Of a stretch of 64,000 nt of DNA, positions 1 to 64,000 are shown piece by piece. Made by a program: the position numbers and the translations under genes. The stretch is from an uncultured Nitrospiraceae bacterium (lineage in GTDB: Bacteria; Nitrospirota; Nitrospiria; Nitrospirales; Nitrospiraceae), in contig CAVPLT010000006.1 in NCBI GenBank assembly GCA_963706325.1, forward strand, positions 64,001 through 128,000. The letters are read 5' to 3'. The notes beneath the pieces are model-generated. The model saw only the letters and a list, made by a program, of their open reading frames with translations. It made no database searches and had not been told where the DNA came from. The first letter of the stretch is position 1. Each line of letters opens with the position of its first letter.

Positions 1-273
1 CTTAAAGCTATCGCCTGATTTCGTGCCTTCAAGCTTAAGCGCATGACAGACTTCAACGCTACGCCATACCGGATTGCCAAGGACTGATTCGGCGGGCACC
101 AGTTTCATATCCGATACCACACCATCGAGAAGGGTCTTGGCCGCGATACGTGTCTTGTCTTTGGGTGGATCGCTGATAACGGCAAAGACCGTCACGTCCA
201 GCTCTGCCCACAGGGGTACCGCGAAGTACAGCATGCCCAGCGTTCCGATTGCCAGTGCACGGAACACACTCAT
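1..273 (-). CDS. Exported hypothetical protein, runs off the left window edge
   Basis: Read manually: ATG at 273 after AGAGGT, open frame MSVFRALAIGTLGMLYFAVPLWA-ELDVTVFAVISDPPKDK... with a signal-peptide-like N-terminus; lies 3 nt after the stop of the 277-549 ORF. Confidence 0.7.
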   Translation of the reverse strand, partial: MSVFRALAIGTLGMLYFAVPLWAELDVTVFAVISDPPKDKTRIAAKTLLDGVVSDMKLVPAESVLGNPVWRSVEVCHALKLEGTKSGDSFK

Positions 274-276
274 TCA

Positions 277-549
277 TTACCTCTTTGTCGCTTGAGGATG
301 GTCGGAAGGGATGTTCTCGACAGGCTTCAGGGAACGGCCTTGCGGATCCAGATGACCGTTCACAGTGGGACCCCCATGGCTGAGCGTACTGCTGCCCGGC
401 CGCGGCGCTCCCGATGAAACACCCGACTGCTCCAGATTCGCCGAGCGATCGTCTCTCCAAAGTATCAACAGGCCCACTACCAAGACCAACAATCCGAACA
501 CGAGAAGGATCCTCGCCAATCCCGTCACGTTCACCTCATATTCACACAT
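277..549 (-). CDS. Small membrane-anchored hypothetical protein
   Basis: One hydrophobic helix (ILLVFGLLVLVVGLLILW) then a low-complexity tail; tightly coupled to the next ORF. Confidence 0.55.
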   Translation of the reverse strand: MCEYEVNVTGLARILLVFGLLVLVVGLLILWRDDRSANLEQSGVSSGAPRPGSSTLSHGGPTVNGHLDPQGRSLKPVENIPSDHPQATKR

Positions 550-716
550 GCCATGTGGAGGTCAGTATGCCAAGGGGATCTGATCAATTCAAGGCGAGGG
601 CTGAGTCGTTATCATAGATCATGGTAAGCTGGCTCCAGGGTAACTGCCACCGACTCGTGCAGAAGTGGCTCAATCGTGACTGCTGCGAGTAGGCAGAGAG
701 AGAGGGGAGAGACGTT

Positions 717-1850
717 ATGCCGCATGATTTTATGCCGGGCCTGGCCGGTGTTCCAGCCGCAAAATCGGCGATCAGTGATGTCGACGGAGAGCGGGGGGTG
801 CTCGAGTATCGAGGCATCTGCGTGGAAGAGCTGTGCCAGCAGTCGTCATTTCTGGAGACCAGCTACCTTTTGCTTTTTGGCCGCCTACCGACGGCGACCG
901 AGCTCGCTCAATGGGTTCAGGATGTGACCCACCATCGCCGCATTAAATTTCGCATCGTCGATTTGTTGAAAGTGCTGCCCGAACATGGGCATCCCATGGA
1001 TGCCCTGCAGGCGGCCGTCGCGGCATTGGGCATGTTTTACCCAGGACGCAATGTGAAAGACGTCGAAAACAATTACTGGTCGGCGGTGCGACTCATCGCC
1101 AAACTGCCGACCATCGTGGCAGCGTGGGCTCGTCTGAGACGGGGAGATGAGTACATTCCTCCACGGGACGATCTTCCGTTCGCCGAAAACTTTCTGTACA
1201 TGCTAACCGAGACCGTTCCGCACCCCCTCTGGAGCGAGGTGTTCGATGACTGCTTGATTCTGCATGCCGAACACACCATGAACGCCTCGACATTTGCCGG
1301 CATGGTCACGGCCTCGACCCTGGCCGACCCGTACACCGTGGTGGCTTCGTCGATCGGAGCCTTGAAGGGGCCGCTACACGGCGGGGCGAACGAGGAAGTC
1401 GTCATCATGCTGAGGGAAATCGGCACGTCGGCTCATGCGCGTGAGGCAGTGGAGGCCAAGTTCCAGAAGAAACAGAAACTTATGGGATTCGGGCATCGGG
1501 TCTATAGAGTGAAGGACCCCCGCGCGACCGTGCTGCAGGAACTTTCAATGCGGCTCTTCAACGTCTGCGGAACCTCGCCGCTCTATGAAGTGGCGGTGGC
1601 GGTGGAGCAACTGGCGACTGAGCGCCTGCAAGGCAAGGGTATCTACCCCAACGTCGATTTTTACTCGGGTATTGTCTATGACAAGATGGGCATCGAGGTG
1701 GATCTGTTCACGCCGCTGTTTGCCATGGCGCGGGTGAGCGGCTGGCTGGCACATTGGCTGGAACAGTTACGGGAAAATAAACTCTACCGGCCTGATCAAA
1801 TTTACTCGGGGGAGCATAATCGATCGTACGTCCCGATCGAGCGTCGGTAG
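717..1850 (+). CDS. gltA: Citrate synthase
   Basis: HPMD, LHAEH..NASTF, GPLHGGAN, GFGHRVY..DPR, YPNVDFYSG motifs; GGGGAG SD. Confidence 0.97.
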   Translation: MPHDFMPGLAGVPAAKSAISDVDGERGVLEYRGICVEELCQQSSFLETSYLLLFGRLPTATELAQWVQDVTHHRRIKFRIVDLLKVLPEHGHPMDALQAAVAALGMFYPGRNVKDVENNYWSAVRLIAKLPTIVAAWARLRRGDEYIPPRDDLPFAENFLYMLTETVPHPLWSEVFDDCLILHAEHTMNASTFAGMVTASTLADPYTVVASSIGALKGPLHGGANEEVVIMLREIGTSAHAREAVEAKFQKKQKLMGFGHRVYRVKDPRATVLQELSMRLFNVCGTSPLYEVAVAVEQLATERLQGKGIYPNVDFYSGIVYDKMGIEVDLFTPLFAMARVSGWLAHWLEQLRENKLYRPDQIYSGEHNRSYVPIERR

Positions 1851-2136
1851 CCGTTATTCGGTCCGACCGATGAACCACCACAACACGAAAGACGTCATGA
1901 ACAGAATCCCGCCAAGCAACCCATAGGACATGAATTCCAACATAGACCGAACACTCCTTTCCATCCAAAGGGGGCTACTAAATAATGCCGGCCCCTCCAA
2001 TGTCAAGGCCCTCCTCCAAGCATATCTCTTCGCCCGTTGCTATTGACTTCGTCGGCGCCAAGATTACCTGCTTACTAGCGCACAGGATGTTCCGTAGATG
2101 AATCCACTCAGCACATCCACACAAGGAGGTAGGACA

Positions 2137-2592
2137 ATGGCAGTCGTAAGATGGGATCCATTTCGCGAATTGGAAGAGATGTCCGAGCGGTTGAATCGCA
2201 TGGTTGCCAGGCCGGCAGCCGGCCCGTCCGTAGGATCCGCAAAGGAAGTGATGACTGTGGCAGACTGGACCCCCACGGTCGATATCAGCGAATCGGAGGC
2301 GGAGTATGCCATTAAGGCAGAACTTCCGGAGGTCAAGAAAGAAGACGTGAAGGTCACGGTAGAAGACGGCGTCCTGACCATTCAAGGCGACCGGAAACAG
2401 GAAAAGGAAGAGAAGGGCAAAAAGTATCACCGGATCGAGCGTTCCTACGGACGGTTTGTGCGGAGCTTTACGCTTCCCGATACGGTCGATGAAAGCAAGG
2501 TGAAGGCGGAGTATACCGATGGCGTCCTACACTTGCATCTTCCGAAATCCGAGAAGGCCAAACCGAAACAGATCGATGTAAAGATCGGTTAG
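2137..2592 (+). CDS. Small heat shock protein, Hsp20 family
   Basis: WDPFRELEE, PTVDISE, AELP, GVLTIQG, ERSYGRFVRSFTLP, DGVL; SD AAGGAGGT at 2123-2130. Confidence 0.96.
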   Translation: MAVVRWDPFRELEEMSERLNRMVARPAAGPSVGSAKEVMTVADWTPTVDISESEAEYAIKAELPEVKKEDVKVTVEDGVLTIQGDRKQEKEEKGKKYHRIERSYGRFVRSFTLPDTVDESKVKAEYTDGVLHLHLPKSEKAKPKQIDVKIG

Positions 2593-2614
2593 CCGAAGCG
2601 GCTTAACGCGAACG

Positions 2615-2644
2615 ACGGCCCGCTCGCCGCGGGCCGTTCTTTCT
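2615..2644 (+). terminator. Probable intrinsic terminator after Hsp20
   Basis: ACGGCCCGC...GCGGGCCGT stem followed by TCTTTCT. Confidence 0.55.
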
Positions 2645-2878
2645 CTGCTACCCATACTCAGATCGGGCCGCAACACGCTTACCTGACGAGTGGCAGGTTC
2701 AACAACGAGCCTGTGAGACGTCCAACTGAACATCATTCTCTGTCGCACCTCCGCAGATCGGCCTGCACCTTACCCGCCTACGACGCTGCGACCTGCTTGT
2801 GCTTCCGCCGCATGACCGTTTAAGATGCGCGGCTCCAGCACGTCTATGTCCACCGCAGCCATTCGAGGAGACCCGACG

Positions 2879-4333
2879 ATGAAGAAAGCTTCGCGCACGC
2901 CCAATACTTTCACATCAATCACGACATCTACCCGCATGGAGCGGGATACAATGGGCGAGCTGCCGGTTCCCTCGGACGCGTATTATGGTGTGCAGACGGC
3001 GCGGGCGATCGAAAATTTCCCTATCAGCTCGCTACGTTTCCCACGGGCCATGATCCGAGCTATGGGACTCATCAAGCGGGCTGCCGCAGGTGTGAATCAC
3101 TCGCTGAATCTCCTCGACAAAAAGCCCGCTGAGGCTATCAGACGCGCAGCCACTGAAGTGGTGGATGGACACCTGGACGCCGAATTCCCGGTGGATATTT
3201 TTCAAACCGGGTCCGGCACCTCCACCAATATGAATACAAATGAGGTCATTTCGAATCGTGCGACGGAACTCCTCGGCGGCGCAAGAGGCAGTAAGCTGGT
3301 GCACCCGAATGATCACGTGAATTTAGGCCAGTCAAGCAATGACGTGATTCCGACCGCCATCCACATTGCGGCCTCAGAAATGATTCATCGTGAATTGCTC
3401 CCCGCGCTGACACGACTTCACAAGGCGCTGAACGGCAAAGCTCGAGAGTTCGACAAGATCGTCAAGATCGGCCGCACCCATTTACAAGATGCGACACCGG
3501 TTCGGTTGGGACAAGAATTCAGCGGCTACGCCAGACAAATCGAATTGGGCATCGCTCGAATGAAACGGGCGCAAACCGCCCTGAGTGAAGTCGCGCTCGG
3601 CGGTACGGCGGTCGGGACCGGACTCAATTGCCATCCAAAGTTCGCCTCCAAAGTTATGGCCCTCATCTCGAAAGAAACCGGATGTCACTTCCAGGAAGCC
3701 GTAAACCACTTTGAAGCTCAATCAGCCCAGGACTCCCTCGTGGAGGCCAGCGGGGCATTGCGGACGTTAGCGGTCAGTCTCATGAAGATCGCGAACGACA
3801 TTCGTTGGCTGGGGTCTGGCCCTCGCTGTGGCTTAGGCGAGATCAATCTGCCGGAAACCCAGCCGGGTTCATCCATCATGCCGGGCAAGGTCAATCCGGT
3901 CATCGCGGAATCCGTCACGATGGTCTGCGCGCAGGTAATCGGCAACGATGTCACCATCACCGTCGGTGGCCAGGCTGCGAACTTCGAACTGATCGTCATG
4001 CTGCCTGTGATGGCCTATAACCTGTTGCAGTCCATTGAACTCCTGGCAACGGCATCCACGAATTTTGCGGTGAAATGCATCGACGGGATCAAGGCGAATG
4101 AGGAGCGATGCAAAAGCCTCATCGAAGAAAGTCTCGCGATGTGTACGGCCCTCGCTCCCGTCATCGGCTATGAAGCCGCCGCCAAGCTTGCCAAGGACGC
4201 GTATAAGTCTGGCAAGACTGTCCGGGAAGTTGCGCGCGAACAGAACGTGCTGCCGGAAAAACGACTTACCCAACTCCTGGATCCCTGGCGCATGACCCAG
4301 TCCGGTGGGCCGGTCGGAAGCGCGGGTGGGTAG
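2879..4333 (+). CDS. fumC: Fumarate hydratase class II
   Basis: QTGSGTSTNMN, HPNDHVN, GRTHLQDA, GSSIMPGKVNP signature; GAGGAG SD before ATG 2879. Confidence 0.95.
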   Translation: MKKASRTPNTFTSITTSTRMERDTMGELPVPSDAYYGVQTARAIENFPISSLRFPRAMIRAMGLIKRAAAGVNHSLNLLDKKPAEAIRRAATEVVDGHLDAEFPVDIFQTGSGTSTNMNTNEVISNRATELLGGARGSKLVHPNDHVNLGQSSNDVIPTAIHIAASEMIHRELLPALTRLHKALNGKAREFDKIVKIGRTHLQDATPVRLGQEFSGYARQIELGIARMKRAQTALSEVALGGTAVGTGLNCHPKFASKVMALISKETGCHFQEAVNHFEAQSAQDSLVEASGALRTLAVSLMKIANDIRWLGSGPRCGLGEINLPETQPGSSIMPGKVNPVIAESVTMVCAQVIGNDVTITVGGQAANFELIVMLPVMAYNLLQSIELLATASTNFAVKCIDGIKANEERCKSLIEESLAMCTALAPVIGYEAAAKLAKDAYKSGKTVREVAREQNVLPEKRLTQLLDPWRMTQSGGPVGSAGG

Positions 4334-4405
4334 CCTCCATCGAAATAGGGCCGCGGGCATGACCTGTTTTGCCCTGTCAACCAACGCCGCGGACTGCCCT
4401 GGTTT

Positions 4406-4435
4406 TTGACAGTTTGAGGACCCCTATGCTAACGT
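4406..4435 (+). promoter_or_regulatory. Sigma70-type promoter candidate
   Basis: TTGACA (4406-4411), 18 nt, TAACGT preceded by an extended -10 TG. Confidence 0.45.
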
Positions 4436-4504
4436 GCGCAAAATTTTGGATACCTGTGCCGTCTGACGGCTTCTGTTTACTAGAGACAGATTGAAGGATA
4501 GATA

Positions 4505-5875
4505 ATGAGTGCAATGGGTTCGGATAGAAGCGGGCATGTCGTAATTGTAGTGGGAGCCGGTCCAGCCGGAATGGCATTGGCCAAGAAATTGACGGACGCC
4601 GGCCATGAGGTGATCATCCTCAATCGCGATATCAAGTTCGGCGGATTGGCCGAGTATGGTATTTTCCCCAGCAAACTCAAACTGCGCGGCGGCTTGAAAA
4701 AGCAGTATTGGGACATGCTCGAGCAACCGAACGTGCAGTACTTCGGCAATGTCTCGGTAGGGGAGGGAAAAGACCTCACAGTCGAACAACTACGTGGACT
4801 CGGCGCAAGCGCCATTGCATTTTCAATCGGCGCCCAAGGCACGAAAGCCATCGGCGTCGAAGGGGATTCCGCCAAGGGCGTGTTCCACGCGAAGGATGTC
4901 GTGTATCACTTCAATCGCTTGCCGGGATTCGGCGACCGTCCCTTCGACATGGGAAAACATGTGGGGATCATCGGGGTGGGCGACGTGATGGTCGACATCG
5001 CCCATTGGTTGATCAAGTATAAAAAAGTGGAGCGCGTCACCGCCATCGCCCGTCGCGGGCCGGTCGAGCGCAAATACAACCCGAAAGAAATCCGAGCCGT
5101 CTGCTCCAACATGGATCGGGAAGGCATTGCCGCAGAATTTGCCCGCATCAAGGACCGGCTAGCCGCAGTCGGTCAGAACGCCGACGAAGTGCTGGCAAGC
5201 ATGACCGCTGAATTCACCAAGTGCGAAGCGACGGGAAGCTCCTCCAAGATGGGGTTTCGATTCTTGGCCTCGCCGAAGCGAGTGTTGGTCGACGCCAACA
5301 ATCGCGTGCGCGCACTCGAGATGGAAGAGAACAAATTGGAACCGAAAGGTGACGACACCGCCGCAGTTGGACTCAAACAATTGTACGAGTTTCCCATCGA
5401 CAGCGTCGTGTTTGCCGTGGGCGATCGGGTCGATGAGACCGTCGGTCTGCCTTACAAGAACGGCGTGTATGTCACCAATCCCAACAAGACCGGCAACGAT
5501 CCTGATGACGCGCTCTTTCAAGCCTACGATGAAAAATCGGGCAAGGTCATCGATGGCCTATTTCTGACCGGCTGGGCGCGTAAGGCGAGCGAAGGTCTCG
5601 TGGGTATCGCAAAGCGCGATGGGGACTGGTGCGCCGAAGTGATCGGCCGTTACCTGGCAACCAGCACGTCACAACCTTGCGCGAAGATGCCCGACGTCGT
5701 CGCCAAACTGCAGACTCTCCTAAAGGAAAGAAAGAGTCAGCCGGTCGATCTTGACGGTCTCAAAGTCTTGGATGCCGTCGAGAAAACACATGCCGGTTCT
5801 TCGGACGCTATCGGCGAGTTCAAGTTCGCGGCGAACGCCGACATGTTGGCCCATATTGAGCGCGGGCGCAGATAG
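4505..5875 (+). CDS. FAD-dependent oxidoreductase, ferredoxin-NADP+/adrenodoxin reductase-like
   Basis: VVGAGPAG FAD motif, GGLAEYGI, second motif IIGVGDVMVDIA, ARRGP, GWARKASEG. Confidence 0.8.
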   Translation: MSAMGSDRSGHVVIVVGAGPAGMALAKKLTDAGHEVIILNRDIKFGGLAEYGIFPSKLKLRGGLKKQYWDMLEQPNVQYFGNVSVGEGKDLTVEQLRGLGASAIAFSIGAQGTKAIGVEGDSAKGVFHAKDVVYHFNRLPGFGDRPFDMGKHVGIIGVGDVMVDIAHWLIKYKKVERVTAIARRGPVERKYNPKEIRAVCSNMDREGIAAEFARIKDRLAAVGQNADEVLASMTAEFTKCEATGSSSKMGFRFLASPKRVLVDANNRVRALEMEENKLEPKGDDTAAVGLKQLYEFPIDSVVFAVGDRVDETVGLPYKNGVYVTNPNKTGNDPDDALFQAYDEKSGKVIDGLFLTGWARKASEGLVGIAKRDGDWCAEVIGRYLATSTSQPCAKMPDVVAKLQTLLKERKSQPVDLDGLKVLDAVEKTHAGSSDAIGEFKFAANADMLAHIERGRR

Positions 5876-5889
5876 CCGCTGGCGCTTTC

Positions 5890-6750
5890 TCACCCGTCTC
5901 CCCATTTTAACTTCTCACGCAACACTTCATAATAACTGCTCTCGGGAAAACGGATTAGCCGAGTCAAGTGTTCGGACGCCTTGATTTCGACGGTGTCCCC
6001 CTGCGACATCGCAACCCCGACTTGGCCATCCAGTGTGGCCATGGCCCCGTCGTCTTTGCTGGTCAACACCACCTCAATTTCGGCATTGGCAGGGACTATC
6101 AACGGACGGTGGGTCAGAGTATGCGGACAGACAGGCGTAAGGATCAAAGACTGAACGGCCGGATTAATGATGGGGCCGCCCGCAGAGAGGGAGTACGCCG
6201 TCGATCCGGTTGGGGTACTAATGATCAGCCCGTCTCCTCGAAGGTTCGTCACGAACTGTCCCTGAAGGGCAATTTTTAGTTCGATCATGCGAGCGAGGGT
6301 CCCCTTGCTGATCACCACGTCATTGAGGACTACCCCGCGCGCCACAGTTTCGCCATGTCGATGCACGTGGGTCTTCAGCATGAGCCGCTCGTCGACCACA
6401 TAGTCGTTGGCGAACATGCGTTCGAGCGATGGATACAAATTCTCAAGCAGGACTTCGGTCAAGAACCCGAGGCCGCCCATGTTCACACCGAGAATAGGGA
6501 TCCCTCGCTCTCCAGCCAATCGCGCGGCGTTGAGCATCGTGCCGTCGCCGCCCAGCACGAGCAACACATCAGCCTTGGCCGCCAATTGAGTCTTCTGGAA
6601 TCCACCCTGCTCGCCGAGCAACGTCGTCGCCGTGGTATCGAGGAGTACATCAATGCTGCGAGAACGTAGCCACGTAACCACGGCCTGCACAGTCGATTTG
6701 ACTTCAGGGAATTTTGGTTTCGTCAGAATGCCGATGCTTTTGCTTTTCAT
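5890..6750 (-). CDS. nadK: NAD+ kinase
   Basis: LGGDGTML, GLGFL, LNDVV, GDGLIISTPTGSTAYSLSAGG. Confidence 0.97.
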   Translation of the reverse strand: MKSKSIGILTKPKFPEVKSTVQAVVTWLRSRSIDVLLDTTATTLLGEQGGFQKTQLAAKADVLLVLGGDGTMLNAARLAGERGIPILGVNMGGLGFLTEVLLENLYPSLERMFANDYVVDERLMLKTHVHRHGETVARGVVLNDVVISKGTLARMIELKIALQGQFVTNLRGDGLIISTPTGSTAYSLSAGGPIINPAVQSLILTPVCPHTLTHRPLIVPANAEIEVVLTSKDDGAMATLDGQVGVAMSQGDTVEIKASEHLTRLIRFPESSYYEVLREKLKWGDG

Positions 6751-6802
6751 AATTGATGAAACTGCGGCGGTGATCAGATGAGAGGTAGCCGAAAGGTGGA
6801 GG

Positions 6803-6832
6803 ATTGTATCGGGATGATTCTTAGGCTGTCAA
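6803..6832 (-). promoter_or_regulatory. Sigma70-type promoter for nadK
   Basis: Minus-strand TTGACA (6832-6827), 18 nt, TACAAT (6808-6803). Confidence 0.6.
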
Positions 6833-6922
6833 ACAAGACACCTGAGACAGAGAAACCATGACCGTCGCTGAGCCGAAACTATTTGAGCAGGCCTTCACAC
6901 GCTCTGCGTTTTGTTCAATACC

Positions 6923-6951
6923 TTGACACCCCAAATTGCGCTAGTTAGAAT
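6923..6951 (+). promoter_or_regulatory. Sigma70-type promoter for clpC
   Basis: TTGACA, 17 nt, TAGAAT. Confidence 0.7.
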
Positions 6952-7040
6952 CACACATCAGAGTTTTTGAGCCTTTTGACGCGCATTTATTCATTTACCT
7001 AAGGCTTCTCTTACAGACCCCATCACCATAAGGAGGCGGG

Positions 7041-9470
7041 ATGTTCGAACGGTTCACGGACAAGGGTCGCAAGATCATCATCCTGGCACGTGAAGAAGCC
7101 GAGCGCCATCAGAACGACTATCTGGGCACCGAACACTTGGTGTTGGCCATCCTTCGCGAGACGGATGGAATCGCGCTAATGATCCTCAAAAAAATGGGGC
7201 TCTCGACGGAACAAATTCGGCTCGAGATCGAGCGGAATCTTCCGGGCGGAGGCACAACGATGACCTTTGGGGAAATTCCATTCAGCCCCAGGGTCAAGAA
7301 AGTCATCGAGTACGGTGTCGAAGAGGCCCGATTACTTGGTCATAACCACATCGGCAGCGAACATTTGCTGCTGGGTCTGCTTCGTGAAGAAGAGGGGATC
7401 GGGGGAAAAATCCTCCGAAGCCTCGGGGCGAACCTTCTCACGGCTCGGCAACTCACCGTAACCTTCCTGAGAAAATCTGCGCCACGTGAGCGTGATCGTA
7501 AGAGCAACACTCCGGCGCTCGATGAATTCGGCCGCGACCTGACTCAACTCGCCCAAGAAGGGCAGTTGGATCCAGTGATCGGGCGTGCGGACGAAATTGA
7601 GCGAGTTCTCCAGATTCTGAGTCGTCGCTCGAAGAACAATCCGGTGCTCATCGGCGAATCGGGCGTTGGAAAAACCGCCATCGTCGAGGGCCTTGCGCAA
7701 CGTATTGTGGCATCCGAAGTCCCGGACAATTTATTGTCTCGGCGCGTGATCGCACTTGATCTGGGCTCGCTCGTAGCCGGCACGAAATATCGCGGCCAGT
7801 TTGAAGAGCGCTTGAAGGTCGTGATGAAGGAGATCGTGCAGGCCGGAAACATCATTATCTTCATCGACGAATTGCACACGTTAGTCGGCGCCGGAGCCGC
7901 CGAGGGGTCCATCGATGCATCGAATATGCTCAAGCCGGCGTTGTCGCGCGGAGAAATTCAATGCATCGGTGCCACCACGCTCGACGAGTACCGTAAGCAC
8001 ATCGAGAAGGACGGGGCCTTAAAACGTCGTTTCCAGCCGATCCACGTACAGCCGCCCAGCACCGATGAGACAGTTCTCATCATCCAGGGCCTGCGGGATC
8101 GCTATGAAGAGCATCACGGGGTGGAAATCACCGAAGACGCGATCGTGGAAGCAGTCAAGCTGGCAGACCGTTACATCACCGACCGTTTCCTACCTGACAA
8201 GGCGATCGACCTCATCGACGAGACGGGCTCCCGAGCGAAGTTGCAGACCTACGCGCTGCCATCGGAGCTTAAAGCCCTGGAGCAGGAACTGAAGAAAATC
8301 TCGCGTGACAAAGAGCTGGCGATCTCGATGCAAAACTTCGAGGAAGCCGTCCGTCATCGAGAAGAAGAGGAGCGTTTGCGAAAATTGCTTGATGAATCCA
8401 AGCGTGAGTGGAAGAAGAATCAAGAGAAGCACAAGCCGACCATCGGCAAAGAGGAAGTCGCCTATGTCGTGTCGAAGATGACCGGTATTCCGCTCTTTAA
8501 GTTGGAGGAAGAGGAATCCAACAAGTTACTCCGAATGGAGGAGTTTCTTCACAAGCGAGTCATCGGGCAGAACGAGGCCATTTCGGCAGTGGCTCGTGCC
8601 ATTCGTCGATCTAGAGCGGGCCTTAAGGAAGCGAAGAAACCAATCGGTTCCTTCATTTTCCTCGGACCGACCGGCGTCGGAAAAACGGAATTGGCGCGGA
8701 CCCTTGCAGAATTCCTCTTCAACAGCGAGGACGCGCTCATTCGTATCGATATGTCGGAGTACCAGGAGAAATTCACCAGTTCGCGGTTGTTTGGCGCTCC
8801 TCCTGGGTATGTCGGGTATGAGGAAGGCGGACAACTCACAGAGAAAGTGCGTCGTCGCCCCTATTCGGTAGTGCTGTTCGACGAAATCGAAAAGGCACAT
8901 CCCGACGTGTTCAACGTCCTGCTCCAAGTCCTGGACGACGGCGTCCTGACGGACAGCCTGGGACGGAAAGTCGATTTCAAAAATACGGTCGTGATTATGA
9001 CCTCGAACATCGGCACCAAGCTGATCCAGAAGGGTGTTTCGCTCGGCTTTCAGAACGACGAAAAGGGTGGACAGCTCCTGCGTCGAAAAGAAGAAGTGAT
9101 GGGAGAACTCAAACGTTCATTCAGTCCGGAGTTCTTGAACCGGATCGATGAAATCGTGATCTTCCACTCCCTTGAGAAGGAGCACCTGATCCATATTTTG
9201 GATATCCTGCTGCACGAACTCAATCTTCGTCTCATCGAGAAAAGTGTTACGATCGAGGTGGAGGATGATGTTAAACAGTGGCTCATCAAGGAAGGGTACG
9301 AACCGCTCTACGGTGCCCGTCCCATGCGTCGTATCATTCAGCGGGCGATCGGTGACCCGCTGTCTGAAGAATTGATCAAGGGCCGTTTTAAGGAAAATAG
9401 GAAGATTAAGGTGGTCCTGCGCGACGGCGCGCCGGCCTTCATCGAACAGGAAGCCATGGCGGGCGTATAG
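7041..9470 (+). CDS. clpC: ATP-dependent Clp protease ATP-binding subunit ClpC
   Basis: MFERFTD start, two Clp-N repeats, GESGVGKT and GPTGVGKT Walker A motifs, short UVR-like coiled coil; AAGGAGG SD. Confidence 0.97.
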
Positions 9471-9527
9471 CCCGAGCAATTGCCGCGATTCAAGGATCCA
9501 AACGTACGTGCGATCCTTTCAACCGCC

Positions 9528-9575
9528 CGACAACCCCCGAGGTCCTGTTCCGGATCTGGGGGTTGTCGCATTTTT
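9528..9575 (+). terminator. Intrinsic terminator after clpC
   Basis: CGACAACCCCC...GGGGGTTGTCG stem followed by CATTTTT. Confidence 0.75.
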
Positions 9576-9715
9576 ATGACGGAACTACGTGCGGAACCAT
9601 TCCTCTCTGCCCAGGGCCCAGGAGGCTTTCAAGCCTTGATGTATCAACGATGCGCAGTGCTGGTGCGTCCTCATGACCCCCATAGCGTAGGCACCCAAGT
9701 CCGGCTGTCTTCCGT

Positions 9716-10786
9716 ATGAGTGACCAGAGAGCTGCTGATGTCGTCGGGCCAATTCTCGGGATCGAAACCTCCTGTGATGAAACCGCCGCAGCCGTACTGG
9801 ACGGAGTGGGTCATGTGCTTGCCAATATCATCTCCTCTCAACAAACCGTCCATGAGAAATTCGGGGGTGTCGTACCGGAACTGGCCTCGCGTGCCCATAT
9901 TCAGAATGTGGACGAGGTCACCCGAGCCGCACTCGACCAGGCCGGATTCGGCTGGCACAACCTCCATGCTATCGCCGTTACCCAAGGACCTGGGCTAGCC
10001 GGCGCGCTGCTCGTCGGAATTAGCTATGCCAAGTCGCTGGCCTATGCGTTGGAAATTCCGCTGGTCGGCGTGAACCATCTGGAAGGTCATATCGCGTCGG
10101 CATGGATCGACCGTCCGTCCTTTCCCCGGGCTTGCGTGGTGCTGATCGCCTCCGGTGGACACACCCACCTCTTTCAAGCCACGGAAAAAGGCGGTTTCCG
10201 TCTGATGGGACGAACCATCGACGACGCCGCAGGCGAGGCGTTCGACAAGGGCGCGCAGATGCTGGGTCTCGGATATCCTGGCGGACCCCTCGTCGACAAA
10301 GTCGCCCGTAACGGTCGTCCCGCTTCGGTGCGTTTCCCTCGTTCACGCGTCCGAACGGGCCAACTTGATTTCAGCTTCAGCGGGCTCAAAACAGCCTTGC
10401 TCTATCACCTCCAGCGGATGTCCCCCCAGGCCATCGCCGAACAACAAGCCGACCTTGCGGCAGCCTATCAAGAAGCCATCGTGGATATCCTCGTCCGCCA
10501 GGCATTCGCAGCTGTAGAACAAACCGGAGTATCGGCGCTCGCTGTCGTGGGGGGGGTGTCGGCCAATTCCCGGCTGCGGGCCAGGTTGGCGGCACGAGCG
10601 TCGGAAGAGGGGATTGAGTTAAGCCTGCCGGCTCTCTCTTTTTGCACGGACAACGCGGCCATGATTGCGGCGGCAGGCCAACGAGCCATTCTGTGCGGAA
10701 AATTGACAGCGTTCGATTGCGAAGCGATGCCCACTTTTGCGCTCTCTTCGCCCACCGCTGCCACCAGTGGCAGCATCAGAGAGTGA
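9716..10786 (+). CDS. tsaD: tRNA N6-adenosine threonylcarbamoyltransferase
   Basis: LGIETSCDET, GGVVPELASRAH, GPGL, NHLEGH, SGGHT, DDAAGEAFDK, TDNAAMI. Confidence 0.97.
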   Translation: MSDQRAADVVGPILGIETSCDETAAAVLDGVGHVLANIISSQQTVHEKFGGVVPELASRAHIQNVDEVTRAALDQAGFGWHNLHAIAVTQGPGLAGALLVGISYAKSLAYALEIPLVGVNHLEGHIASAWIDRPSFPRACVVLIASGGHTHLFQATEKGGFRLMGRTIDDAAGEAFDKGAQMLGLGYPGGPLVDKVARNGRPASVRFPRSRVRTGQLDFSFSGLKTALLYHLQRMSPQAIAEQQADLAAAYQEAIVDILVRQAFAAVEQTGVSALAVVGGVSANSRLRARLAARASEEGIELSLPALSFCTDNAAMIAAAGQRAILCGKLTAFDCEAMPTFALSSPTAATSGSIRE

Positions 10787-10811
10787 CGTTCGAATACCAA
10801 GGAGTGCGGCC

Positions 10812-12506
10812 ATCCCAACAATCTACGGACAAGTCACGGGGCTAAAGGCCAGTCATCTCTCTGCGTTAGAGCGGCTGTATCGACGGCGTGTGCCTTCCTC
10901 CGCCCTGCTCACGGCCGAACTGGCGCGCACGACCAGCCAGCTGACACGAGAGATACGTCGTCCCATCGGTCTCCTGATCACTCGCCGCGGGATCATCGAA
11001 CAGGTGCTCGTAGGAAACGGCTGCGCACCCACTTTCGAGTCGCTGGCAAAGTTTCGGGTCGGCTCTCATTCGCTCCGTGGTCTCCGGCTGATTCGCACCC
11101 ATCTCCACGACGACCCGTTGAGCCAGGACGATTTGACCCATCTGGCGCTCCTACGACTAGATCTGATCGGGGTGCTGGGCGTAGACGAAAAAGGCGAACC
11201 CAGCCTGCTGCACTTGGCGCATCTGCTCCCCCCTAATCAGCAGGGAGAAGTCTGCCGACTTCTGAAGCCCGTCCCGTTTCATGAGCTGGACCTTCAACTG
11301 GATACTTTCCTGCATGCCCTCGAAAGCGATTTGCAGCGAGCGGACACCAACCATGACGTCGCCAGCGGGAGCGAATCGGCCATTCTGGTCAGCGCGGCAC
11401 CGAAGAGTCATGCCGAACAAGAGGAGCATTTGGAAGAGTTGAACGAGCTGGCCGAATCCGCCGGGGTCCGCGTACTTGACCGAATTGCACAACGCACTCA
11501 CGAGGGATATGAGCGGTATTTGCTCGGGAAGGGAAAACTCAAAGAAGTGGTGATGCGCGCGCTTCAAAAAGGAGCCGACCTGGTGATCTTCGACCAGGAT
11601 CTCGCGCCGGCGCAAGCCCGCGCCATTTCCGAGGTGACGGATCTCAAGGTCATCGATCGCACACAGCTCATTCTGGATATTTTCGCCCGACGCGCGCATA
11701 CCCGTGAAGGCAAGGTTCAAGTGGAGCTGGCTCAGCTTCGGTATCTTCTGCCGCGACTGTCCGGACACGGCGCCTCGCTGTCACGTCTTGGAGGCGGAAT
11801 CGGCTCGCGCGGCCCCGGTGAAACCAAGCTGGAGACCGATCGCCGCCGCATCCGTGACCGCATCGCGCATCTGGAGCGGGAGATCGACGATGTGGCCCGC
11901 CACCAGGACCAGCGGCGATCCAGACGTGTGCGCCAGGGGCTTCCGATCCTCTCCATTGTCGGTTACACCAATGCCGGCAAATCGACCCTGCTCAACACCT
12001 TGACTCACAGTCAGATCCCGGCGCAGGATCGCCTCTTTGAAACGCTCGATACGACTAGCCGCCGGCTTCGTTTTCCTCATGACCGCGAAGTCATCGTGAC
12101 CGATACAGTGGGTTTTATCAGGGATCTCCCCAAAGATCTCGTCGGAGCCTTTCGCACCACGCTGGACGAATTGCGGGATGCCGACATACTTCTGCACGTG
12201 GTCGATGCCTCTGCTTCCAATGTCGATCAACAGATCACCGCCGTCGAAACCGTCTTGCAATCACTCAGCCTCGACACGATTCCCCGCGTCATGGTCTTGA
12301 ATAAATGTGATCGACTCTCGGCACACGAGTCCAGTGTCCTCTGTGAACGGTATCACGCGGTCGGGATCTCGGCGCTGCACCGTGAAACACTACGCCCGTT
12401 GATTGCGCACCTCGAAGCCCTGTTACCTGCCATCCCGACACCTCCGGGGCACGAGGAAGATCCGGACCAGCCACCCCAGGATCTGGTGTTTGCATCTCAG
12501 TCCTGA
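10812..12506 (+). CDS. hflX: GTPase HflX with long N-terminal extension (start uncertain, see findings)
   Basis: LILDIFA..A.TREGK.QVELAQ, RGPGETKLETDRR, GYTNAGKS, LFETLD, DTVGF, NKCD. Confidence 0.95.
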   Translation: MPTIYGQVTGLKASHLSALERLYRRRVPSSALLTAELARTTSQLTREIRRPIGLLITRRGIIEQVLVGNGCAPTFESLAKFRVGSHSLRGLRLIRTHLHDDPLSQDDLTHLALLRLDLIGVLGVDEKGEPSLLHLAHLLPPNQQGEVCRLLKPVPFHELDLQLDTFLHALESDLQRADTNHDVASGSESAILVSAAPKSHAEQEEHLEELNELAESAGVRVLDRIAQRTHEGYERYLLGKGKLKEVVMRALQKGADLVIFDQDLAPAQARAISEVTDLKVIDRTQLILDIFARRAHTREGKVQVELAQLRYLLPRLSGHGASLSRLGGGIGSRGPGETKLETDRRRIRDRIAHLEREIDDVARHQDQRRSRRVRQGLPILSIVGYTNAGKSTLLNTLTHSQIPAQDRLFETLDTTSRRLRFPHDREVIVTDTVGFIRDLPKDLVGAFRTTLDELRDADILLHVVDASASNVDQQITAVETVLQSLSLDTIPRVMVLNKCDRLSAHESSVLCERYHAVGISALHRETLRPLIAHLEALLPAIPTPPGHEEDPDQPPQDLVFASQS

Positions 12507-12539
12507 CCTCTGCAGAATTGACCGGCACCACACTGCATC

Positions 12540-13211
12540 ATGAACGTAGCCAGAACAGATCGACCGGCGGGCGCCACGGCCAAGCGCCGCCTCGCACGGA
12601 TGCTGACCGCGCTGCGCGCGACCTCACCGACGAGGAAAGTCGAGCTCGATCATCGCACGCCGTGGGAGCTTCTAGTTGCCACCATCCTGTCCGCGCAATG
12701 CACCGATCAGCGGGTCAACCAAGTCACGCCGAACCTGTTTCGTCGCTACCAGGAGCCCCGCGACTATGCCGCTGCCGACCCCAAGGAATTGGAAGCCCTC
12801 ATACGGCCGACCGGGTTCTTCAAAGCGAAAGCCAGGAACCTCATGCAATGTGCGAAGGTGCTGGCCGAGCGCTTCGAGGGGAAGGTTCCCGATACGATGG
12901 AAGCACTGACCACTCTACCGGGAGTGGGGAGAAAGACTGCGAACGTCATACTAGGGAACGCATTCGGAAAACCTGGTGTGGTAGTCGATACCCATGTGAA
13001 ACGAGTGGCCTGGCGACTCCAGCTGACGCGTCATTTGGATCCGACCAAGGTCGAAATGGATCTCCGGCAGTTACTCCCTGAAGAGCAGTGGACTGAAGGC
13101 TCGCAACGACTGCTGCTGCATGGACGATATGTCTGCCTCGCACGCACGCCGAAATGCCGCCAGTGCTCTTTGTATGCCGATTGCCATTGGGAAGGGAAAA
13201 TCGCACGATGA
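12540..13211 (+). CDS. nth: Endonuclease III
   Basis: LSAQCTD, HhH LPGVGRKTANV, VDTHV, C-x6-C-x2-C-x5-C Fe-S motif. Confidence 0.96.
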   Translation: MNVARTDRPAGATAKRRLARMLTALRATSPTRKVELDHRTPWELLVATILSAQCTDQRVNQVTPNLFRRYQEPRDYAAADPKELEALIRPTGFFKAKARNLMQCAKVLAERFEGKVPDTMEALTTLPGVGRKTANVILGNAFGKPGVVVDTHVKRVAWRLQLTRHLDPTKVEMDLRQLLPEEQWTEGSQRLLLHGRYVCLARTPKCRQCSLYADCHWEGKIAR

Positions 13212-14086
13212 TTCGAAGTATGACTGGGTATGGCAAGAAAGATGACACGTCCAAACAAGCGGGGGTCACCGTGGAGATCCGCTCGGTGAACCACCGCTTC
13301 CTGGAAGTATCCGTCAGAGTTCCGCGCTCCCTTGCCCAGCTGGAGGACCAGATTCGAAAGGCCGTGCAGCAGCATTGTCTCCGCGGCCGGGTCGACGTCT
13401 CCGTCTCGGTGCACAACAGCGGAAACGGACTTAAAGCCGTGACGATTGATCACGCGCTGGCGAAGCAATACCATATCGCCCTCAAGAAACTTCAAAAAAC
13501 ACTCGGAATGCGTGGGACTCTGGACATTTCGCTGCTCGCTGGATTTCGCGACATCGTGTCTCTAACCGATCAACCGGTCGATGCCGGTCAGCTGAGCAAA
13601 ACCGTCCTGCGCGTGCTCGGAGGAGCCGTGAAGGATTTGGACGGCATGCGCCGCCGGGAGGGGGAGGCGCTCGCCAAAGATCTTGCTATCCATTTAGAAG
13701 CCCTCCGAACGGCCAAGACCTCCGTGGCAAAGAAGGCGCCGGTATTGGCTCAAGAGGCGTTCGATCGCATGAAAACGAGGGTTCAGGCCTTGCTCCACGG
13801 CGAAGTCCCGGATCAAGCCCGACTTCTGCAGGAACTGGCGGTATATGCCGATCGTTCCGATCTATCAGAAGAATTGGTCAGACTTGAGTCACATATGCTA
13901 CAGTTCGACCAGACGCTCAGAAGTAAGGAGTCAGTGGGGAAGACCTTGGAGTTCATCCTGCAGGAAATGGGGCGCGAAGTGAACACGATCGGCTCGAAAG
14001 CGAATGACGCCGATATTGCCGCGTTGGTCGTCCGCATGAAGGCCGAACTAGAAAAATTACGCGAACAAGTTCAAAATGTGGAATAG
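13208..14086 (+). CDS. yicC: YicC/YloC family endoribonuclease
   Basis: MIRSMTGYG, EIRSVNHRFLE, QEMGREVNTIGSK, EKLREQVQNVE; ATGA overlap with nth. Confidence 0.94.
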   Translation: MIRSMTGYGKKDDTSKQAGVTVEIRSVNHRFLEVSVRVPRSLAQLEDQIRKAVQQHCLRGRVDVSVSVHNSGNGLKAVTIDHALAKQYHIALKKLQKTLGMRGTLDISLLAGFRDIVSLTDQPVDAGQLSKTVLRVLGGAVKDLDGMRRREGEALAKDLAIHLEALRTAKTSVAKKAPVLAQEAFDRMKTRVQALLHGEVPDQARLLQELAVYADRSDLSEELVRLESHMLQFDQTLRSKESVGKTLEFILQEMGREVNTIGSKANDADIAALVVRMKAELEKLREQVQNVE

Positions 14087-14117
14087 GATCGGCGGAGGCG
14101 CCGGCGCCGAATAATCT

Positions 14118-14834
14118 ATGAGCACCCCACCCATTTCCTCTCACGACAAACCGGCTCAAGTGCGCCGTGGCATCCTGTTTGTGATTTCCGCTCCATCAGG
14201 CAGCGGGAAGACGACGCTGTGCAAACAGATCACAGCCCAGGTGCCCGCTCTCTGGCACTCGATCTCATACACGACCCGCAAACCACGCCCCGGTGAAGTG
14301 GAGGGACAGGATTATTACTTTCTCGATGAGACCACATTTCGGCATATGATCGATCGCAACGAATTCGTCGAGTGGGCACACGTGTACGGGAATTTATACG
14401 GCACTCCTCGCAAGGTCTTGTCCGATAAACTGGAGCAAGGCATCGATGTCCTGCTTGAAATCGACGTGCAAGGCGCACGTTCGGTCAAGAAGAGGTTCGA
14501 GGATGCCGTCTATATCTTCATTCTCCCCCCATCGTTTGACACGCTACGGACGAGGCTCCAAAACAGGGCGGGGGACTCACCGGATGAAATTCAACGTCGC
14601 CTGCAGAAGGCGAAGGAAGAAGTGTGGAGCTACCGGGAGTACTATTACATCGTTCGAAACGACGACCTGAAACAATCCTTAAAAGAGCTCGAAAGCATTT
14701 TTCTGGCGGAACGCATCAAGACCAAACGGTTGAACATGACCTGGCTGGAAGAAAAGTTCATTCTCGACAAAGAGGGAAAGCAGGGGAGTTCTTCCTCCGC
14801 CCCCGTATCAAAGGAGCACATGCACCATGGGTGA
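14118..14834 (+). CDS. gmk: Guanylate kinase
   Basis: SAPSGSGKTT, SYTTRKPRPGE, GNLYGT, LEIDVQG. Confidence 0.96.
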   Translation: MSTPPISSHDKPAQVRRGILFVISAPSGSGKTTLCKQITAQVPALWHSISYTTRKPRPGEVEGQDYYFLDETTFRHMIDRNEFVEWAHVYGNLYGTPRKVLSDKLEQGIDVLLEIDVQGARSVKKRFEDAVYIFILPPSFDTLRTRLQNRAGDSPDEIQRRLQKAKEEVWSYREYYYIVRNDDLKQSLKELESIFLAERIKTKRLNMTWLEEKFILDKEGKQGSSSSAPVSKEHMHHG

Positions 14835-15186
14835 AATGTTAAGTCTGTTACCGCAATACGCCACCGGCGAATTCGATTCACGACACCGTCTAGTCATCAT
14901 CGCGGCTCAACGTGCCAAGCAGTTGGTGCAAGGCGCCCGTCCTGCCGGCGCATCCAAATTTACGAAAGAGACCAGCATTGCGCTCGATGAGGTCCTGCGA
15001 CATAAAGTGAAGTTTCTCATCGGCAAGGAGGCCCGTGACGCCATCAAGGAATCGAAACGCGTGAAAGAGGGCGAGACGGAGCGCTTAGCCATGATGACGG
15101 GAGAAGATGCCAAGGAAATTAAGAAAGAATTGAGCGTGTACGTTGATGACAGCGTCAAACCTGCCCCGCCACAGGGCGAAGAGTAG
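14827..15186 (+). CDS. rpoZ: RNA polymerase omega subunit
   Basis: SRHRLVIIAAQRAKQL motif; position between gmk and coaBC. Confidence 0.88.
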   Translation: MGEMLSLLPQYATGEFDSRHRLVIIAAQRAKQLVQGARPAGASKFTKETSIALDEVLRHKVKFLIGKEARDAIKESKRVKEGETERLAMMTGEDAKEIKKELSVYVDDSVKPAPPQGEE

Positions 15187-15195
15187 TCTCCCTCC

Positions 15196-16455
15196 GTGCA
15201 GACTGGCGGCCCCTCTCTCACCGGTCTTCGCATCGTGCTCGGTGTTTCCGGGAGTATTGCGGCCTATAAGGCCGTAGGGATCCTGCGGCTGCTTCGCCGT
15301 GAAGGGGCCGATGTCAGCGTCGTGATGACGACGGGCGCCTGTCGATTCGTCACCCCGCTGACCTTTGAGGTACTGTCCGGTGCCCATGTAGCGACGGATC
15401 TCTTCGAAGCTCATCAGGAAATGCTGCACCTCTCTCTTCCCGAGCGGGCCGATGCGATTCTCATCGCGCCGGCCACCGCAAATTGTCTGGCCAAGGCCGC
15501 GCTCGGACTCGCCGATGATCTCTTGTCCACGATGCTCCTGACGACAGGGCGCCCGCTAGTCATCGCTCCCGCGATGGACGGGGATATGTGGCGACACCCA
15601 ACCGTCGTGGAGCATGTCGCCGCTCTCCGAGGTCGCGGAGCCGTCATCGTCGAGCCGGAAGAAGGCCCCCTAGCATCCGGCTGCATAGGGCAGGGACGAT
15701 TGGCCGGGGAGCAAAACATCCTTGCGGAGCTCCAGCTGGCCGTTCGTCCACACGGAGATTGGAGCGACCGTCATGTGCTGATTTCAGCCGGACCCACGCA
15801 GGAGGCCATCGACCCCGTGCGGTATATCTCCAACCGATCCTCAGGCAAAATGGGTTATGCCCTCGCCGAAGCGGCGAAGAAGCGGGGGGCTGACGTGTGC
15901 TTGGTCTCCGGCCCCACGGCCCTTCAGCCACCCAGAGGTGTCGAAGTGCGCGCCGTGACGACGGCCGAGGAGATGAGGAAGGCGATTCTCAGCCGATTGA
16001 CATGGAGCCATGCCGTGATCATGGCCGCGGCGGTCGCCGACTTTCGTCCCGCACGGCCGTCTCTCCAAAAACTCAAAAAACAACAGGGCCCGATTACCAG
16101 CCTCTCGTTAGAGCCGACCGATGACATTCTCCTGGAACTCTCCCGGTGTCGAACGACTCAATTGCTCGTGGGATTTGCCGCAGAAACTGAGGATCTTCTT
16201 GTCCACGCACAAAAAAAGCTGCATGCTAAGGGCATTGATATGCTGGTCGCCAACAATGTCACCGGTGCCGGATCCGGCTTTGGGTCAGACACCAACCGAG
16301 TGATACTCTTGGATCGTGCTGGGCAAACGGAGGAGCTGCCGTTGTTATCCAAACGAGATGTGGCCGACCGGATTCTAGACCGTATGCTGAGGCTGGGAAC
16401 CGTTCCGCGGGTATCGGCAAAGTCGTCGCGAACGCGAACGTCTCGCAAGGAGTGA
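15196..16455 (+). CDS. coaBC: Bifunctional phosphopantothenoylcysteine decarboxylase/synthetase
   Basis: GVSGSIAAYKA, APATAN, APAM, AGPT.E.IDPVRYISNRSSGKMG, AAVADF, VGFAAET. Confidence 0.96.
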   Translation: MQTGGPSLTGLRIVLGVSGSIAAYKAVGILRLLRREGADVSVVMTTGACRFVTPLTFEVLSGAHVATDLFEAHQEMLHLSLPERADAILIAPATANCLAKAALGLADDLLSTMLLTTGRPLVIAPAMDGDMWRHPTVVEHVAALRGRGAVIVEPEEGPLASGCIGQGRLAGEQNILAELQLAVRPHGDWSDRHVLISAGPTQEAIDPVRYISNRSSGKMGYALAEAAKKRGADVCLVSGPTALQPPRGVEVRAVTTAEEMRKAILSRLTWSHAVIMAAAVADFRPARPSLQKLKKQQGPITSLSLEPTDDILLELSRCRTTQLLVGFAAETEDLLVHAQKKLHAKGIDMLVANNVTGAGSGFGSDTNRVILLDRAGQTEELPLLSKRDVADRILDRMLRLGTVPRVSAKSSRTRTSRKE

Positions 16456-17126
16456 GCGTGGCTTCATCACCGCGTATCGATCCGACCATCGCGCTTCAAA
16501 TCGATCGTTTGGCCACCGCTGTGGCCAAAGACCCCCGCTCGAAAGAGTTCGTTCCCCTCGCGGATGAATACATTAAAGCAGGCATGTGGCAAGAGGCGGC
16601 GGCCGTGCTTGAAGACGGTCTCAAAGCCTATCCGGGTTTTGTTACCGCCATGGCAGCGCTCGGTCGAGTGTACGACCAATTGGGTCAGCCGGTGAAGGCG
16701 AAGGCAATTCTCGAAGAAGTCGTCAAGCAACGCCCGGACAATCTGCGCGGGCATCGCATTCTGGCCAAACTCTATCAGGGCGAGGGCAAGGCGGACTTGG
16801 CGTTGCGATCCTGCGCCGTGATATTAGGCGCCAATCCTTCCGATGAAGAGGCGCTCGCCATCAAACGAAGCATCACCGGCAACCCCGATGAGCACCAGCA
16901 ATCCAAGCGTGACAAGAAACGCATCGGCAGGGAAACTACAGCAGCCCCCGTGAAACAATCCGTGCCTCCTGTCACCATGTCGGCGTCTTCCACTCCGGTG
17001 TCAACACTGTCGCCTGAAGCGACACCTGAACCTCCCAGCATGAAACATGCGGCGACCATCGCGCGACTAGAAGCCTGGTTACGCACTATTCAGTCACATC
17101 GTGAAACCGATTCCCATCGCATCTAG
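16452..17126 (+). CDS. Tetratricopeptide repeat protein
   Basis: TPR-like helices (A..LE.GL..YP, ALGRVY), Pro/Ser linker, RLEAWL C-terminal helix. Confidence 0.8.
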   Translation: MSVASSPRIDPTIALQIDRLATAVAKDPRSKEFVPLADEYIKAGMWQEAAAVLEDGLKAYPGFVTAMAALGRVYDQLGQPVKAKAILEEVVKQRPDNLRGHRILAKLYQGEGKADLALRSCAVILGANPSDEEALAIKRSITGNPDEHQQSKRDKKRIGRETTAAPVKQSVPPVTMSASSTPVSTLSPEATPEPPSMKHAATIARLEAWLRTIQSHRETDSHRI

Positions 17127-17162
17127 TGTAAGGCACTTGCCATTCCATCCCCTATAGAGCGT

Positions 17163-17191
17163 TTGACCCACCCCGGACAGCCTGTTAGAAT
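17163..17191 (+). promoter_or_regulatory. Sigma70-type promoter for aroQ-efp-accBC
   Basis: TTGACC, 17 nt, TAGAAT. Confidence 0.6.
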
Positions 17192-17254
17192 GCCGCCGCT
17201 GCTGACTTTCCTATCCACTGCAGCTGACTGTTAACCGAGACGTGCGATCGAAAC

Positions 17255-17752
17255 ATGCTGCGGCTACTTGTGCTTCATGGGCCCAATTTGAATCTCCTGG
17301 GGACGCGAGAACCATCCGTCTACGGTAACCTGTCGCTGGCAGAGATCGATAAGTCCATCGCCCGTCATGCCGCTACCCTAGGGATTGCAGTACAAAGCAA
17401 ACAGTCGAACGTGGAAGGAGAGTTGGTGACCTGGATTCAGAACGCCAGGGGTCACTTCGATGGAATTGTGGTGAATCCGGCCGGTTACACCCATACCAGT
17501 ATCGCAATTCGAGATGCGATTGCCGCCGTCGCGCTGCCGACAGTCGAAGTGCACCTGTCGAACATTCATCAGCGGGAGGAGTTTCGCCATCACTCCTTCA
17601 TCGCGGGCGTGGCCCTTGGACAGATTTCCGGATTCGGCCCAACCGGGTATCTCTTGGCGTTGGACGGACTTCTCGCGCATCTCAACAGCCGCCAGAGGCC
17701 ATCGCGTTCGCGCCCCGCATCGAATAGAAAACCCACGGCCTCGCGCCGTTGA
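17255..17752 (+). CDS. aroQ: Type II 3-dehydroquinate dehydratase
   Basis: [36 protein letters not shown]. Confidence 0.97.
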
Positions 17753-17778
17753 CCTCTGTCCTATCAAGGAGTGTTGTT

Positions 17779-18339
17779 GTGATTTCGACCGCAGAGTTTC
17801 GAAACGGCAGTCGTTTAATGGTGGAGGGACAGCCCTTCTACATCGTGGAGTTTCAGCATGTCAAACCCGGAAAGGGCGGGGCGTTCGTCCGGACGAAACT
17901 GAAAAGTTATCTCACGGGCAACGTCCTGGACCGGACCTTCCGCTCCGGTGAACGGTTCGAGGATCCCGATCTGGAGGAATGCGACATGCAATTCCTCTAT
18001 GCCACCAATGACTCGTACACCTTCATGGATACGGCTTCGTACGAGCAATCGACCTATGAAAAGAGCCAGCTGGGGGACAATGCGGATCTCCTTAAAGAAA
18101 ATATGGTCGCCAAAATCCTCGTCTATCAACATCGGCCGATTGCCGTCGTGTTGCCGAACTTTATTGAGTTGAAGGTTGTCGACGGCGAGCCCGGTGTGCG
18201 TGGCGATACGGCCTCAGGCGGCAGCAAACCGGTCGTCGTCGAAACCGGCGCGACCATCAAGGTTCCCCTCTACCTGGAAATTGGCGTGACCATTCGCATT
18301 GATACCAGAACTCGGGAGTTTGTGGAGCGCGTGCGTTGA
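17779..18339 (+). CDS. efp: Elongation factor P
   Basis: [31 protein letters not shown] start at 17779 after AAGGAG. Confidence 0.97.
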
Positions 18340-18911
18340 GCCCACTACGCAAACAAGGCGCAAAACGCAAGCCTGCAGGCAAACCAATCGTGCTGCCGAG
18401 CGCGTTCGCGCCTCGATCCCCGGGTTCGGAGACGCTGTTGTCTCCCGACCAGGCTTCTCAGATTCAGCAACTGGCCGATCTGCTTAAGCGTAATCACCTG
18501 ACTGAATTAGAGATCGAACGGAGCGGGACCCGTATCCGCATCACGCAGGAGCCGGCAGTCAGAATGGCGCCGCCACAGGCGGTGGAAACCTCTCTGAGCC
18601 AGGCGACCGCTGCCGGCACTGCGCCAACCGCGCAAGCGCATCCCTCGGCAGACACCGAAGGCCAGGTCACGATTACGTCGCCCATCGTGGGCACCTTCTA
18701 TCGCTCGCCCTCACCCGATGCGGATCCATACGTAGAGGAGGGGGATTACGTGAAGAAGGGCCAGGTCCTATGTATCGTGGAAGCCATGAAGCTGATGAAC
18801 GAGATCGAGTCCGAGGCTGACGGAAGAATCACGAAAATTTTGGCGGAGAGCACCAAGCCTGTGGAATACGGACAACCTCTCTTTTTGGTCGACCCCAACG
18901 CCACGCCCTAA
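18336..18911 (+). CDS. accB: Biotin carboxyl carrier protein
   Basis: [20 protein letters not shown] biotinylation motif. Confidence 0.96.
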
Positions 18912-19059
18912 CCGCGTGGCGCACGATCCTCATGAATTTCGCGTACAATGCTAATGGCGACAGCCGGGCGACGAAACAAGTCTCGGCAGCCCTTCGGTAA
19001 TCGCAAGCAACACCATCATGAACAGCGGAGTATCGGTGTGATCTACGTCGGAACAGGTC

Positions 19060-20409
19060 GTGTTTAAAAAAGTTTTAGTCGCCAACCGCGGTGAGATTGC
19101 CCTTCGGGTCATCCGAGCCTGCAAGGAACTCGGCATCAAGACCGTGGCGATCCATTCTGAAGCCGATGCGGCCAGCTTGCATGTGCGCGCAGCGGACGAA
19201 CATGTCTGTGTCGGTCCGCCGGAAGCGGCGTTGAGTTATCGGAATATTCCCAATGTTCTGAGCGCTGCCGAGGTGACCGGAGCGGACGCCATCCATCCGG
19301 GCTACGGATTCTTGTCGGAGAATGCGCACTTTGCGGAAGTCTGCGAATCGATCGGCGTGAAGTTTATCGGTCCCACCTCGGAGAACATCGCGTTGATGGG
19401 CGATAAATCCAAGGCGCGCGAGGTCGTGGCGAAGCGCGGACTCCCGGTGACACCCGGCAGTCCCGGCGAACTCAGGAGCGAACAGGATGCCCTGGAGGCC
19501 GCAAAAACCATCGGCTTCCCAGTTATTATCAAAGCGTCGGCCGGCGGCGGTGGACGCGGCATGCGCGTCGTGAACAAGCCCGAGGAATTGGCGCGAGCGT
19601 TTCAGGCCGCGCAAGCCGAGGCCAAATCCACCTTCGGTCATGACGGGGTCTATCTCGAACGGTACTTTCTCGAACCTCGGCATATCGAGGTGCAAATCGT
19701 GGCCGATCATCGCGGCCACGTGGTGCATCTCGGAGAGCGGGACTGCTCGATTCAGCGTCGGCACCAAAAATTGGTGGAAGAAACACCCTCGCCGGCGATC
19801 GATGAGCGATTGCGGCGTGAAATCGGCCGAGTGGCTGTTGAAGCCGTCAAAGCTATTCGCTACTGCAACGTCGGCACGGTGGAATTCTTGCTCGATAAAG
19901 ACCGCAACTTCTTCTTCATGGAAGTCAACACGCGCATTCAAGTCGAACATCCCATCACGGAGATGGTGACCGGTATCGATCTGGTCAAGGAACAAATCCG
20001 AATCGCCTCAGGCATGACGCTCTCATTCAAGCAGCCCGACATTAAGCTGACCGGGCACAGTTTCGAGTGCCGAATCAATGCGGAAGATCCGGAAAAGTTC
20101 ACCCCATGTCCGGGCCAGATCACCAAATATTCGGCTCCCGGAGGATTCGGCATTCGGGTCGATTCCGCGATGGAACCGAGTGCCGTCGTGGTGCCCTACT
20201 ACGATTCCTTAATTGCCAAGTTGATTACGCACGGTCGAGATCGTCAGGAAGCCATGGCCCGGATGCGACGCGCGTTGGATGAATTTGTGATCGAAGGCAT
20301 CAAGACGACCATTCCCCTCCATCGGAAAATCTTCAACGACCCCGATTTTCAAAAGGGGCATGTCTCCACCACGTTCCTCGACCGATTTCTTGCCAGCCAG
20401 ACTTCGTAG
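19060..20409 (+). CDS. accC: Biotin carboxylase
   Basis: [46 protein letters not shown]. Confidence 0.97.
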
Positions 20410-20436
20410 TCCACGCAGGGCACCCGGGAGCGCGTC

Positions 20437-21096
20437 ACGTCTCACGCCACCAAACAACCATTCCTCAAGGGTCTGTATCTCATTCTTGACCCGGCCGTCT
20501 GTTCAAACCGACCGCTGACCGACCTCCTTCGGGAAGCTGCCGGATACGGCGTCCGCCTTTTTCAATATCGTGACAAACGCGCCTCGATGAAAGAGGCTTA
20601 TCTCCATGCGAGCGCGCTGCGGCAAGTTGCCACGGAGGTCGGCGCCCTCTTGATCGTCAACGATCGCTGTGATTTGGCCATGGCCGTGAATGCGGATGGG
20701 GTCCATCTGGGACAGGAAGACCTTCCCATCGCCTACGCACGGCAACTATTGGGAACTCGCAAGATCATCGGACTGTCGACGCATACGGTAACCCAGGTCC
20801 ATGACGCAATCACGGCACAGCCAGACTATATAGGGTTCGGACCGATCTACCGCACAGCAACCAAAACTGATCACGACCCGGTGGTGGGTTTGGAAGGACT
20901 ACGCGCAGTGCGGGGGATGACCACGCTGCCGTTGTTTGCCATCGGAGGCCTGACCGCGGATACATCTCGAGAAGCGATGGCGGCGGGGTCGGATGGCGTG
21001 GCTGTGATCTCTGCCATCCTTAAGGCTTCCGATCTGGGAGCGGCTATCCGGAAATTTCAGGCGGCGCTCGCCATACCAGATCGGCAAGATTCATGA
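20437..21096 (+). CDS. thiE: Thiamine-phosphate synthase (start uncertain, see findings)
   Basis: GLYLILD, QYRDK, IVNDR, GVHLGQED, GLSTH, GPIY.T.TK, AIGG; homology begins upstream of the first ATG at 20587. Confidence 0.92.
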   Translation, partial: TSHATKQPFLKGLYLILDPAVCSNRPLTDLLREAAGYGVRLFQYRDKRASMKEAYLHASALRQVATEVGALLIVNDRCDLAMAVNADGVHLGQEDLPIAYARQLLGTRKIIGLSTHTVTQVHDAITAQPDYIGFGPIYRTATKTDHDPVVGLEGLRAVRGMTTLPLFAIGGLTADTSREAMAAGSDGVAVISAILKASDLGAAIRKFQAALAIPDRQDS

Positions 21097-21796
21097 TAGG
21101 ACCGCTCTGAGCCAAGAGTTCGATCGCAGCGAACCAGTTACAATTAAGTTCTGGTTGATTGGGAAGCGGCCCTAGCACCGGAATGCCCGCATGTTCCCGC
21201 AAGAAAGATACCGTTGACGCCACCTGCTCTCGTTCAAAGGAAGTTCTGGAACCGACCGTCTCATTCAACACCAGCGCCTGAACCACGATGCCTTGGCGCC
21301 CAAGGGATTCCAGTGTGAGGAGCGCATGGTTGATCCCGCCAAGTCCGGCTCGCCCGACAAGCACAACCGGGAGACCCAGCCTGGCGATCAGGTCACGCAC
21401 TGTCCAATCCTGTCCCATTGGAACGAGGACGCCGCCGGCGCCTTCGACCACCATGAACGCATGCCGCTCCGCCAGTTGCCTATATGGCCCTACAATCCCT
21501 TCCACCTCGATGCTGACCCCCTCCAATCCCGCTGCGACAACCGGGGCCAACGGAGCACGGAAGCGGTAGGGACACACCAGTTCCAGCGCATCGTGCAGTC
21601 CTGCCGCAACGATCATTCGAGCGGCGTCGGACTCATCAGGCGAATTGAATCGCACGCCGGTTTCGACCGGTTTCATCACTCCCACGGAGCAGCGCATCTG
21701 CAGGAGCCTTCGGGCGAGCGCGGCGGATATGACGGTCTTCCCCACGCCGGTATCGGTTCCCGTGACGAAGATTCCGCTGTTCATCGTCGATGACAT
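21044..21796 (-). CDS. bioD: Dethiobiotin synthetase
   Basis: FVTGTDTGVGKT, KPVETG, VEGAGG, LGGINH; 3' end overlaps thiE by 53 bp. Confidence 0.95.
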   Translation of the reverse strand: MSSTMNSGIFVTGTDTGVGKTVISAALARRLLQMRCSVGVMKPVETGVRFNSPDESDAARMIVAAGLHDALELVCPYRFRAPLAPVVAAGLEGVSIEVEGIVGPYRQLAERHAFMVVEGAGGVLVPMGQDWTVRDLIARLGLPVVLVGRAGLGGINHALLTLESLGRQGIVVQALVLNETVGSRTSFEREQVASTVSFLREHAGIPVLGPLPNQPELNCNWFAAIELLAQSGPIMNLADLVWRAPPEISG

Positions 21797-21801
21797 CACA
21801 A

Positions 21802-22557
21802 CTAGGGAATACGGCTATCCAAATTCCACGTTTGTCCCGACACGTCGGAGAGTTGTGCGAGCTGGCAGATGGTCATGGCTACCTCATCCAGATTCGACGC
21901 CCGACCCAACATGTGATCGCGAAGCTGCTGCGCCGAAGGAAATACATCGCCGGCCATCTCTGTTTGCTGCCAGCCGGGACAAGCCAGATTCACCCGAATG
22001 TTATGCGGTCCCCATTCTCGGGCGGCTGTCTTCATGAGACCAGTCAGGCCGGCCTTTGAGGCCGCATAGGCGCCTTGCCCACTCCTGCCCTGTAATCCCG
22101 CATAGGAGCCGATCAGCATGATGGACCCGCCCCCATGCGTCACCATCGAACTCCCTGCAGCCTTCAGGCAATGGTAGGCGCCGGTGAGATTCGTGTCGAT
22201 GATCCGCAGCCATTCTTCTTCCTGGCACCTCACAACCAACTGCCCACCGGCAACGCCCGCATTGCAGACCAGGCCATCGAGCCTCCCCCGCCGGCATTCG
22301 ATGGCTTCGACCATGGCTTGCACATCTCGACTCGATCGTATGTCTGCGTGAAAGAGCGCACCCTTTCCACCGGCTTTCGATACCTGCGACAGCGTCAATT
22401 CAGCCTCTGAAACCTGGGTGAAATAGTGCACCCCAACCCACCAGCCGGCGCGGGCAAACGCCAGACAGAGGTGACGCCCGATGCCACCGGAACCGCCGGT
22501 GACCAGTACGGTCCGGCTTGTATGAGAGTCCTGAGTGGATGGAGAGAGACCAGTCAT
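21802..22557 (-). CDS. SDR family oxidoreductase, FabG-like
   Basis: TGGSGGIG, CNAG, YAASK catalytic motif; directly upstream of bioD. Confidence 0.88.
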   Translation of the reverse strand: MTGLSPSTQDSHTSRTVLVTGGSGGIGRHLCLAFARAGWWVGVHYFTQVSEAELTLSQVSKAGGKGALFHADIRSSRDVQAMVEAIECRRGRLDGLVCNAGVAGGQLVVRCQEEEWLRIIDTNLTGAYHCLKAAGSSMVTHGGGSIMLIGSYAGLQGRSGQGAYAASKAGLTGLMKTAAREWGPHNIRVNLACPGWQQTEMAGDVFPSAQQLRDHMLGRASNLDEVAMTICQLAQLSDVSGQTWNLDSRIP

Positions 22558-22664
22558 AAAGGCAAGCGATTATGCGAGGTGACAGGGGAGAAGGCAAGAC
22601 GCCACAGAGCTCTTGATGCGGTTCAGACGGTATGGTACCGTAATTTTTTGACTGGAGGACACCC

Positions 22665-23465
22665 GTGACCGTTCAAAACGTGCTTCGTTCATTGCTGTTG
22701 GGAATAGGAATTGGGGGATGCGCGGGCATCATGCTGACCGATGGTCACGCTCAGGCAGCCGCGCCGGCGGATAACATCCCTCAATCCGTGGACTACTTTC
22801 CTGATACGGTCGGCTCGCGCTGGCAGTACCGCGGACAGATCTCAGAAGGCCCGTTGCAGACCATCGAAAATAAGTATTTCAGCAACATCTCCTCCGTCAC
22901 CGGAACCCGCACGTTAAAGGGCGGACTGATCGTCAATGTCTTTCACGATACTAATCCAGGCAATCATGGTCCCTCCGATAGTTTTTACCGGCGGGATGCA
23001 GCCGGCATCGTCTATTACGGCTCCGAGCCGGGAACTCCCCTCGAGAAGCAGCTTGTACCGTATCAGATCATCCGGTTTCCGATGACCGTGTCGCAGGCAT
23101 TTCAGCAGTTCAGCCGTACAGATATCGATTTCGGAAGCGATATCGACGGGGACGGAACCAACGAACATGTCGATGTCGAAGGGCACTCGACGGTAGTCAG
23201 CCGTGAATCCATCACCGTGCCCGCCGGCACATTTCCCGATGCCATACGAGTAGAAGCACGAATGACGCTTCGCATTCGACTCTCTTCCGTCGATCGGACG
23301 GCAGTCGGCACAGACGTGATGACTGCCTGGTTTGCGAAGGGCGTGGGACTGGTAAAATACGTCGAACGGCAGGAGTTGGCCTCCCTTAAGGATGACCGTG
23401 GCAGCATTACCGACATCACGGAGGAACTTGAAACAGCCGATGTGAAACCCGCACCGGCGCTATAG
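22665..23465 (+). CDS. Exported hypothetical protein, beta-rich
   Basis: Signal peptide ending AQA; DYFP, ITVPAGTF, WFAKGVGLVK pattern; GGAGG SD. Confidence 0.8.
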   Translation: MTVQNVLRSLLLGIGIGGCAGIMLTDGHAQAAAPADNIPQSVDYFPDTVGSRWQYRGQISEGPLQTIENKYFSNISSVTGTRTLKGGLIVNVFHDTNPGNHGPSDSFYRRDAAGIVYYGSEPGTPLEKQLVPYQIIRFPMTVSQAFQQFSRTDIDFGSDIDGDGTNEHVDVEGHSTVVSRESITVPAGTFPDAIRVEARMTLRIRLSSVDRTAVGTDVMTAWFAKGVGLVKYVERQELASLKDDRGSITDITEELETADVKPAPAL

Positions 23466-26438
23466 GGTCGGTGCGAATCCACGCCGCAGAGTTTGTTCGC
23501 TGACGACACGCGAGGTCATGAATTGTCTCAGGTACTCTTCCCCGCCGGCCTTTGCACCCACCCCTGACAACCGGTGCCCGCCGAATGGCTGACGACCGAC
23601 CAATGCCCCGGTGATCGGTCGGTTGATGTATAGATTCCCGACATCGAACGCCCGGCGCGCCAGCTCAATGTGGCGGGGACTCCGTGAGTACAGGCCCCCT
23701 GTCAGCGCATAGTCAGTCCCGTTTGCGAGCTGCAGCGCCTGCTCAAACGATGAGGCCCGCATGACGGCCAGCACCGGGCCGAAAATTTCCTCCTGCGCCA
23801 TCCTGTGCGGAGGCTCGATATCGACAATCACCACCGGGCCGACCGTGTAACCAGGACCTTCCGACGACCGATCGACCAGCACACGTCCTTCACGCCGGCC
23901 GACCTCAAGATATTCGAGAATTCGCTTCTGCGCGCGTGCATCGATCACCGGGCCCACTTGCGTGGCCGGGTCGGTGGCTGGTCCTATGCGCAGACTCGTC
24001 ACTGCATCGGACAGCCGTTGAATGAACATTTCGTGAATCGACGCCAATACGATCACGCGCGAACAGGCGGAACACTTCTGCCCCGCGTACCCCGTGAAAG
24101 ATTGCACAACGCCCGTCACGGCTTCGTCCAGATCAGCAGTATCATCGACGATGATCGCGTTTTTTCCGCCCATTTCGGCAACGACCCGTTTGACGAACCG
24201 CTGACCTGACCGCACAACGGCTGCGGTCTGCATGATCCCCAGGCCCACATCCTTTGATCCGGTAAACGCAATCGTCGCGACAGACGCCTGCGCAACTAAT
24301 TCACGCCCCACATCAGGACCGCCCGGCACATATTGCAGGACGCCCACCGGCACCCCGGCTTGCTTCATGATCTCGGCAAGCCGATATCCCATCACCGATG
24401 CGCGCTCCGAGGGTTTGAACAAGACCGCATTGCCGGTGACCAACGCAGCCGCCACCATGCCGGTGGGAATCGCGAGCGGAAAATTCCACGGTGAGATCAC
24501 CACGGCGATACCGCGCGGACTCCAGAGCAGCTCATTCAATTCTCCGGAATACTGGCCCAGGCGACTGGGAATCGCCAATTGTTCCATGTCTCTCGCGTAG
24601 TACTCCAAGAAATCAACGGCCTCGGCCACATCGCCATCAGCCTCGCGCCAAGGTTTGCCTTCCTCGTACACTTCCCATGCCGCTAACTCCCAACGCTGCG
24701 CTCGCATAAGGGCGGCTGCCTTGCGCATGATGGAGACACGTTCCGCGACTGTGCGGTCTTTCCATTCTGCTGCCTGGGCTTCAGTCGCTGTCATGAGGCC
24801 TGCCACATCGGAAGGCTGGTAACTCTGCGTCACCGCCACGAGTTGATCAGGTTGACTGGGATTGAAGGAAAGCAAGTCGAGGCCTGTCGGAGAATGCGAT
24901 GCCAGCGTCGATGCATCCAGTCGCCGCCCCAACTTTCTGCGCACCTGGTCGAGGCCTTGCTGCATCGCTTCACGGAACTGCGGAAGAGAAAAATCTGCCA
25001 CCGGCTCGTTCACAAACTTCGAGCGCCCGAGGGTGGAAGAAGACTCTGCCTCTGTTTTCACAGGTGAAGTTGGCGCGGAGAAGGCATCCGGCGGAGACAG
25101 CAGAAGAGCCAGCGGCTGCGACTCCACATATTCCTTGCGCAAGAACGATTCATTCGACGTATTTTCGAGCAGACGGCGAACGAGGTAGGCCATCCCCGGA
25201 AGCAGTTCTCCTACCGGCGCATAGAGGCGCAGGCGTCGGCCTCGGTCGGTTACCGCATATTGAAAGGGCTCCGCCATGCCGTAGATCATCTGGTATTCCC
25301 ATGCATCAGACGGCAATTCGAGCGCCTCGGCTACCGCTTCGATGACAGCCAGACTGCGAAGATTGTGCGTGCCGAATGCGGGCCGCACAATATGACTGTG
25401 CTCCAGCAGGAGACGAACGAGAAACTCGTAGTTCACATCGGTGTGCGCTTTCTGTTCGAAGAGCGGTAGCGGCCATCCGCGCTGGCGATACCGAATCGCA
25501 TCCGAATCCCAATAGGCGCCCTTCACCAGCCGGATGGTGATCGGCGCTTGCCGCTCCGTCACCCATGCCAAGAGCCTCCGCACGTCCTCCTGCGTATCGG
25601 TCCGGTAGGCCTGCAACGCAATCCCCGCATGGGGAAAGGTCCGGTAGGGCTCCTCGGAAAATAATCGCATAAAAGTGGTGAGAATCAGGTCTTTCGTATC
25701 CGCTTGCTCCATATCGAACACGATCGAAGCAGGAGGAGTGCCGGCCAGATCCAAAAGCGGTCGCAAGCGTAGCGCAAGCGCGCGATAGCTGCCTTCCGGA
25801 TCGATCGAATCAAGTTGCGAATAGAGCGCCGACATCTTGATGGACAATTGCACTCGAGGGAACAGCCCCAGATGATCCCGTTCAAGCAGAGGTGAGGAGG
25901 GCCAGGTCGGACAGACGTCTCCCAGCCTGTGCAAGGCCGCCAGGCATCGATCACGATAGGCATCTGCTTCCCGCTCACTCACACTGGCTTCGCCCAGCAG
26001 GTCCACCGAAAATGCCCGGCCGTCATCCCATAACTTACGAAGGGTCGGCACAGCCTGCTCAATTGACGCGCCGGCGATAAAGCTGGCCGCCATTTGTTCC
26101 ACCTGATGCCGGATGGCCTTTCCACTGAGCGCCGCGACGAGCTTGGTGGAGGCGAGGGCTTTGAGTCCCCACTGCGCGCCGAATATGTTGGCGCTCATGT
26201 CGCCAAAGTATTCCCCGGCGAGGCGTACGACCTGCGCATCATCCTGCAACGATGGCAAGACATCGATAAAACGAAAAAGCTGCGCCTTGAATGCAGGATC
26301 TTTCATCGCCAAGTTGATGGCCGCCTGCGACCACCAACGGGAATCAAACAGACCAGGCGCCCGGCCGCCGGAACGACGCGCCAAATCTTCTCCAATTGCA
26401 CGGATACGAGGTTCGAGCAGGGCGGTATCGAGAGTCAT
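23460..26438 (-). CDS. putA: Bifunctional proline dehydrogenase/P5C dehydrogenase
   Basis: LFRFIDVLP, DLLGE, RLVKGAYWD, AYLVRRLLEN, ISPWNFP, FTGS, EMGGKN, GQKCSA, EEIFGP; ATG 26438 after GGGGGA. Confidence 0.96.
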   Translation of the reverse strand: MTLDTALLEPRIRAIGEDLARRSGGRAPGLFDSRWWSQAAINLAMKDPAFKAQLFRFIDVLPSLQDDAQVVRLAGEYFGDMSANIFGAQWGLKALASTKLVAALSGKAIRHQVEQMAASFIAGASIEQAVPTLRKLWDDGRAFSVDLLGEASVSEREADAYRDRCLAALHRLGDVCPTWPSSPLLERDHLGLFPRVQLSIKMSALYSQLDSIDPEGSYRALALRLRPLLDLAGTPPASIVFDMEQADTKDLILTTFMRLFSEEPYRTFPHAGIALQAYRTDTQEDVRRLLAWVTERQAPITIRLVKGAYWDSDAIRYRQRGWPLPLFEQKAHTDVNYEFLVRLLLEHSHIVRPAFGTHNLRSLAVIEAVAEALELPSDAWEYQMIYGMAEPFQYAVTDRGRRLRLYAPVGELLPGMAYLVRRLLENTSNESFLRKEYVESQPLALLLSPPDAFSAPTSPVKTEAESSSTLGRSKFVNEPVADFSLPQFREAMQQGLDQVRRKLGRRLDASTLASHSPTGLDLLSFNPSQPDQLVAVTQSYQPSDVAGLMTATEAQAAEWKDRTVAERVSIMRKAAALMRAQRWELAAWEVYEEGKPWREADGDVAEAVDFLEYYARDMEQLAIPSRLGQYSGELNELLWSPRGIAVVISPWNFPLAIPTGMVAAALVTGNAVLFKPSERASVMGYRLAEIMKQAGVPVGVLQYVPGGPDVGRELVAQASVATIAFTGSKDVGLGIMQTAAVVRSGQRFVKRVVAEMGGKNAIIVDDTADLDEAVTGVVQSFTGYAGQKCSACSRVIVLASIHEMFIQRLSDAVTSLRIGPATDPATQVGPVIDARAQKRILEYLEVGRREGRVLVDRSSEGPGYTVGPVVIVDIEPPHRMAQEEIFGPVLAVMRASSFEQALQLANGTDYALTGGLYSRSPRHIELARRAFDVGNLYINRPITGALVGRQPFGGHRLSGVGAKAGGEEYLRQFMTSRVVSEQTLRRGFAPTL

Positions 26439-26820
26439 CGTGTCCCCCGCAGGCGTCAGCCAAGAGCTCTTTTCTGCAGTATACACCGCCCCGCAGAACT
26501 TGAATATTTGAGGACGATTGCCTGCGGAAGTAAAGCGTGCGGGCGAGTAGCCTAACCAGCCGTCGTCGTGAACGTCTCGCGACGGCATCCATGAATTGTC
26601 CGGGCCCAATCCTCGCGAGTAGTGGGAACGATGTGACCTCCTCCCGGCGAGTGATCTCTTTATGACGCCCGACTCATCGGCCGTTGTGTCATCTCACGAC
26701 ACTTCTGCGCTTGAAAATCCGCCTGCCGCTCGGGTAGCATGCGCCGTTTGCCTTGACCTACAACATTTGCATGGCGGCGCGCGGTGACCATGAGTTGCGC
26801 ACACAATTCGAAGGAGCTCG

Positions 26821-27654
26821 ATGGCCGACTCGTCTGCGCAACCCGTCTGTTGGGGCACCGTCGCCCTCTTCTCCTTGCTGACCTTATTAACCTTCATCGG
26901 CGTGCCGCTGTTCGCTTACTTGTATGACTATACCCGCCTGGATTGGATCCTCCTCGGCGTCCTGTATGTCGTGACGGGGATGGGGATCACGGTGGGCTAC
27001 CATCGCATGATGACCCACCGCAGCTTCGAAAGCCGTCCGTGGGTCAAGATCTGTCTCTTGATCATGGGCGGGTGGGCCATACAAAATTCCGCCTTGATCT
27101 GGTGCGCCGACCATATCCGTCATCATGCGCATACCGATGAAGACGCCGATCCGTACAATGCGACGAAGGGATTTTGGCACAGCCATGTCGGGTGGTTGTT
27201 CCTCAAGACGCCCTATCGTGATGATCGGTTTGCGGCAAAATTGCGCGCCGATCCTGTGGTCGGGTGGCAACATCGGTATTATTGGGTGATCGTGGCCTCA
27301 GGCCTGTTGCTGCCGTTTGCGGTCGGATATCTGAACAGTGGCTTCACCGGCGGAGTGGGTTGTTTCCTGCTGGCCGGAGTGCTTCGCACCGTGCTGGTAT
27401 TGAACTCCACGTTTACGATCAATTCACTCTGCCACATCTTCGGCAGTCAGCCGCACGGCCGTCAGGACAGCAGCCGAGACAGCTGGTGGATCTCGTTCTT
27501 CAGTTTTGGAGAGGGGTATCACAACTATCACCATACCTATTCGCGCGACTATCGCAATGGTTCGAAGTGGTATAACTTTGACCCGTCCAAATGGTTGATC
27601 TATATGCTCTCGCTTTGGGGGTGGACCTATAACCTCCATCGGGAACGCACGTAA
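26821..27654 (+). CDS. Delta-9 type fatty acid desaturase
   Basis: His boxes GYHRMMTH, HIRHH, GEGYHNYHH; WYNFDPSKW. Confidence 0.93.
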   Translation: MADSSAQPVCWGTVALFSLLTLLTFIGVPLFAYLYDYTRLDWILLGVLYVVTGMGITVGYHRMMTHRSFESRPWVKICLLIMGGWAIQNSALIWCADHIRHHAHTDEDADPYNATKGFWHSHVGWLFLKTPYRDDRFAAKLRADPVVGWQHRYYWVIVASGLLLPFAVGYLNSGFTGGVGCFLLAGVLRTVLVLNSTFTINSLCHIFGSQPHGRQDSSRDSWWISFFSFGEGYHNYHHTYSRDYRNGSKWYNFDPSKWLIYMLSLWGWTYNLHRERT

Positions 27655-27924
27655 CAGGATGTTTGGAACCCGCCGCGTTGTTCTCATGTCGCTCCGCCCA
27701 CCCCGGCACAGGTCTGGCGGGTCTCATGTTGTTAGGAGACGATCAGTTCTCAAAGATCAATCAATCATTCCTCAAGCCTGCGAATTCTGCGGCAGCGATC
27801 TGACGTTCTCTGTCTAATCGCAGACTGCGTCTACAGGCCCATTTCTTTTCGGCGACTCGATAGCTTAAGATGGCCGTGAGCCCGCGAATTCCATCCGGAA
27901 CCGTGAGGTGGAGGAGGCACGACT

Positions 27925-28812
27925 ATGGCAGATGAACAAGGCGGCGCACCGCAGCCGGAAGACGCAGCCGCCAAACCCAATATCATTCCCGGCGTCAAAT
28001 ACGTGATTGCAATCAGCAGCGGCAAGGGCGGAGTGGGCAAATCCACAGTGGCCGTCAACTTGGCCGTCGCCTTGAGTCTGAACGGCGCCAAGGTCGGATT
28101 GCTCGATGCTGACATCTATGGCCCCAACATACCCATGATGATGGGTGTCGAGAAAGCGCCCGAACAACAAGAGGGCAAAATTACCCCGGCCGAAAGTCAT
28201 GGAGTCAAACTCATCTCCATGGGATTTTTTGTTCCGGAAGATACGGCGGTGGTGTGGCGCGGTCCGATGGTCCACACGGCGATTCAACAACTGTTTCGAG
28301 ACGTTCTATGGGGGGAATTGGATTACCTCCTGATCGACCTTCCTCCTGGAACCGGCGACGCGCAATTGACCCTGACTCAGTTGGTGTCCTTGGCGGGCGC
28401 TGTGACTGTCACCACCCCACAGGAAGTGGCGCTCCACGACGTGCGCAAAGGCATGATGATGTTCCAGAAGGTCAATGTGCCATTGCTTGGCATCATTGAA
28501 AACATGAGCTTTTACGTGTGTGGCCACTGCGGGGAACGCACTGAGATTTTCTCCCATGGCGGTGGGGAACGGGCCGCGGAAAAACTCGGCATTCCCTTCC
28601 TCGGACGGATTCCCATCGATCCAGCCATTCGCGTCGGCGGGGATACGGGTAACCCGATCGTGATCACCACACCGGATTCCCCGCAAGCCAAGGCATTTCG
28701 CGAGATTGCCGCGAAACTCGCCGCCGCGCTTCAAACGGGCGAGGCAGGGGCGGCAAAGAGTCGCATTGAAAGTCTCTTGCAAAAGATAAAGCGGCCCGCA
28801 CCCGGCAATTGA
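27925..28812 (+). CDS. mrp: Mrp/NBP35 (ApbC) Fe-S cluster carrier ATPase
   Basis: [38 protein letters not shown]. Confidence 0.95.
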
Positions 28813-28856
28813 CTAGAAACCGGACAGAGCCCGCATCGCGCAGTCAGGGAGGACGT

Positions 28857-29162
28857 ATGGGCGAGTTGATCAGAATCGCAGGAACGACGGACATAAAACC
28901 CGGCAGCGGCATGGTGGCGGAAGTCAACGACAAGACCATCGCGGTCTTCAATGTTGACGGCGCATTTTTCGCCATCGATAACACCTGTGTTCATCGCGGC
29001 GGTCCGCTGGGTGAAGGTGAGGTCGAGGGCGATATCGTGACCTGCCCCTGGCATAACTGGCAGTTCAGCGTGAAAACCGGCGGCTGCGTGAATAATCCCT
29101 CGGCGAAGGTGACCTCGTACGAAGTGACCGTCGAGGGTACCGATATTAAAGTCCGGCTGTAA
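28857..29162 (+). CDS. Rieske-type ferredoxin
   Basis: CVHRGG and CPWH Rieske motifs; GGAGG SD. Confidence 0.93.
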   Translation: MGELIRIAGTTDIKPGSGMVAEVNDKTIAVFNVDGAFFAIDNTCVHRGGPLGEGEVEGDIVTCPWHNWQFSVKTGGCVNNPSAKVTSYEVTVEGTDIKVRL

Positions 29163-29241
29163 TCCTAAATCCAGTTCGTACCCTGTCGCTCGTCCCGGAA
29201 TCGAACGAAGGGTTTCGACGCAGCAGTGAATGGAGGCACCT

Positions 29242-29610
29242 ATGGTTGAGAACACACTAACGCCAAAGCACATCGAAATCGCCGAAACGTTCGTACGCCT
29301 TTATGTCTTTTTGACGCAATACATCGACCGCTGTGAAGATGAAGCCGCGCGTAAAGACTATCCCGAAGCCGAGCTTCAGAAACACCTCACGACCACCCGT
29401 GCCAAGATGATGGATATCCTCAAGGTGAATCCCGTCGTCCAGGGTAAGGTGGAAAAGGAATGCGAGAGGATCCTGACCCTTGGTGCAAAGTGCCTGATGG
29501 GAGGAACCGAGAAAGTCGCCGCACTCGACGTGTTGGGGGCGGAGCGGGTCATCCTCAAGAATAAGACTATCGCATTGAGTGATCTCTTGGCCATCTATCG
29601 CGCGTTGTAG
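29242..29610 (+). CDS. Hypothetical helical protein
   Basis: GGAGG SD, co-oriented, plausible amphipathic helices. Confidence 0.75.
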   Translation: MVENTLTPKHIEIAETFVRLYVFLTQYIDRCEDEAARKDYPEAELQKHLTTTRAKMMDILKVNPVVQGKVEKECERILTLGAKCLMGGTEKVAALDVLGAERVILKNKTIALSDLLAIYRAL

Positions 29611-29615
29611 AGCTC

Positions 29616-29969
29616 ATGCCAGATCCGGCTGGAGAGAAACATCAACTCGCCGGCTTCGATGCTCAGGAACGAGGCTTCAACCGTCCTGTCGAATTCATCC
29701 GGACCGCCGCCGGCTATCATGCCACGTTACGTTATGAAGCGACGCGCATCGTTACTCCGGATGCCGGCACGCCTGCAGAGGCCCTGAAGCAGTTGATCCT
29801 GATCTTGCAGGAAGCGGGCTATACCCAGCTGCGTAGCCAACAAAGTTACCGAGACGGCGTTTACTTAGGTTCTCAGGAACTCTGGGTGGAATATCCGGAC
29901 CGTTCCGCCGCACCGGAGGTTGGAATCTTTGGGCTGCTGAAGAAATGGTTCGGACGCGCGCATGCCTGA
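29616..29969 (+). CDS. Hypothetical protein
   Basis: Starts 5 nt after the previous stop; globular composition. Confidence 0.7.
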   Translation: MPDPAGEKHQLAGFDAQERGFNRPVEFIRTAAGYHATLRYEATRIVTPDAGTPAEALKQLILILQEAGYTQLRSQQSYRDGVYLGSQELWVEYPDRSAAPEVGIFGLLKKWFGRAHA

Positions 29970-30013
29970 GGAAGCCGCAACATAGAGTCTCGGACCAGGG
30001 CGTCTCCATCGCA

Positions 30014-30042
30014 TTGACTCTCCTTTCCCCTACGCCTATAGT
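30014..30042 (+). promoter_or_regulatory. Sigma70-type promoter candidate
   Basis: TTGACT, 17 nt, TATAGT. Confidence 0.5.
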
Positions 30043-30099
30043 CTCGGAGGAACTGCAGCATCACGCGATCACATCGCGATTTCCCGGGAACCGACCATC

Positions 30100-30558
30100 A
30101 TGTGGGCTCTCATTCTGCCTCTTAGCTTCGTCGCGCTGCTCTTGCCGGCGTCGACAGAAGCGAAGGTCTATCGGTGCGAAGGAGCCGGCGGAACCACTAT
30201 TCTGACGGACCAGCCAAAAGGAAAACGCGGTTGCGTGGTGATGAACACGACCTCGCCGTCGCCGCCCGGCGGCTACACCCCACCAGAGGATCCCATACAG
30301 CCGGTTCAAACTGACCTACCGGCTGCCGCCATGCCTCCATCCACATCACTGATGCAGCCGCGTCAACCCATTCCAAGCGATCAGTCCATTTCGGGCGATC
30401 AGCCCATTTCGCCACCTCAGGCATCAGCGGACCCCCAGGCTCCGGCAGCCCCCGAAGCGCAACATTGCTCGCCGCGAGTAAACCCGCTCAATCCATTTGC
30501 AGGACTCAATTGCTCGCCGGCCCCAGCCAACGATACAGGCGAGAGCAAAAACCCTTAG
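30100..30558 (+). CDS. Exported DUF4124-like protein with Pro-rich tail
   Basis: Signal peptide, A-KVYRC..G....TDQP pattern. Confidence 0.7.
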   Translation: MWALILPLSFVALLLPASTEAKVYRCEGAGGTTILTDQPKGKRGCVVMNTTSPSPPGGYTPPEDPIQPVQTDLPAAAMPPSTSLMQPRQPIPSDQSISGDQPISPPQASADPQAPAAPEAQHCSPRVNPLNPFAGLNCSPAPANDTGESKNP

Positions 30559-30590
30559 TCCTCACTAGGCATGACAGCTCTCGCGCTTGA

Positions 30591-30619
30591 TTGACTCTCC
30601 TGCGGTCCCTTCATATAAT
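30591..30619 (+). promoter_or_regulatory. Sigma70-type promoter for the GlmL-like operon
   Basis: TTGACT, 17 nt, TATAAT; 38 nt upstream of ATG 30658. Confidence 0.7.
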
Positions 30620-30657
30620 GCAAAATCTAACCGTTTAAGCTGATTCGACAAGCACTT

Positions 30658-31032
30658 ATGCATTTTCTCTCCGCTTCATTTTTATCCTGGCGCGCACAGG
30701 ATCTTCGAGCTGGATTCAAGCACGCCTTCGCCGTTCGCCCGGAACAACAGGACTTCACGACGGCGGACCTCGCCTTGCTCGATCGCGTCGCCCGGGCCAT
30801 TGTCACGCGTGGCATGGCGACGCCGGCCACGCTGTTTCTTGACTCCATGGGTCCGATGAATTTTCTCGGCAGCCAAGCGCTGCATTTTCTCACGCCTATC
30901 ATTGAGTGCGCCCTCAGCGGAACCGAGCTCGCGCAGATTGCCCTTTTACTGGAGCGGCGCGATTCTATTGCCCGTCTTGTCGCCCTCATCGACGCACAAT
31001 CGGCTCCTCCACCTGGAGCCTCGGCTCGATGA
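30658..31032 (+). CDS. Hypothetical protein, first gene of the GlmL-like operon
   Basis: Follows the promoter; its stop overlaps the next ATG (ATGA 31029-31032). Confidence 0.75.
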   Translation: MHFLSASFLSWRAQDLRAGFKHAFAVRPEQQDFTTADLALLDRVARAIVTRGMATPATLFLDSMGPMNFLGSQALHFLTPIIECALSGTELAQIALLLERRDSIARLVALIDAQSAPPPGASAR

Positions 31033-32876
31033 CAGTATCTCACGTCTCCGACAGGCCACGGATCGGCCGACCATTGAACGTCATCGTCGCCACCGACTGC
31101 GGCAGCACCACGACAAAGGCCATCTTGATCGAAAAGGTCGGAGACGAGTATCGCCAAACCTATCGGGGCGAAGCGCCGACGACTGTCGAAGCGCCGTTCG
31201 AAGATGTCACCCGCGGTGTGCTCAACGCCATCGCTGAAATCGAGGAGCTGTCCGGACGGACTATTCTGGATGGCGACCACATCATCACCCCCAATAAGGC
31301 GGCGCAGGGCGAGCCGAACACCGGCGTGGACATCTACGTCTCCACCAGCAGCGCCGGCGGGGGGCTGCAGATGATGGTCACCGGTGTGGTGCAAAACATG
31401 ACGGGTGAAAGCGCCCAACGAGCCGCGCTAGGCGCAGGCGCGATCGTCATCGACGTGCTGGCCTCCAACGATGGACGGCTGCCCTACGAAAAAATCGAAC
31501 GGATTCGCACCATGCGGCCCGACATGATCTTGATGTCCGGTGGAACCGACGGAGGCGCCGTGACCCATGTGGTGGAAATGGCGGAATACATTTCGGCCGC
31601 GGAGCCGCGACCACGCTTCGGCAGCACCTACCGCCTCCCCCTCGTGTTTGCCGGAAACAAAGACGCCCGACCGCAAATCAAAACGATTCTGGGCGAGAAG
31701 ACCGCGTTGGAATTCGCGGACAACATCAGGCCGGTGCTCGAGCGAGAAAATCTGACGCCCGCGCGCAACAAGATTCACGATCTATTTCTCGAACACGTCA
31801 TGCAGCAGGCGCCGGGTTACAAAAAACTCATCGATATGGCCGGTGCGCCCATCATGCCGACCCCGGCGGCGGTCGGCGTCATCATGGAGAAGATCGCCAA
31901 ACGCGAAGGCATCAACCTGATCGGCGTCGACATCGGCGGCGCCACCACCGACGTCTTCTCGGTCTTCAACGGTATGTTCAACCGCACGGTGAGCGCCAAC
32001 CTCGGCATGTCTTACAGCATCTCCAACGTGCTGGCGGAAGCCGGCCTCGACAACATCATGCGCTGGGTGCCCTTCACGATCGATGAACAAACGCTGCGCA
32101 ATCGGATCAAGAACAAGATGGTGCGGCCCACGACCATCCCGCAATCCCTCGACGAACTGCAAATCGAGCAGGCCATCGCGCGCGAGGCCTTGCGGTTGGC
32201 GTTGATTCACCATACCTCTCTCGCTACGGGGCTCAAAGGCGTCCAGCAGGAGCGCACCATTTCCGATGTGTTCGAACAGCGCACGTCCGGCAAGACCCTC
32301 ATCGACATGTTGAAATTGGATCTGATCGTCGGCAGCGGCGGCATCTTGTCGCATGCGCCGCGCCGCATTCAATCCATGCTGATGATGGTCGACGCCTATG
32401 AGCCGCTCGGCGTCACGACGCTGTCGGTCGACAGCATTTTCATGATGCCCCATCTGGGCGTCCTCTCCACCGTCAATGAACAGGCCGCCACCGACGTCTT
32501 CGTGCGCGATTGCATGGTCTACCTGGGTACCTGCATCGCCCCGATCGGACAGGGCAGGGACGGAGAGCGCTGTACGGACTATGAAATCGCGCTGCCCGAC
32601 GGACGCATCGAGAAAGGGACACTGAACTTCGGCGACCTCAAGCTATTTACTCTGACTCGAGAACAGCAGGCTCAGGTCACGCTTCAACCGATCAAACAGA
32701 TTGATCTGGGCAAGGGTCCCGGGCAATCCTTGACCAGGACCGTCCAGGGCGGCGTCGTCGGCCTGATGCTCGACGGGCGGGGTCGTCCGCTGCAAATTCC
32801 GAGCGATCAGGCGGCGCGAGCTGCAACCCTCATGCGATGGTACAAGGCGGTCGGATTGTATCCCACTGGGAGATGA
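31029..32876 (+). CDS. GlmL/MutL (glutamate mutase accessory)-like actin-fold ATPase
   Basis: TDCGSTTTK, SSAGGGL, SGGTDGG, VDIGGATTDVFS, GSGGILSH motifs. Confidence 0.85.
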   Translation: MTVSHVSDRPRIGRPLNVIVATDCGSTTTKAILIEKVGDEYRQTYRGEAPTTVEAPFEDVTRGVLNAIAEIEELSGRTILDGDHIITPNKAAQGEPNTGVDIYVSTSSAGGGLQMMVTGVVQNMTGESAQRAALGAGAIVIDVLASNDGRLPYEKIERIRTMRPDMILMSGGTDGGAVTHVVEMAEYISAAEPRPRFGSTYRLPLVFAGNKDARPQIKTILGEKTALEFADNIRPVLERENLTPARNKIHDLFLEHVMQQAPGYKKLIDMAGAPIMPTPAAVGVIMEKIAKREGINLIGVDIGGATTDVFSVFNGMFNRTVSANLGMSYSISNVLAEAGLDNIMRWVPFTIDEQTLRNRIKNKMVRPTTIPQSLDELQIEQAIAREALRLALIHHTSLATGLKGVQQERTISDVFEQRTSGKTLIDMLKLDLIVGSGGILSHAPRRIQSMLMMVDAYEPLGVTTLSVDSIFMMPHLGVLSTVNEQAATDVFVRDCMVYLGTCIAPIGQGRDGERCTDYEIALPDGRIEKGTLNFGDLKLFTLTREQQAQVTLQPIKQIDLGKGPGQSLTRTVQGGVVGLMLDGRGRPLQIPSDQAARAATLMRWYKAVGLYPTGR

Positions 32877-32910
32877 TGGGTTGCGGGTGGTAGATGTTCG
32901 TCATTTTGGA

Positions 32911-33029
32911 GGTGACTCAAAACTCTGTGCAGCGAGGCCGCAAGAGGCGAGAGTCCCGGGTCGTATCCTTGGCGGTACGGAAGGAACTTGAGCAACTGAG
33001 AACGAAGCTGCAGGGCGTTTTCAGCAATC
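32911..33029 (-). repeat. Hairpin repeat element, copy H (degenerate)
   Basis: Reverse-complemented core motifs GGCCGCA, CGTA..GTACG, GAGAACGAAG; ends CTCAAAAC / GTTTTCAG. Confidence 0.7.
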
Positions 33030-33037
33030 GGTGATTT

Positions 33038-34165
33038 ATGGCACATTCCTATACGCCCGGCCTCACGGTCGCCGAACGGACCACCGTTCGGCGTAGACGC
33101 ATCTTGCCCTTACCCGGAACGGTCCTGGTGAAGGTGGGGGACATGGTGCATGCGGATACGGTCGTCGCGCGCGCAGAATTACCCGGCAAGGTCATTCCGC
33201 TGAACCTCGCCAACCAGCTGGGCATTTCCCCGGACGAGATCAAGGACTACCTCATCAAGAAAGAACAAGACGCCGTACAAAAAGACGACGTGCTCGCCGA
33301 AAACAAACCCTTCATCAAATGGTTTAAGACTGAAGTCCGCTCGCCGATCACGGGTAGGGTGGAATCGATTTCTACCATTACCGGTCAGATCCTGCTACGG
33401 GAGCCTCCCAGGGTGCTTGAACTTCGCGGCTATATCGACGGCACTATTGCCGAGGTGCAGCCGGAGCAGGGCGTCACCGTTGAGGTTGGTTGTAGCTTGG
33501 TGCAAGGCATTTTCGGCATAGGCGGAGAGGTCAGCGGTGAATTAATCATGGGGGTGACGGCCCCGGACCAACCCTTACTGCCAGAGCAGCTGACACCATC
33601 CATGAAGGGAAAGATTGTGGTTGGAGGGGCTTTTCTGTCTGCCGCGACACTCGCACGCGCCAAAGAGATTGAGGTCGCCGGCTTGGTCGTTGGCGGCATT
33701 CACGACAAAGACCTGCGAACACTCCTCGGGTATGACCTTGGCGTAGCCATTACCGGCGCGGAGCAGGTAGGATTTACCTTGATTCTCACAGAAGGCTTCG
33801 GGACCATCCCGATGGCTCCCAAAACCTTTTCCTTGCTGTCTGCCCATGCTGGACACAAAGCGTCTATTTCAGGCGCCACCCAAATCCGCGCCGGCGTCAT
33901 TCGCCCGGAGATCATCATTCCTCAGACCTCACAGTCCGCCGGCTCCAGACCGGATCCTGTCGAACGCGAGGGGATTCAACTCGGTGATCCGGTGCGAATC
34001 ATTCGCGATCCACTGTTCGGCAAAATCGGAGCCGTGTCCGGCTTGCCACCGGAACTCAGAGCGATCCCGACCGAGAGCGAAGTCCGAGTCCTCGAAGTGC
34101 GTTTTCCCGATGGGACAAAGACCGTGGTCCCCCGCACCAACATCGAAGTGATCGAAGGAGCCTGA
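33038..34165 (+). CDS. Hypothetical protein with barrel-sandwich-hybrid-like N-terminus, swivel-like core and KOW-like C-terminus
   Basis: LVKVGDMV...VVA, EVRSPITGRVESI, GKIVVGG...GLVVGGI, GDPVRIIRDP.FGKIG.V. Confidence 0.8.
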   Translation: MAHSYTPGLTVAERTTVRRRRILPLPGTVLVKVGDMVHADTVVARAELPGKVIPLNLANQLGISPDEIKDYLIKKEQDAVQKDDVLAENKPFIKWFKTEVRSPITGRVESISTITGQILLREPPRVLELRGYIDGTIAEVQPEQGVTVEVGCSLVQGIFGIGGEVSGELIMGVTAPDQPLLPEQLTPSMKGKIVVGGAFLSAATLARAKEIEVAGLVVGGIHDKDLRTLLGYDLGVAITGAEQVGFTLILTEGFGTIPMAPKTFSLLSAHAGHKASISGATQIRAGVIRPEIIIPQTSQSAGSRPDPVEREGIQLGDPVRIIRDPLFGKIGAVSGLPPELRAIPTESEVRVLEVRFPDGTKTVVPRTNIEVIEGA

Positions 34166-34170
34166 GCCGC

Positions 34171-35418
34171 ATGCCCTCTCTTCTGCGCATGGCGCTTGTC
34201 CTCACCGCTCTATTGACACTTGCGCCGCGGCTCCTTTGTGCCCAGGCAATCCTGCCCCCTCCGCAACAGCTACAGGTATTCGATACGCCCAGCGACGGGG
34301 GAGGCAGCCTCACCGCCACCTGGGCTGCTATTCCTTCCGAGAGTGCCACGGACAAATATCAGGTGTTGATGCACGAAGGAGGAGCGCCTCCAGCCCCCAC
34401 GGGATGGAAGGTGGTCGCCGAATTTCCCGCCAACAGTCACTACGTCCGCGAAACGAAGGCCGCTTGGTGGACGAGGCCAGGGACGCCGGGCGATCACGTC
34501 TATCTTATCAAGCACGGCAAGGGCATCGAATTAAAGCCGGGCCAGTCATATGCCGTGACCGTAGCGGCTGTGACCGGTCAGGAGCGGTCTATCGCCCAGC
34601 CGGTCCTAGCATCGACGGAACCGAACTGGATGAATTGGAATCAACTGAACAATCTCATGCTGGCACTCCTGTTCGGCGGGGTAGTGTTTTACGCCATCAA
34701 TCTAGCGAAACGAAAAGACATCTTTCTGCGACGCATTCCCGGCCTCGATGCCGTCGATGAAGCGATCGGTCGCGCCACGGAATTGGGCAAACCGGTGCTC
34801 TACATGACCGGGGCGCACGATATGAACGACCCCGCAACGATTGCTGCCGCGATCATTCTGGGCCGCGTGGCCAAAAAGGCCGCCTCCTACGAAACGGAAT
34901 TGCTGGTCCCGCATCGCGAACCCATCACCATGGCCGTCTGTCAGGAGATTACGAAGCAAGCCTATATGGAAGCGGGCAAGCCGGATCTGTTCAAGGACGA
35001 CGCCAACTTTTTCATTACCAGCGACCAATTCAGTTACACCGCCGCCGTGGACGGGATCATGCTCCGCCGAAAACCGGCGGCGAATTTTTTCATGGGCTCG
35101 TACTTTGCGGAATCGCTTTTACTGACTGAAACCGGCGCGAGCACGGGGGCCATTCAAATCGCGGGAACCGACTCCGACCATCAGCTCCCGTTCTTCGTCA
35201 CCACCTGCGACTACACCCTCATCGGCGAAGAGCTCTATGCCGCCAGCGCCTATCTCTCGAAAGAGCCGATCCAGGTCGGCACCCTGCGCGGACAAGACCT
35301 TGGCAAGGCCTTCATCCTAGGCGTCATCGGCGTAGGGACAGTAGTCGCCACCATCGCCGTCGTCACCGGCGCCGCCTGGCCGCAACTTCTCCTCGACCTC
35401 TTCAAGGATCTGAAATGA
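34171..35418 (+). CDS. Membrane protein with Fn3-like N-domain and DUF6754-like domain
   Basis: Signal peptide, DTPSDGGGSL.ATW, LKPGQSY.VTV, TM helix, RRIPGLDAVDEAIGRATE.GKP, DYTLIGEELYAASAY, C-terminal TM. Confidence 0.8.
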   Translation: MPSLLRMALVLTALLTLAPRLLCAQAILPPPQQLQVFDTPSDGGGSLTATWAAIPSESATDKYQVLMHEGGAPPAPTGWKVVAEFPANSHYVRETKAAWWTRPGTPGDHVYLIKHGKGIELKPGQSYAVTVAAVTGQERSIAQPVLASTEPNWMNWNQLNNLMLALLFGGVVFYAINLAKRKDIFLRRIPGLDAVDEAIGRATELGKPVLYMTGAHDMNDPATIAAAIILGRVAKKAASYETELLVPHREPITMAVCQEITKQAYMEAGKPDLFKDDANFFITSDQFSYTAAVDGIMLRRKPAANFFMGSYFAESLLLTETGASTGAIQIAGTDSDHQLPFFVTTCDYTLIGEELYAASAYLSKEPIQVGTLRGQDLGKAFILGVIGVGTVVATIAVVTGAAWPQLLLDLFKDLK

Positions 35419-36065
35419 TTTTTCTTCGCCGGCAGTTGCCGCTGCTCATTACGATGGTGACCGGATTAGTCATGGCCGCGCAATACTACGTGCCCCACCC
35501 GGCTTCAGAGCAACTCCTCACCACCGTCACCAAATGGCTCCAGATCATCGGTGGGTTCGCGCTCGTTCTTGGCATTACCAGCCTGTTCCATGTGCATGCC
35601 GCGAAAATCCGGCGCAAGGAAGCGGGCTGGGGGTACAGCCTGGTGCTCTATGCCGGCATGCTCGGCACCACCGTGGTGGGGCTTTGGAACGGCGGGAAAG
35701 AAAGTATCGAGGGAGCCATGACGTCGTTCGGCTGGGTCTACTCCTATACCCTCGTGCCGCTGCAAGGCACCATGTTCGCCATTCTGGCGTTCTTCATCGC
35801 CTCTGCGGCTTATCGCTCGTTTCGCGCCCGCAGCCGGGAAGCCGCCGTGTTATTGATCGCCGCGGTGATCGTCATGATGGGCCGGGTTCCGCTGGGTGAA
35901 TACCTCCTGCCCATCAGCGGCGACTTATCGAGTTGGATTTTGAATGTGTTGAACGCGTCCGTCCGGCGCGCCATTTTGATCGGAGTCAGCCTGGGGGCCG
36001 TGGCCCTCTCGTTCAAGATCATCTTCGGCGTGGAACGGTCGTACCTGGGCGGCGGCAAGGAATAG
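35415..36065 (+). CDS. Polytopic membrane protein
   Basis: About six hydrophobic segments; FFIASAAYRSFR; ATGA overlap with the upstream gene. Confidence 0.85.
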   Translation: MIFLRRQLPLLITMVTGLVMAAQYYVPHPASEQLLTTVTKWLQIIGGFALVLGITSLFHVHAAKIRRKEAGWGYSLVLYAGMLGTTVVGLWNGGKESIEGAMTSFGWVYSYTLVPLQGTMFAILAFFIASAAYRSFRARSREAAVLLIAAVIVMMGRVPLGEYLLPISGDLSSWILNVLNASVRRAILIGVSLGAVALSFKIIFGVERSYLGGGKE

Positions 36066-36069
36066 TCCG

Positions 36070-36915
36070 ATGAGTTTCGCTGAGCGCATGTTACGGATCG
36101 ACCGGCGGATCATCTTTCTGGTGATCGGGCTTTGCACGCTGTTCCCCCTGTTATTTCCGGTGGGATTGCCCATCCGGATTTCATCTGAGGTTCGGGGCGT
36201 CTACGACTACATCGACAATTTGCCTGAAGGGTCCGTCTTTCTACTGTCCCTGGATTTCGACCCAGCCTCGAAACCTGAGCTTTATCCCCAGGCCATCGCG
36301 ATTTTACGCCATGCTTTCCACAAGAACTTGCGAGTCGTCGCCATGACGCTGTGGGTATCCGGAACTGGGCTGGCCGACCAGATCGTGTCCCAAACCGCCA
36401 AGGAGGCAGGCAAGGAAAACGGCAAGGACTACGTATTCCTGGGCTGGAGCCCAGGCGGCAGCGCCGTTATTTTGAATATGGGGCAAGACTTGTACAATGC
36501 GTTCCCAACCGACTATGGGAACAGGTCCACGAAAGGCCTTCCCGTCCTGGCCGGCGTGCAGAGCCTACGGGATGTGACCTATGCCGTGAGTCTCGGCGCG
36601 GGCAATCCAGGAGTCGAAGCCTGGTACGTCTTCGGCAAGGACAAGTATAAGTTCGAACTTGGCGGCGGCTGTACCGGCGTCATGGCGCCTGGCCTCTATC
36701 CGTTGTTGCGGAGCGGGCAGATCAACGGACTGATCGGCGGCCTGCGCGGGGCGGCAGAGTATGAAACGCTCATTGGCCAGAAGGGCAAGGCCGTCGCCGG
36801 AATGGACGCCCAATCGGCCACCCACCTCGCCATTATCGTGCTCGTGACGATTTGCAATATTTTTTACTTTACGGTGCGGCGGCAACAGCGCCGGCAGGAA
36901 CAGATGGGATCGTAG
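36070..36915 (+). CDS. Membrane protein with central soluble domain
   Basis: N- and C-terminal TMs; DFDPASKPEL.PQ, GKDYVFLG, GLIGGLRGAAEYE. Confidence 0.85.
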   Translation: MSFAERMLRIDRRIIFLVIGLCTLFPLLFPVGLPIRISSEVRGVYDYIDNLPEGSVFLLSLDFDPASKPELYPQAIAILRHAFHKNLRVVAMTLWVSGTGLADQIVSQTAKEAGKENGKDYVFLGWSPGGSAVILNMGQDLYNAFPTDYGNRSTKGLPVLAGVQSLRDVTYAVSLGAGNPGVEAWYVFGKDKYKFELGGGCTGVMAPGLYPLLRSGQINGLIGGLRGAAEYETLIGQKGKAVAGMDAQSATHLAIIVLVTICNIFYFTVRRQQRRQEQMGS

Positions 36916-36920
36916 GCGCT

Positions 36921-37676
36921 ATGGATCTTCCGTTTGAAGTCATACTCGGCGGGTGGCTCGCCACAGGATTGACTCTCTTCATCCTGTCGTTCCTGTATGA
37001 GGACAATCCGTTGTTTAAACTCGCCGAGCATCTATACGTCGGCGTCTCGCTAGGCTACACGATCGTCAAAACCTATGACACGGTTGTCATGACCCTGATC
37101 CTGCGTCCCATCCTCGACAAGGGAGAATGGTCGTTGCTGATTCCTGTCGCCATCGGTACCCTGATGTTGACGCGATATGTCCCCAAAGCCGCCTGGCTCT
37201 CGCGTTATGCCTTTTCCTTCATTGTCGGCGTCGGAGCAGGGCTGGCGATTCCCCGGACGATCTCCTCGTTCATTTTGAAACAAATTGAGGATACGGTTCG
37301 TCCGCTGCTGACCATTGTGCCGGGGGAGGGCGTCACCTTCACCTATTCACTGCTGAACCCTGCCAGCAATTTGAATGGAATCATCATCCTGATCGGCGTG
37401 GTGTCGGTTCTCTTCTACTTCTTTTTCTCGGTTGAACATTCCGGCCCAGGGAAAATGGTCGCACGGGCGGGGATCGTGTTTTTGATGATCTCGTTCGGAG
37501 CGGCCTTCGGCTACACCGTCATGGCCCGCATGTCCCTCCTGATCGGCCGGCTCACGGACCTGATTGAATTCTCCGACGCCTCCTACAGCCGTCCCACGCT
37601 CTGGCTCACGCTGCTCACCATCGCCACACTGTTTCTATTGAGCCGACGCGGCGGCGCCCATCCGCCGGAACGCTAG
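36921..37676 (+). CDS. Polytopic membrane protein
   Basis: SFLYEDNPLFKLAEHLYVG, FGAAFGYTVMARMS; about seven hydrophobic segments. Confidence 0.85.
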   Translation: MDLPFEVILGGWLATGLTLFILSFLYEDNPLFKLAEHLYVGVSLGYTIVKTYDTVVMTLILRPILDKGEWSLLIPVAIGTLMLTRYVPKAAWLSRYAFSFIVGVGAGLAIPRTISSFILKQIEDTVRPLLTIVPGEGVTFTYSLLNPASNLNGIIILIGVVSVLFYFFFSVEHSGPGKMVARAGIVFLMISFGAAFGYTVMARMSLLIGRLTDLIEFSDASYSRPTLWLTLLTIATLFLLSRRGGAHPPER

Positions 37677-37721
37677 TCCAGCCTAGACCGCTGGCATGAA
37701 ACCCGTTTCCGGCAATGTCTT

Positions 37722-37887
37722 CGGAAGGTTCAAAATTTGGTCCGGCAAGGCCGCAGCGAATGTAGAACTGAGGCGTACCCTTCTTACCTCCCGTTCGCGC
37801 CTGCTGAGACAGGCTCTTTTCCGTGGCGGTACGTTGCGCCCTAATGACGGGTAAACAAAGCGGGGCGGCTTTTTCAATATCCTGTTA
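37722..37887 (-). repeat. Hairpin repeat element, copy G (long variant)
   Basis: GGCCGCAGCG, GAGGCGTAC...GTACGTTG; ends TTCAAAA / TTTTTCAA; insert matches copy B. Confidence 0.8.
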
Positions 37888-37891
37888 CCAG

Positions 37892-37921
37892 TTGCACAGC
37901 GGAAGTTGGCTTCGTTAGAAT
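37892..37921 (+). promoter_or_regulatory. Sigma70-type promoter candidate for amrB
   Basis: TTGCAC, 18 nt, TAGAAT; would imply a very short leader before ATG 37932. Confidence 0.4.
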
Positions 37922-37931
37922 GCCCCTCATT

Positions 37932-39182
37932 ATGGAATCAACCACGACCATCGCCGCCAAAGATCCCGCGCAGTATCCGCTGCTACGCAACCTTCAATTT
38001 TCACCGATCAAGGAAGGGGAAGAGCAGTACGTCGTGCTCTGGGACCCGACCGGCTTGAGCAAGGAACGACTGGTCCTGCCGTTGAATTATTTTTTCATCG
38101 TGCAGCATCTGGACGGCGAACATACCCTGCAGGACATCGGCGCCATCTATCTGAAACGGTTCGGCGAATTCCTCATGCCGAATAAAGTCGAGCAATTGCT
38201 CGCCGATCTGAATACCAAATTATTCTTGGAGGGGGAGCGGACCGAACAGGCCAAACAACAGGCCCTGGAGACCTATCGCCAAGCCCCTTCTAGGCCTCCT
38301 CAGTTTGCCGGCCGGAGTTATGAAGCCGACGCCGCCAAGCTTCGCGCCCAGATCAAGGGGTTCTTTACCTCGAAGGAAGGACCGGAGATCAAAGCGTCCG
38401 AACATGCGGGCAAACCCATCAAGGGCCTTGTCGCACCGACCTACGAACTCAAGCATGCGGGTCCGATCTATGCCTGGGCTTATAAGGAGCTGCAGGAAGC
38501 TCAGCAACCGGACCTGTACGTCCTTATCGGCACCGCCCATTCCGGGCTGGAACAATTGGTCACTGTGACCGACAAAGACTTCGAAACCCCCCTGGGAATC
38601 GTCAAGGTTGAACGAAGCATCACCGATCAGCTGCGCGAGCAGATTCCTTCCGCCTTCACCGAAGAACTGGCACACCAAAATGAACATGCATTGGAATTTC
38701 AGCTGCCATTCCTGCAGGAGAGCCTCGGCCAAGAGAAGCCCTTCACGATTGTCCCGATCCTTACCTCGTTTTCAGCGGATAGCCTGCGCGATCCGCAAAT
38801 CCGGGCACAGGTCGAGACGTTTCTTCAGACATTGAAAGAGGCGTTGTCCGCGTCCGGCAAACAATATTGCGTCCTCGTTGGAGCGGAACTGGCCCATATC
38901 GGTATGCGCTACGGCGATTCGGCTCCCCCGACCGATTTTTCGTTTCACCGTTGCATGCAAACCGATCTCGAAATGCTCAAACATGTCGAGAACCGCGACC
39001 CGGAAGAATTCGCCAAATTCATTCAAAAAGAAAGCGATCAGCGTCGTATCTCCGGCTTCTCACCGATCTACTCGTTGCTGCGTTTGATTCAGGCCGAAAC
39101 CGGGCAGGTGTTACGTTACGACCGCGGCATTACCGATCAGTACAATTCGACGGTGACATATGCCAGCATGGCCTTCTTCTGA
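37932..39182 (+). CDS. amrB: AmmeMemoRadiSam protein B (MEMO1 family) with N-terminal extension
   Basis: R.P.FAG.SY, IGTAH, FETPLG, EHALEFQLPFLQ, IVPIL, ELAH.G.RYGD, VTYASM. Confidence 0.88.
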   Translation: MESTTTIAAKDPAQYPLLRNLQFSPIKEGEEQYVVLWDPTGLSKERLVLPLNYFFIVQHLDGEHTLQDIGAIYLKRFGEFLMPNKVEQLLADLNTKLFLEGERTEQAKQQALETYRQAPSRPPQFAGRSYEADAAKLRAQIKGFFTSKEGPEIKASEHAGKPIKGLVAPTYELKHAGPIYAWAYKELQEAQQPDLYVLIGTAHSGLEQLVTVTDKDFETPLGIVKVERSITDQLREQIPSAFTEELAHQNEHALEFQLPFLQESLGQEKPFTIVPILTSFSADSLRDPQIRAQVETFLQTLKEALSASGKQYCVLVGAELAHIGMRYGDSAPPTDFSFHRCMQTDLEMLKHVENRDPEEFAKFIQKESDQRRISGFSPIYSLLRLIQAETGQVLRYDRGITDQYNSTVTYASMAFF

Positions 39183-39183
39183 A

Positions 39184-39307
39184 CAGAACGGTGAAAACGA
39201 CCGCCACCGTCGTTCTCGCGTCACTCAGCTCGCTCAACGTAGCGCAAGGCTACGCCTCGCTCCTTCGCTAGCTACGGCCTAGGTGGACAGTCGTTTTGAC
39301 CGTTCTG
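39184..39307 (+). repeat. Hairpin repeat element, copy A
   Basis: Terminal IR CAGAACGGTGAAAACGAC / GTCGTTTTGACCGTTCTG (17 of 18); core CGTTCTCG, CTCAACGTAGC..GCTACGCCTCG, CGGCCT. Confidence 0.9.
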
Positions 39308-39310
39308 CGG

Positions 39311-39482
39311 GTAGCCTGCTGAAACAAGTTCCCAACCTCGTTCTTCCCTCGAAACCATCTTCAACGTAGCCCCATGGGAAAAGAGCCTGTCCCGGCAGGC
39401 TCAGGGTCAGTGGGTAAGAATGTCACGCTTCCGGTGGTGTCGTCGGCTGCGGCCTCCTTGGACGCCTGTTTGAGCAGCCTAC
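39311..39482 (+). repeat. Hairpin repeat element, copy B (long variant)
   Basis: Ends GTAGCCTGCTGAAACA / TGTTTGAGCAGCCTAC; core CGTTCT, TCAACGTAG, GCTGCGGCCT. Confidence 0.85.
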
Positions 39483-39484
39483 AT

Positions 39485-39593
39485 ATGAAAGCCGGCGTCG
39501 TTCTCGCTTCGTTCAGAGCCTCAACGTACTAATCAGTACGCCTCGGCCCTTCACTCGCTGCGGCCTTGCCAAACGGTCGTTTTGATCGTCCGC
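39485..39593 (+). repeat. Hairpin repeat element, copy C (left end truncated)
   Basis: CGTTCTCG, CTCAACGTACT.AATC.AGTACGCCTCG, CGCTGCGGCCT; right end GTCGTTTTGATCGTCCGC. Confidence 0.85.
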
Positions 39594-39595
39594 AG

Positions 39596-39720
39596 GCAGG
39601 CTGTTGAAACAGCACCCACCTTCGTTCTCGACTCATCAAAATTCTCAACGTACCTCAAAGGGTACGCCTCCGGTTTTGTCTTCCCTGCGGCCTCGGTAGA
39701 CGGCTTTTTGAGCAGCCTGC
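39596..39720 (+). repeat. Hairpin repeat element, copy D
   Basis: Ends GCAGGCTGTTGAAA / TTTGAGCAGCCTGC; CGTTCTCG, CTCAACGTACC..GGTACGCCTC, CTGCGGCCT. Confidence 0.9.
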
Positions 39721-39863
39721 GCAAATCACCACAGACATTGCCGGCGTCGTTCGCTCCTCAACAAAACCATCGTTAGTCACTCTCATCTCGTCTCGTCAGA
39801 AGAACCTTCACAAAGTACATTTCACATCTTACGGTTGACCTCTCACGCTCCACCGGACATGTC

Positions 39864-40054
39864 GCAGGAGGATCAAAAAGTCCGCCCAGCGCGGCCGCAG
39901 CGAGGCGCACGGGGCGAGGAATAACGAGCGCCATGTTTGTGCGCGCCCGCGAGCCGGTGAGCGGGCAGTGTCTTAAGCAAAGTGTAGCTTGTTCACTACG
40001 TTGAGGATCGGAGCGATGCGAGAACGAAGCTGGGGGGCTTTTTCACCCTCCTGC
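39864..40054 (-). repeat. Hairpin repeat element, copy F (long variant, inverted)
   Basis: Ends GCAGGAGGATCAAAAAGTCC / GGGCTTTTTCACCCTCCTGC (17 of 20); GGCCGCAGCGAGG, CTACGTTGAG, CGAGAACGAAG. Confidence 0.9.
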
Positions 40055-40467
40055 TAATAGGCGGGAACGCCGCCGGCCGGGTCAGTATATCTGGTAGGCG
40101 TAGTGAAGTGATCCCAAGTCGTGACGACACCTGCTTCAAAGTACACACGAAAGTCGGCAGTGACGCAGGCATCTCTTCCGATGGGCGGGTAGAGCCACAC
40201 CTGCACACGTCTGCCTTGATCTTGTATCTCAGTCTTACAGACCGGCGCTCCGAGGGCAAGATACACCTGGTCTTGATTCATGCCTCGGATGATGGTTCCG
40301 CGGTCGATCGTCCGCCGCACGTCCTCTGGGTAGGACGGATACTGGTCTCTCATGAGGCGATGGCGCTCCGTGTCACACCCCGATAAGCTTATGGCTAGCA
40401 GGAGAAGACTATGGAAAAGGACCCGTTGAAGCCACACCAACGAAGCGCTTCCGAGGAGAGGGCTCAT
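40054..40467 (-). CDS. Lipoprotein, SmpA/BamE-like
   Basis: Lipobox LSGC; GM..DQV.LALG.P and W.Y pattern. Confidence 0.75.
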   Translation of the reverse strand: MSPLLGSASLVWLQRVLFHSLLLLAISLSGCDTERHRLMRDQYPSYPEDVRRTIDRGTIIRGMNQDQVYLALGAPVCKTEIQDQGRRVQVWLYPPIGRDACVTADFRVYFEAGVVTTWDHFTTPTRYTDPAGGVPAY

Positions 40468-40978
40468 AGCACCTGCTCCGGCAATTGCCCGCAGAACAAC
40501 TCGACCGTTTTTTGAAACAGGAAGAGGGCCGTGTCCTGAGGAGAGGCCGCAAGGGCGGCATTGGCAGCCTCTTCAATGTCGGAACGGCAAATCTGAAAAC
40601 GACGAACAACGTAGAGCGCGTCGTCTAAATCAAGTTCAATGCCGCGACGAAGTTTCGCGATCACGTAATCCACCGGCGCCAAAAGGCGGATGCGGAGATT
40701 CGGACGAGATAGGAGGTCTGTGGCGCGGTCTCGATACCCAGGCGGCATCGCCACAATAGACCATCCAGAAATGTTCTGCTTCAGATCCGCCGGCACACCT
40801 TCAGCAGAAAGAAACGCGACAGGCGGATGGAGCGGACCAGTAAGTTCGCCGTCCACATCGTTCGTCTAGCGTTCACGAAATCCATAATATTGCAACGCAA
40901 GGGTGCCGCCGGGGAGCAAGTCGATCGGTTGACCGGTGGTCTGGACGAATTGCTCCAGAAGGAGAATTGGGCGTTCAC
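40464..40978 (-). pseudogene. Disrupted nucleotidyltransferase (DUF6036/AbiEii-like)
   Basis: GG.LAL.YYGFRER*TNDVD motif with in-frame TAG at 40868-40866; GTG 40978 out of frame with the body; AKL.R...D.DD C-terminal motif. Confidence 0.75.
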
Positions 40979-41310
40979 CGGTGATGGTAGGCAAATTGTA
41001 GCGCCTCGGCAAAAGTCCGATAGTCCCGAAAATCGATCGGGCCCGAATCATCGGGAAGCGGCCTACGGTTGAACAAAAATGTAATCAGGCGACGATAGTG
41101 CGCGTACCAGCGGCAGGCATTCAGATAGACCGCCTCAAATTCCCCGTCATCTCGCCATAGCGACCAATCGGGCTGGTCATTCACGATGATTTCCAGCCAG
41201 AGAATGCGGCGTCCACGAGGGGTACCGAGGGCCTCTGCGACAGAGTCAGTATTCAGATAGGCAGGAAGCAACTTAAATGACGTGGACGATCCATTCGACG
41301 GAACAAACAT
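40975..41310 (-). CDS. Hypothetical protein, possible partner of the nucleotidyltransferase
   Basis: Intact 111 aa ORF whose TGA overlaps GTG 40978. Confidence 0.65.
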   Translation of the reverse strand: MFVPSNGSSTSFKLLPAYLNTDSVAEALGTPRGRRILWLEIIVNDQPDWSLWRDDGEFEAVYLNACRWYAHYRRLITFLFNRRPLPDDSGPIDFRDYRTFAEALQFAYHHR

Positions 41311-41366
41311 GTTCTGGAGTCTAGCATAGCGAACAACGAGGGTCAGGACCTATCACCACCCTGCGG

Positions 41367-41888
41367 CTATTCCTTGACCGTCACCTTCATGCGGATCGGC
41401 TCCAGCGGATTGTCGCGCTCGTCGCAAGGCAGCTTCGCGATCATGTCGATGATTTCGATCCCCCGGATGATTTCCCCGAAAATCGAATAACGACGGTCGA
41501 GCCCGCCGTTATCCTGCAGCGAGATGAAAAACTGCGAGCCGTTGTCGTTGAAGTCGCGGGTGCTGTTGCCGTCCCGCGGCATCTTCGCCATGGAGATGGC
41601 GCCGCGCTTATGCGGACGGTCGTTGGGCTCGGGATTGAGAAAGAAGCCTGGGCCACCGGTCCCGTGCGACATCCGGTCGGGTGTCTTGCTCAGCGGATCG
41701 CCGCCCTGGATGATGAAGCCTGGCACGACCCGGTGAAACGTGGTGTCGTCAAAGAAGCCCATCTTCGCCAGGTTGATGAAATTCTCCACATGACGCGGCG
41801 CATCGTCCGGGTAGAACTTTATTCTGATTTCCCCGAACTTGGTGGTAATCGTGGCACGCGGATCTTTTTTCTGAAATTGCATAGTCAT
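41367..41888 (-). CDS. Cyclophilin-type peptidyl-prolyl cis-trans isomerase
   Basis: FHRVVPGFIIQGGDP, GTGGPG, H.RGAISMA, GSQFFI, FGE. Confidence 0.95.
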   Translation of the reverse strand: MTMQFQKKDPRATITTKFGEIRIKFYPDDAPRHVENFINLAKMGFFDDTTFHRVVPGFIIQGGDPLSKTPDRMSHGTGGPGFFLNPEPNDRPHKRGAISMAKMPRDGNSTRDFNDNGSQFFISLQDNGGLDRRYSIFGEIIRGIEIIDMIAKLPCDERDNPLEPIRMKVTVKE

Positions 41889-42081
41889 GGGGCAAATCTA
41901 ACAGGGAGGGGATTCCAACGGCAAGAGGCCAGAACGGCCAACGAGCACGAAGCGAACCGGCGCGCCCCACGAGAACCCTTCACTATGGGGAGGGGAGGAC
42001 AGATCATAGGATTGTCGCTCTCCCGGCAAGAGAGTATCCTTTCGGCGGTCACCGGCCCGAAGGAGAAGTGAGGAGGATTCT

Positions 42082-43611
42082 ATGCCTGAACAAGCGGTTC
42101 TCAATGTCGATCTGGCGGATGTCTGGGAGGAACGCGGCCGGAAAAAGTTCATCCGGACGATAGCCTGGGGCGACGAAGTCACCGTGTTGAAACAACTCAG
42201 CACGCACCTCGAAGTCGGCATCACCGTGTTCCGCCAAAAGCCCGACGGCAGCATCCTTCCCGAGTCCATCACCGGCTATATCGAACCAGCTAAATCTTCC
42301 GGCATCAAAGTCGCCGAGCTGGTCAAGCCCGTCTCAGACAATCGCGTCTTGAAGGTGAATTTCGTCGATGTGCAGCAGGGCGACGGCTCAGTGATCGAAA
42401 CGCCGGACGGGAAAATTATCCTGGTCGACGGGGGTGACAATCAAATGTTCGCGCGGTACCTGGCGGGACGATTTCGCGACACCAGCGCGCAGAGCCCCAA
42501 GGATGTCGAATGCATCGTGGTCACGCATGGGGATGCCGACCATTTCGCCGGCCTCAGCGAGATTCTCAAATCGGAAACGAACAAGGTGAAGCGTAAACGC
42601 CTCTTCATGCAACCCAAGCGGGTCTATCACAACGGAATCGTGAAGCGTCCCAGCAAAATGAACAACAAAACCGTTCCCGACACGAAGCTGCTGGGGCCGA
42701 CCAAGACCGTGGGGGGCCAACTCTACATCACGGGACTGGAGGACGATCTGCTCACCGTCGCGGACAGCGAGATGAACGAGCCGTTCCGCGAATGGAAAGA
42801 CACATTGAACACTTACAACAGCCGCAGCCCGGTCTCATTTCGGCGCCTCCAACTTGGAGATACGCAGGCCTTCGATTTTCTTAACCACGACGATTTACAC
42901 ATCGATGTACTGGGACCAATCACCGCAGAGGTTGATGGAAAACCGGCGCTGCGGTTTCTGGGTGAACCGCCCAAAGGCCCGCGCATCGGCCACGACTCCC
43001 TGAACGACAGCGATGAGGGTTTCACCGGCCATTCCGCCTCCCATACCATCAACGGACACTCCATCGTCCTCCGGCTGAGTTACGGCGGCTTCAGCTTTTT
43101 GTTTTCAGGCGATCTCAACGATGAAGCCAGCCGCTTCCTGGCCCGCGAGCACAACAAGGGCAGCCTTAACCTACGATCCGAAGTGTTCAAGGTACCCCAC
43201 CATGGATCGGCCGATTTCTCCGGCGCGTTCCTTCAGGTCGTGTCGCCCATCGTGAGCGTGGTGTCGAGCGGGGACGAAAGCGCGCGAAAAGAATACATCC
43301 ATCCGCGAGCCACCCTCATGGGAGCCTTGGGCAAATGGTCGCGAGTGCCTGAGCCACTCATTTTTGTGACCGAGTTGGTCGCGTTCTTTAAAACAGAAGG
43401 CCCGTGTCGCCTGCAGGACGACAAGGCCGCCAAAAAGCGTGGGCCGTTCTATGGATTCAGCCGCACCGCCTATGGCCTCGTGAAAACACGCACCGACGGC
43501 ACGCGCCTTTTCGTCTATACGGATAGCGGCAATATCCAGATGAAAGAGGCGTATGCCTATGCCCTCGATACCTCGGGGGTGCCGCAACCAGCCGAGGTGA
43601 TTCGCGCATGA
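42082..43611 (+). CDS. ComEC/Rec2-like metallo-beta-lactamase fold hydrolase
   Basis: FVDVQQGDG, LVDGG, THGDADH, N..SIV, LFSGD, KVPHHGS, HP; GAGGAGG SD. Confidence 0.88.
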   Translation: MPEQAVLNVDLADVWEERGRKKFIRTIAWGDEVTVLKQLSTHLEVGITVFRQKPDGSILPESITGYIEPAKSSGIKVAELVKPVSDNRVLKVNFVDVQQGDGSVIETPDGKIILVDGGDNQMFARYLAGRFRDTSAQSPKDVECIVVTHGDADHFAGLSEILKSETNKVKRKRLFMQPKRVYHNGIVKRPSKMNNKTVPDTKLLGPTKTVGGQLYITGLEDDLLTVADSEMNEPFREWKDTLNTYNSRSPVSFRRLQLGDTQAFDFLNHDDLHIDVLGPITAEVDGKPALRFLGEPPKGPRIGHDSLNDSDEGFTGHSASHTINGHSIVLRLSYGGFSFLFSGDLNDEASRFLAREHNKGSLNLRSEVFKVPHHGSADFSGAFLQVVSPIVSVVSSGDESARKEYIHPRATLMGALGKWSRVPEPLIFVTELVAFFKTEGPCRLQDDKAAKKRGPFYGFSRTAYGLVKTRTDGTRLFVYTDSGNIQMKEAYAYALDTSGVPQPAEVIRA

Positions 43612-43936
43612 TCGAGTGGAAACGATTCTTCTGGAGTCGTGACCTTACTCCTCCGGCTTCTGACTCGCATCGATCCTCAGCCACATACTCTGCCACTGAA
43701 GGCGATGACGGCCGCCATCAGCAACGCCGCCGTCCAGCCCCACTGGTCGGTCAGCAAGGGAGTGAGACTCGGAGTATGGGCCCGCCTTGCTTTGCGCCAA
43801 TCTCATCACGCCCGACAACCTATTCGCCTGGGTTTTGGAGGGTCCGGTCAACCGCGCAGCCTACTTTCCGGCGCTCACGCCATCGCTGCCGCTTCGAAGA
43901 CCGGCACCGGTCGGTGGACATCCCTGTAAGGTCTCC

Positions 43937-43965
43937 TTGACAGTGTGACGCAGACTGCCTAGCCT
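43937..43965 (+). promoter_or_regulatory. Sigma70-type promoter candidate
   Basis: TTGACA, 17 nt, TAGCCT. Confidence 0.4.
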
Positions 43966-44225
43966 GGTCCCTGACCCTTGCACCTCGCGGCTGTCCAACT
44001 TCGCTTGCCACCGGAAGCAGGGAGACGTCGATGATCCTGGCGTTGTATTTCAGTCAGTGGTCGGGGGAATTTACGAAAGGTGGAAGGTCTAAAACGTTTT
44101 TCGAAAATGGCCCGGCCCCATCCCTTATCTGCTCCGTGCGCGACAAAGATGCGACAAAGACGCCACCCGGTTCCGGCACCCCAACGTTCGCGGACCAATA
44201 CACGTCGGATTGGAGGAATCATCAC

Positions 44226-44699
44226 ATGAGTCACAAGACGAAGGCGCAGAAAGGCTCGGGGCCGGCGATTACCGTCACGCCGGTTGCCGCGGCGATCGGC
44301 GTGGTGCTGCGAGGCGGCGAGGTTCTGCTCATCCGCCGCGCGAATCAGCCGGACGCGGGGAAGTGGGGCTTTCCCGGTGGCAAGATCGAGCCGGGTGAAC
44401 CGGTCCAGGCTGCCGCGGCACGGAAAGTGGCGGAAGAGACCGGCCTCGTCGTGCGCCCGCTGCACGTGTCTACGGCGGTCGACGCGTTCCATCGGAACGC
44501 GAGTGGACAGTTAGTTACCCATTATGTGTTGATCGCCGTGTTATGCGAGTGGGTTTCCGGCGTCCCCCAGGCGGCCGGTGATGCGTTGGAGGCGGAGTGG
44601 TTCCCCATCGAAACGTTGGAATCAGTCGACCTCGTCCAGAGTGTAGACGTCGCACGCATCGCGTCGATGGCCGCGAGGGTTCGGGAGGAATTTCAATGA
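44226..44699 (+). CDS. Nudix hydrolase (alternative in-frame start at 44031)
   Basis: WGFPGGKIEPGE....AARKVAEETG, HYVLI, GDALEA.W; GGAGG SD. Confidence 0.88.
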   Translation: MSHKTKAQKGSGPAITVTPVAAAIGVVLRGGEVLLIRRANQPDAGKWGFPGGKIEPGEPVQAAAARKVAEETGLVVRPLHVSTAVDAFHRNASGQLVTHYVLIAVLCEWVSGVPQAAGDALEAEWFPIETLESVDLVQSVDVARIASMAARVREEFQ

Positions 44700-44854
44700 T
44701 CGCGCTGTTGGTGAAGGATCCTGAATCGGGCAGGCTTCGATGGTTGCGCCCATTCCGCTAATACCCTTGGATCGGCGCTTTGTCCACGGAGTAACTTCCA
44801 AAACCGGTCAGCTGAACCGCTGGGCCCCGGCTTCGTCCTCGAACGTTCTCCTTC

Positions 44855-44945
44855 ATGAGCCCGGCACTGACGGAAGGTAGCGAGACAACGGACCAGAGAA
44901 GACGGGAATCGGTATGGTCGATCGTGCTCGCGGGCGGCGACGGCC
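44855..44945 (+). pseudogene. 5' stub of a sugar-phosphate nucleotidyltransferase gene
   Basis: Encodes VWSIVLAGGDG, then similarity stops and the MFS 3' end begins. Confidence 0.5.
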
Positions 44946-44981
44946 ACTCGGTCTCAGATCCTTCACGCACCTCACATCCTT

Positions 44982-46226
44982 CTACTTCTTCATGGCCTCG
45001 CTCGCATCGACCTTCATCCACATCAGCCCGCCGCAGAGGGCGATGAATGCGGCGAACAGCAGCGAGGCCGTCCAGCCCCAGTGATCGGCCAGCCAGGGCG
45101 TGAGGCTGGGTGAAATCACGCCACCCACGTTCGCGCCCATGTTCATCACCCCCGACAGAGTGCCGGCATGGGTTTTGGAGAGATCGGTCGTCACGCTCCA
45201 ATAGGCGCCGACGGTGAAATACAACCAGCCGGCACCTAGCGAGAGACAGGCAATGGCCACAACCTGCGAATCGGCCGAGGCGCCGACGGCAATGAGGCCG
45301 CCGGCCAGCACCATGCCGATCATGCCAACGATCGCCCGAGCTTTCGTCAGACCGAGCGTCGAGACCAGGCGATCCGTAGCCCACCCACCGAGCGGGCAGA
45401 AGACGAGAATGGCCACGAAGGGCGCAGCGGCGAGCCAGCCGCCGCGCAACAGATCGATCCCTCGCACGTTCACCAGATAGAGATAAAACCAGGACATGTA
45501 AATGTAGGCAACGTAACCGAGGCAGGCGTAACTCAACACCAGCCAACGCAGTGATGAGGAGCGCGCGAATTGTCGCCACGGAACAACCGAAGGTGGCCGT
45601 AGTGACGCTCGGCTACCTGTCATCGACTGCCCGCGAGAACCGAGCACCCACAAAATCGCCACCGCAAGACCGATCAAGGCGGAAAGGTAGAACACCGTCT
45701 GCCAGTAATAATTCACCATGACCCAGGAGGCGAGGGGAGGGGTGATTGCGGCGCCAACGCCGATGCCGCCGATCGCGATGCCGATACCGAGCCCTCGTTG
45801 AGCCGGCGGAATCCAATCGGCCACGGCCCGATTGAAATTCGGCAGGGCCACGGCTTCACCGACGCCGAGAAGAAAGCGCACGACGATCAGCGCACCGACC
45901 GTCCCGACCATGGTGGCCAGCGGAAGGGTGGCCGCCACCGCCGTCAAGGCGGTGAAGAAGGACCACCAGACCAGCGCGGCAGCTAGCACCACCCGGGCGC
46001 CCCAGCGATCGCCCAGCCATCCGCCGGGAATCTGGCAAAGCGCGTAGCCGAACACGAAGGCGGAAAAGATGTACCCCATGTCCTGATCGGTCAGGCCGTA
46101 GGCCGGCATCATCTGTCGCGCCGTCACGGAAATATTGACCCGATCCATGTAGGTCACTGCGCTGATCGCGAACAACAGGCCGAGAATGCCCCATCGCGGC
46201 CGTCGCACTGCTATCCCAGAGTCCAC
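44982..46226 (-). CDS. MFS transporter, anion:cation symporter (sugar-acid-like) family
   Basis: YMDRVNIS, QIPGGWLGDRWG, RFLLGVGEA...P, about 12 TMs. Confidence 0.93.
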   Translation of the reverse strand: MDSGIAVRRPRWGILGLLFAISAVTYMDRVNISVTARQMMPAYGLTDQDMGYIFSAFVFGYALCQIPGGWLGDRWGARVVLAAALVWWSFFTALTAVAATLPLATMVGTVGALIVVRFLLGVGEAVALPNFNRAVADWIPPAQRGLGIGIAIGGIGVGAAITPPLASWVMVNYYWQTVFYLSALIGLAVAILWVLGSRGQSMTGSRASLRPPSVVPWRQFARSSSLRWLVLSYACLGYVAYIYMSWFYLYLVNVRGIDLLRGGWLAAAPFVAILVFCPLGGWATDRLVSTLGLTKARAIVGMIGMVLAGGLIAVGASADSQVVAIACLSLGAGWLYFTVGAYWSVTTDLSKTHAGTLSGVMNMGANVGGVISPSLTPWLADHWGWTASLLFAAFIALCGGLMWMKVDASEAMKK

Positions 46227-46386
46227 AGTCCCCCTGAACCATTCCCTCGCACACCAAAGCTGCGCATTATAGTCCGCTTAGGTGAGCGCCACCAGTCGCC
46301 TCCGAAGGCCGACGGCCGGCTCCTGTATGGATTTCCCTCTGGCTCATCCAGTACACTCAGATTTTTAGCTGGCACATGGAGGTGGA

Positions 46387-49300
46387 GTGAAGGTTCGTCC
46401 GCGCGCAGTCGTGCTGTCTCTGCTCGGCCTCCTCGTCGTGGGTGCGCTCTTGCTTTTGTATTCTCGAGAGCTTTTCGGCGTCGATGTCATTAAGAATTTT
46501 TTCCTGCAACAACTCGAAGCGAGCCTCCGGCGCAAGATCGAGTTCGATCGAATCAAGCTTGTCGTGCTGCCGAGCATTCGGCTTGAACTGACCAACGTCA
46601 GCGTATACGGCCACGACGACCCCACACACGTCGTCTTCAAAGCCAAGGAAATGGACATCGTGTTGCGTCTCCTGCCGCTCCTCAAGCAGCAGGTCGTGGC
46701 AAAACGGCTGTTTCTCGACGAACCGACCGTCACGTTGATACGCAATCACTCCGGCCACTGGAACATTCTCGCCGGACTTCCATCCGCGGCCAAGGACGAA
46801 TCGGCCTACCAGATGTTCAGCCGCCTCCTGCAAATCCGCGAAGCGACCATTCAGAAAGGCCATGTGACCATCACGGACGAAGCGCGGTCCGACGGCGTCC
46901 GAACAGCCATGCTCGAATCAGTTGAGATGGCATTGAAGGTCTATCCGGGAAAAGCCGAGGGCGACCTGCATATCTCCGCCAGCTTACCAGGCAAGGACGC
47001 CCCCTCGGCCTTTTCGTTGACTGGGACCATCGGCTTGAGCGAATCATCTTCGTCCCTGGCGGCGGAGGAGCCTTACTCAGTCAGGCCCGCCTTTCAATTT
47101 GAAGGAGAGATCGAAACCGCGAATCTACGCCTCCGCGAGGCCGCCGATTTCTTCGGACCTCGGCCCGTGCCTGATCAGCTACAAGGCGGCGCGAATTTGA
47201 AGAGCCGCATCCGCGTGGCGCCCGGTGTCGCCGGTTACGACGTGGTCCTGACGGAGATCGCCGCCAACGTCGATCAGCTGGCGGTGACCGGCAAAGCCAA
47301 TCTCGCAGGACTCCTGACGTCCCAACCCACATTCTCCATCACGTTCGCCTCGCCACCCATCGATCTTAAGAAACTCTTCGCGCATATTCCCGCGCAGTGG
47401 ATTCATGCGCAATTGCCGGGAATCATCGAGCAACGGCGGCTGGGAGGAACCGTGGAAATCCTCTCCGCCACGCTGACCGGGGCGACGGAGCCAAGCCCGC
47501 AATTGTCACTCACCGGTAATTTCCGCATCGAGAAGGGCGCCGCCCTGATCGGAAACGATCGTGTGCCGACGCAGGATTTGACCGCCTCCGTCTCAGTGGA
47601 GCCAGGCCGTATCAGGGTCGGTAAGCTGACCGGCACCTACGGGACGTTGCAAATGACGGACGGCAAGGCCGTCGTGTCCTTCCTCGAGGCCGGTCCCTGG
47701 ATGGAACTGGATGTCAGCGGCAACATGACCGCGGCTGATCTGGTCAAATTTCTCACTAAGACTATCCGCGCAGACCGACTCACCTCGCTGCTGGCGCAAT
47801 CCCACGACATCGAGGGGCAGACGCATCCGACTTTCCGGCTGGTGGGACCACTGGACCAGCCGGAGGGCATTACATTCGCAGGCGGGGAGGTTTTGGCCGA
47901 GCAGGTTAGCCTCATGAATCCATCGCTGCCGCAGCGGCTCACCGCCGTGCGAGGCCGCATCGTCTTTTCGCAAAACGGCGGCGCGCAATTTGATCAGGTC
48001 ACGGCCAATTTGGGAGATGCGCAGCTCCAATTCAACGGACAGATCAGCGGCGGCACACCGAATCTTTTTCAAGATTTCGTCATCCGCGCGAAGGGCAACG
48101 CCGCCCAGCTCCGCCAGATGCTGTCCGCGGGCGCGTTCCCGGATGATCTGCTCTCCGGTATCATCAATGCCAAGATACAGCTGTCCGGCCCCTCCAGCGC
48201 CCCGCATTTGCGGGGTGAGATCGGCCTGAATGACGCCAAACTCGTGCTCCCGACGGTGGGGGAAAAGCCCCTGGGCTCGCCGGCCTCCTTGGAGCTCGAT
48301 GCCGATGTCACACGTGGAGTAGGTCTGACCATTTCGCGGTTGGAACTGGTGGTGCCGCCGTTTCGGCTGCCGCTAAAGGGCCGCATTACTCTCGGCGATC
48401 AATTTGCAATCGACGCGTCGCTCGCCTCGGGCGCCGTCTCCATATCGAGTCTGCCAGAATGGATCTACAAGAGCGGTTTCGAAGCCGGCAATCTCGAAGT
48501 CTCAATGGATGTAAAGGGCACCGACGCCGAATGGAAAAATTGGCGTGCAAGCGGGTGGCTAGCACTTACCAACGGCTTGATGACAGTCAAGGGCGTGGAA
48601 GGCCCCGTCGAGGATGTTTATCTCCGGTTGAAGTTTTCTAAAAACATCGCCGACATCAAACAGCTTTCATTTCGGATTAAGGACAACGATGTCAGCATGT
48701 CGGGAGCCCTGAAGAACTGGACCACCAAACCGGTGATCGCGATCAAGCTTGAGTCGGCACAAATGGATCTCGACCTGTTGATTCCGAAAGGGCAACGCTC
48801 ACCGATCCGAGAGTTCCTTGAGATCTTAGCCTCGACCAGTCAAGTCAGCGCGACTGCCACGATCGAGAAGGGACTCTACAAACATTTACGGTTTGGAGGG
48901 CTTTCCGGGCGGTTGGTGATCCAGGATGGCCTGTTGGATCTTGACCGCATCGTCGGCCAGTTAGGAACCGGCCATGTGGCCGGCCGGATGGTCGTCCGGC
49001 TTCCCAAGGGCCAGCCCGCGGAAACTGAAACCTCGGTCAGGATGACCGGCATTCCCCTCGAAGCCCTCTTGCCACTGCTGGGCGCGCGCGACATGCCGCT
49101 CACGGGCGACCTGAAACTCTCCGGTGTGCTGCGCGGTCATGGCCGTAATCCCCATGGAGTCCTACCGACCTTCAATGGAAAGACCGAACTGATGGCGCAG
49201 GAGGGACGCATTCTCAAAAGCGAGAAACGCGCAATCTGGAAGATTCTCTCGATTCTGAATCTTCCGTCGGTGCTGTTGGGTAAAGTGGATTTGGATAAAG

Positions 49301-49797
49301 ACGGGTTGCCATACAATCGAATAACCGCGACCGTGACGATTCAAAACGGACTGGTGAAAACACAGAATTTGATCATCGATAGCCCCGTGCTCAAAATCTC
49401 GTCCGTTGGAACCTATGACATGCCCACTGACCAGCTGGACATGATCTGGGCAGTGAGCCCATTCGGCTCCTATTCACAATTCTTAAAATCGATTCCACTC
49501 TTCGGACGGCTGGTGGCCGGAGATCGCAAGGGCCTGGCGACCGCCATGTTTCAAGTGAAAGGGTCCATCGACGATCCGCAAGTCACCTACATGCCGATGA
49601 AGTCGTTCACCACCGGCTTGACCGGTGTCGCGCAACTTGCGTTCGACCTGCTCAAAAACACGGTCATGCTGCCGATCGATATTCTGACCCCGCAAGAGGA
49701 GAAGGATCCGATGTTCGATCCGTCGCTGGAAATCCAGGCACCCTCTGTATCCATCCCGGTCGAACCGCCGGCCGCACCAGTTTCTCCCGCGCCTTGA
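46387..49797 (+). CDS. AsmA-family (TamB/YhdP-like) protein
   Basis: N-terminal TM, LRLLPLL, P.V.L.R...G.WN, long beta-rich body, SIPLFG and F.VKG.IDDP.V C-terminus. Confidence 0.88.
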   Translation: MKVRPRAVVLSLLGLLVVGALLLLYSRELFGVDVIKNFFLQQLEASLRRKIEFDRIKLVVLPSIRLELTNVSVYGHDDPTHVVFKAKEMDIVLRLLPLLKQQVVAKRLFLDEPTVTLIRNHSGHWNILAGLPSAAKDESAYQMFSRLLQIREATIQKGHVTITDEARSDGVRTAMLESVEMALKVYPGKAEGDLHISASLPGKDAPSAFSLTGTIGLSESSSSLAAEEPYSVRPAFQFEGEIETANLRLREAADFFGPRPVPDQLQGGANLKSRIRVAPGVAGYDVVLTEIAANVDQLAVTGKANLAGLLTSQPTFSITFASPPIDLKKLFAHIPAQWIHAQLPGIIEQRRLGGTVEILSATLTGATEPSPQLSLTGNFRIEKGAALIGNDRVPTQDLTASVSVEPGRIRVGKLTGTYGTLQMTDGKAVVSFLEAGPWMELDVSGNMTAADLVKFLTKTIRADRLTSLLAQSHDIEGQTHPTFRLVGPLDQPEGITFAGGEVLAEQVSLMNPSLPQRLTAVRGRIVFSQNGGAQFDQVTANLGDAQLQFNGQISGGTPNLFQDFVIRAKGNAAQLRQMLSAGAFPDDLLSGIINAKIQLSGPSSAPHLRGEIGLNDAKLVLPTVGEKPLGSPASLELDADVTRGVGLTISRLELVVPPFRLPLKGRITLGDQFAIDASLASGAVSISSLPEWIYKSGFEAGNLEVSMDVKGTDAEWKNWRASGWLALTNGLMTVKGVEGPVEDVYLRLKFSKNIADIKQLSFRIKDNDVSMSGALKNWTTKPVIAIKLESAQMDLDLLIPKGQRSPIREFLEILASTSQVSATATIEKGLYKHLRFGGLSGRLVIQDGLLDLDRIVGQLGTGHVAGRMVVRLPKGQPAETETSVRMTGIPLEALLPLLGARDMPLTGDLKLSGVLRGHGRNPHGVLPTFNGKTELMAQEGRILKSEKRAIWKILSILNLPSVLLGKVDLDKDGLPYNRITATVTIQNGLVKTQNLIIDSPVLKISSVGTYDMPTDQLDMIWAVSPFGSYSQFLKSIPLFGRLVAGDRKGLATAMFQVKGSIDDPQVTYMPMKSFTTGLTGVAQLAFDLLKNTVMLPIDILTPQEEKDPMFDPSLEIQAPSVSIPVEPPAAPVSPAP

Positions 49798-49828
49798 TTA
49801 CGTATCGACCGCGTGATAAATCTATTCC

Positions 49829-50989
49829 ATGAGCCATCCCAATCTGCAGAGCGCCCATCCAGACCAGACGGCGACGGTCTTCGTCGCGGCCAGTGAAACA
49901 GATTCAAATCTCTATTACGCCACGCGATTCATTGCGCCTGATCCCTTCATTTACCTTGAGGTGAAGGGCGAGCGGCTCATGATCATGAGCGACCTGGAAG
50001 TCGACCGGGCGCGCCATCAGGCGACCGTCGATCGCGTGTTATCCTATTCGGAGCTGGAACGGCGCGCGAAAGCGCTGGGGCTAAAGGATCCCGGCACCAT
50101 CGATGTGATTCATCTGGTCTTACAGGACGCCGGGTTAAAAGAGATCCTGGTGCCTTCCACATTTCCCTTTATCCACGCCAGCCGTTTGCAGGAACTCGGG
50201 TATGCGCTTCGCACCAAACGCGAGCCTTTTTATGAGCGCCGTGTGGTGAAGTCGGACGAGGAAGTTCGGCATATCGAAGCCGCGCAGCGCGCCACCGAAA
50301 CGGCCGTCGCTTCCGCGCACCAGAGCCTGCGTCGCGCCGAAATCCGTGACCACCACCTCTGGCTGGATGGCGAATGCCTCACATCTGAGCGCGTCAAGAA
50401 ATTGATTAACGTCGCACTCATGGAATGCGATTGCGTCGCCCAGCATACCATCGTGGCGGGGGGAGAGCAGGCCTGCGATCCGCACGACGAAGGCAGCGGC
50501 CCGCTGCCGGCCCATCGCAGTATTATTTTCGATGTGTTTCCTCGATCCGCCGGCTCACGCTACTTTGCCGATATGTCCCGCACGGTGGTGCGCGGCAAGC
50601 CCTCTCCGGAGTTGACGCGACTGTATCACGCGGTGAAGGATGCTCAGGAAGAAGCCATGACCAAGATCCGCGACGGGGCTGACGGCGCGGTGATCCATCA
50701 AGGCATCTGTGATCGTTTTGAGAAAGCCGGCTACAAAACCGGCCTAGTGAACGGGCGCATGCAAGGCTATTTTCACGGTACCGGTCATGGCGTCGGATTG
50801 GATATTCATGAGTCCCCCCGCATCAGCCGAACCGGCTCGTTGCTCCAGGAGGGGCATGTGGTCACCGTTGAACCCGGGCTGTACTATCCGGGGCTTGGCG
50901 CCGTCCGTATCGAAGACATGGTGCTCGTCACGAAAGACGGTTGCCGCAATCTCACCAACTTTCCAAAACTCTTCGAACTTGGTGAATGA
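49829..50989 (+). CDS. Xaa-Pro aminopeptidase (M24)
   Basis: DPH, IIFD, YFADMSRT, HGTGHGVGLDIHE, TVEPGLY, RIED. Confidence 0.94.
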   Translation: MSHPNLQSAHPDQTATVFVAASETDSNLYYATRFIAPDPFIYLEVKGERLMIMSDLEVDRARHQATVDRVLSYSELERRAKALGLKDPGTIDVIHLVLQDAGLKEILVPSTFPFIHASRLQELGYALRTKREPFYERRVVKSDEEVRHIEAAQRATETAVASAHQSLRRAEIRDHHLWLDGECLTSERVKKLINVALMECDCVAQHTIVAGGEQACDPHDEGSGPLPAHRSIIFDVFPRSAGSRYFADMSRTVVRGKPSPELTRLYHAVKDAQEEAMTKIRDGADGAVIHQGICDRFEKAGYKTGLVNGRMQGYFHGTGHGVGLDIHESPRISRTGSLLQEGHVVTVEPGLYYPGLGAVRIEDMVLVTKDGCRNLTNFPKLFELGE

Positions 50990-51013
50990 TTTTCAGGGGT
51001 AATACGTCACCCC

Positions 51014-51988
51014 ATGCGCCTCTCCTTTACCATCCAGCGCTTCAATCCCGAAACGGACCGCCATTCTCACCAGGAAGACTATCGTCTGGACATTGGACGA
51101 GGGACGACCGTTCTGGAAGCGCTGATCCGCATCAAGAACGAACTCGACGGCACCCTCTCCTTGCGCTATTCATGCCGCTCCGCCATTTGCGGGTCCTGCG
51201 CCATGAATATCAATGGCACGGAAAAACTGGCCTGTCGCACGTCGATTCGGAAGGAATTGGATCGTCACGGTAGAATTTCGATCGACCCTCTCCAGAATTT
51301 TCCCGTCATCAAGGATTTAGTCGTAGACATGTCCCCATTCTGGGACAAGATTCGCGCTGTCACGCCCTGGGTGACGCCCGTCACGCACCCCACGAAACGG
51401 TATGGTTCATCCGGGCAACTTCGCTTGCTGCCAGATACGTACCAGTTTCACAATGTCGATGCCTGCATCATGTGCGGGGCTTGCGTCGCCGCCTGCACGT
51501 CGCATGAAGTGTCGCGAGAATTCCTGGGTCCCGCGGCGCTTGCGAAAGCAGAGCGCTTCGTCGCAGATCCCCGGGAACCGGCCGGGGCCAAACAGGCCAG
51601 ACTGACGGCCCTTCAAGAGAGCCATGGCATGTGGGATTGCACACGCTGCAACATGTGCGTCCAAGTGTGCCCCAAAGATGTCCAGCCGATGGAGGCGATC
51701 GTTCGGTTGCGCCGTTCCGCGCTCCAGCATGGCCTGACCGAAACCGAAGGGGCTCGTCACATCACCGGCTTCGTCGATCTCGTCAGACATGAAGGGCGCC
51801 TGAATGAAGCGCTGATGCCGCTCAAAGTTCTTGGCATGGATTTGCGGCGCCTCATAAGTGTACTTCCGTTGGGAATACGTATGTGGCTGAAAGGCAAGGT
51901 CCCATCACCTTTCGGCCAAACTATCCCGGGAATCGAACAGGTTCGCGCCATCTTTGCCGCCGCCCGCCGTAGGACTCGCCGCGCCTGA
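51014..51988 (+). CDS. sdhB: Succinate dehydrogenase/fumarate reductase iron-sulfur subunit
   Basis: SCRSAICGSC, LAC, KDLVVD, CIMCGACVAAC, CTRCNMCVQVCP. Confidence 0.95.
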   Translation: MRLSFTIQRFNPETDRHSHQEDYRLDIGRGTTVLEALIRIKNELDGTLSLRYSCRSAICGSCAMNINGTEKLACRTSIRKELDRHGRISIDPLQNFPVIKDLVVDMSPFWDKIRAVTPWVTPVTHPTKRYGSSGQLRLLPDTYQFHNVDACIMCGACVAACTSHEVSREFLGPAALAKAERFVADPREPAGAKQARLTALQESHGMWDCTRCNMCVQVCPKDVQPMEAIVRLRRSALQHGLTETEGARHITGFVDLVRHEGRLNEALMPLKVLGMDLRRLISVLPLGIRMWLKGKVPSPFGQTIPGIEQVRAIFAAARRRTRRA

Positions 51989-52447
51989 TAGGGATGTCTG
52001 ATACATTCCGATCCCTGCACGATGTCGCGCCGGCCGACTGGTCTTCGATGCCGAGGGGGAGATTCTCTCTCAAGCCTGTTGGCTGCCGCGACAAGGCGCC
52101 CTTCTCACAAGTCTGGCTGATCCGGCCGGCCTCGCCAAACCTGGCGGCAGGTCATCGATATGAAGGACACACATTCCCCGCTTCTCTTCTAATGGCTCGG
52201 ACGACCGGTGAATCTGACAGATACGTAGGGGCGTGGTTCTCCAGCGCTTCGCTCTGCTTACCCGGCACCACTCCGAGTCGTCCGCGTGACTATCTCAATG
52301 TCCGGCTTGTCCCAAGAATCGGAAAGCACCTAGAAGAACATGCTCGATATGGTCTTGACCGTGGATCGCGCGGGAATCGCAAAAAAGGTGGCGGAACTGA
52401 AATCAATCGGCAATATAAGGGCTGAGACTGGACCGACGCCGCCTACT

Positions 52448-52804
52448 ATGGAACAACGCCAACATCCTCGTTTTCCCGTTCGATTCCACAGTTCATTCAG
52501 CTCCGTCAACCTGGTCTCAGGTGACGGGCTCGTAGTCGATTTATCATTGCAGGGCTGCGGCATCCTCAGTTCTGTCGACGTCCTGCCTGGCACGATGCTT
52601 GAGCTCCGCATGTATCTATCCAGTAATGAGGGGCCGCTCGCAATCGGTGAGGCGGTGGTCCGCTGGTGCCGCGACAGTCGAGTCGGTCTCGAATTTCTTA
52701 CGATGCAACCGGGTGAATGGGCGCGCCTTCAGAACGTCGTGAAGGAGCTCGATTGCCAACCAAGCGAACGAACCGGCGAGGACCGGCAGGGCACCGACAC
52801 CTAA
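52448..52804 (+). CDS. PilZ domain protein
   Basis: RQHPR (RxxxR) and DLSLQG (DxSxxG), VVRW, GLEF. Confidence 0.9.
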   Translation: MEQRQHPRFPVRFHSSFSSVNLVSGDGLVVDLSLQGCGILSSVDVLPGTMLELRMYLSSNEGPLAIGEAVVRWCRDSRVGLEFLTMQPGEWARLQNVVKELDCQPSERTGEDRQGTDT

Positions 52805-52835
52805 ACAACCCTCTGCGTGGTGGGGAGAATTCAGA

Positions 52836-53558
52836 ATGGCTCAGGCGTCTGTCAACACATCCGGCTTGCCTCACACATGGCTTCCTGCGATGCTGATCAG
52901 TTGTGTCGTGTCATTGCTATGCGCCGGAGCGCTCTATTTCATCTTGGCACAACATGATCGCTCATTGGTTGCTCACCGCAATGCCGCCGCCATTGCCGCT
53001 GTGGACCAAAGCGGGCGGGCCATGGCGCGAACCTTCGCCTGGTTCAGTGAGTCGCTCCTCAATGAACATCTGGGTACCGTCCAGCAGGCCCTAGAAGGGC
53101 AGGCTCCGCCGACCGACATCCTCGATGCCGCCGTGATCACAGAGGAGAATCTCATCGTGGCAGCCCGCAATCCTGCCAGCATTGGTCGACAACTCCAGGA
53201 TCCGGGGTGGCCGGCGGCGCGCAAGAGTCAGACAGGATCCGTGTCTGTCGGCCTCGAGAAGGGACGCCAGGCATTGATCGTCGTCGAACCACTGCGCCAG
53301 CAGGATCGCATCATTGGGTGGATTCGACTCGTCTTCCCCGCGCCGCAAGACCTCGCCGTGAGATCGAATGAAGACTTGGCGCGGGACGTCGCTCTCGCCG
53401 TGGTGCCGCTCTTCATTCTCCTCGCGACGCTGCTGATCTTGACCCTTCGCGGAATTATGAGTCAGGTCCGATCGCTCATCGGAGGCATTCTTCTAGAGGC
53501 AATGGATGAGCGGCACGACCGCATGGCACGGGTCGCGGAGCTGTCAGAAGCCAGTTGA
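52836..53558 (+). CDS. Two-TM membrane protein with periplasmic sensor-like domain
   Basis: TM, about 150 aa periplasmic domain ending IGWIRL, TM, short tail. Confidence 0.7.
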   Translation: MAQASVNTSGLPHTWLPAMLISCVVSLLCAGALYFILAQHDRSLVAHRNAAAIAAVDQSGRAMARTFAWFSESLLNEHLGTVQQALEGQAPPTDILDAAVITEENLIVAARNPASIGRQLQDPGWPAARKSQTGSVSVGLEKGRQALIVVEPLRQQDRIIGWIRLVFPAPQDLAVRSNEDLARDVALAVVPLFILLATLLILTLRGIMSQVRSLIGGILLEAMDERHDRMARVAELSEAS

Positions 53559-53808
53559 TTGCTTCGCAGCGCCGGTCCCTATCACGTCCGCCGGTAGGCG
53601 TGTCCCGGCAGGATCCATGGGCGATGGCATGAACCCGTCACTGCCACTCACTAAGTACTATTTATCTAGCGCTTCTCCTGAAGTTTGATACTCTCATACC
53701 AAAGCGTCGCAGGCCCAGGAAGTTGCTTTCGCCTGCATTGTCACTCACTTCAATCAGGCCCCACCCTGCGATGATCATGATCGTTCGCATTCAGCCGACA
53801 ATAACTCT

Positions 53809-55935
53809 ATGAGCCAAGCTCGCCCCGTTATCCTGGTCATCGACGACGACCCTGTGGCGCGGCTGTTTGTCCGCAACGCGTTGGAACCAGCCGGTATGGT
53901 GGTGGAAGAAGCCGCCGGGGGGCGCGAAGCGTTGCCATTATTCGACAGCCTGAGCCCCGATCTTCTCGTGCTGGACCTCCTGATGCCCGACATGGATGGA
54001 TATCTGACCTGCTCCCGAATCCGCTCGCTGCCTGGCGGAAAGCGGGTCCCTATTTTAATTCTTACGGGATCGGCTGACGCGAACTCCATCACTCAAGCCT
54101 GTGAACACGGCGCCACAAACTTCATCCAGAAACCGGTCAACGCCACGATTCTCTGCCACCATATCCGATACATGCTCAGGACCAGCAACGTCTTGCAGGC
54201 ACTGCTCCGAAGCGAATCCCGCCTGGAATTAGCCCAACGCATCGCGCGTATCGGCAATTGGGACTGGAACCCCAGAACGAATCGGTTCGCCATGTCGAAT
54301 GAGCTTTGTCGCCTGGTCGGCATCCGTCCGTCTGCGTTTTCCGGGACCTTCGAGGCGTTTCTGCATTTCGTCCATCCCGACGACCGCGTGAAGGTGAACG
54401 AGGCGCTCCAAAAACTGATCAGCCACCGAACCCCCTGCGATATCGACCATCGGATCGTGTTGCCCAACGGAACGGACTTCACCGTTCATCTGCAGGCTGA
54501 GGGAGTGCGCGAAGAGGAAAGCGAGGAGTTGACGATCATCGGCACGACGCAAGATATTACGGAACGGAAACAGGCGGAAAACGCGATCCACCGCCTGGCC
54601 TATTATGACAGTCTGACCGGTCTCGCCAATCGTGTGTTGTTCAAAGATCGATTATCCAATGCGCTCGCCTATGCCGAACGCCATTACCTGCACCTTGCGA
54701 CGCTATTTATCGACCTGGATCGGTTCAAAGTCATCAATGACACGCTGGGACACACCGTGGGAGATCTTTTGCTCACCCATGTTGCGGAACGGCTTAGCGA
54801 ATCTGTTCGCCAGAGCGACTCAGTCAGCCGGCACGGCGACCACGAGCCGTCCCATGCGCTTGCCCGCCTTGGAGGAGATGAATTCACCATTCTTCTGACC
54901 ACGCTCCCTCAGCCGGAGGACGCCGGCCGGGTGGCGCGTCGAATTTTCGATTCCCTGGCCCATCCGTTCATCATCGATGGTCACGAAATTTTTGTCTCGG
55001 CCAGCATTGGCATTTCTATTTATCCATCGGACGGCACGACCGTCGAGGCCCTGCTGAAAAATGCCGACTCGGCGATGTACCACGCGAAGGAGCAGGGCCG
55101 GAATAACTGTCAATTTTATTCCTCGGGCTTGAATGCCGCAGCAGCTACAAGGCTGGACCTCGAAAGTGACCTCCGGCGCGCTCTGGAACGAGAGGAATTC
55201 GTCGTCTATTACCAGCCCAAACTGAACATTCATTCCCGACACATACTGGGCGCGGAAGCCTTGGTGCGATGGAAACATCCGAAACGCGGGCTCGTGCCAC
55301 CCGGGGTCTTCTTGAATGCGGCGATTGATACGGGACTCATCCGCCCAATGGATGAGTGGGTGCTTCGCGAGGCCTGCCGGCAAGTGAAGGCGTGGGAACA
55401 GGCCGGCCTTCCGGCTATAACGGTATCCGCCAATGTCTCCAACTCCTTATTCCACGGACGTACGTTACCGGGAACTGTGGCCGACGCTCTCCGCGACTCC
55501 GGCCTCCATCCCTCGCAGCTCGAGTTGGAATTGACTGAATCCATCGCCATGCGAGACGTCGAGGCCTCCGTGACGATGCTTGAAGGTCTCCGCACGATGG
55601 GCGTGCGCCTCTCCATCGACGACTTCGGGACCGGTTATTCCTCTCTTAGTTACTTGCAGCGATTTCCGCTCAGTCGGCTGAAAATCGATCAGTCGTTCGT
55701 CCGTGATCTGCTCACGAACGAGAACAATGCCAAGATCACCAGAGCCATCATCGCCATGGCGCACAGCCTGAATCTCTCGGTGTTGGCCGAAGGTGTGGAG
55801 ACGGATGCGCAGCTGGCTCGCTTGCGGGAAGAAGGATGTGATGAGGTTCAGGGATATCTGTTCAGCCGCCCTGTATGCGCCTCAGACTTTGAAGCCTTGC
55901 TCAGGATCGATGCCGATGCCCGTAAAGCAGCGTGA
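53809..55935 (+). CDS. REC-PAS-GGDEF-EAL c-di-GMP enzyme
   Basis: LDLLMP receiver, VHPDD PAS, DSLTGL.NR, GGDEF, EAL, ELELTE, DDFGTGYSS, EGVE. Confidence 0.95.
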   Translation: MSQARPVILVIDDDPVARLFVRNALEPAGMVVEEAAGGREALPLFDSLSPDLLVLDLLMPDMDGYLTCSRIRSLPGGKRVPILILTGSADANSITQACEHGATNFIQKPVNATILCHHIRYMLRTSNVLQALLRSESRLELAQRIARIGNWDWNPRTNRFAMSNELCRLVGIRPSAFSGTFEAFLHFVHPDDRVKVNEALQKLISHRTPCDIDHRIVLPNGTDFTVHLQAEGVREEESEELTIIGTTQDITERKQAENAIHRLAYYDSLTGLANRVLFKDRLSNALAYAERHYLHLATLFIDLDRFKVINDTLGHTVGDLLLTHVAERLSESVRQSDSVSRHGDHEPSHALARLGGDEFTILLTTLPQPEDAGRVARRIFDSLAHPFIIDGHEIFVSASIGISIYPSDGTTVEALLKNADSAMYHAKEQGRNNCQFYSSGLNAAAATRLDLESDLRRALEREEFVVYYQPKLNIHSRHILGAEALVRWKHPKRGLVPPGVFLNAAIDTGLIRPMDEWVLREACRQVKAWEQAGLPAITVSANVSNSLFHGRTLPGTVADALRDSGLHPSQLELELTESIAMRDVEASVTMLEGLRTMGVRLSIDDFGTGYSSLSYLQRFPLSRLKIDQSFVRDLLTNENNAKITRAIIAMAHSLNLSVLAEGVETDAQLARLREEGCDEVQGYLFSRPVCASDFEALLRIDADARKAA

Positions 55936-57613
55936 TATTGATACGCCGGTTGGGCAACCCCTCCTTGAATGCGATGTCATCGGTTTCGTGAAACAAATCT
56001 GAGTTGAACAACACCGCCCGGTTGGCGCGATATGGAATCTTGATTTCCTGCGCCCTCTGTTCCTTCAACCATTCGTAAATCTTGCCGCGGTTCTTGTCGC
56101 TGTTGTACGTTTTGAAATCCCACTCTCTTGGCGCTTCCTTATCCCAGACTACCAGACCGCCGCCGTCAGGATTCAGATTCGCGTCGTCCGAGGTGATCCA
56201 GAAGTTCACATTGACCGCGGCGGCATCGGCGTGGATATTCAATCCGCGCCTGGCGCTATCGTGCTTGAACGCCCAGGCCTGCGTCAGGCGATGGTCGCCG
56301 AAGATACGCGGCAACCGAGTCCTCAGCTCCTCCGCGATTTGCAGCAGCAGGGGAGAGGCGAACCCATCGCCGAGGAAAGCGCCGATATACCCATTCTCAT
56401 AGTCCTTCTTCCAAATCGTCGAGGTCCAGCAGAAGTGCCGCAACCGCCGTAAGGCCTCATCTGTCAACAGTCCATCAATGTAGGTGACTTCGGGCTGTTT
56501 CGCATAATATCGAGATTCGATCTCCGCGACATCCAGGCCGGGGCTCAAGGCGCCTTCTGCAATGGCCTCGCAGGGCGCGACATACAGCAATCGGTTGAAG
56601 GACGTGGCGATGGGTTGAAGATCGGCAGGCGGCAACGTCATACGATTTGCGGGCGCCGTGATACCTGCGGGCGACGACTCCATGTTCGTCTGCGCGTGAC
56701 GTAATGCCTCATAGTAGGGGCGGCATTCCTGGCCGACCAGACGGGACTCAATCAGGTACTGGACCTGCTCGGCATCATGCTTGAGCCGGGAGCGAAAGAC
56801 TGTGCTGTCCATGACCGGACGCCCATGATCATGTTTGATCCGAGCGGTGTCGGCAAAACAACGCAGGGCACGAGGCATATCCCCATGCCAGATCGCGGCG
56901 ATCCCGAGATTGTAGAGTGCCGTGCCGTAACCGGGGAGTAGCTGAAGCGCCCGCCCGAAGCAACTGATAGCTTCGTCCAGCTTACCTTGATCCATCAAAA
57001 CCAGCCCTAAATTATTCTGGGCCTCGGCATGCGTCGGCTTCAGGACGATGGCCCGCCGGTACGCCTCTGCAGCGGCCTCCAGCCGGCCCTGCGCCTTGAG
57101 GACGACGCCGAGATTGTTGTGCGCTTCCGCATGATTCGGGTTGATCGCGAGCGCCTGCTCATAGGCTGCCTGCGCCTCCGCCGGTCGTCCCATGTCTTGG
57201 TAGGCATTCCCGAGATTGGTGCGGGGTTCGAGGTAGCGTGGATTGATCCGGATGGCCTCGCTGTAAGCTTGGACCGCCTCGGCAGGCAGGCCGGCGCGTT
57301 GCAGCACGACACCGTGGTTGAACTGATAGACCGGATTACGTGGGTCGGCGGCACAGGCCTGAGCCAGCCACCCGATGGCTTCTTTCGCGTTGCCTCGCCG
57401 ATAGATCAAGAGACCCAGACCATGCAGGGCATCCGGTTGCGCCGGTGCGCGATCCAGCATCAGACGATACGCTCGTTCGGCCTCATCGAGCCGACCGGAC
57501 TGATGATGAATCTGCGCCTCGCGCAGGAGCGCCGATGAGGCGGCCGAGCTATCCATGCTCCCGGTTGTGCGAGAATGGATTTTTTCCTCGCGCCGGCGCT
57601 CTTCACGATTCAC
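55901..57613 (-). CDS. TPR protein with C-terminal 2OG-Fe(II) oxygenase-like domain
   Basis: Several TPRs (A.NNLG); IHAD, FHET, RINITLL; start uncertain (57613 or 57556). Confidence 0.85.
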   Translation of the reverse strand: MNREERRREEKIHSRTTGSMDSSAASSALLREAQIHHQSGRLDEAERAYRLMLDRAPAQPDALHGLGLLIYRRGNAKEAIGWLAQACAADPRNPVYQFNHGVVLQRAGLPAEAVQAYSEAIRINPRYLEPRTNLGNAYQDMGRPAEAQAAYEQALAINPNHAEAHNNLGVVLKAQGRLEAAAEAYRRAIVLKPTHAEAQNNLGLVLMDQGKLDEAISCFGRALQLLPGYGTALYNLGIAAIWHGDMPRALRCFADTARIKHDHGRPVMDSTVFRSRLKHDAEQVQYLIESRLVGQECRPYYEALRHAQTNMESSPAGITAPANRMTLPPADLQPIATSFNRLLYVAPCEAIAEGALSPGLDVAEIESRYYAKQPEVTYIDGLLTDEALRRLRHFCWTSTIWKKDYENGYIGAFLGDGFASPLLLQIAEELRTRLPRIFGDHRLTQAWAFKHDSARRGLNIHADAAAVNVNFWITSDDANLNPDGGGLVVWDKEAPREWDFKTYNSDKNRGKIYEWLKEQRAQEIKIPYRANRAVLFNSDLFHETDDIAFKEGLPNRRINITLLYGHRHRS

Positions 57614-57706
57614 AACAGCTCCTCCAGCCACGGCGTAACCAGCCGGCTGAGAGAGTAGCGTACATGCGGGGCCGGGGTCAAAGATGGGGACAGAGAGGCG
57701 ACAAGC

Positions 57707-59128
57707 CTATGCAGCCTGCGTCGTATTATTCAGATTACGGCGTTGCCCAAGAATATCGAGGGCGGCCACGCGGTAGGCTTCGGCAAAGGTAGGAAAGCTG
57801 AAAATGGTATCGATAAACCGATCGATGGTCGCGCCATCTTGCAACGCCATCTGCCCGAGATGAATCAACTCGGTCGCATCCTCGCCGACAATCTGCACCC
57901 CCAGTAAACGCTCTCCCGAAGGGTCGGCGACGAGCTTGAGGAGTCCGTCGCAGGCGCCTGTGATCTGCCCTTTGGCAATTTCCATAAAACGCGCGCGGCC
58001 TACCAGCGGATTATGATAACGGGCGCCGGCCTGCTCCTCATCGAGCCCGATAGACGCGAGCTCAGGAATGGTATAGATCCCGATCGGTACCTGGTGGCTG
58101 GAATCTCCAACCGGCAGACCAAGCGCGAAACTCACGGCGCGACGACCTTCCTCCATCGCCTGAGACGCCAGGGCCGGAGGCCGGCCCAACATGTCGCCGG
58201 CCGCATAAATGTGCGATACCAGGGTTTGCCCGTATTCGTTGACGGGAAGGTAGCCCTTGGAATCCAAAGACAATCCTGCCGCCTCAAGATTCAAGTCTTC
58301 CACGTTCGGCTGCCGGCCCAAAGCCACTAGCATTTTTTCACTCTTGACCGCCATTCCGTTGTCGAGTCTTGCGACGACGGAGGACACGCCGTCCCACGCC
58401 ACCTCTTTGACGGTGTGCCCGGCATAAAACCGTCCGCCTTGGCGTTCGAGGCTACGCTGAAACACGTCCACAACGTCTTTGTCCAAGAAGGCGAGTGGCC
58501 GTTTGGCCCGGTCGATAACCGTGACTTCAACCCCCAACAAGGCGAACGTCGCGGCGTATTCACAGGCGATGACACCGCCACCTAAGACCGTCAATGACTG
58601 CGGGAGATAAATCATCGAGAGGATCGAATCACTATCGAGCACATGCTCATGATCGATGGGAATCTCAGGAATCGAACGGGGGCGTGAACCTGTCGCCAGC
58701 ACAATGGTATCGGCCAACAGCGTCTGACAGGCGCCGTCCACCGCTTCCAATTGCACCTCATGCGGCGAAAGCAGGCGGGCGCGGCCGTGCCGATAGGTCA
58801 CGCCGTTACGCGCCAGTTGATTGGTCATGTAACACTCGTGCGCCTTCACCACCTCGTCCAGTCGATGCAGCAATACGGACATGGGCAAATCCATGCGCAA
58901 GCGCCCCTCGAACACCTCAGTCGATCGCTTGAGACGTTCGAACTGCACGGCCGTCTCACGGAGCGTCTTGCTAGGTATCGTGCCGCGATACACGCAGTTG
59001 CCGCCGACGCCCTGTTCCTGCTCGATCAAGACCACGCGCTGGCCGGCCTTCGCGCCTTGAATCGCCGCCTTCTGTCCTGCCGGACCGCTGCCTACTACGA
59101 CAATGTCATAGGCGTGGGCGGACTTCAT
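57707..59128 (-). CDS. sthA: Soluble pyridine nucleotide transhydrogenase
   Basis: GSGPAGQKAA, GGNCVYRGTIPSKTLRE (single Cys), GIYTIPE, FPTFAEAYRVAA. Confidence 0.92.
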   Translation of the reverse strand: MKSAHAYDIVVVGSGPAGQKAAIQGAKAGQRVVLIEQEQGVGGNCVYRGTIPSKTLRETAVQFERLKRSTEVFEGRLRMDLPMSVLLHRLDEVVKAHECYMTNQLARNGVTYRHGRARLLSPHEVQLEAVDGACQTLLADTIVLATGSRPRSIPEIPIDHEHVLDSDSILSMIYLPQSLTVLGGGVIACEYAATFALLGVEVTVIDRAKRPLAFLDKDVVDVFQRSLERQGGRFYAGHTVKEVAWDGVSSVVARLDNGMAVKSEKMLVALGRQPNVEDLNLEAAGLSLDSKGYLPVNEYGQTLVSHIYAAGDMLGRPPALASQAMEEGRRAVSFALGLPVGDSSHQVPIGIYTIPELASIGLDEEQAGARYHNPLVGRARFMEIAKGQITGACDGLLKLVADPSGERLLGVQIVGEDATELIHLGQMALQDGATIDRFIDTIFSFPTFAEAYRVAALDILGQRRNLNNTTQAA

Positions 59129-59994
59129 AACGGCATTGCCTCCACAACTTTTTGAACCTGGTCCTTGAGCGCCAACAACGCCTCAATATCTTTCGGGTAC
59201 AGGTTCAGGTCGGCGAAGACCCCATGATCGCGCACCGCTTCCTCCGTGAAGCCCTCAGGATCGAGAAAATGCCGTGCCAACCGATCGGCCAGACAGGTCG
59301 TCATACATTCTTGTTTCGCCGTTTGGGCATGTTGATAGTCGGCATGAAAACCAATCGATTCCACCACCGGAGGCGGAAGTCCCCAATCTTCAGCCACGAG
59401 GAGGCCCACTTGAGTGTAATAGCCCTCCAACAATTGACGCAGCAGCTCTTGTGACATGGGAATGCCTTTTTCTTTCGCCAGCACGACCAAGGTCTGCAAC
59501 ACGACAGGCTTCCCGATCCCGTGCAGCAGTCCGCAGAGGTAGGCGCTTTCGACGTTGAATCGGCGCATGCGCGCAATTTCTTTTGCATAGGCCCCGCTGG
59601 CGAGCGAATGCTGCCAGAGGCGCTTCACGTCAGCATCCCATCCCGGCACCTTGAATGCGCTCCCTTTGATCGAAGCGGAAAACGCCAATTCTGACATCAA
59701 ATTCATACCCAGCATCGATACGGCATGTTGGAGCGAAACCACCGGATTGCGGGTCATATAAGCCGGGGAGTTTGCGATTCGAATGACATGCGCGGCCAAG
59801 GCTTGATCCTGGTGGATGAGGGCGGCAAGTTTGGCCGCCTCAGCGTTCGGATCGTAGACCATGCCCAAAATCCTGCTGGCCACCTGGGGGAGGAGCGGCA
59901 GCTCAATCGCTCCCTTTTGAATGCGTTCGATCAGTAGCTGCTCCAATGGCCCGGTCGATGTCGCGTCTGTCGCCTGGGAAAGTTCAGCGCTCAT
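59125..59994 (-). CDS. HDOD domain protein
   Basis: LPLLPQVA, DQALAA..IRIANS, LWQHS, GLLH.IGK, W.LP. Confidence 0.9.
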   Translation of the reverse strand: MSAELSQATDATSTGPLEQLLIERIQKGAIELPLLPQVASRILGMVYDPNAEAAKLAALIHQDQALAAHVIRIANSPAYMTRNPVVSLQHAVSMLGMNLMSELAFSASIKGSAFKVPGWDADVKRLWQHSLASGAYAKEIARMRRFNVESAYLCGLLHGIGKPVVLQTLVVLAKEKGIPMSQELLRQLLEGYYTQVGLLVAEDWGLPPPVVESIGFHADYQHAQTAKQECMTTCLADRLARHFLDPEGFTEEAVRDHGVFADLNLYPKDIEALLALKDQVQKVVEAMPL

Positions 59995-60145
59995 AGGCTC
60001 ACACACATAGAAGGGTGGTTGGATGTCTGCGTTGTAAATCCTTCTCGGCTCATTCGATAGAAAACCTTAACCACCGGTTCGACTGATGAGGCAAAGGACA
60101 ACCACATGGCGATGAAGGTATACTGCCGACTGCGGCAGGGAGAGC

Positions 60146-60625
60146 ATGTCGCGCCCAGGGAAGGGGAGGAAGAGACAGACGCTGACAGTAGTGAGAACCA
60201 TACTTGTACTTTGTGCCATGAACATCCTGCTGACGATGACCGACAGTCCAGTAGTCGCCGGCGACCAGCAGTCCTCGACGACCGACAAGGTTCTGCGGGA
60301 TGCCAAAGAAGCCCTTGAGGCCACCAAACAATACAGGCTCCAGCAGAAAGAGGCCTTCGAGAGGACGGTCCAGATCGAATTGAATGAGTTGCAGCCCAAG
60401 ATCGCGGAGCTCCAAAAGAAGACAAGCGCCGCCTCCGCGGAAGCCCGAAAGGACTTGCAGAAGGCCATTCAGGATCTTGAAAAAAAGAAGGAGGAGGCCC
60501 GGAGAAAGCTCGAAGAAGTCAACGAATCAACCAGCTCGGCTTGGAGCTCGTTGAAAGACGGTATGACCGCCGCGGTGGAAGATCTGAAGAAGCGTTACAA
60601 AGAAGCGGTGTCAAGACTTCCTTAG
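60146..60625 (+). CDS. Exported coiled-coil hypothetical protein
   Basis: GGGAG SD, signal-like N-terminus, charged heptads, W..LK.G. Confidence 0.7.
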   Translation: MSRPGKGRKRQTLTVVRTILVLCAMNILLTMTDSPVVAGDQQSSTTDKVLRDAKEALEATKQYRLQQKEAFERTVQIELNELQPKIAELQKKTSAASAEARKDLQKAIQDLEKKKEEARRKLEEVNESTSSAWSSLKDGMTAAVEDLKKRYKEAVSRLP

Positions 60626-60840
60626 GCAAGCCGGCTCGCTTCCCATTTTTCTCGATGAACCCATGGAAAATTGTCGAGAGGCTCCATCCGTCCTGAGCAC
60701 ACATCAAGCTACTCCTCAGATGACTGCGTCTCCACTACATAGATTGCCGTCCATCCCGTTCACTCTGCTCAGACTGTTTCATCGAGAGGCAAAATGCGCT
60801 ATGGTGATAGACAGAGGCTGAGTGTGAGGCGACTGAATCG

Positions 60841-61764
60841 ATGCCGCTAAAATTTGCCCTGTACCCCGGATGCGCAGCCAAAGGAGCCACCCCTGAACTC
60901 TATCAATCCACCATGGCCATCATCGGCCGGTTAGGCATCGAGGTCGTCGAACTCGCCGCTTCTTCATGCTGCGGCGCCGGCGTAATCGGCGAAGCCGATC
61001 CGGACCTGGCACTCGCGTTGAACGCCAGGAACTTTGCGCAGGCGGAACGGCTTGGTCTGGATGTCATGACTATCTGCGGCACCTGCCAGGGGGTGATGAG
61101 CGCAGCGAACCGGCGCCTGAAAAATGAACCGGCCACACTTGACCGGATCAATAAGGTTCTCGCGCAGGATGGGATCAATTATCACGGCGGGGTCCAGGTC
61201 AAGCATCTTCTCTGGATTGCGGTTCGGGACCTTGGTCTCACCTGCGTGGCAGACACGGTCCGATCCCCATTCCGCGACTTTCGCATCGCCCCGTTCTATG
61301 GATGTTACATGCTGCGGCCTTCCTGGGAACTGGGGTTTGATGACCCCGAAAATCCCACCTCATTGGAACAGATCATTCGTGCAGTCGGCGGGGAACCGGT
61401 CGCCTACGCGGGCCGGACCAAGTGTTGCGGGTTCCCTATCATCCTTGAAAAGGAGGCCATCGCCGTCGCCATGGCCGGGGCCAATATGAAAGACGCACGG
61501 GACCACGGCGCCGATTTCATGGTAACCCCCTGTCCGCTCTGCCATATGAGTTTGGATATTTACCAGGAACGCGCCGGACAGGCCGTCAAGACCGCTCTGA
61601 ACCTGCCGATTCTCCATCTGCCGCAGTTGCTCGGTCTTGCGATGGGAATTCCGGCGCAGGATTTGGGACTGTCGCGGCACCTCATTTCCGTCGAAAGCGT
61701 CGTCACACGTCTTCAACGAGAGAACCCTCAGAGCAACCTTTTGCCAGCGGAGCCGAAGACATGA
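60841..61764 (+). CDS. CCG-domain protein, HdrB/SdhE-like
   Basis: YPGC, SCCGAG, CGTC, FYGC, CCGFP, TPCPLC. Confidence 0.92.
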   Translation: MPLKFALYPGCAAKGATPELYQSTMAIIGRLGIEVVELAASSCCGAGVIGEADPDLALALNARNFAQAERLGLDVMTICGTCQGVMSAANRRLKNEPATLDRINKVLAQDGINYHGGVQVKHLLWIAVRDLGLTCVADTVRSPFRDFRIAPFYGCYMLRPSWELGFDDPENPTSLEQIIRAVGGEPVAYAGRTKCCGFPIILEKEAIAVAMAGANMKDARDHGADFMVTPCPLCHMSLDIYQERAGQAVKTALNLPILHLPQLLGLAMGIPAQDLGLSRHLISVESVVTRLQRENPQSNLLPAEPKT

Positions 61765-62081
61765 AGGTCATTGCCCTCTCGGATTTTCAGCAATTCAGTG
61801 CCGAGAAGATGAGGAAAAATAACCTCTTCCAGACGCCAAGATTTTTCTGCGACATCTACTGCTTTGAACCTGGCCAGGAACAGAAGGGCCATGTTCACGG
61901 CGAACAGGATAAGGTCTACCTGGTGCTGGAAGGGCAGGGCACATTTCAGGTTGGGTCAGAGAAGCAGATCCTAGGGCCAGGGCAGGGTACCATGGCTCCA
62001 GCCGGCGATGAACATGGGGTCAGGAACCACACAGACGGACGGCTCAAGGTGTTGGTATTTGTCACGCCCAATCAAGCCTAA
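61761..62081 (+). CDS. Cupin domain protein
   Basis: HVH, YLVLEG.G, P.G.EH; ATGA overlap with the upstream gene. Confidence 0.9.
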   Translation: MKVIALSDFQQFSAEKMRKNNLFQTPRFFCDIYCFEPGQEQKGHVHGEQDKVYLVLEGQGTFQVGSEKQILGPGQGTMAPAGDEHGVRNHTDGRLKVLVFVTPNQA

Positions 62082-62420
62082 ATCCAACTGACACCCACCG
62101 TCCATGTTGAGACCCCATCACGGTCTTGCCGCCACGAGCTCGCGTGGCCAGAGCAATTGCGGTTTTTCGTCCTGAGCTCCCGCAAGAGTGGTGCTCACGC
62201 AGCTGCGGCATACCCCCTCTTGTTTTTGTCGGAATATCGAACAGCGTTTGCCGACACTCGATCATTCCCATAGGCCAGGATTCGAGGGGTGTGGCCGGCA
62301 ATCGCGTCGGCTCCCCACGTTTGCCCGCTCCACCGCGTAGATCGGATCGTCAAGGTGTGCGCCCATTAAGAGCGCTACCGCCAATAAGGCGAGCGCCATG
62401 TAGAGAATCGCGAGCGCCGT

Positions 62421-62813
62421 TCAATGCTGTGGCGAGGGAAGGCTTGCGGAAATGCAGGACTTCATGATGTCAACGAGGCACTGGGTACCGGGCATCACCG
62501 TCCCTGACGCAGCTACACTCAGTTCTTCCGGCGTGACATCTCCCTGTGCAACATCCACGAGCACGTGGTCAGGCACGCTTTCCAGGTCAACATAGCTGAC
62601 GCCGGGAACCTGCGTGAGCGCCGCGCTAATGGGCAGGCGTTGAGAGGAACAGTCTGGTCCTGACAGGGAAAGCGCCACACGCTCCCCTGAGGGTTCTGCC
62701 GCGGCGGAGTTCACAAGACCTTCCACGGCCAGAAGCATGCAGCACAATCTCATTACAGGATATCGCATCGGCATCTCCCGACAGACAGAACCTGGAGTAA
62801 GGGTATTTGTCAC
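62421..62813 (-). CDS. Exported HMA-like protein
   Basis: Signal-like segment, L.LSGPDC....I.AAL.QVPGV..VD ferredoxin-like pattern; start uncertain. Confidence 0.65.
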   Translation of the reverse strand: MTNTLTPGSVCREMPMRYPVMRLCCMLLAVEGLVNSAAAEPSGERVALSLSGPDCSSQRLPISAALTQVPGVSYVDLESVPDHVLVDVAQGDVTPEELSVAASGTVMPGTQCLVDIMKSCISASLPSPQH

Positions 62814-62824
62814 TCTTCCATAGT

Positions 62825-62850
62825 CCGGCCGGCCGCAAGCGGCCGGCCGG
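62825..62850. terminator. GC-rich hairpin just after the nirK stop
   Basis: CCGGCCGGCCGC-AA-GCGGCCGGCCGG perfect inverted repeat; no U tract, so possibly an mRNA stabiliser. Confidence 0.5.
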
Positions 62851-62861
62851 TCCCATGACTG

Positions 62862-63863
62862 TTATGGTTCCGAAACCCCACTGATTCCCGTTTGCGGCGT
62901 CTTCAATTCCCAAGGCACCATTGGCATCAATGGAGCCGGCTTGGCATCCGGTCCTGCCAGCAACACCGCGATGGCCCCTCGCAGCGCACCCGTCAGTGAA
63001 TGGGTGACGATCGGGTAGGCTCCGGCTGATTCCACGATGACATCGAAGGTCGCCGCGCTACCTGGACCGACCACATAGGTCTGGACGCCCTTCAGGTTAT
63101 TGGCAGGATTGCCGCTCTCATAGACGTTGTCCCAAATCTCCCCGATGGGATGCAATGAAGAAAACTCATTGGGTCCGGCATTGACGAAATAGATGCGCAC
63201 ACGCTCGCCTGGCTTGGCGTCGAGCTTCCCTCCACCCGTTACGAACGGATGGTATTTGAAGATGCCGCCATTGAAAAACATGCCATCGAATTTGCGATCG
63301 AACATGGCCTGTACATCGTCCGGATTCTTGAAATACTCAGATTGCACCAGCACGTATTCACGATCAGCCTTGGGCCAGACTTTGGCATCCTTCGGATCGA
63401 CGATGATCGCGCCGAACATGCCGCGCGCAATGTGTTGGATCATAGGAGGCGCACCGCAGTGATAAAAGAATATGCCGGGCTTCTTAGCGACGAACGTGAA
63501 ACTGATGGTTTCGCCGGCATTGACTGCTCTGTAATTTTTCAAAAAATCGATCTCCGCTGCATGGAAATCCATCGCGTGAGGATTTTTGTTCTTAGCCGGG
63601 TTGTCCAGGGTGAAATTGATGGTATCCCCTTCCGTCACCCGTACGACCGGACCGGGAACCTGCCCGTTAAACGTCCAGGCGGCATACCGCTCGCCGTTAC
63701 CCTCGATGATCACGTCCGTCTCCACCGCCGTCATTTTCACATCGTGAATCTTGGCCTGAACGGGCAATGCCATGGTGGCCATCATCCCGAGTGCTATTCC
63801 GAGCACCGATACCGTCTTACAACGGCCATGTCCGTGATTGTGCTGCCTTGCCTGATCTTGCAT
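62862..63863 (-). CDS. nirK: Copper-containing nitrite reductase
   Basis: Signal peptide; HAMDFH, YHC....QHI..GM, SLHPIGE, VTHS supply T1/T2 Cu ligands and catalytic Asp/His; GGAGG SD. Confidence 0.94.
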   Translation of the reverse strand: MQDQARQHNHGHGRCKTVSVLGIALGMMATMALPVQAKIHDVKMTAVETDVIIEGNGERYAAWTFNGQVPGPVVRVTEGDTINFTLDNPAKNKNPHAMDFHAAEIDFLKNYRAVNAGETISFTFVAKKPGIFFYHCGAPPMIQHIARGMFGAIIVDPKDAKVWPKADREYVLVQSEYFKNPDDVQAMFDRKFDGMFFNGGIFKYHPFVTGGGKLDAKPGERVRIYFVNAGPNEFSSLHPIGEIWDNVYESGNPANNLKGVQTYVVGPGSAATFDVIVESAGAYPIVTHSLTGALRGAIAVLLAGPDAKPAPLMPMVPWELKTPQTGISGVSEP

Positions 63864-63984
63864 TCCTGCCTCCTATAATTCGATTGACTCACTCTTCACC
63901 TCTAGCTAGGTCTTCGGATGTCGTATTCGCGACGTTCGAAGTCTCTGCACATGCTGCACCATACGCAGAGCCACGGCAATAAAA

Positions 63985-64000
63985 CATGACAATTGTCATG
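63985..64000. promoter_or_regulatory. Perfect 16 bp palindrome upstream of nirK
   Basis: CATGACAATTGTCATG. Confidence 0.45.

Follow-up and report, generated by a model that had tools for sequence, protein, structure and literature searches.

A conserved seven-gene operon of Nitrospiraceae combines a predicted GlmL/MutL-family ATPase with four membrane proteins and may encode a transporter

The window, a stretch of 64,000 nucleotides from an uncultured Nitrospiraceae bacterium, contains a self-contained operon of about 7 kb with seven co-oriented open reading frames, named A to G, all on the forward strand. A sigma-70-type promoter, TTGACT-17-TATAAT (30591..30619, forward strand), matching the consensus in 11 of 12 positions, precedes gene A (30658..31032), which encodes a helical protein of 124 aa matching no known family. 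Gene B (31029..32876) codes for the long form of a GlmL/MutL-family protein, a predicted ATPase of the ASKHA (actin/Hsp70-fold) type with 615 aa counted from the ATG, and gene C (33038..34165) for a protein of 375 aa with repeats of the barrel-sandwich-hybrid type, a beta/beta/alpha domain that is likely of the swivelling kind and, at the C-terminus, a KOW domain. Four genes for membrane proteins follow. The D protein (34171..35418, 415 aa) comprises a signal peptide, an outside Fn3 domain, a transmembrane helix (TM), a six-stranded Rossmann domain (DUF6754, predicted to be cytoplasmic) and a second TM. E (35415..36065, 216 aa) has six TM and a predicted inside N-terminus, F (36070..36915, 281 aa) a six-stranded Rossmann domain, predicted to be periplasmic, between two TM, and G (36921..37676, 251 aa) a six-TM core, with seven TM in Nitrospira, and a predicted outside N-terminus. 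ATGA overlaps were located at 31029 and 35415; the gaps were 5 nt (C/D), 4 nt (E/F) and 5 nt (F/G). The sole long gap, 161 nt between B and C, holds a degenerate dispersed repeat (32900..33032), and a second dispersed repeat lies 3' of G (37700..37895); both, listed without a strand, are outside the system.

The coordinates bear out an earlier note on the same DNA, which had described co-oriented frames with ATGA overlaps and gaps of 4-5 nt, a near-consensus promoter at their head and a repeat filling the only long gap. Scanned in this sequence alone, promoter sites remained at chance level (3 sites versus 4.0 expected). The promoter proposal was borne out by its recurrence: in 29 of 32 Nitrospirota loci an 11-of-12 site stands 21-42 nt upstream of A. 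Sites with at least 10 of 12 matches were present at 31 of all 43 loci examined and at none of 43 control stretches taken from within B, and A was preceded by its own promoter even at loci where lipA lies upstream. The B/C gap repeat, about 120-130 nt long, is indeed dispersed: an nhmmer search run without a shuffled control gave 33 other genome copies at E<=0.01, rising to 48 at E<1, and blastn found just 2 copies. For the repeat behind G, 26 other matches at E<=0.01 were obtained. Close homologues are named Nitrospira.

The affiliation of B to the ASKHA proteins of the GlmL/MutL family, recognized already in the earlier note, was confirmed by a profile match to PF13941 (E 3e-127) and by the conserved nucleotide motifs DCGSTTTK, DIGGATTD and GSGG. 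B extends about 115 residues past the PF13941 region and scores below the equivalog cut-offs of NF040745 (229.9 vs 475), NF040744 (203.5 vs 600) and TIGR01319 (156.9 vs 204.05). The identity to GlmL proteins of annotated records, two of them shown between glmS and glmE, was 27-31 % over the core, and 61-64 % to the most distant of the aligned orthologues. A quick tree with 40 rows, whose long branches leave the deep order unsure, separated the 24 long-form B proteins by a branch with SH-aLRT 94 from 10 B' paralogues and 6 GlmL/Or-4-like rows. MutL/GlmL has been called a chaperone for the reactivation of glutamate mutase, and chaperone-like enzyme reactivation, not transport, is the sole function reported for the family (PMC4682846).

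Glutamate mutase E and methylmalonyl-CoA mutase were not found in this genome of 96 % completeness, and an aminomutase search of it, carried out without a positive control, gave no match. The absence of a B12-binding domain, noted before for the window, extends to the whole contig; 11 matches are located elsewhere in the genome. Among 44 genomes chosen for carrying D, PF13941 (B) was above the cut-off in 42 and GlmE in none, in a search that detected its positive control only below the cut-off. GlmE matches below the cut-off occurred in 9 of the 44 genomes; the single one checked was a methylmalonyl-CoA mutase, so that some D carriers own a B12 mutase elsewhere in the genome. Judged from gene content, the seven-gene set is conserved and uncoupled from glutamate mutase.

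Among 112 members of the C family, RnfC_N was detected in 53, Biotin_lipoyl in 38 and KOW in 13. The centre of C matched RraA weakly (E 0.096), which we take to be a swivelling fold, and such a domain is likely present. C has neither a conserved histidine (H222 in 15 of 146 rows, H3 in 23 of 78) nor a conserved lysine (K90 in 60 of 144, K74 in 47 of 142). Both a PTS-like group translocation, in the absence of a phospho-histidine, and a role as lipoyl or biotinyl carrier, in the absence of an invariant lysine at the hairpin tip, are therefore argued against. Cysteines at 90 % conservation are missing from B, C, E, F and G.

Family-averaged hydropathy gave for D two TM besides the signal peptide, for E six, for F two and for G six (a seventh in Nitrospira), a total of 16-17 in agreement with the roughly 17 counted at first. 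The Fn3-like extracytoplasmic domain of the first reading was found again in a structure model of D. That reading had missed the large Rossmann domains of D and F, for which opposite sides of the membrane are predicted. In the models D and F are built alike, a six-stranded Rossmann domain standing between two helices; the domain of D is predicted inside and that of F outside. By their predicted topology the six-helix proteins E and G likewise look oppositely oriented; the topology signal is weak for the first TM of F and for G. Sequence profiles showed no homology between E and G, nor between D and F, where the local score was equalled by 12 of 60 shuffles; the case for D and F as twins thus depends on models, and the fold in question is very common. 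Fold matches to VIA were tied with SDRs and sirtuins, those to RCK with unrelated Rossmann folds, and no GxGxxG motif was seen after strand 1. In the Rossmann domain of D, many invariant polar residues are placed at strand ends (Q286, E314, T333, Q338, E353, E354). Its C346 is conserved to 99 % and is modelled just before strand 6, not after strand 1 as in the EIIB layout. D homologues carry variable extracytoplasmic Fn3 extensions up to a total length of 1272 aa, and some E homologues have inserts of 100-350 aa in the loop between TM3 and TM4. Further conserved residues are arginines in the cytoplasmic loops of E, His252 and Asn263 in the second TM of F, and Glu36, Arg203 and Arg210 of G. Cobalamin-binding or Fe-S motifs were not seen in D-G.

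Of 46 genomes sampled from the host family 45 contained DUF6754 (D), as did 1 of the other 204 from the Nitrospirota. The 201 Planctomycetota genomes, which as kin are not independent, contained D and B in 54 cases, D only in 2, B only in 3 and neither in 142; the two genes thus occurred together in 54 of the 59 genomes with either one. At least two copies of D were present in 17 of the 56 D-positive planctomycete genomes, 10 of these with one B. Among the best 80 of 621 loci, the order A-B-C-D-E-F-G occurred in records titled Nitrospira, Binatia, Scalindua and Phycisphaerae/Planctomycetota, with an insertion in an Elusimicrobiota record, and D-E-F-G alone in WOR-3, Edwardsbacteria and Eisenbacteria; the lineages in the record titles are diderm. 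A count of 127 loci, some genomes entered twice and many loci cut by contig ends, gave exactly ABCDEFG 46 times and DEFG 21 times, with permutations including ADEFG, ADEFGB and CD. D-E-F-G behaves as a block, often duplicated beside a single ATPase gene; B, C and DEFG are frequently at separate loci. A, likely an adaptor, adjoins B in most loci and D in three (L190, L191, L212). Two proteins are full-length B-C fusions (P0385, P0446), and B'-C' pairs and fusions without KOW domain were obtained with no D-G genes in the stretches fetched around them. The C profile matched 1020 clusters at E<=1e-30.

Neighbours vary among the loci. Genes of glycine cleavage and lipoate metabolism recurred: gcvPB at most 52 nt from A in 8 loci, mostly of WOR-3 and likely kin, a fusion of SHMT and GcvT 237 nt upstream of C in one planctomycete, and, in 8 Nitrospirota loci, pyruvate dehydrogenase E2-lipA no more than about 2 kb away from A. 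In 4 loci the membrane block has family-5 binding proteins or Opp ATPases next to it. Such cases are few among the 127 loci and come from kin; they are leads to a substrate rather than evidence of one. In the genome analysed here gcvP is on another contig, and the flanking genes scanned included no gcv or lipoate-type genes. Recurring envelope-biogenesis neighbours or a regulator linked to the genes were not found.

The membrane proteins D-G had no match among known transporter families. ABC_tran did not match any of A-G, 45 E and 48 G members had no consistent Pfam match (including TMD, EcfT and S-component), E and G had no sequence match in the PDB, and TrkH/KtrB were not matched. A literature search of limited scope retrieved no published description. 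The gene set is real and no tested family fits. The idea of a membrane complex with a non-ABC ATPase, put forward in the earlier note, survives with a new transporter as its best reading; of the variants named there, group translocation is not supported, C having no conserved histidine, and an ion-translocating module in the form of a redox-driven pump is improbable, because no cysteine is conserved in E, F or G.

ATP-driven solute transport is, as far as known, performed by ABC, P-type and rotary ATPases; we know of no description of an ASKHA-powered transporter. Tentatively, we regard the seven genes as an undescribed primary transporter, in which the two-halved, oppositely oriented D-E-F-G would be driven by the predicted ATPase B together with C and A, a reading to which we give somewhat less than an even chance. 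It fits best because the energiser is single, fusable and very conserved, the membrane block duplicates, its like-shaped halves are predicted to be opposed and the helices carry polar residues. The genes are co-inherited, the ASKHA motifs of B are kept, B-C fusions exist and D-E-F-G duplicates as a block; transport, ATP hydrolysis and the coupling of B and C to the membrane proteins we infer. The predicted outside domain of F would capture or gate the solute, E and G, each with six helices, would form the path, and the very conserved inner domain of D might be the dock on which B and C exert an ATP-driven conformational force, perhaps as reactivase-type ASKHA proteins act on their clients. That the solute moves inward, and that an amino acid, a small peptide or a lipoate-type molecule is carried, is a guess; a link of the substrate to amino-acid or lipoate metabolism is possible. 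An importer of peptides or amino acids is a poor fit to a system that is near-universal in chemolithoautotrophic Nitrospiraceae and present in anammox bacteria. The frequent location of B, C and the membrane block apart from each other and the scarcity of context clues also speak against the importer model.

The main rival, unlikely but of some weight, would make D-E-F-G a membrane-bound enzyme or cofactor-bearing complex, with B-C and possibly A as its ATP-dependent reactivase or assembly chaperone in the split design of a dehydratase reactivase. The chaperone function described for the family of B points in this direction, as do the invariant strand-end residues of D, which could form an active site, and the KOW-less B'-C' paralogues away from membrane genes; the glycerol dehydratase reactivase combines an Hsp70-like ATPase with a swivelling domain (PMC7674605), and the centre of C has a weak RraA match. 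Against it stand the lack of visible cobalamin-binding or Fe-S motifs in D-G and of both mutases in this genome; a single reactivase for a row of client blocks would be possible, though less to be expected. Rather improbable is a housekeeping machine of the envelope that, powered by B, flips, extracts or exports a lipid-linked or protein substrate. The near-universal presence in the host family, the conserved promoter, the high identity of B even among distant orthologues, the Fn3 extensions of D and the diderm lineages would suit such a role, but D is patchy in Planctomycetota (56 of 201), was found in just one other sampled Nitrospirota family and has no recurring neighbours of envelope biogenesis.

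A gated ion channel or transmembrane sensor, with RCK-like domains on both faces regulating an E/G pore and B-C remodelling the gate or relaying the signal, appears improbable to us: the RCK matches are shared with unrelated Rossmann folds, the dinucleotide motif after strand 1 and a TrkH/KtrB match are missing, and no regulator is linked to the genes. Least probable is an accessory function, other than import, for lipoate-dependent enzymes such as glycine cleavage or pyruvate dehydrogenase, e.g., recycling or repair of lipoyl domains at the membrane. Three lineages have the genes beside gcvPB, SHMT-GcvT or E2-lipA and C contains lipoyl-like domains, but C has no conserved lysine and most loci, this one included as far as scanned, have no such neighbour.

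Extending the transporter reading, and with yet more reserve, the genes may represent a new class of primary transporters, in which an ASKHA ATPase and a swivel/KOW partner power exchangeable D-E-F-G modules, products of an inverted duplication with mirrored Rossmann domains on both faces. It would belong to the core of Nitrospiraceae and occur widely in Planctomycetota, WOR-3 and further little-studied phyla, and its task may be to provide the lipoate-dependent enzymes of these organisms with lipoate or glycine. Hardly any of the Nitrospiraceae sampled (nitrite oxidisers and comammox bacteria) lacks the system, and it occurs in anammox bacteria; if true, this would add a new membrane biochemistry to key organisms of the nitrogen cycle. 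Whatever its role, annotation as 'glutamate mutase L' and 'fibronectin III protein' masks it and can yield false calls of glutamate fermentation. With its 7 kb, the operon lends itself to expression in a laboratory host.

Like ABC and ECF importers, A-G combine a soluble ATPase module with a membrane block, and, as in ECF systems, one energiser can serve more than one such block. The ATPase is here of the ASKHA type, not a P-loop ABC protein, and TMD, EcfT or S-component families do not match. With the Rnf and Nqr complexes C shares barrel-sandwich domains like RnfC_N/NqrA_N, and RnfA/E and NqrD/E are likewise two six-helix subunits of opposite orientation; in contrast to these complexes, the present system has no flavin or Fe-S motifs, no conserved cysteine in E and G and no family match. 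The domains of D and F have a Rossmann-type fold as the RCK domains of Ktr/Trk and MT0777 (1kjn), but with an identity of 6-12 %, no dinucleotide motif, TM helices anchoring both ends and one domain predicted to be extracytoplasmic. B and C may carry the same pair of an Hsp70-like ATPase and a swivelling domain as the glycerol/diol dehydratase reactivases GdrAB/DdrAB; the alpha subunit of the glycerol dehydratase reactivase has the two domains joined and acts by subunit swap (PMC7674605). No sequence match to the solved GdrAB/DdrAB structures was obtained, the swivel fold of C is weakly indicated and the apparent client is a membrane complex. GlmL/MutL of the glutamate (methylaspartate) mutase operons and Or-4 of the ornithine aminomutase clusters have the ASKHA family and the nucleotide motifs in common with B, whereas B is about 150 residues longer, scores below the curated cut-offs and forms its own branch in a quick tree with long branches; without an adjoining mutase, it is inherited with C and four membrane proteins.

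Paralogues of the PF13941 ATPase B and the barrel-sandwich-hybrid protein C, present as B'-C' pairs and fusions, formed two further clades, at loci L144-L147 (L144:5200-8169, L145:7146-9893, L146:7242-9803, L147:7462-10080) and L195-L200. In both clades the barrel-sandwich region is duplicated and the KOW domain is absent, and no membrane genes were found near these pairs and fusions. The two clades are a second system, itself unstudied. One genome with the full A-G system additionally encodes a very divergent PF13941 protein (L150:9048-11941), together with a distant homologue of C.

Among the membrane proteins, homologues of the six-TM protein E at L179:12230-14071, L183:12473-14311, L190 and L191 contain inserts of 100-350 aa in the predicted outer TM3-TM4 loop, for which no known family was found. 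At L186, a 1517-aa ORF joining SHMT and GcvT domains (12698-17248, minus strand) lies immediately upstream of C-D-E-F-G. The records of L045 and L107 bear the titles Enterobacteriaceae and Desulfuromonadaceae; their B proteins cluster with Binatia and with WOR-3-type rows, and the labels may be mistaken. One B12-binding-domain ORF in the genome (G000:C1:595268-595582) has 309 aa; the others found were longer.

Upstream of the DUF4124 gene at 30100, a second promoter-like site (TTGACT-17-TATAGT, 30014-30042) has 12 nt in common with the operon promoter. Downstream of G lies a PqqD-like plus Memo/AmmeMemoRadiSam B protein (37920-39182), an arrangement that many Nitrospira loci share; among the loci that were clustered, 7 have it. 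Degenerate dispersed repeats of 120-190 nt occupy 32900-33032, 37700-37895 and about 39603-39724, with intergenic copies by the dozen genome-wide; the genomic matches are partly common to both repeat elements. These repeats resemble REP/MITE elements.
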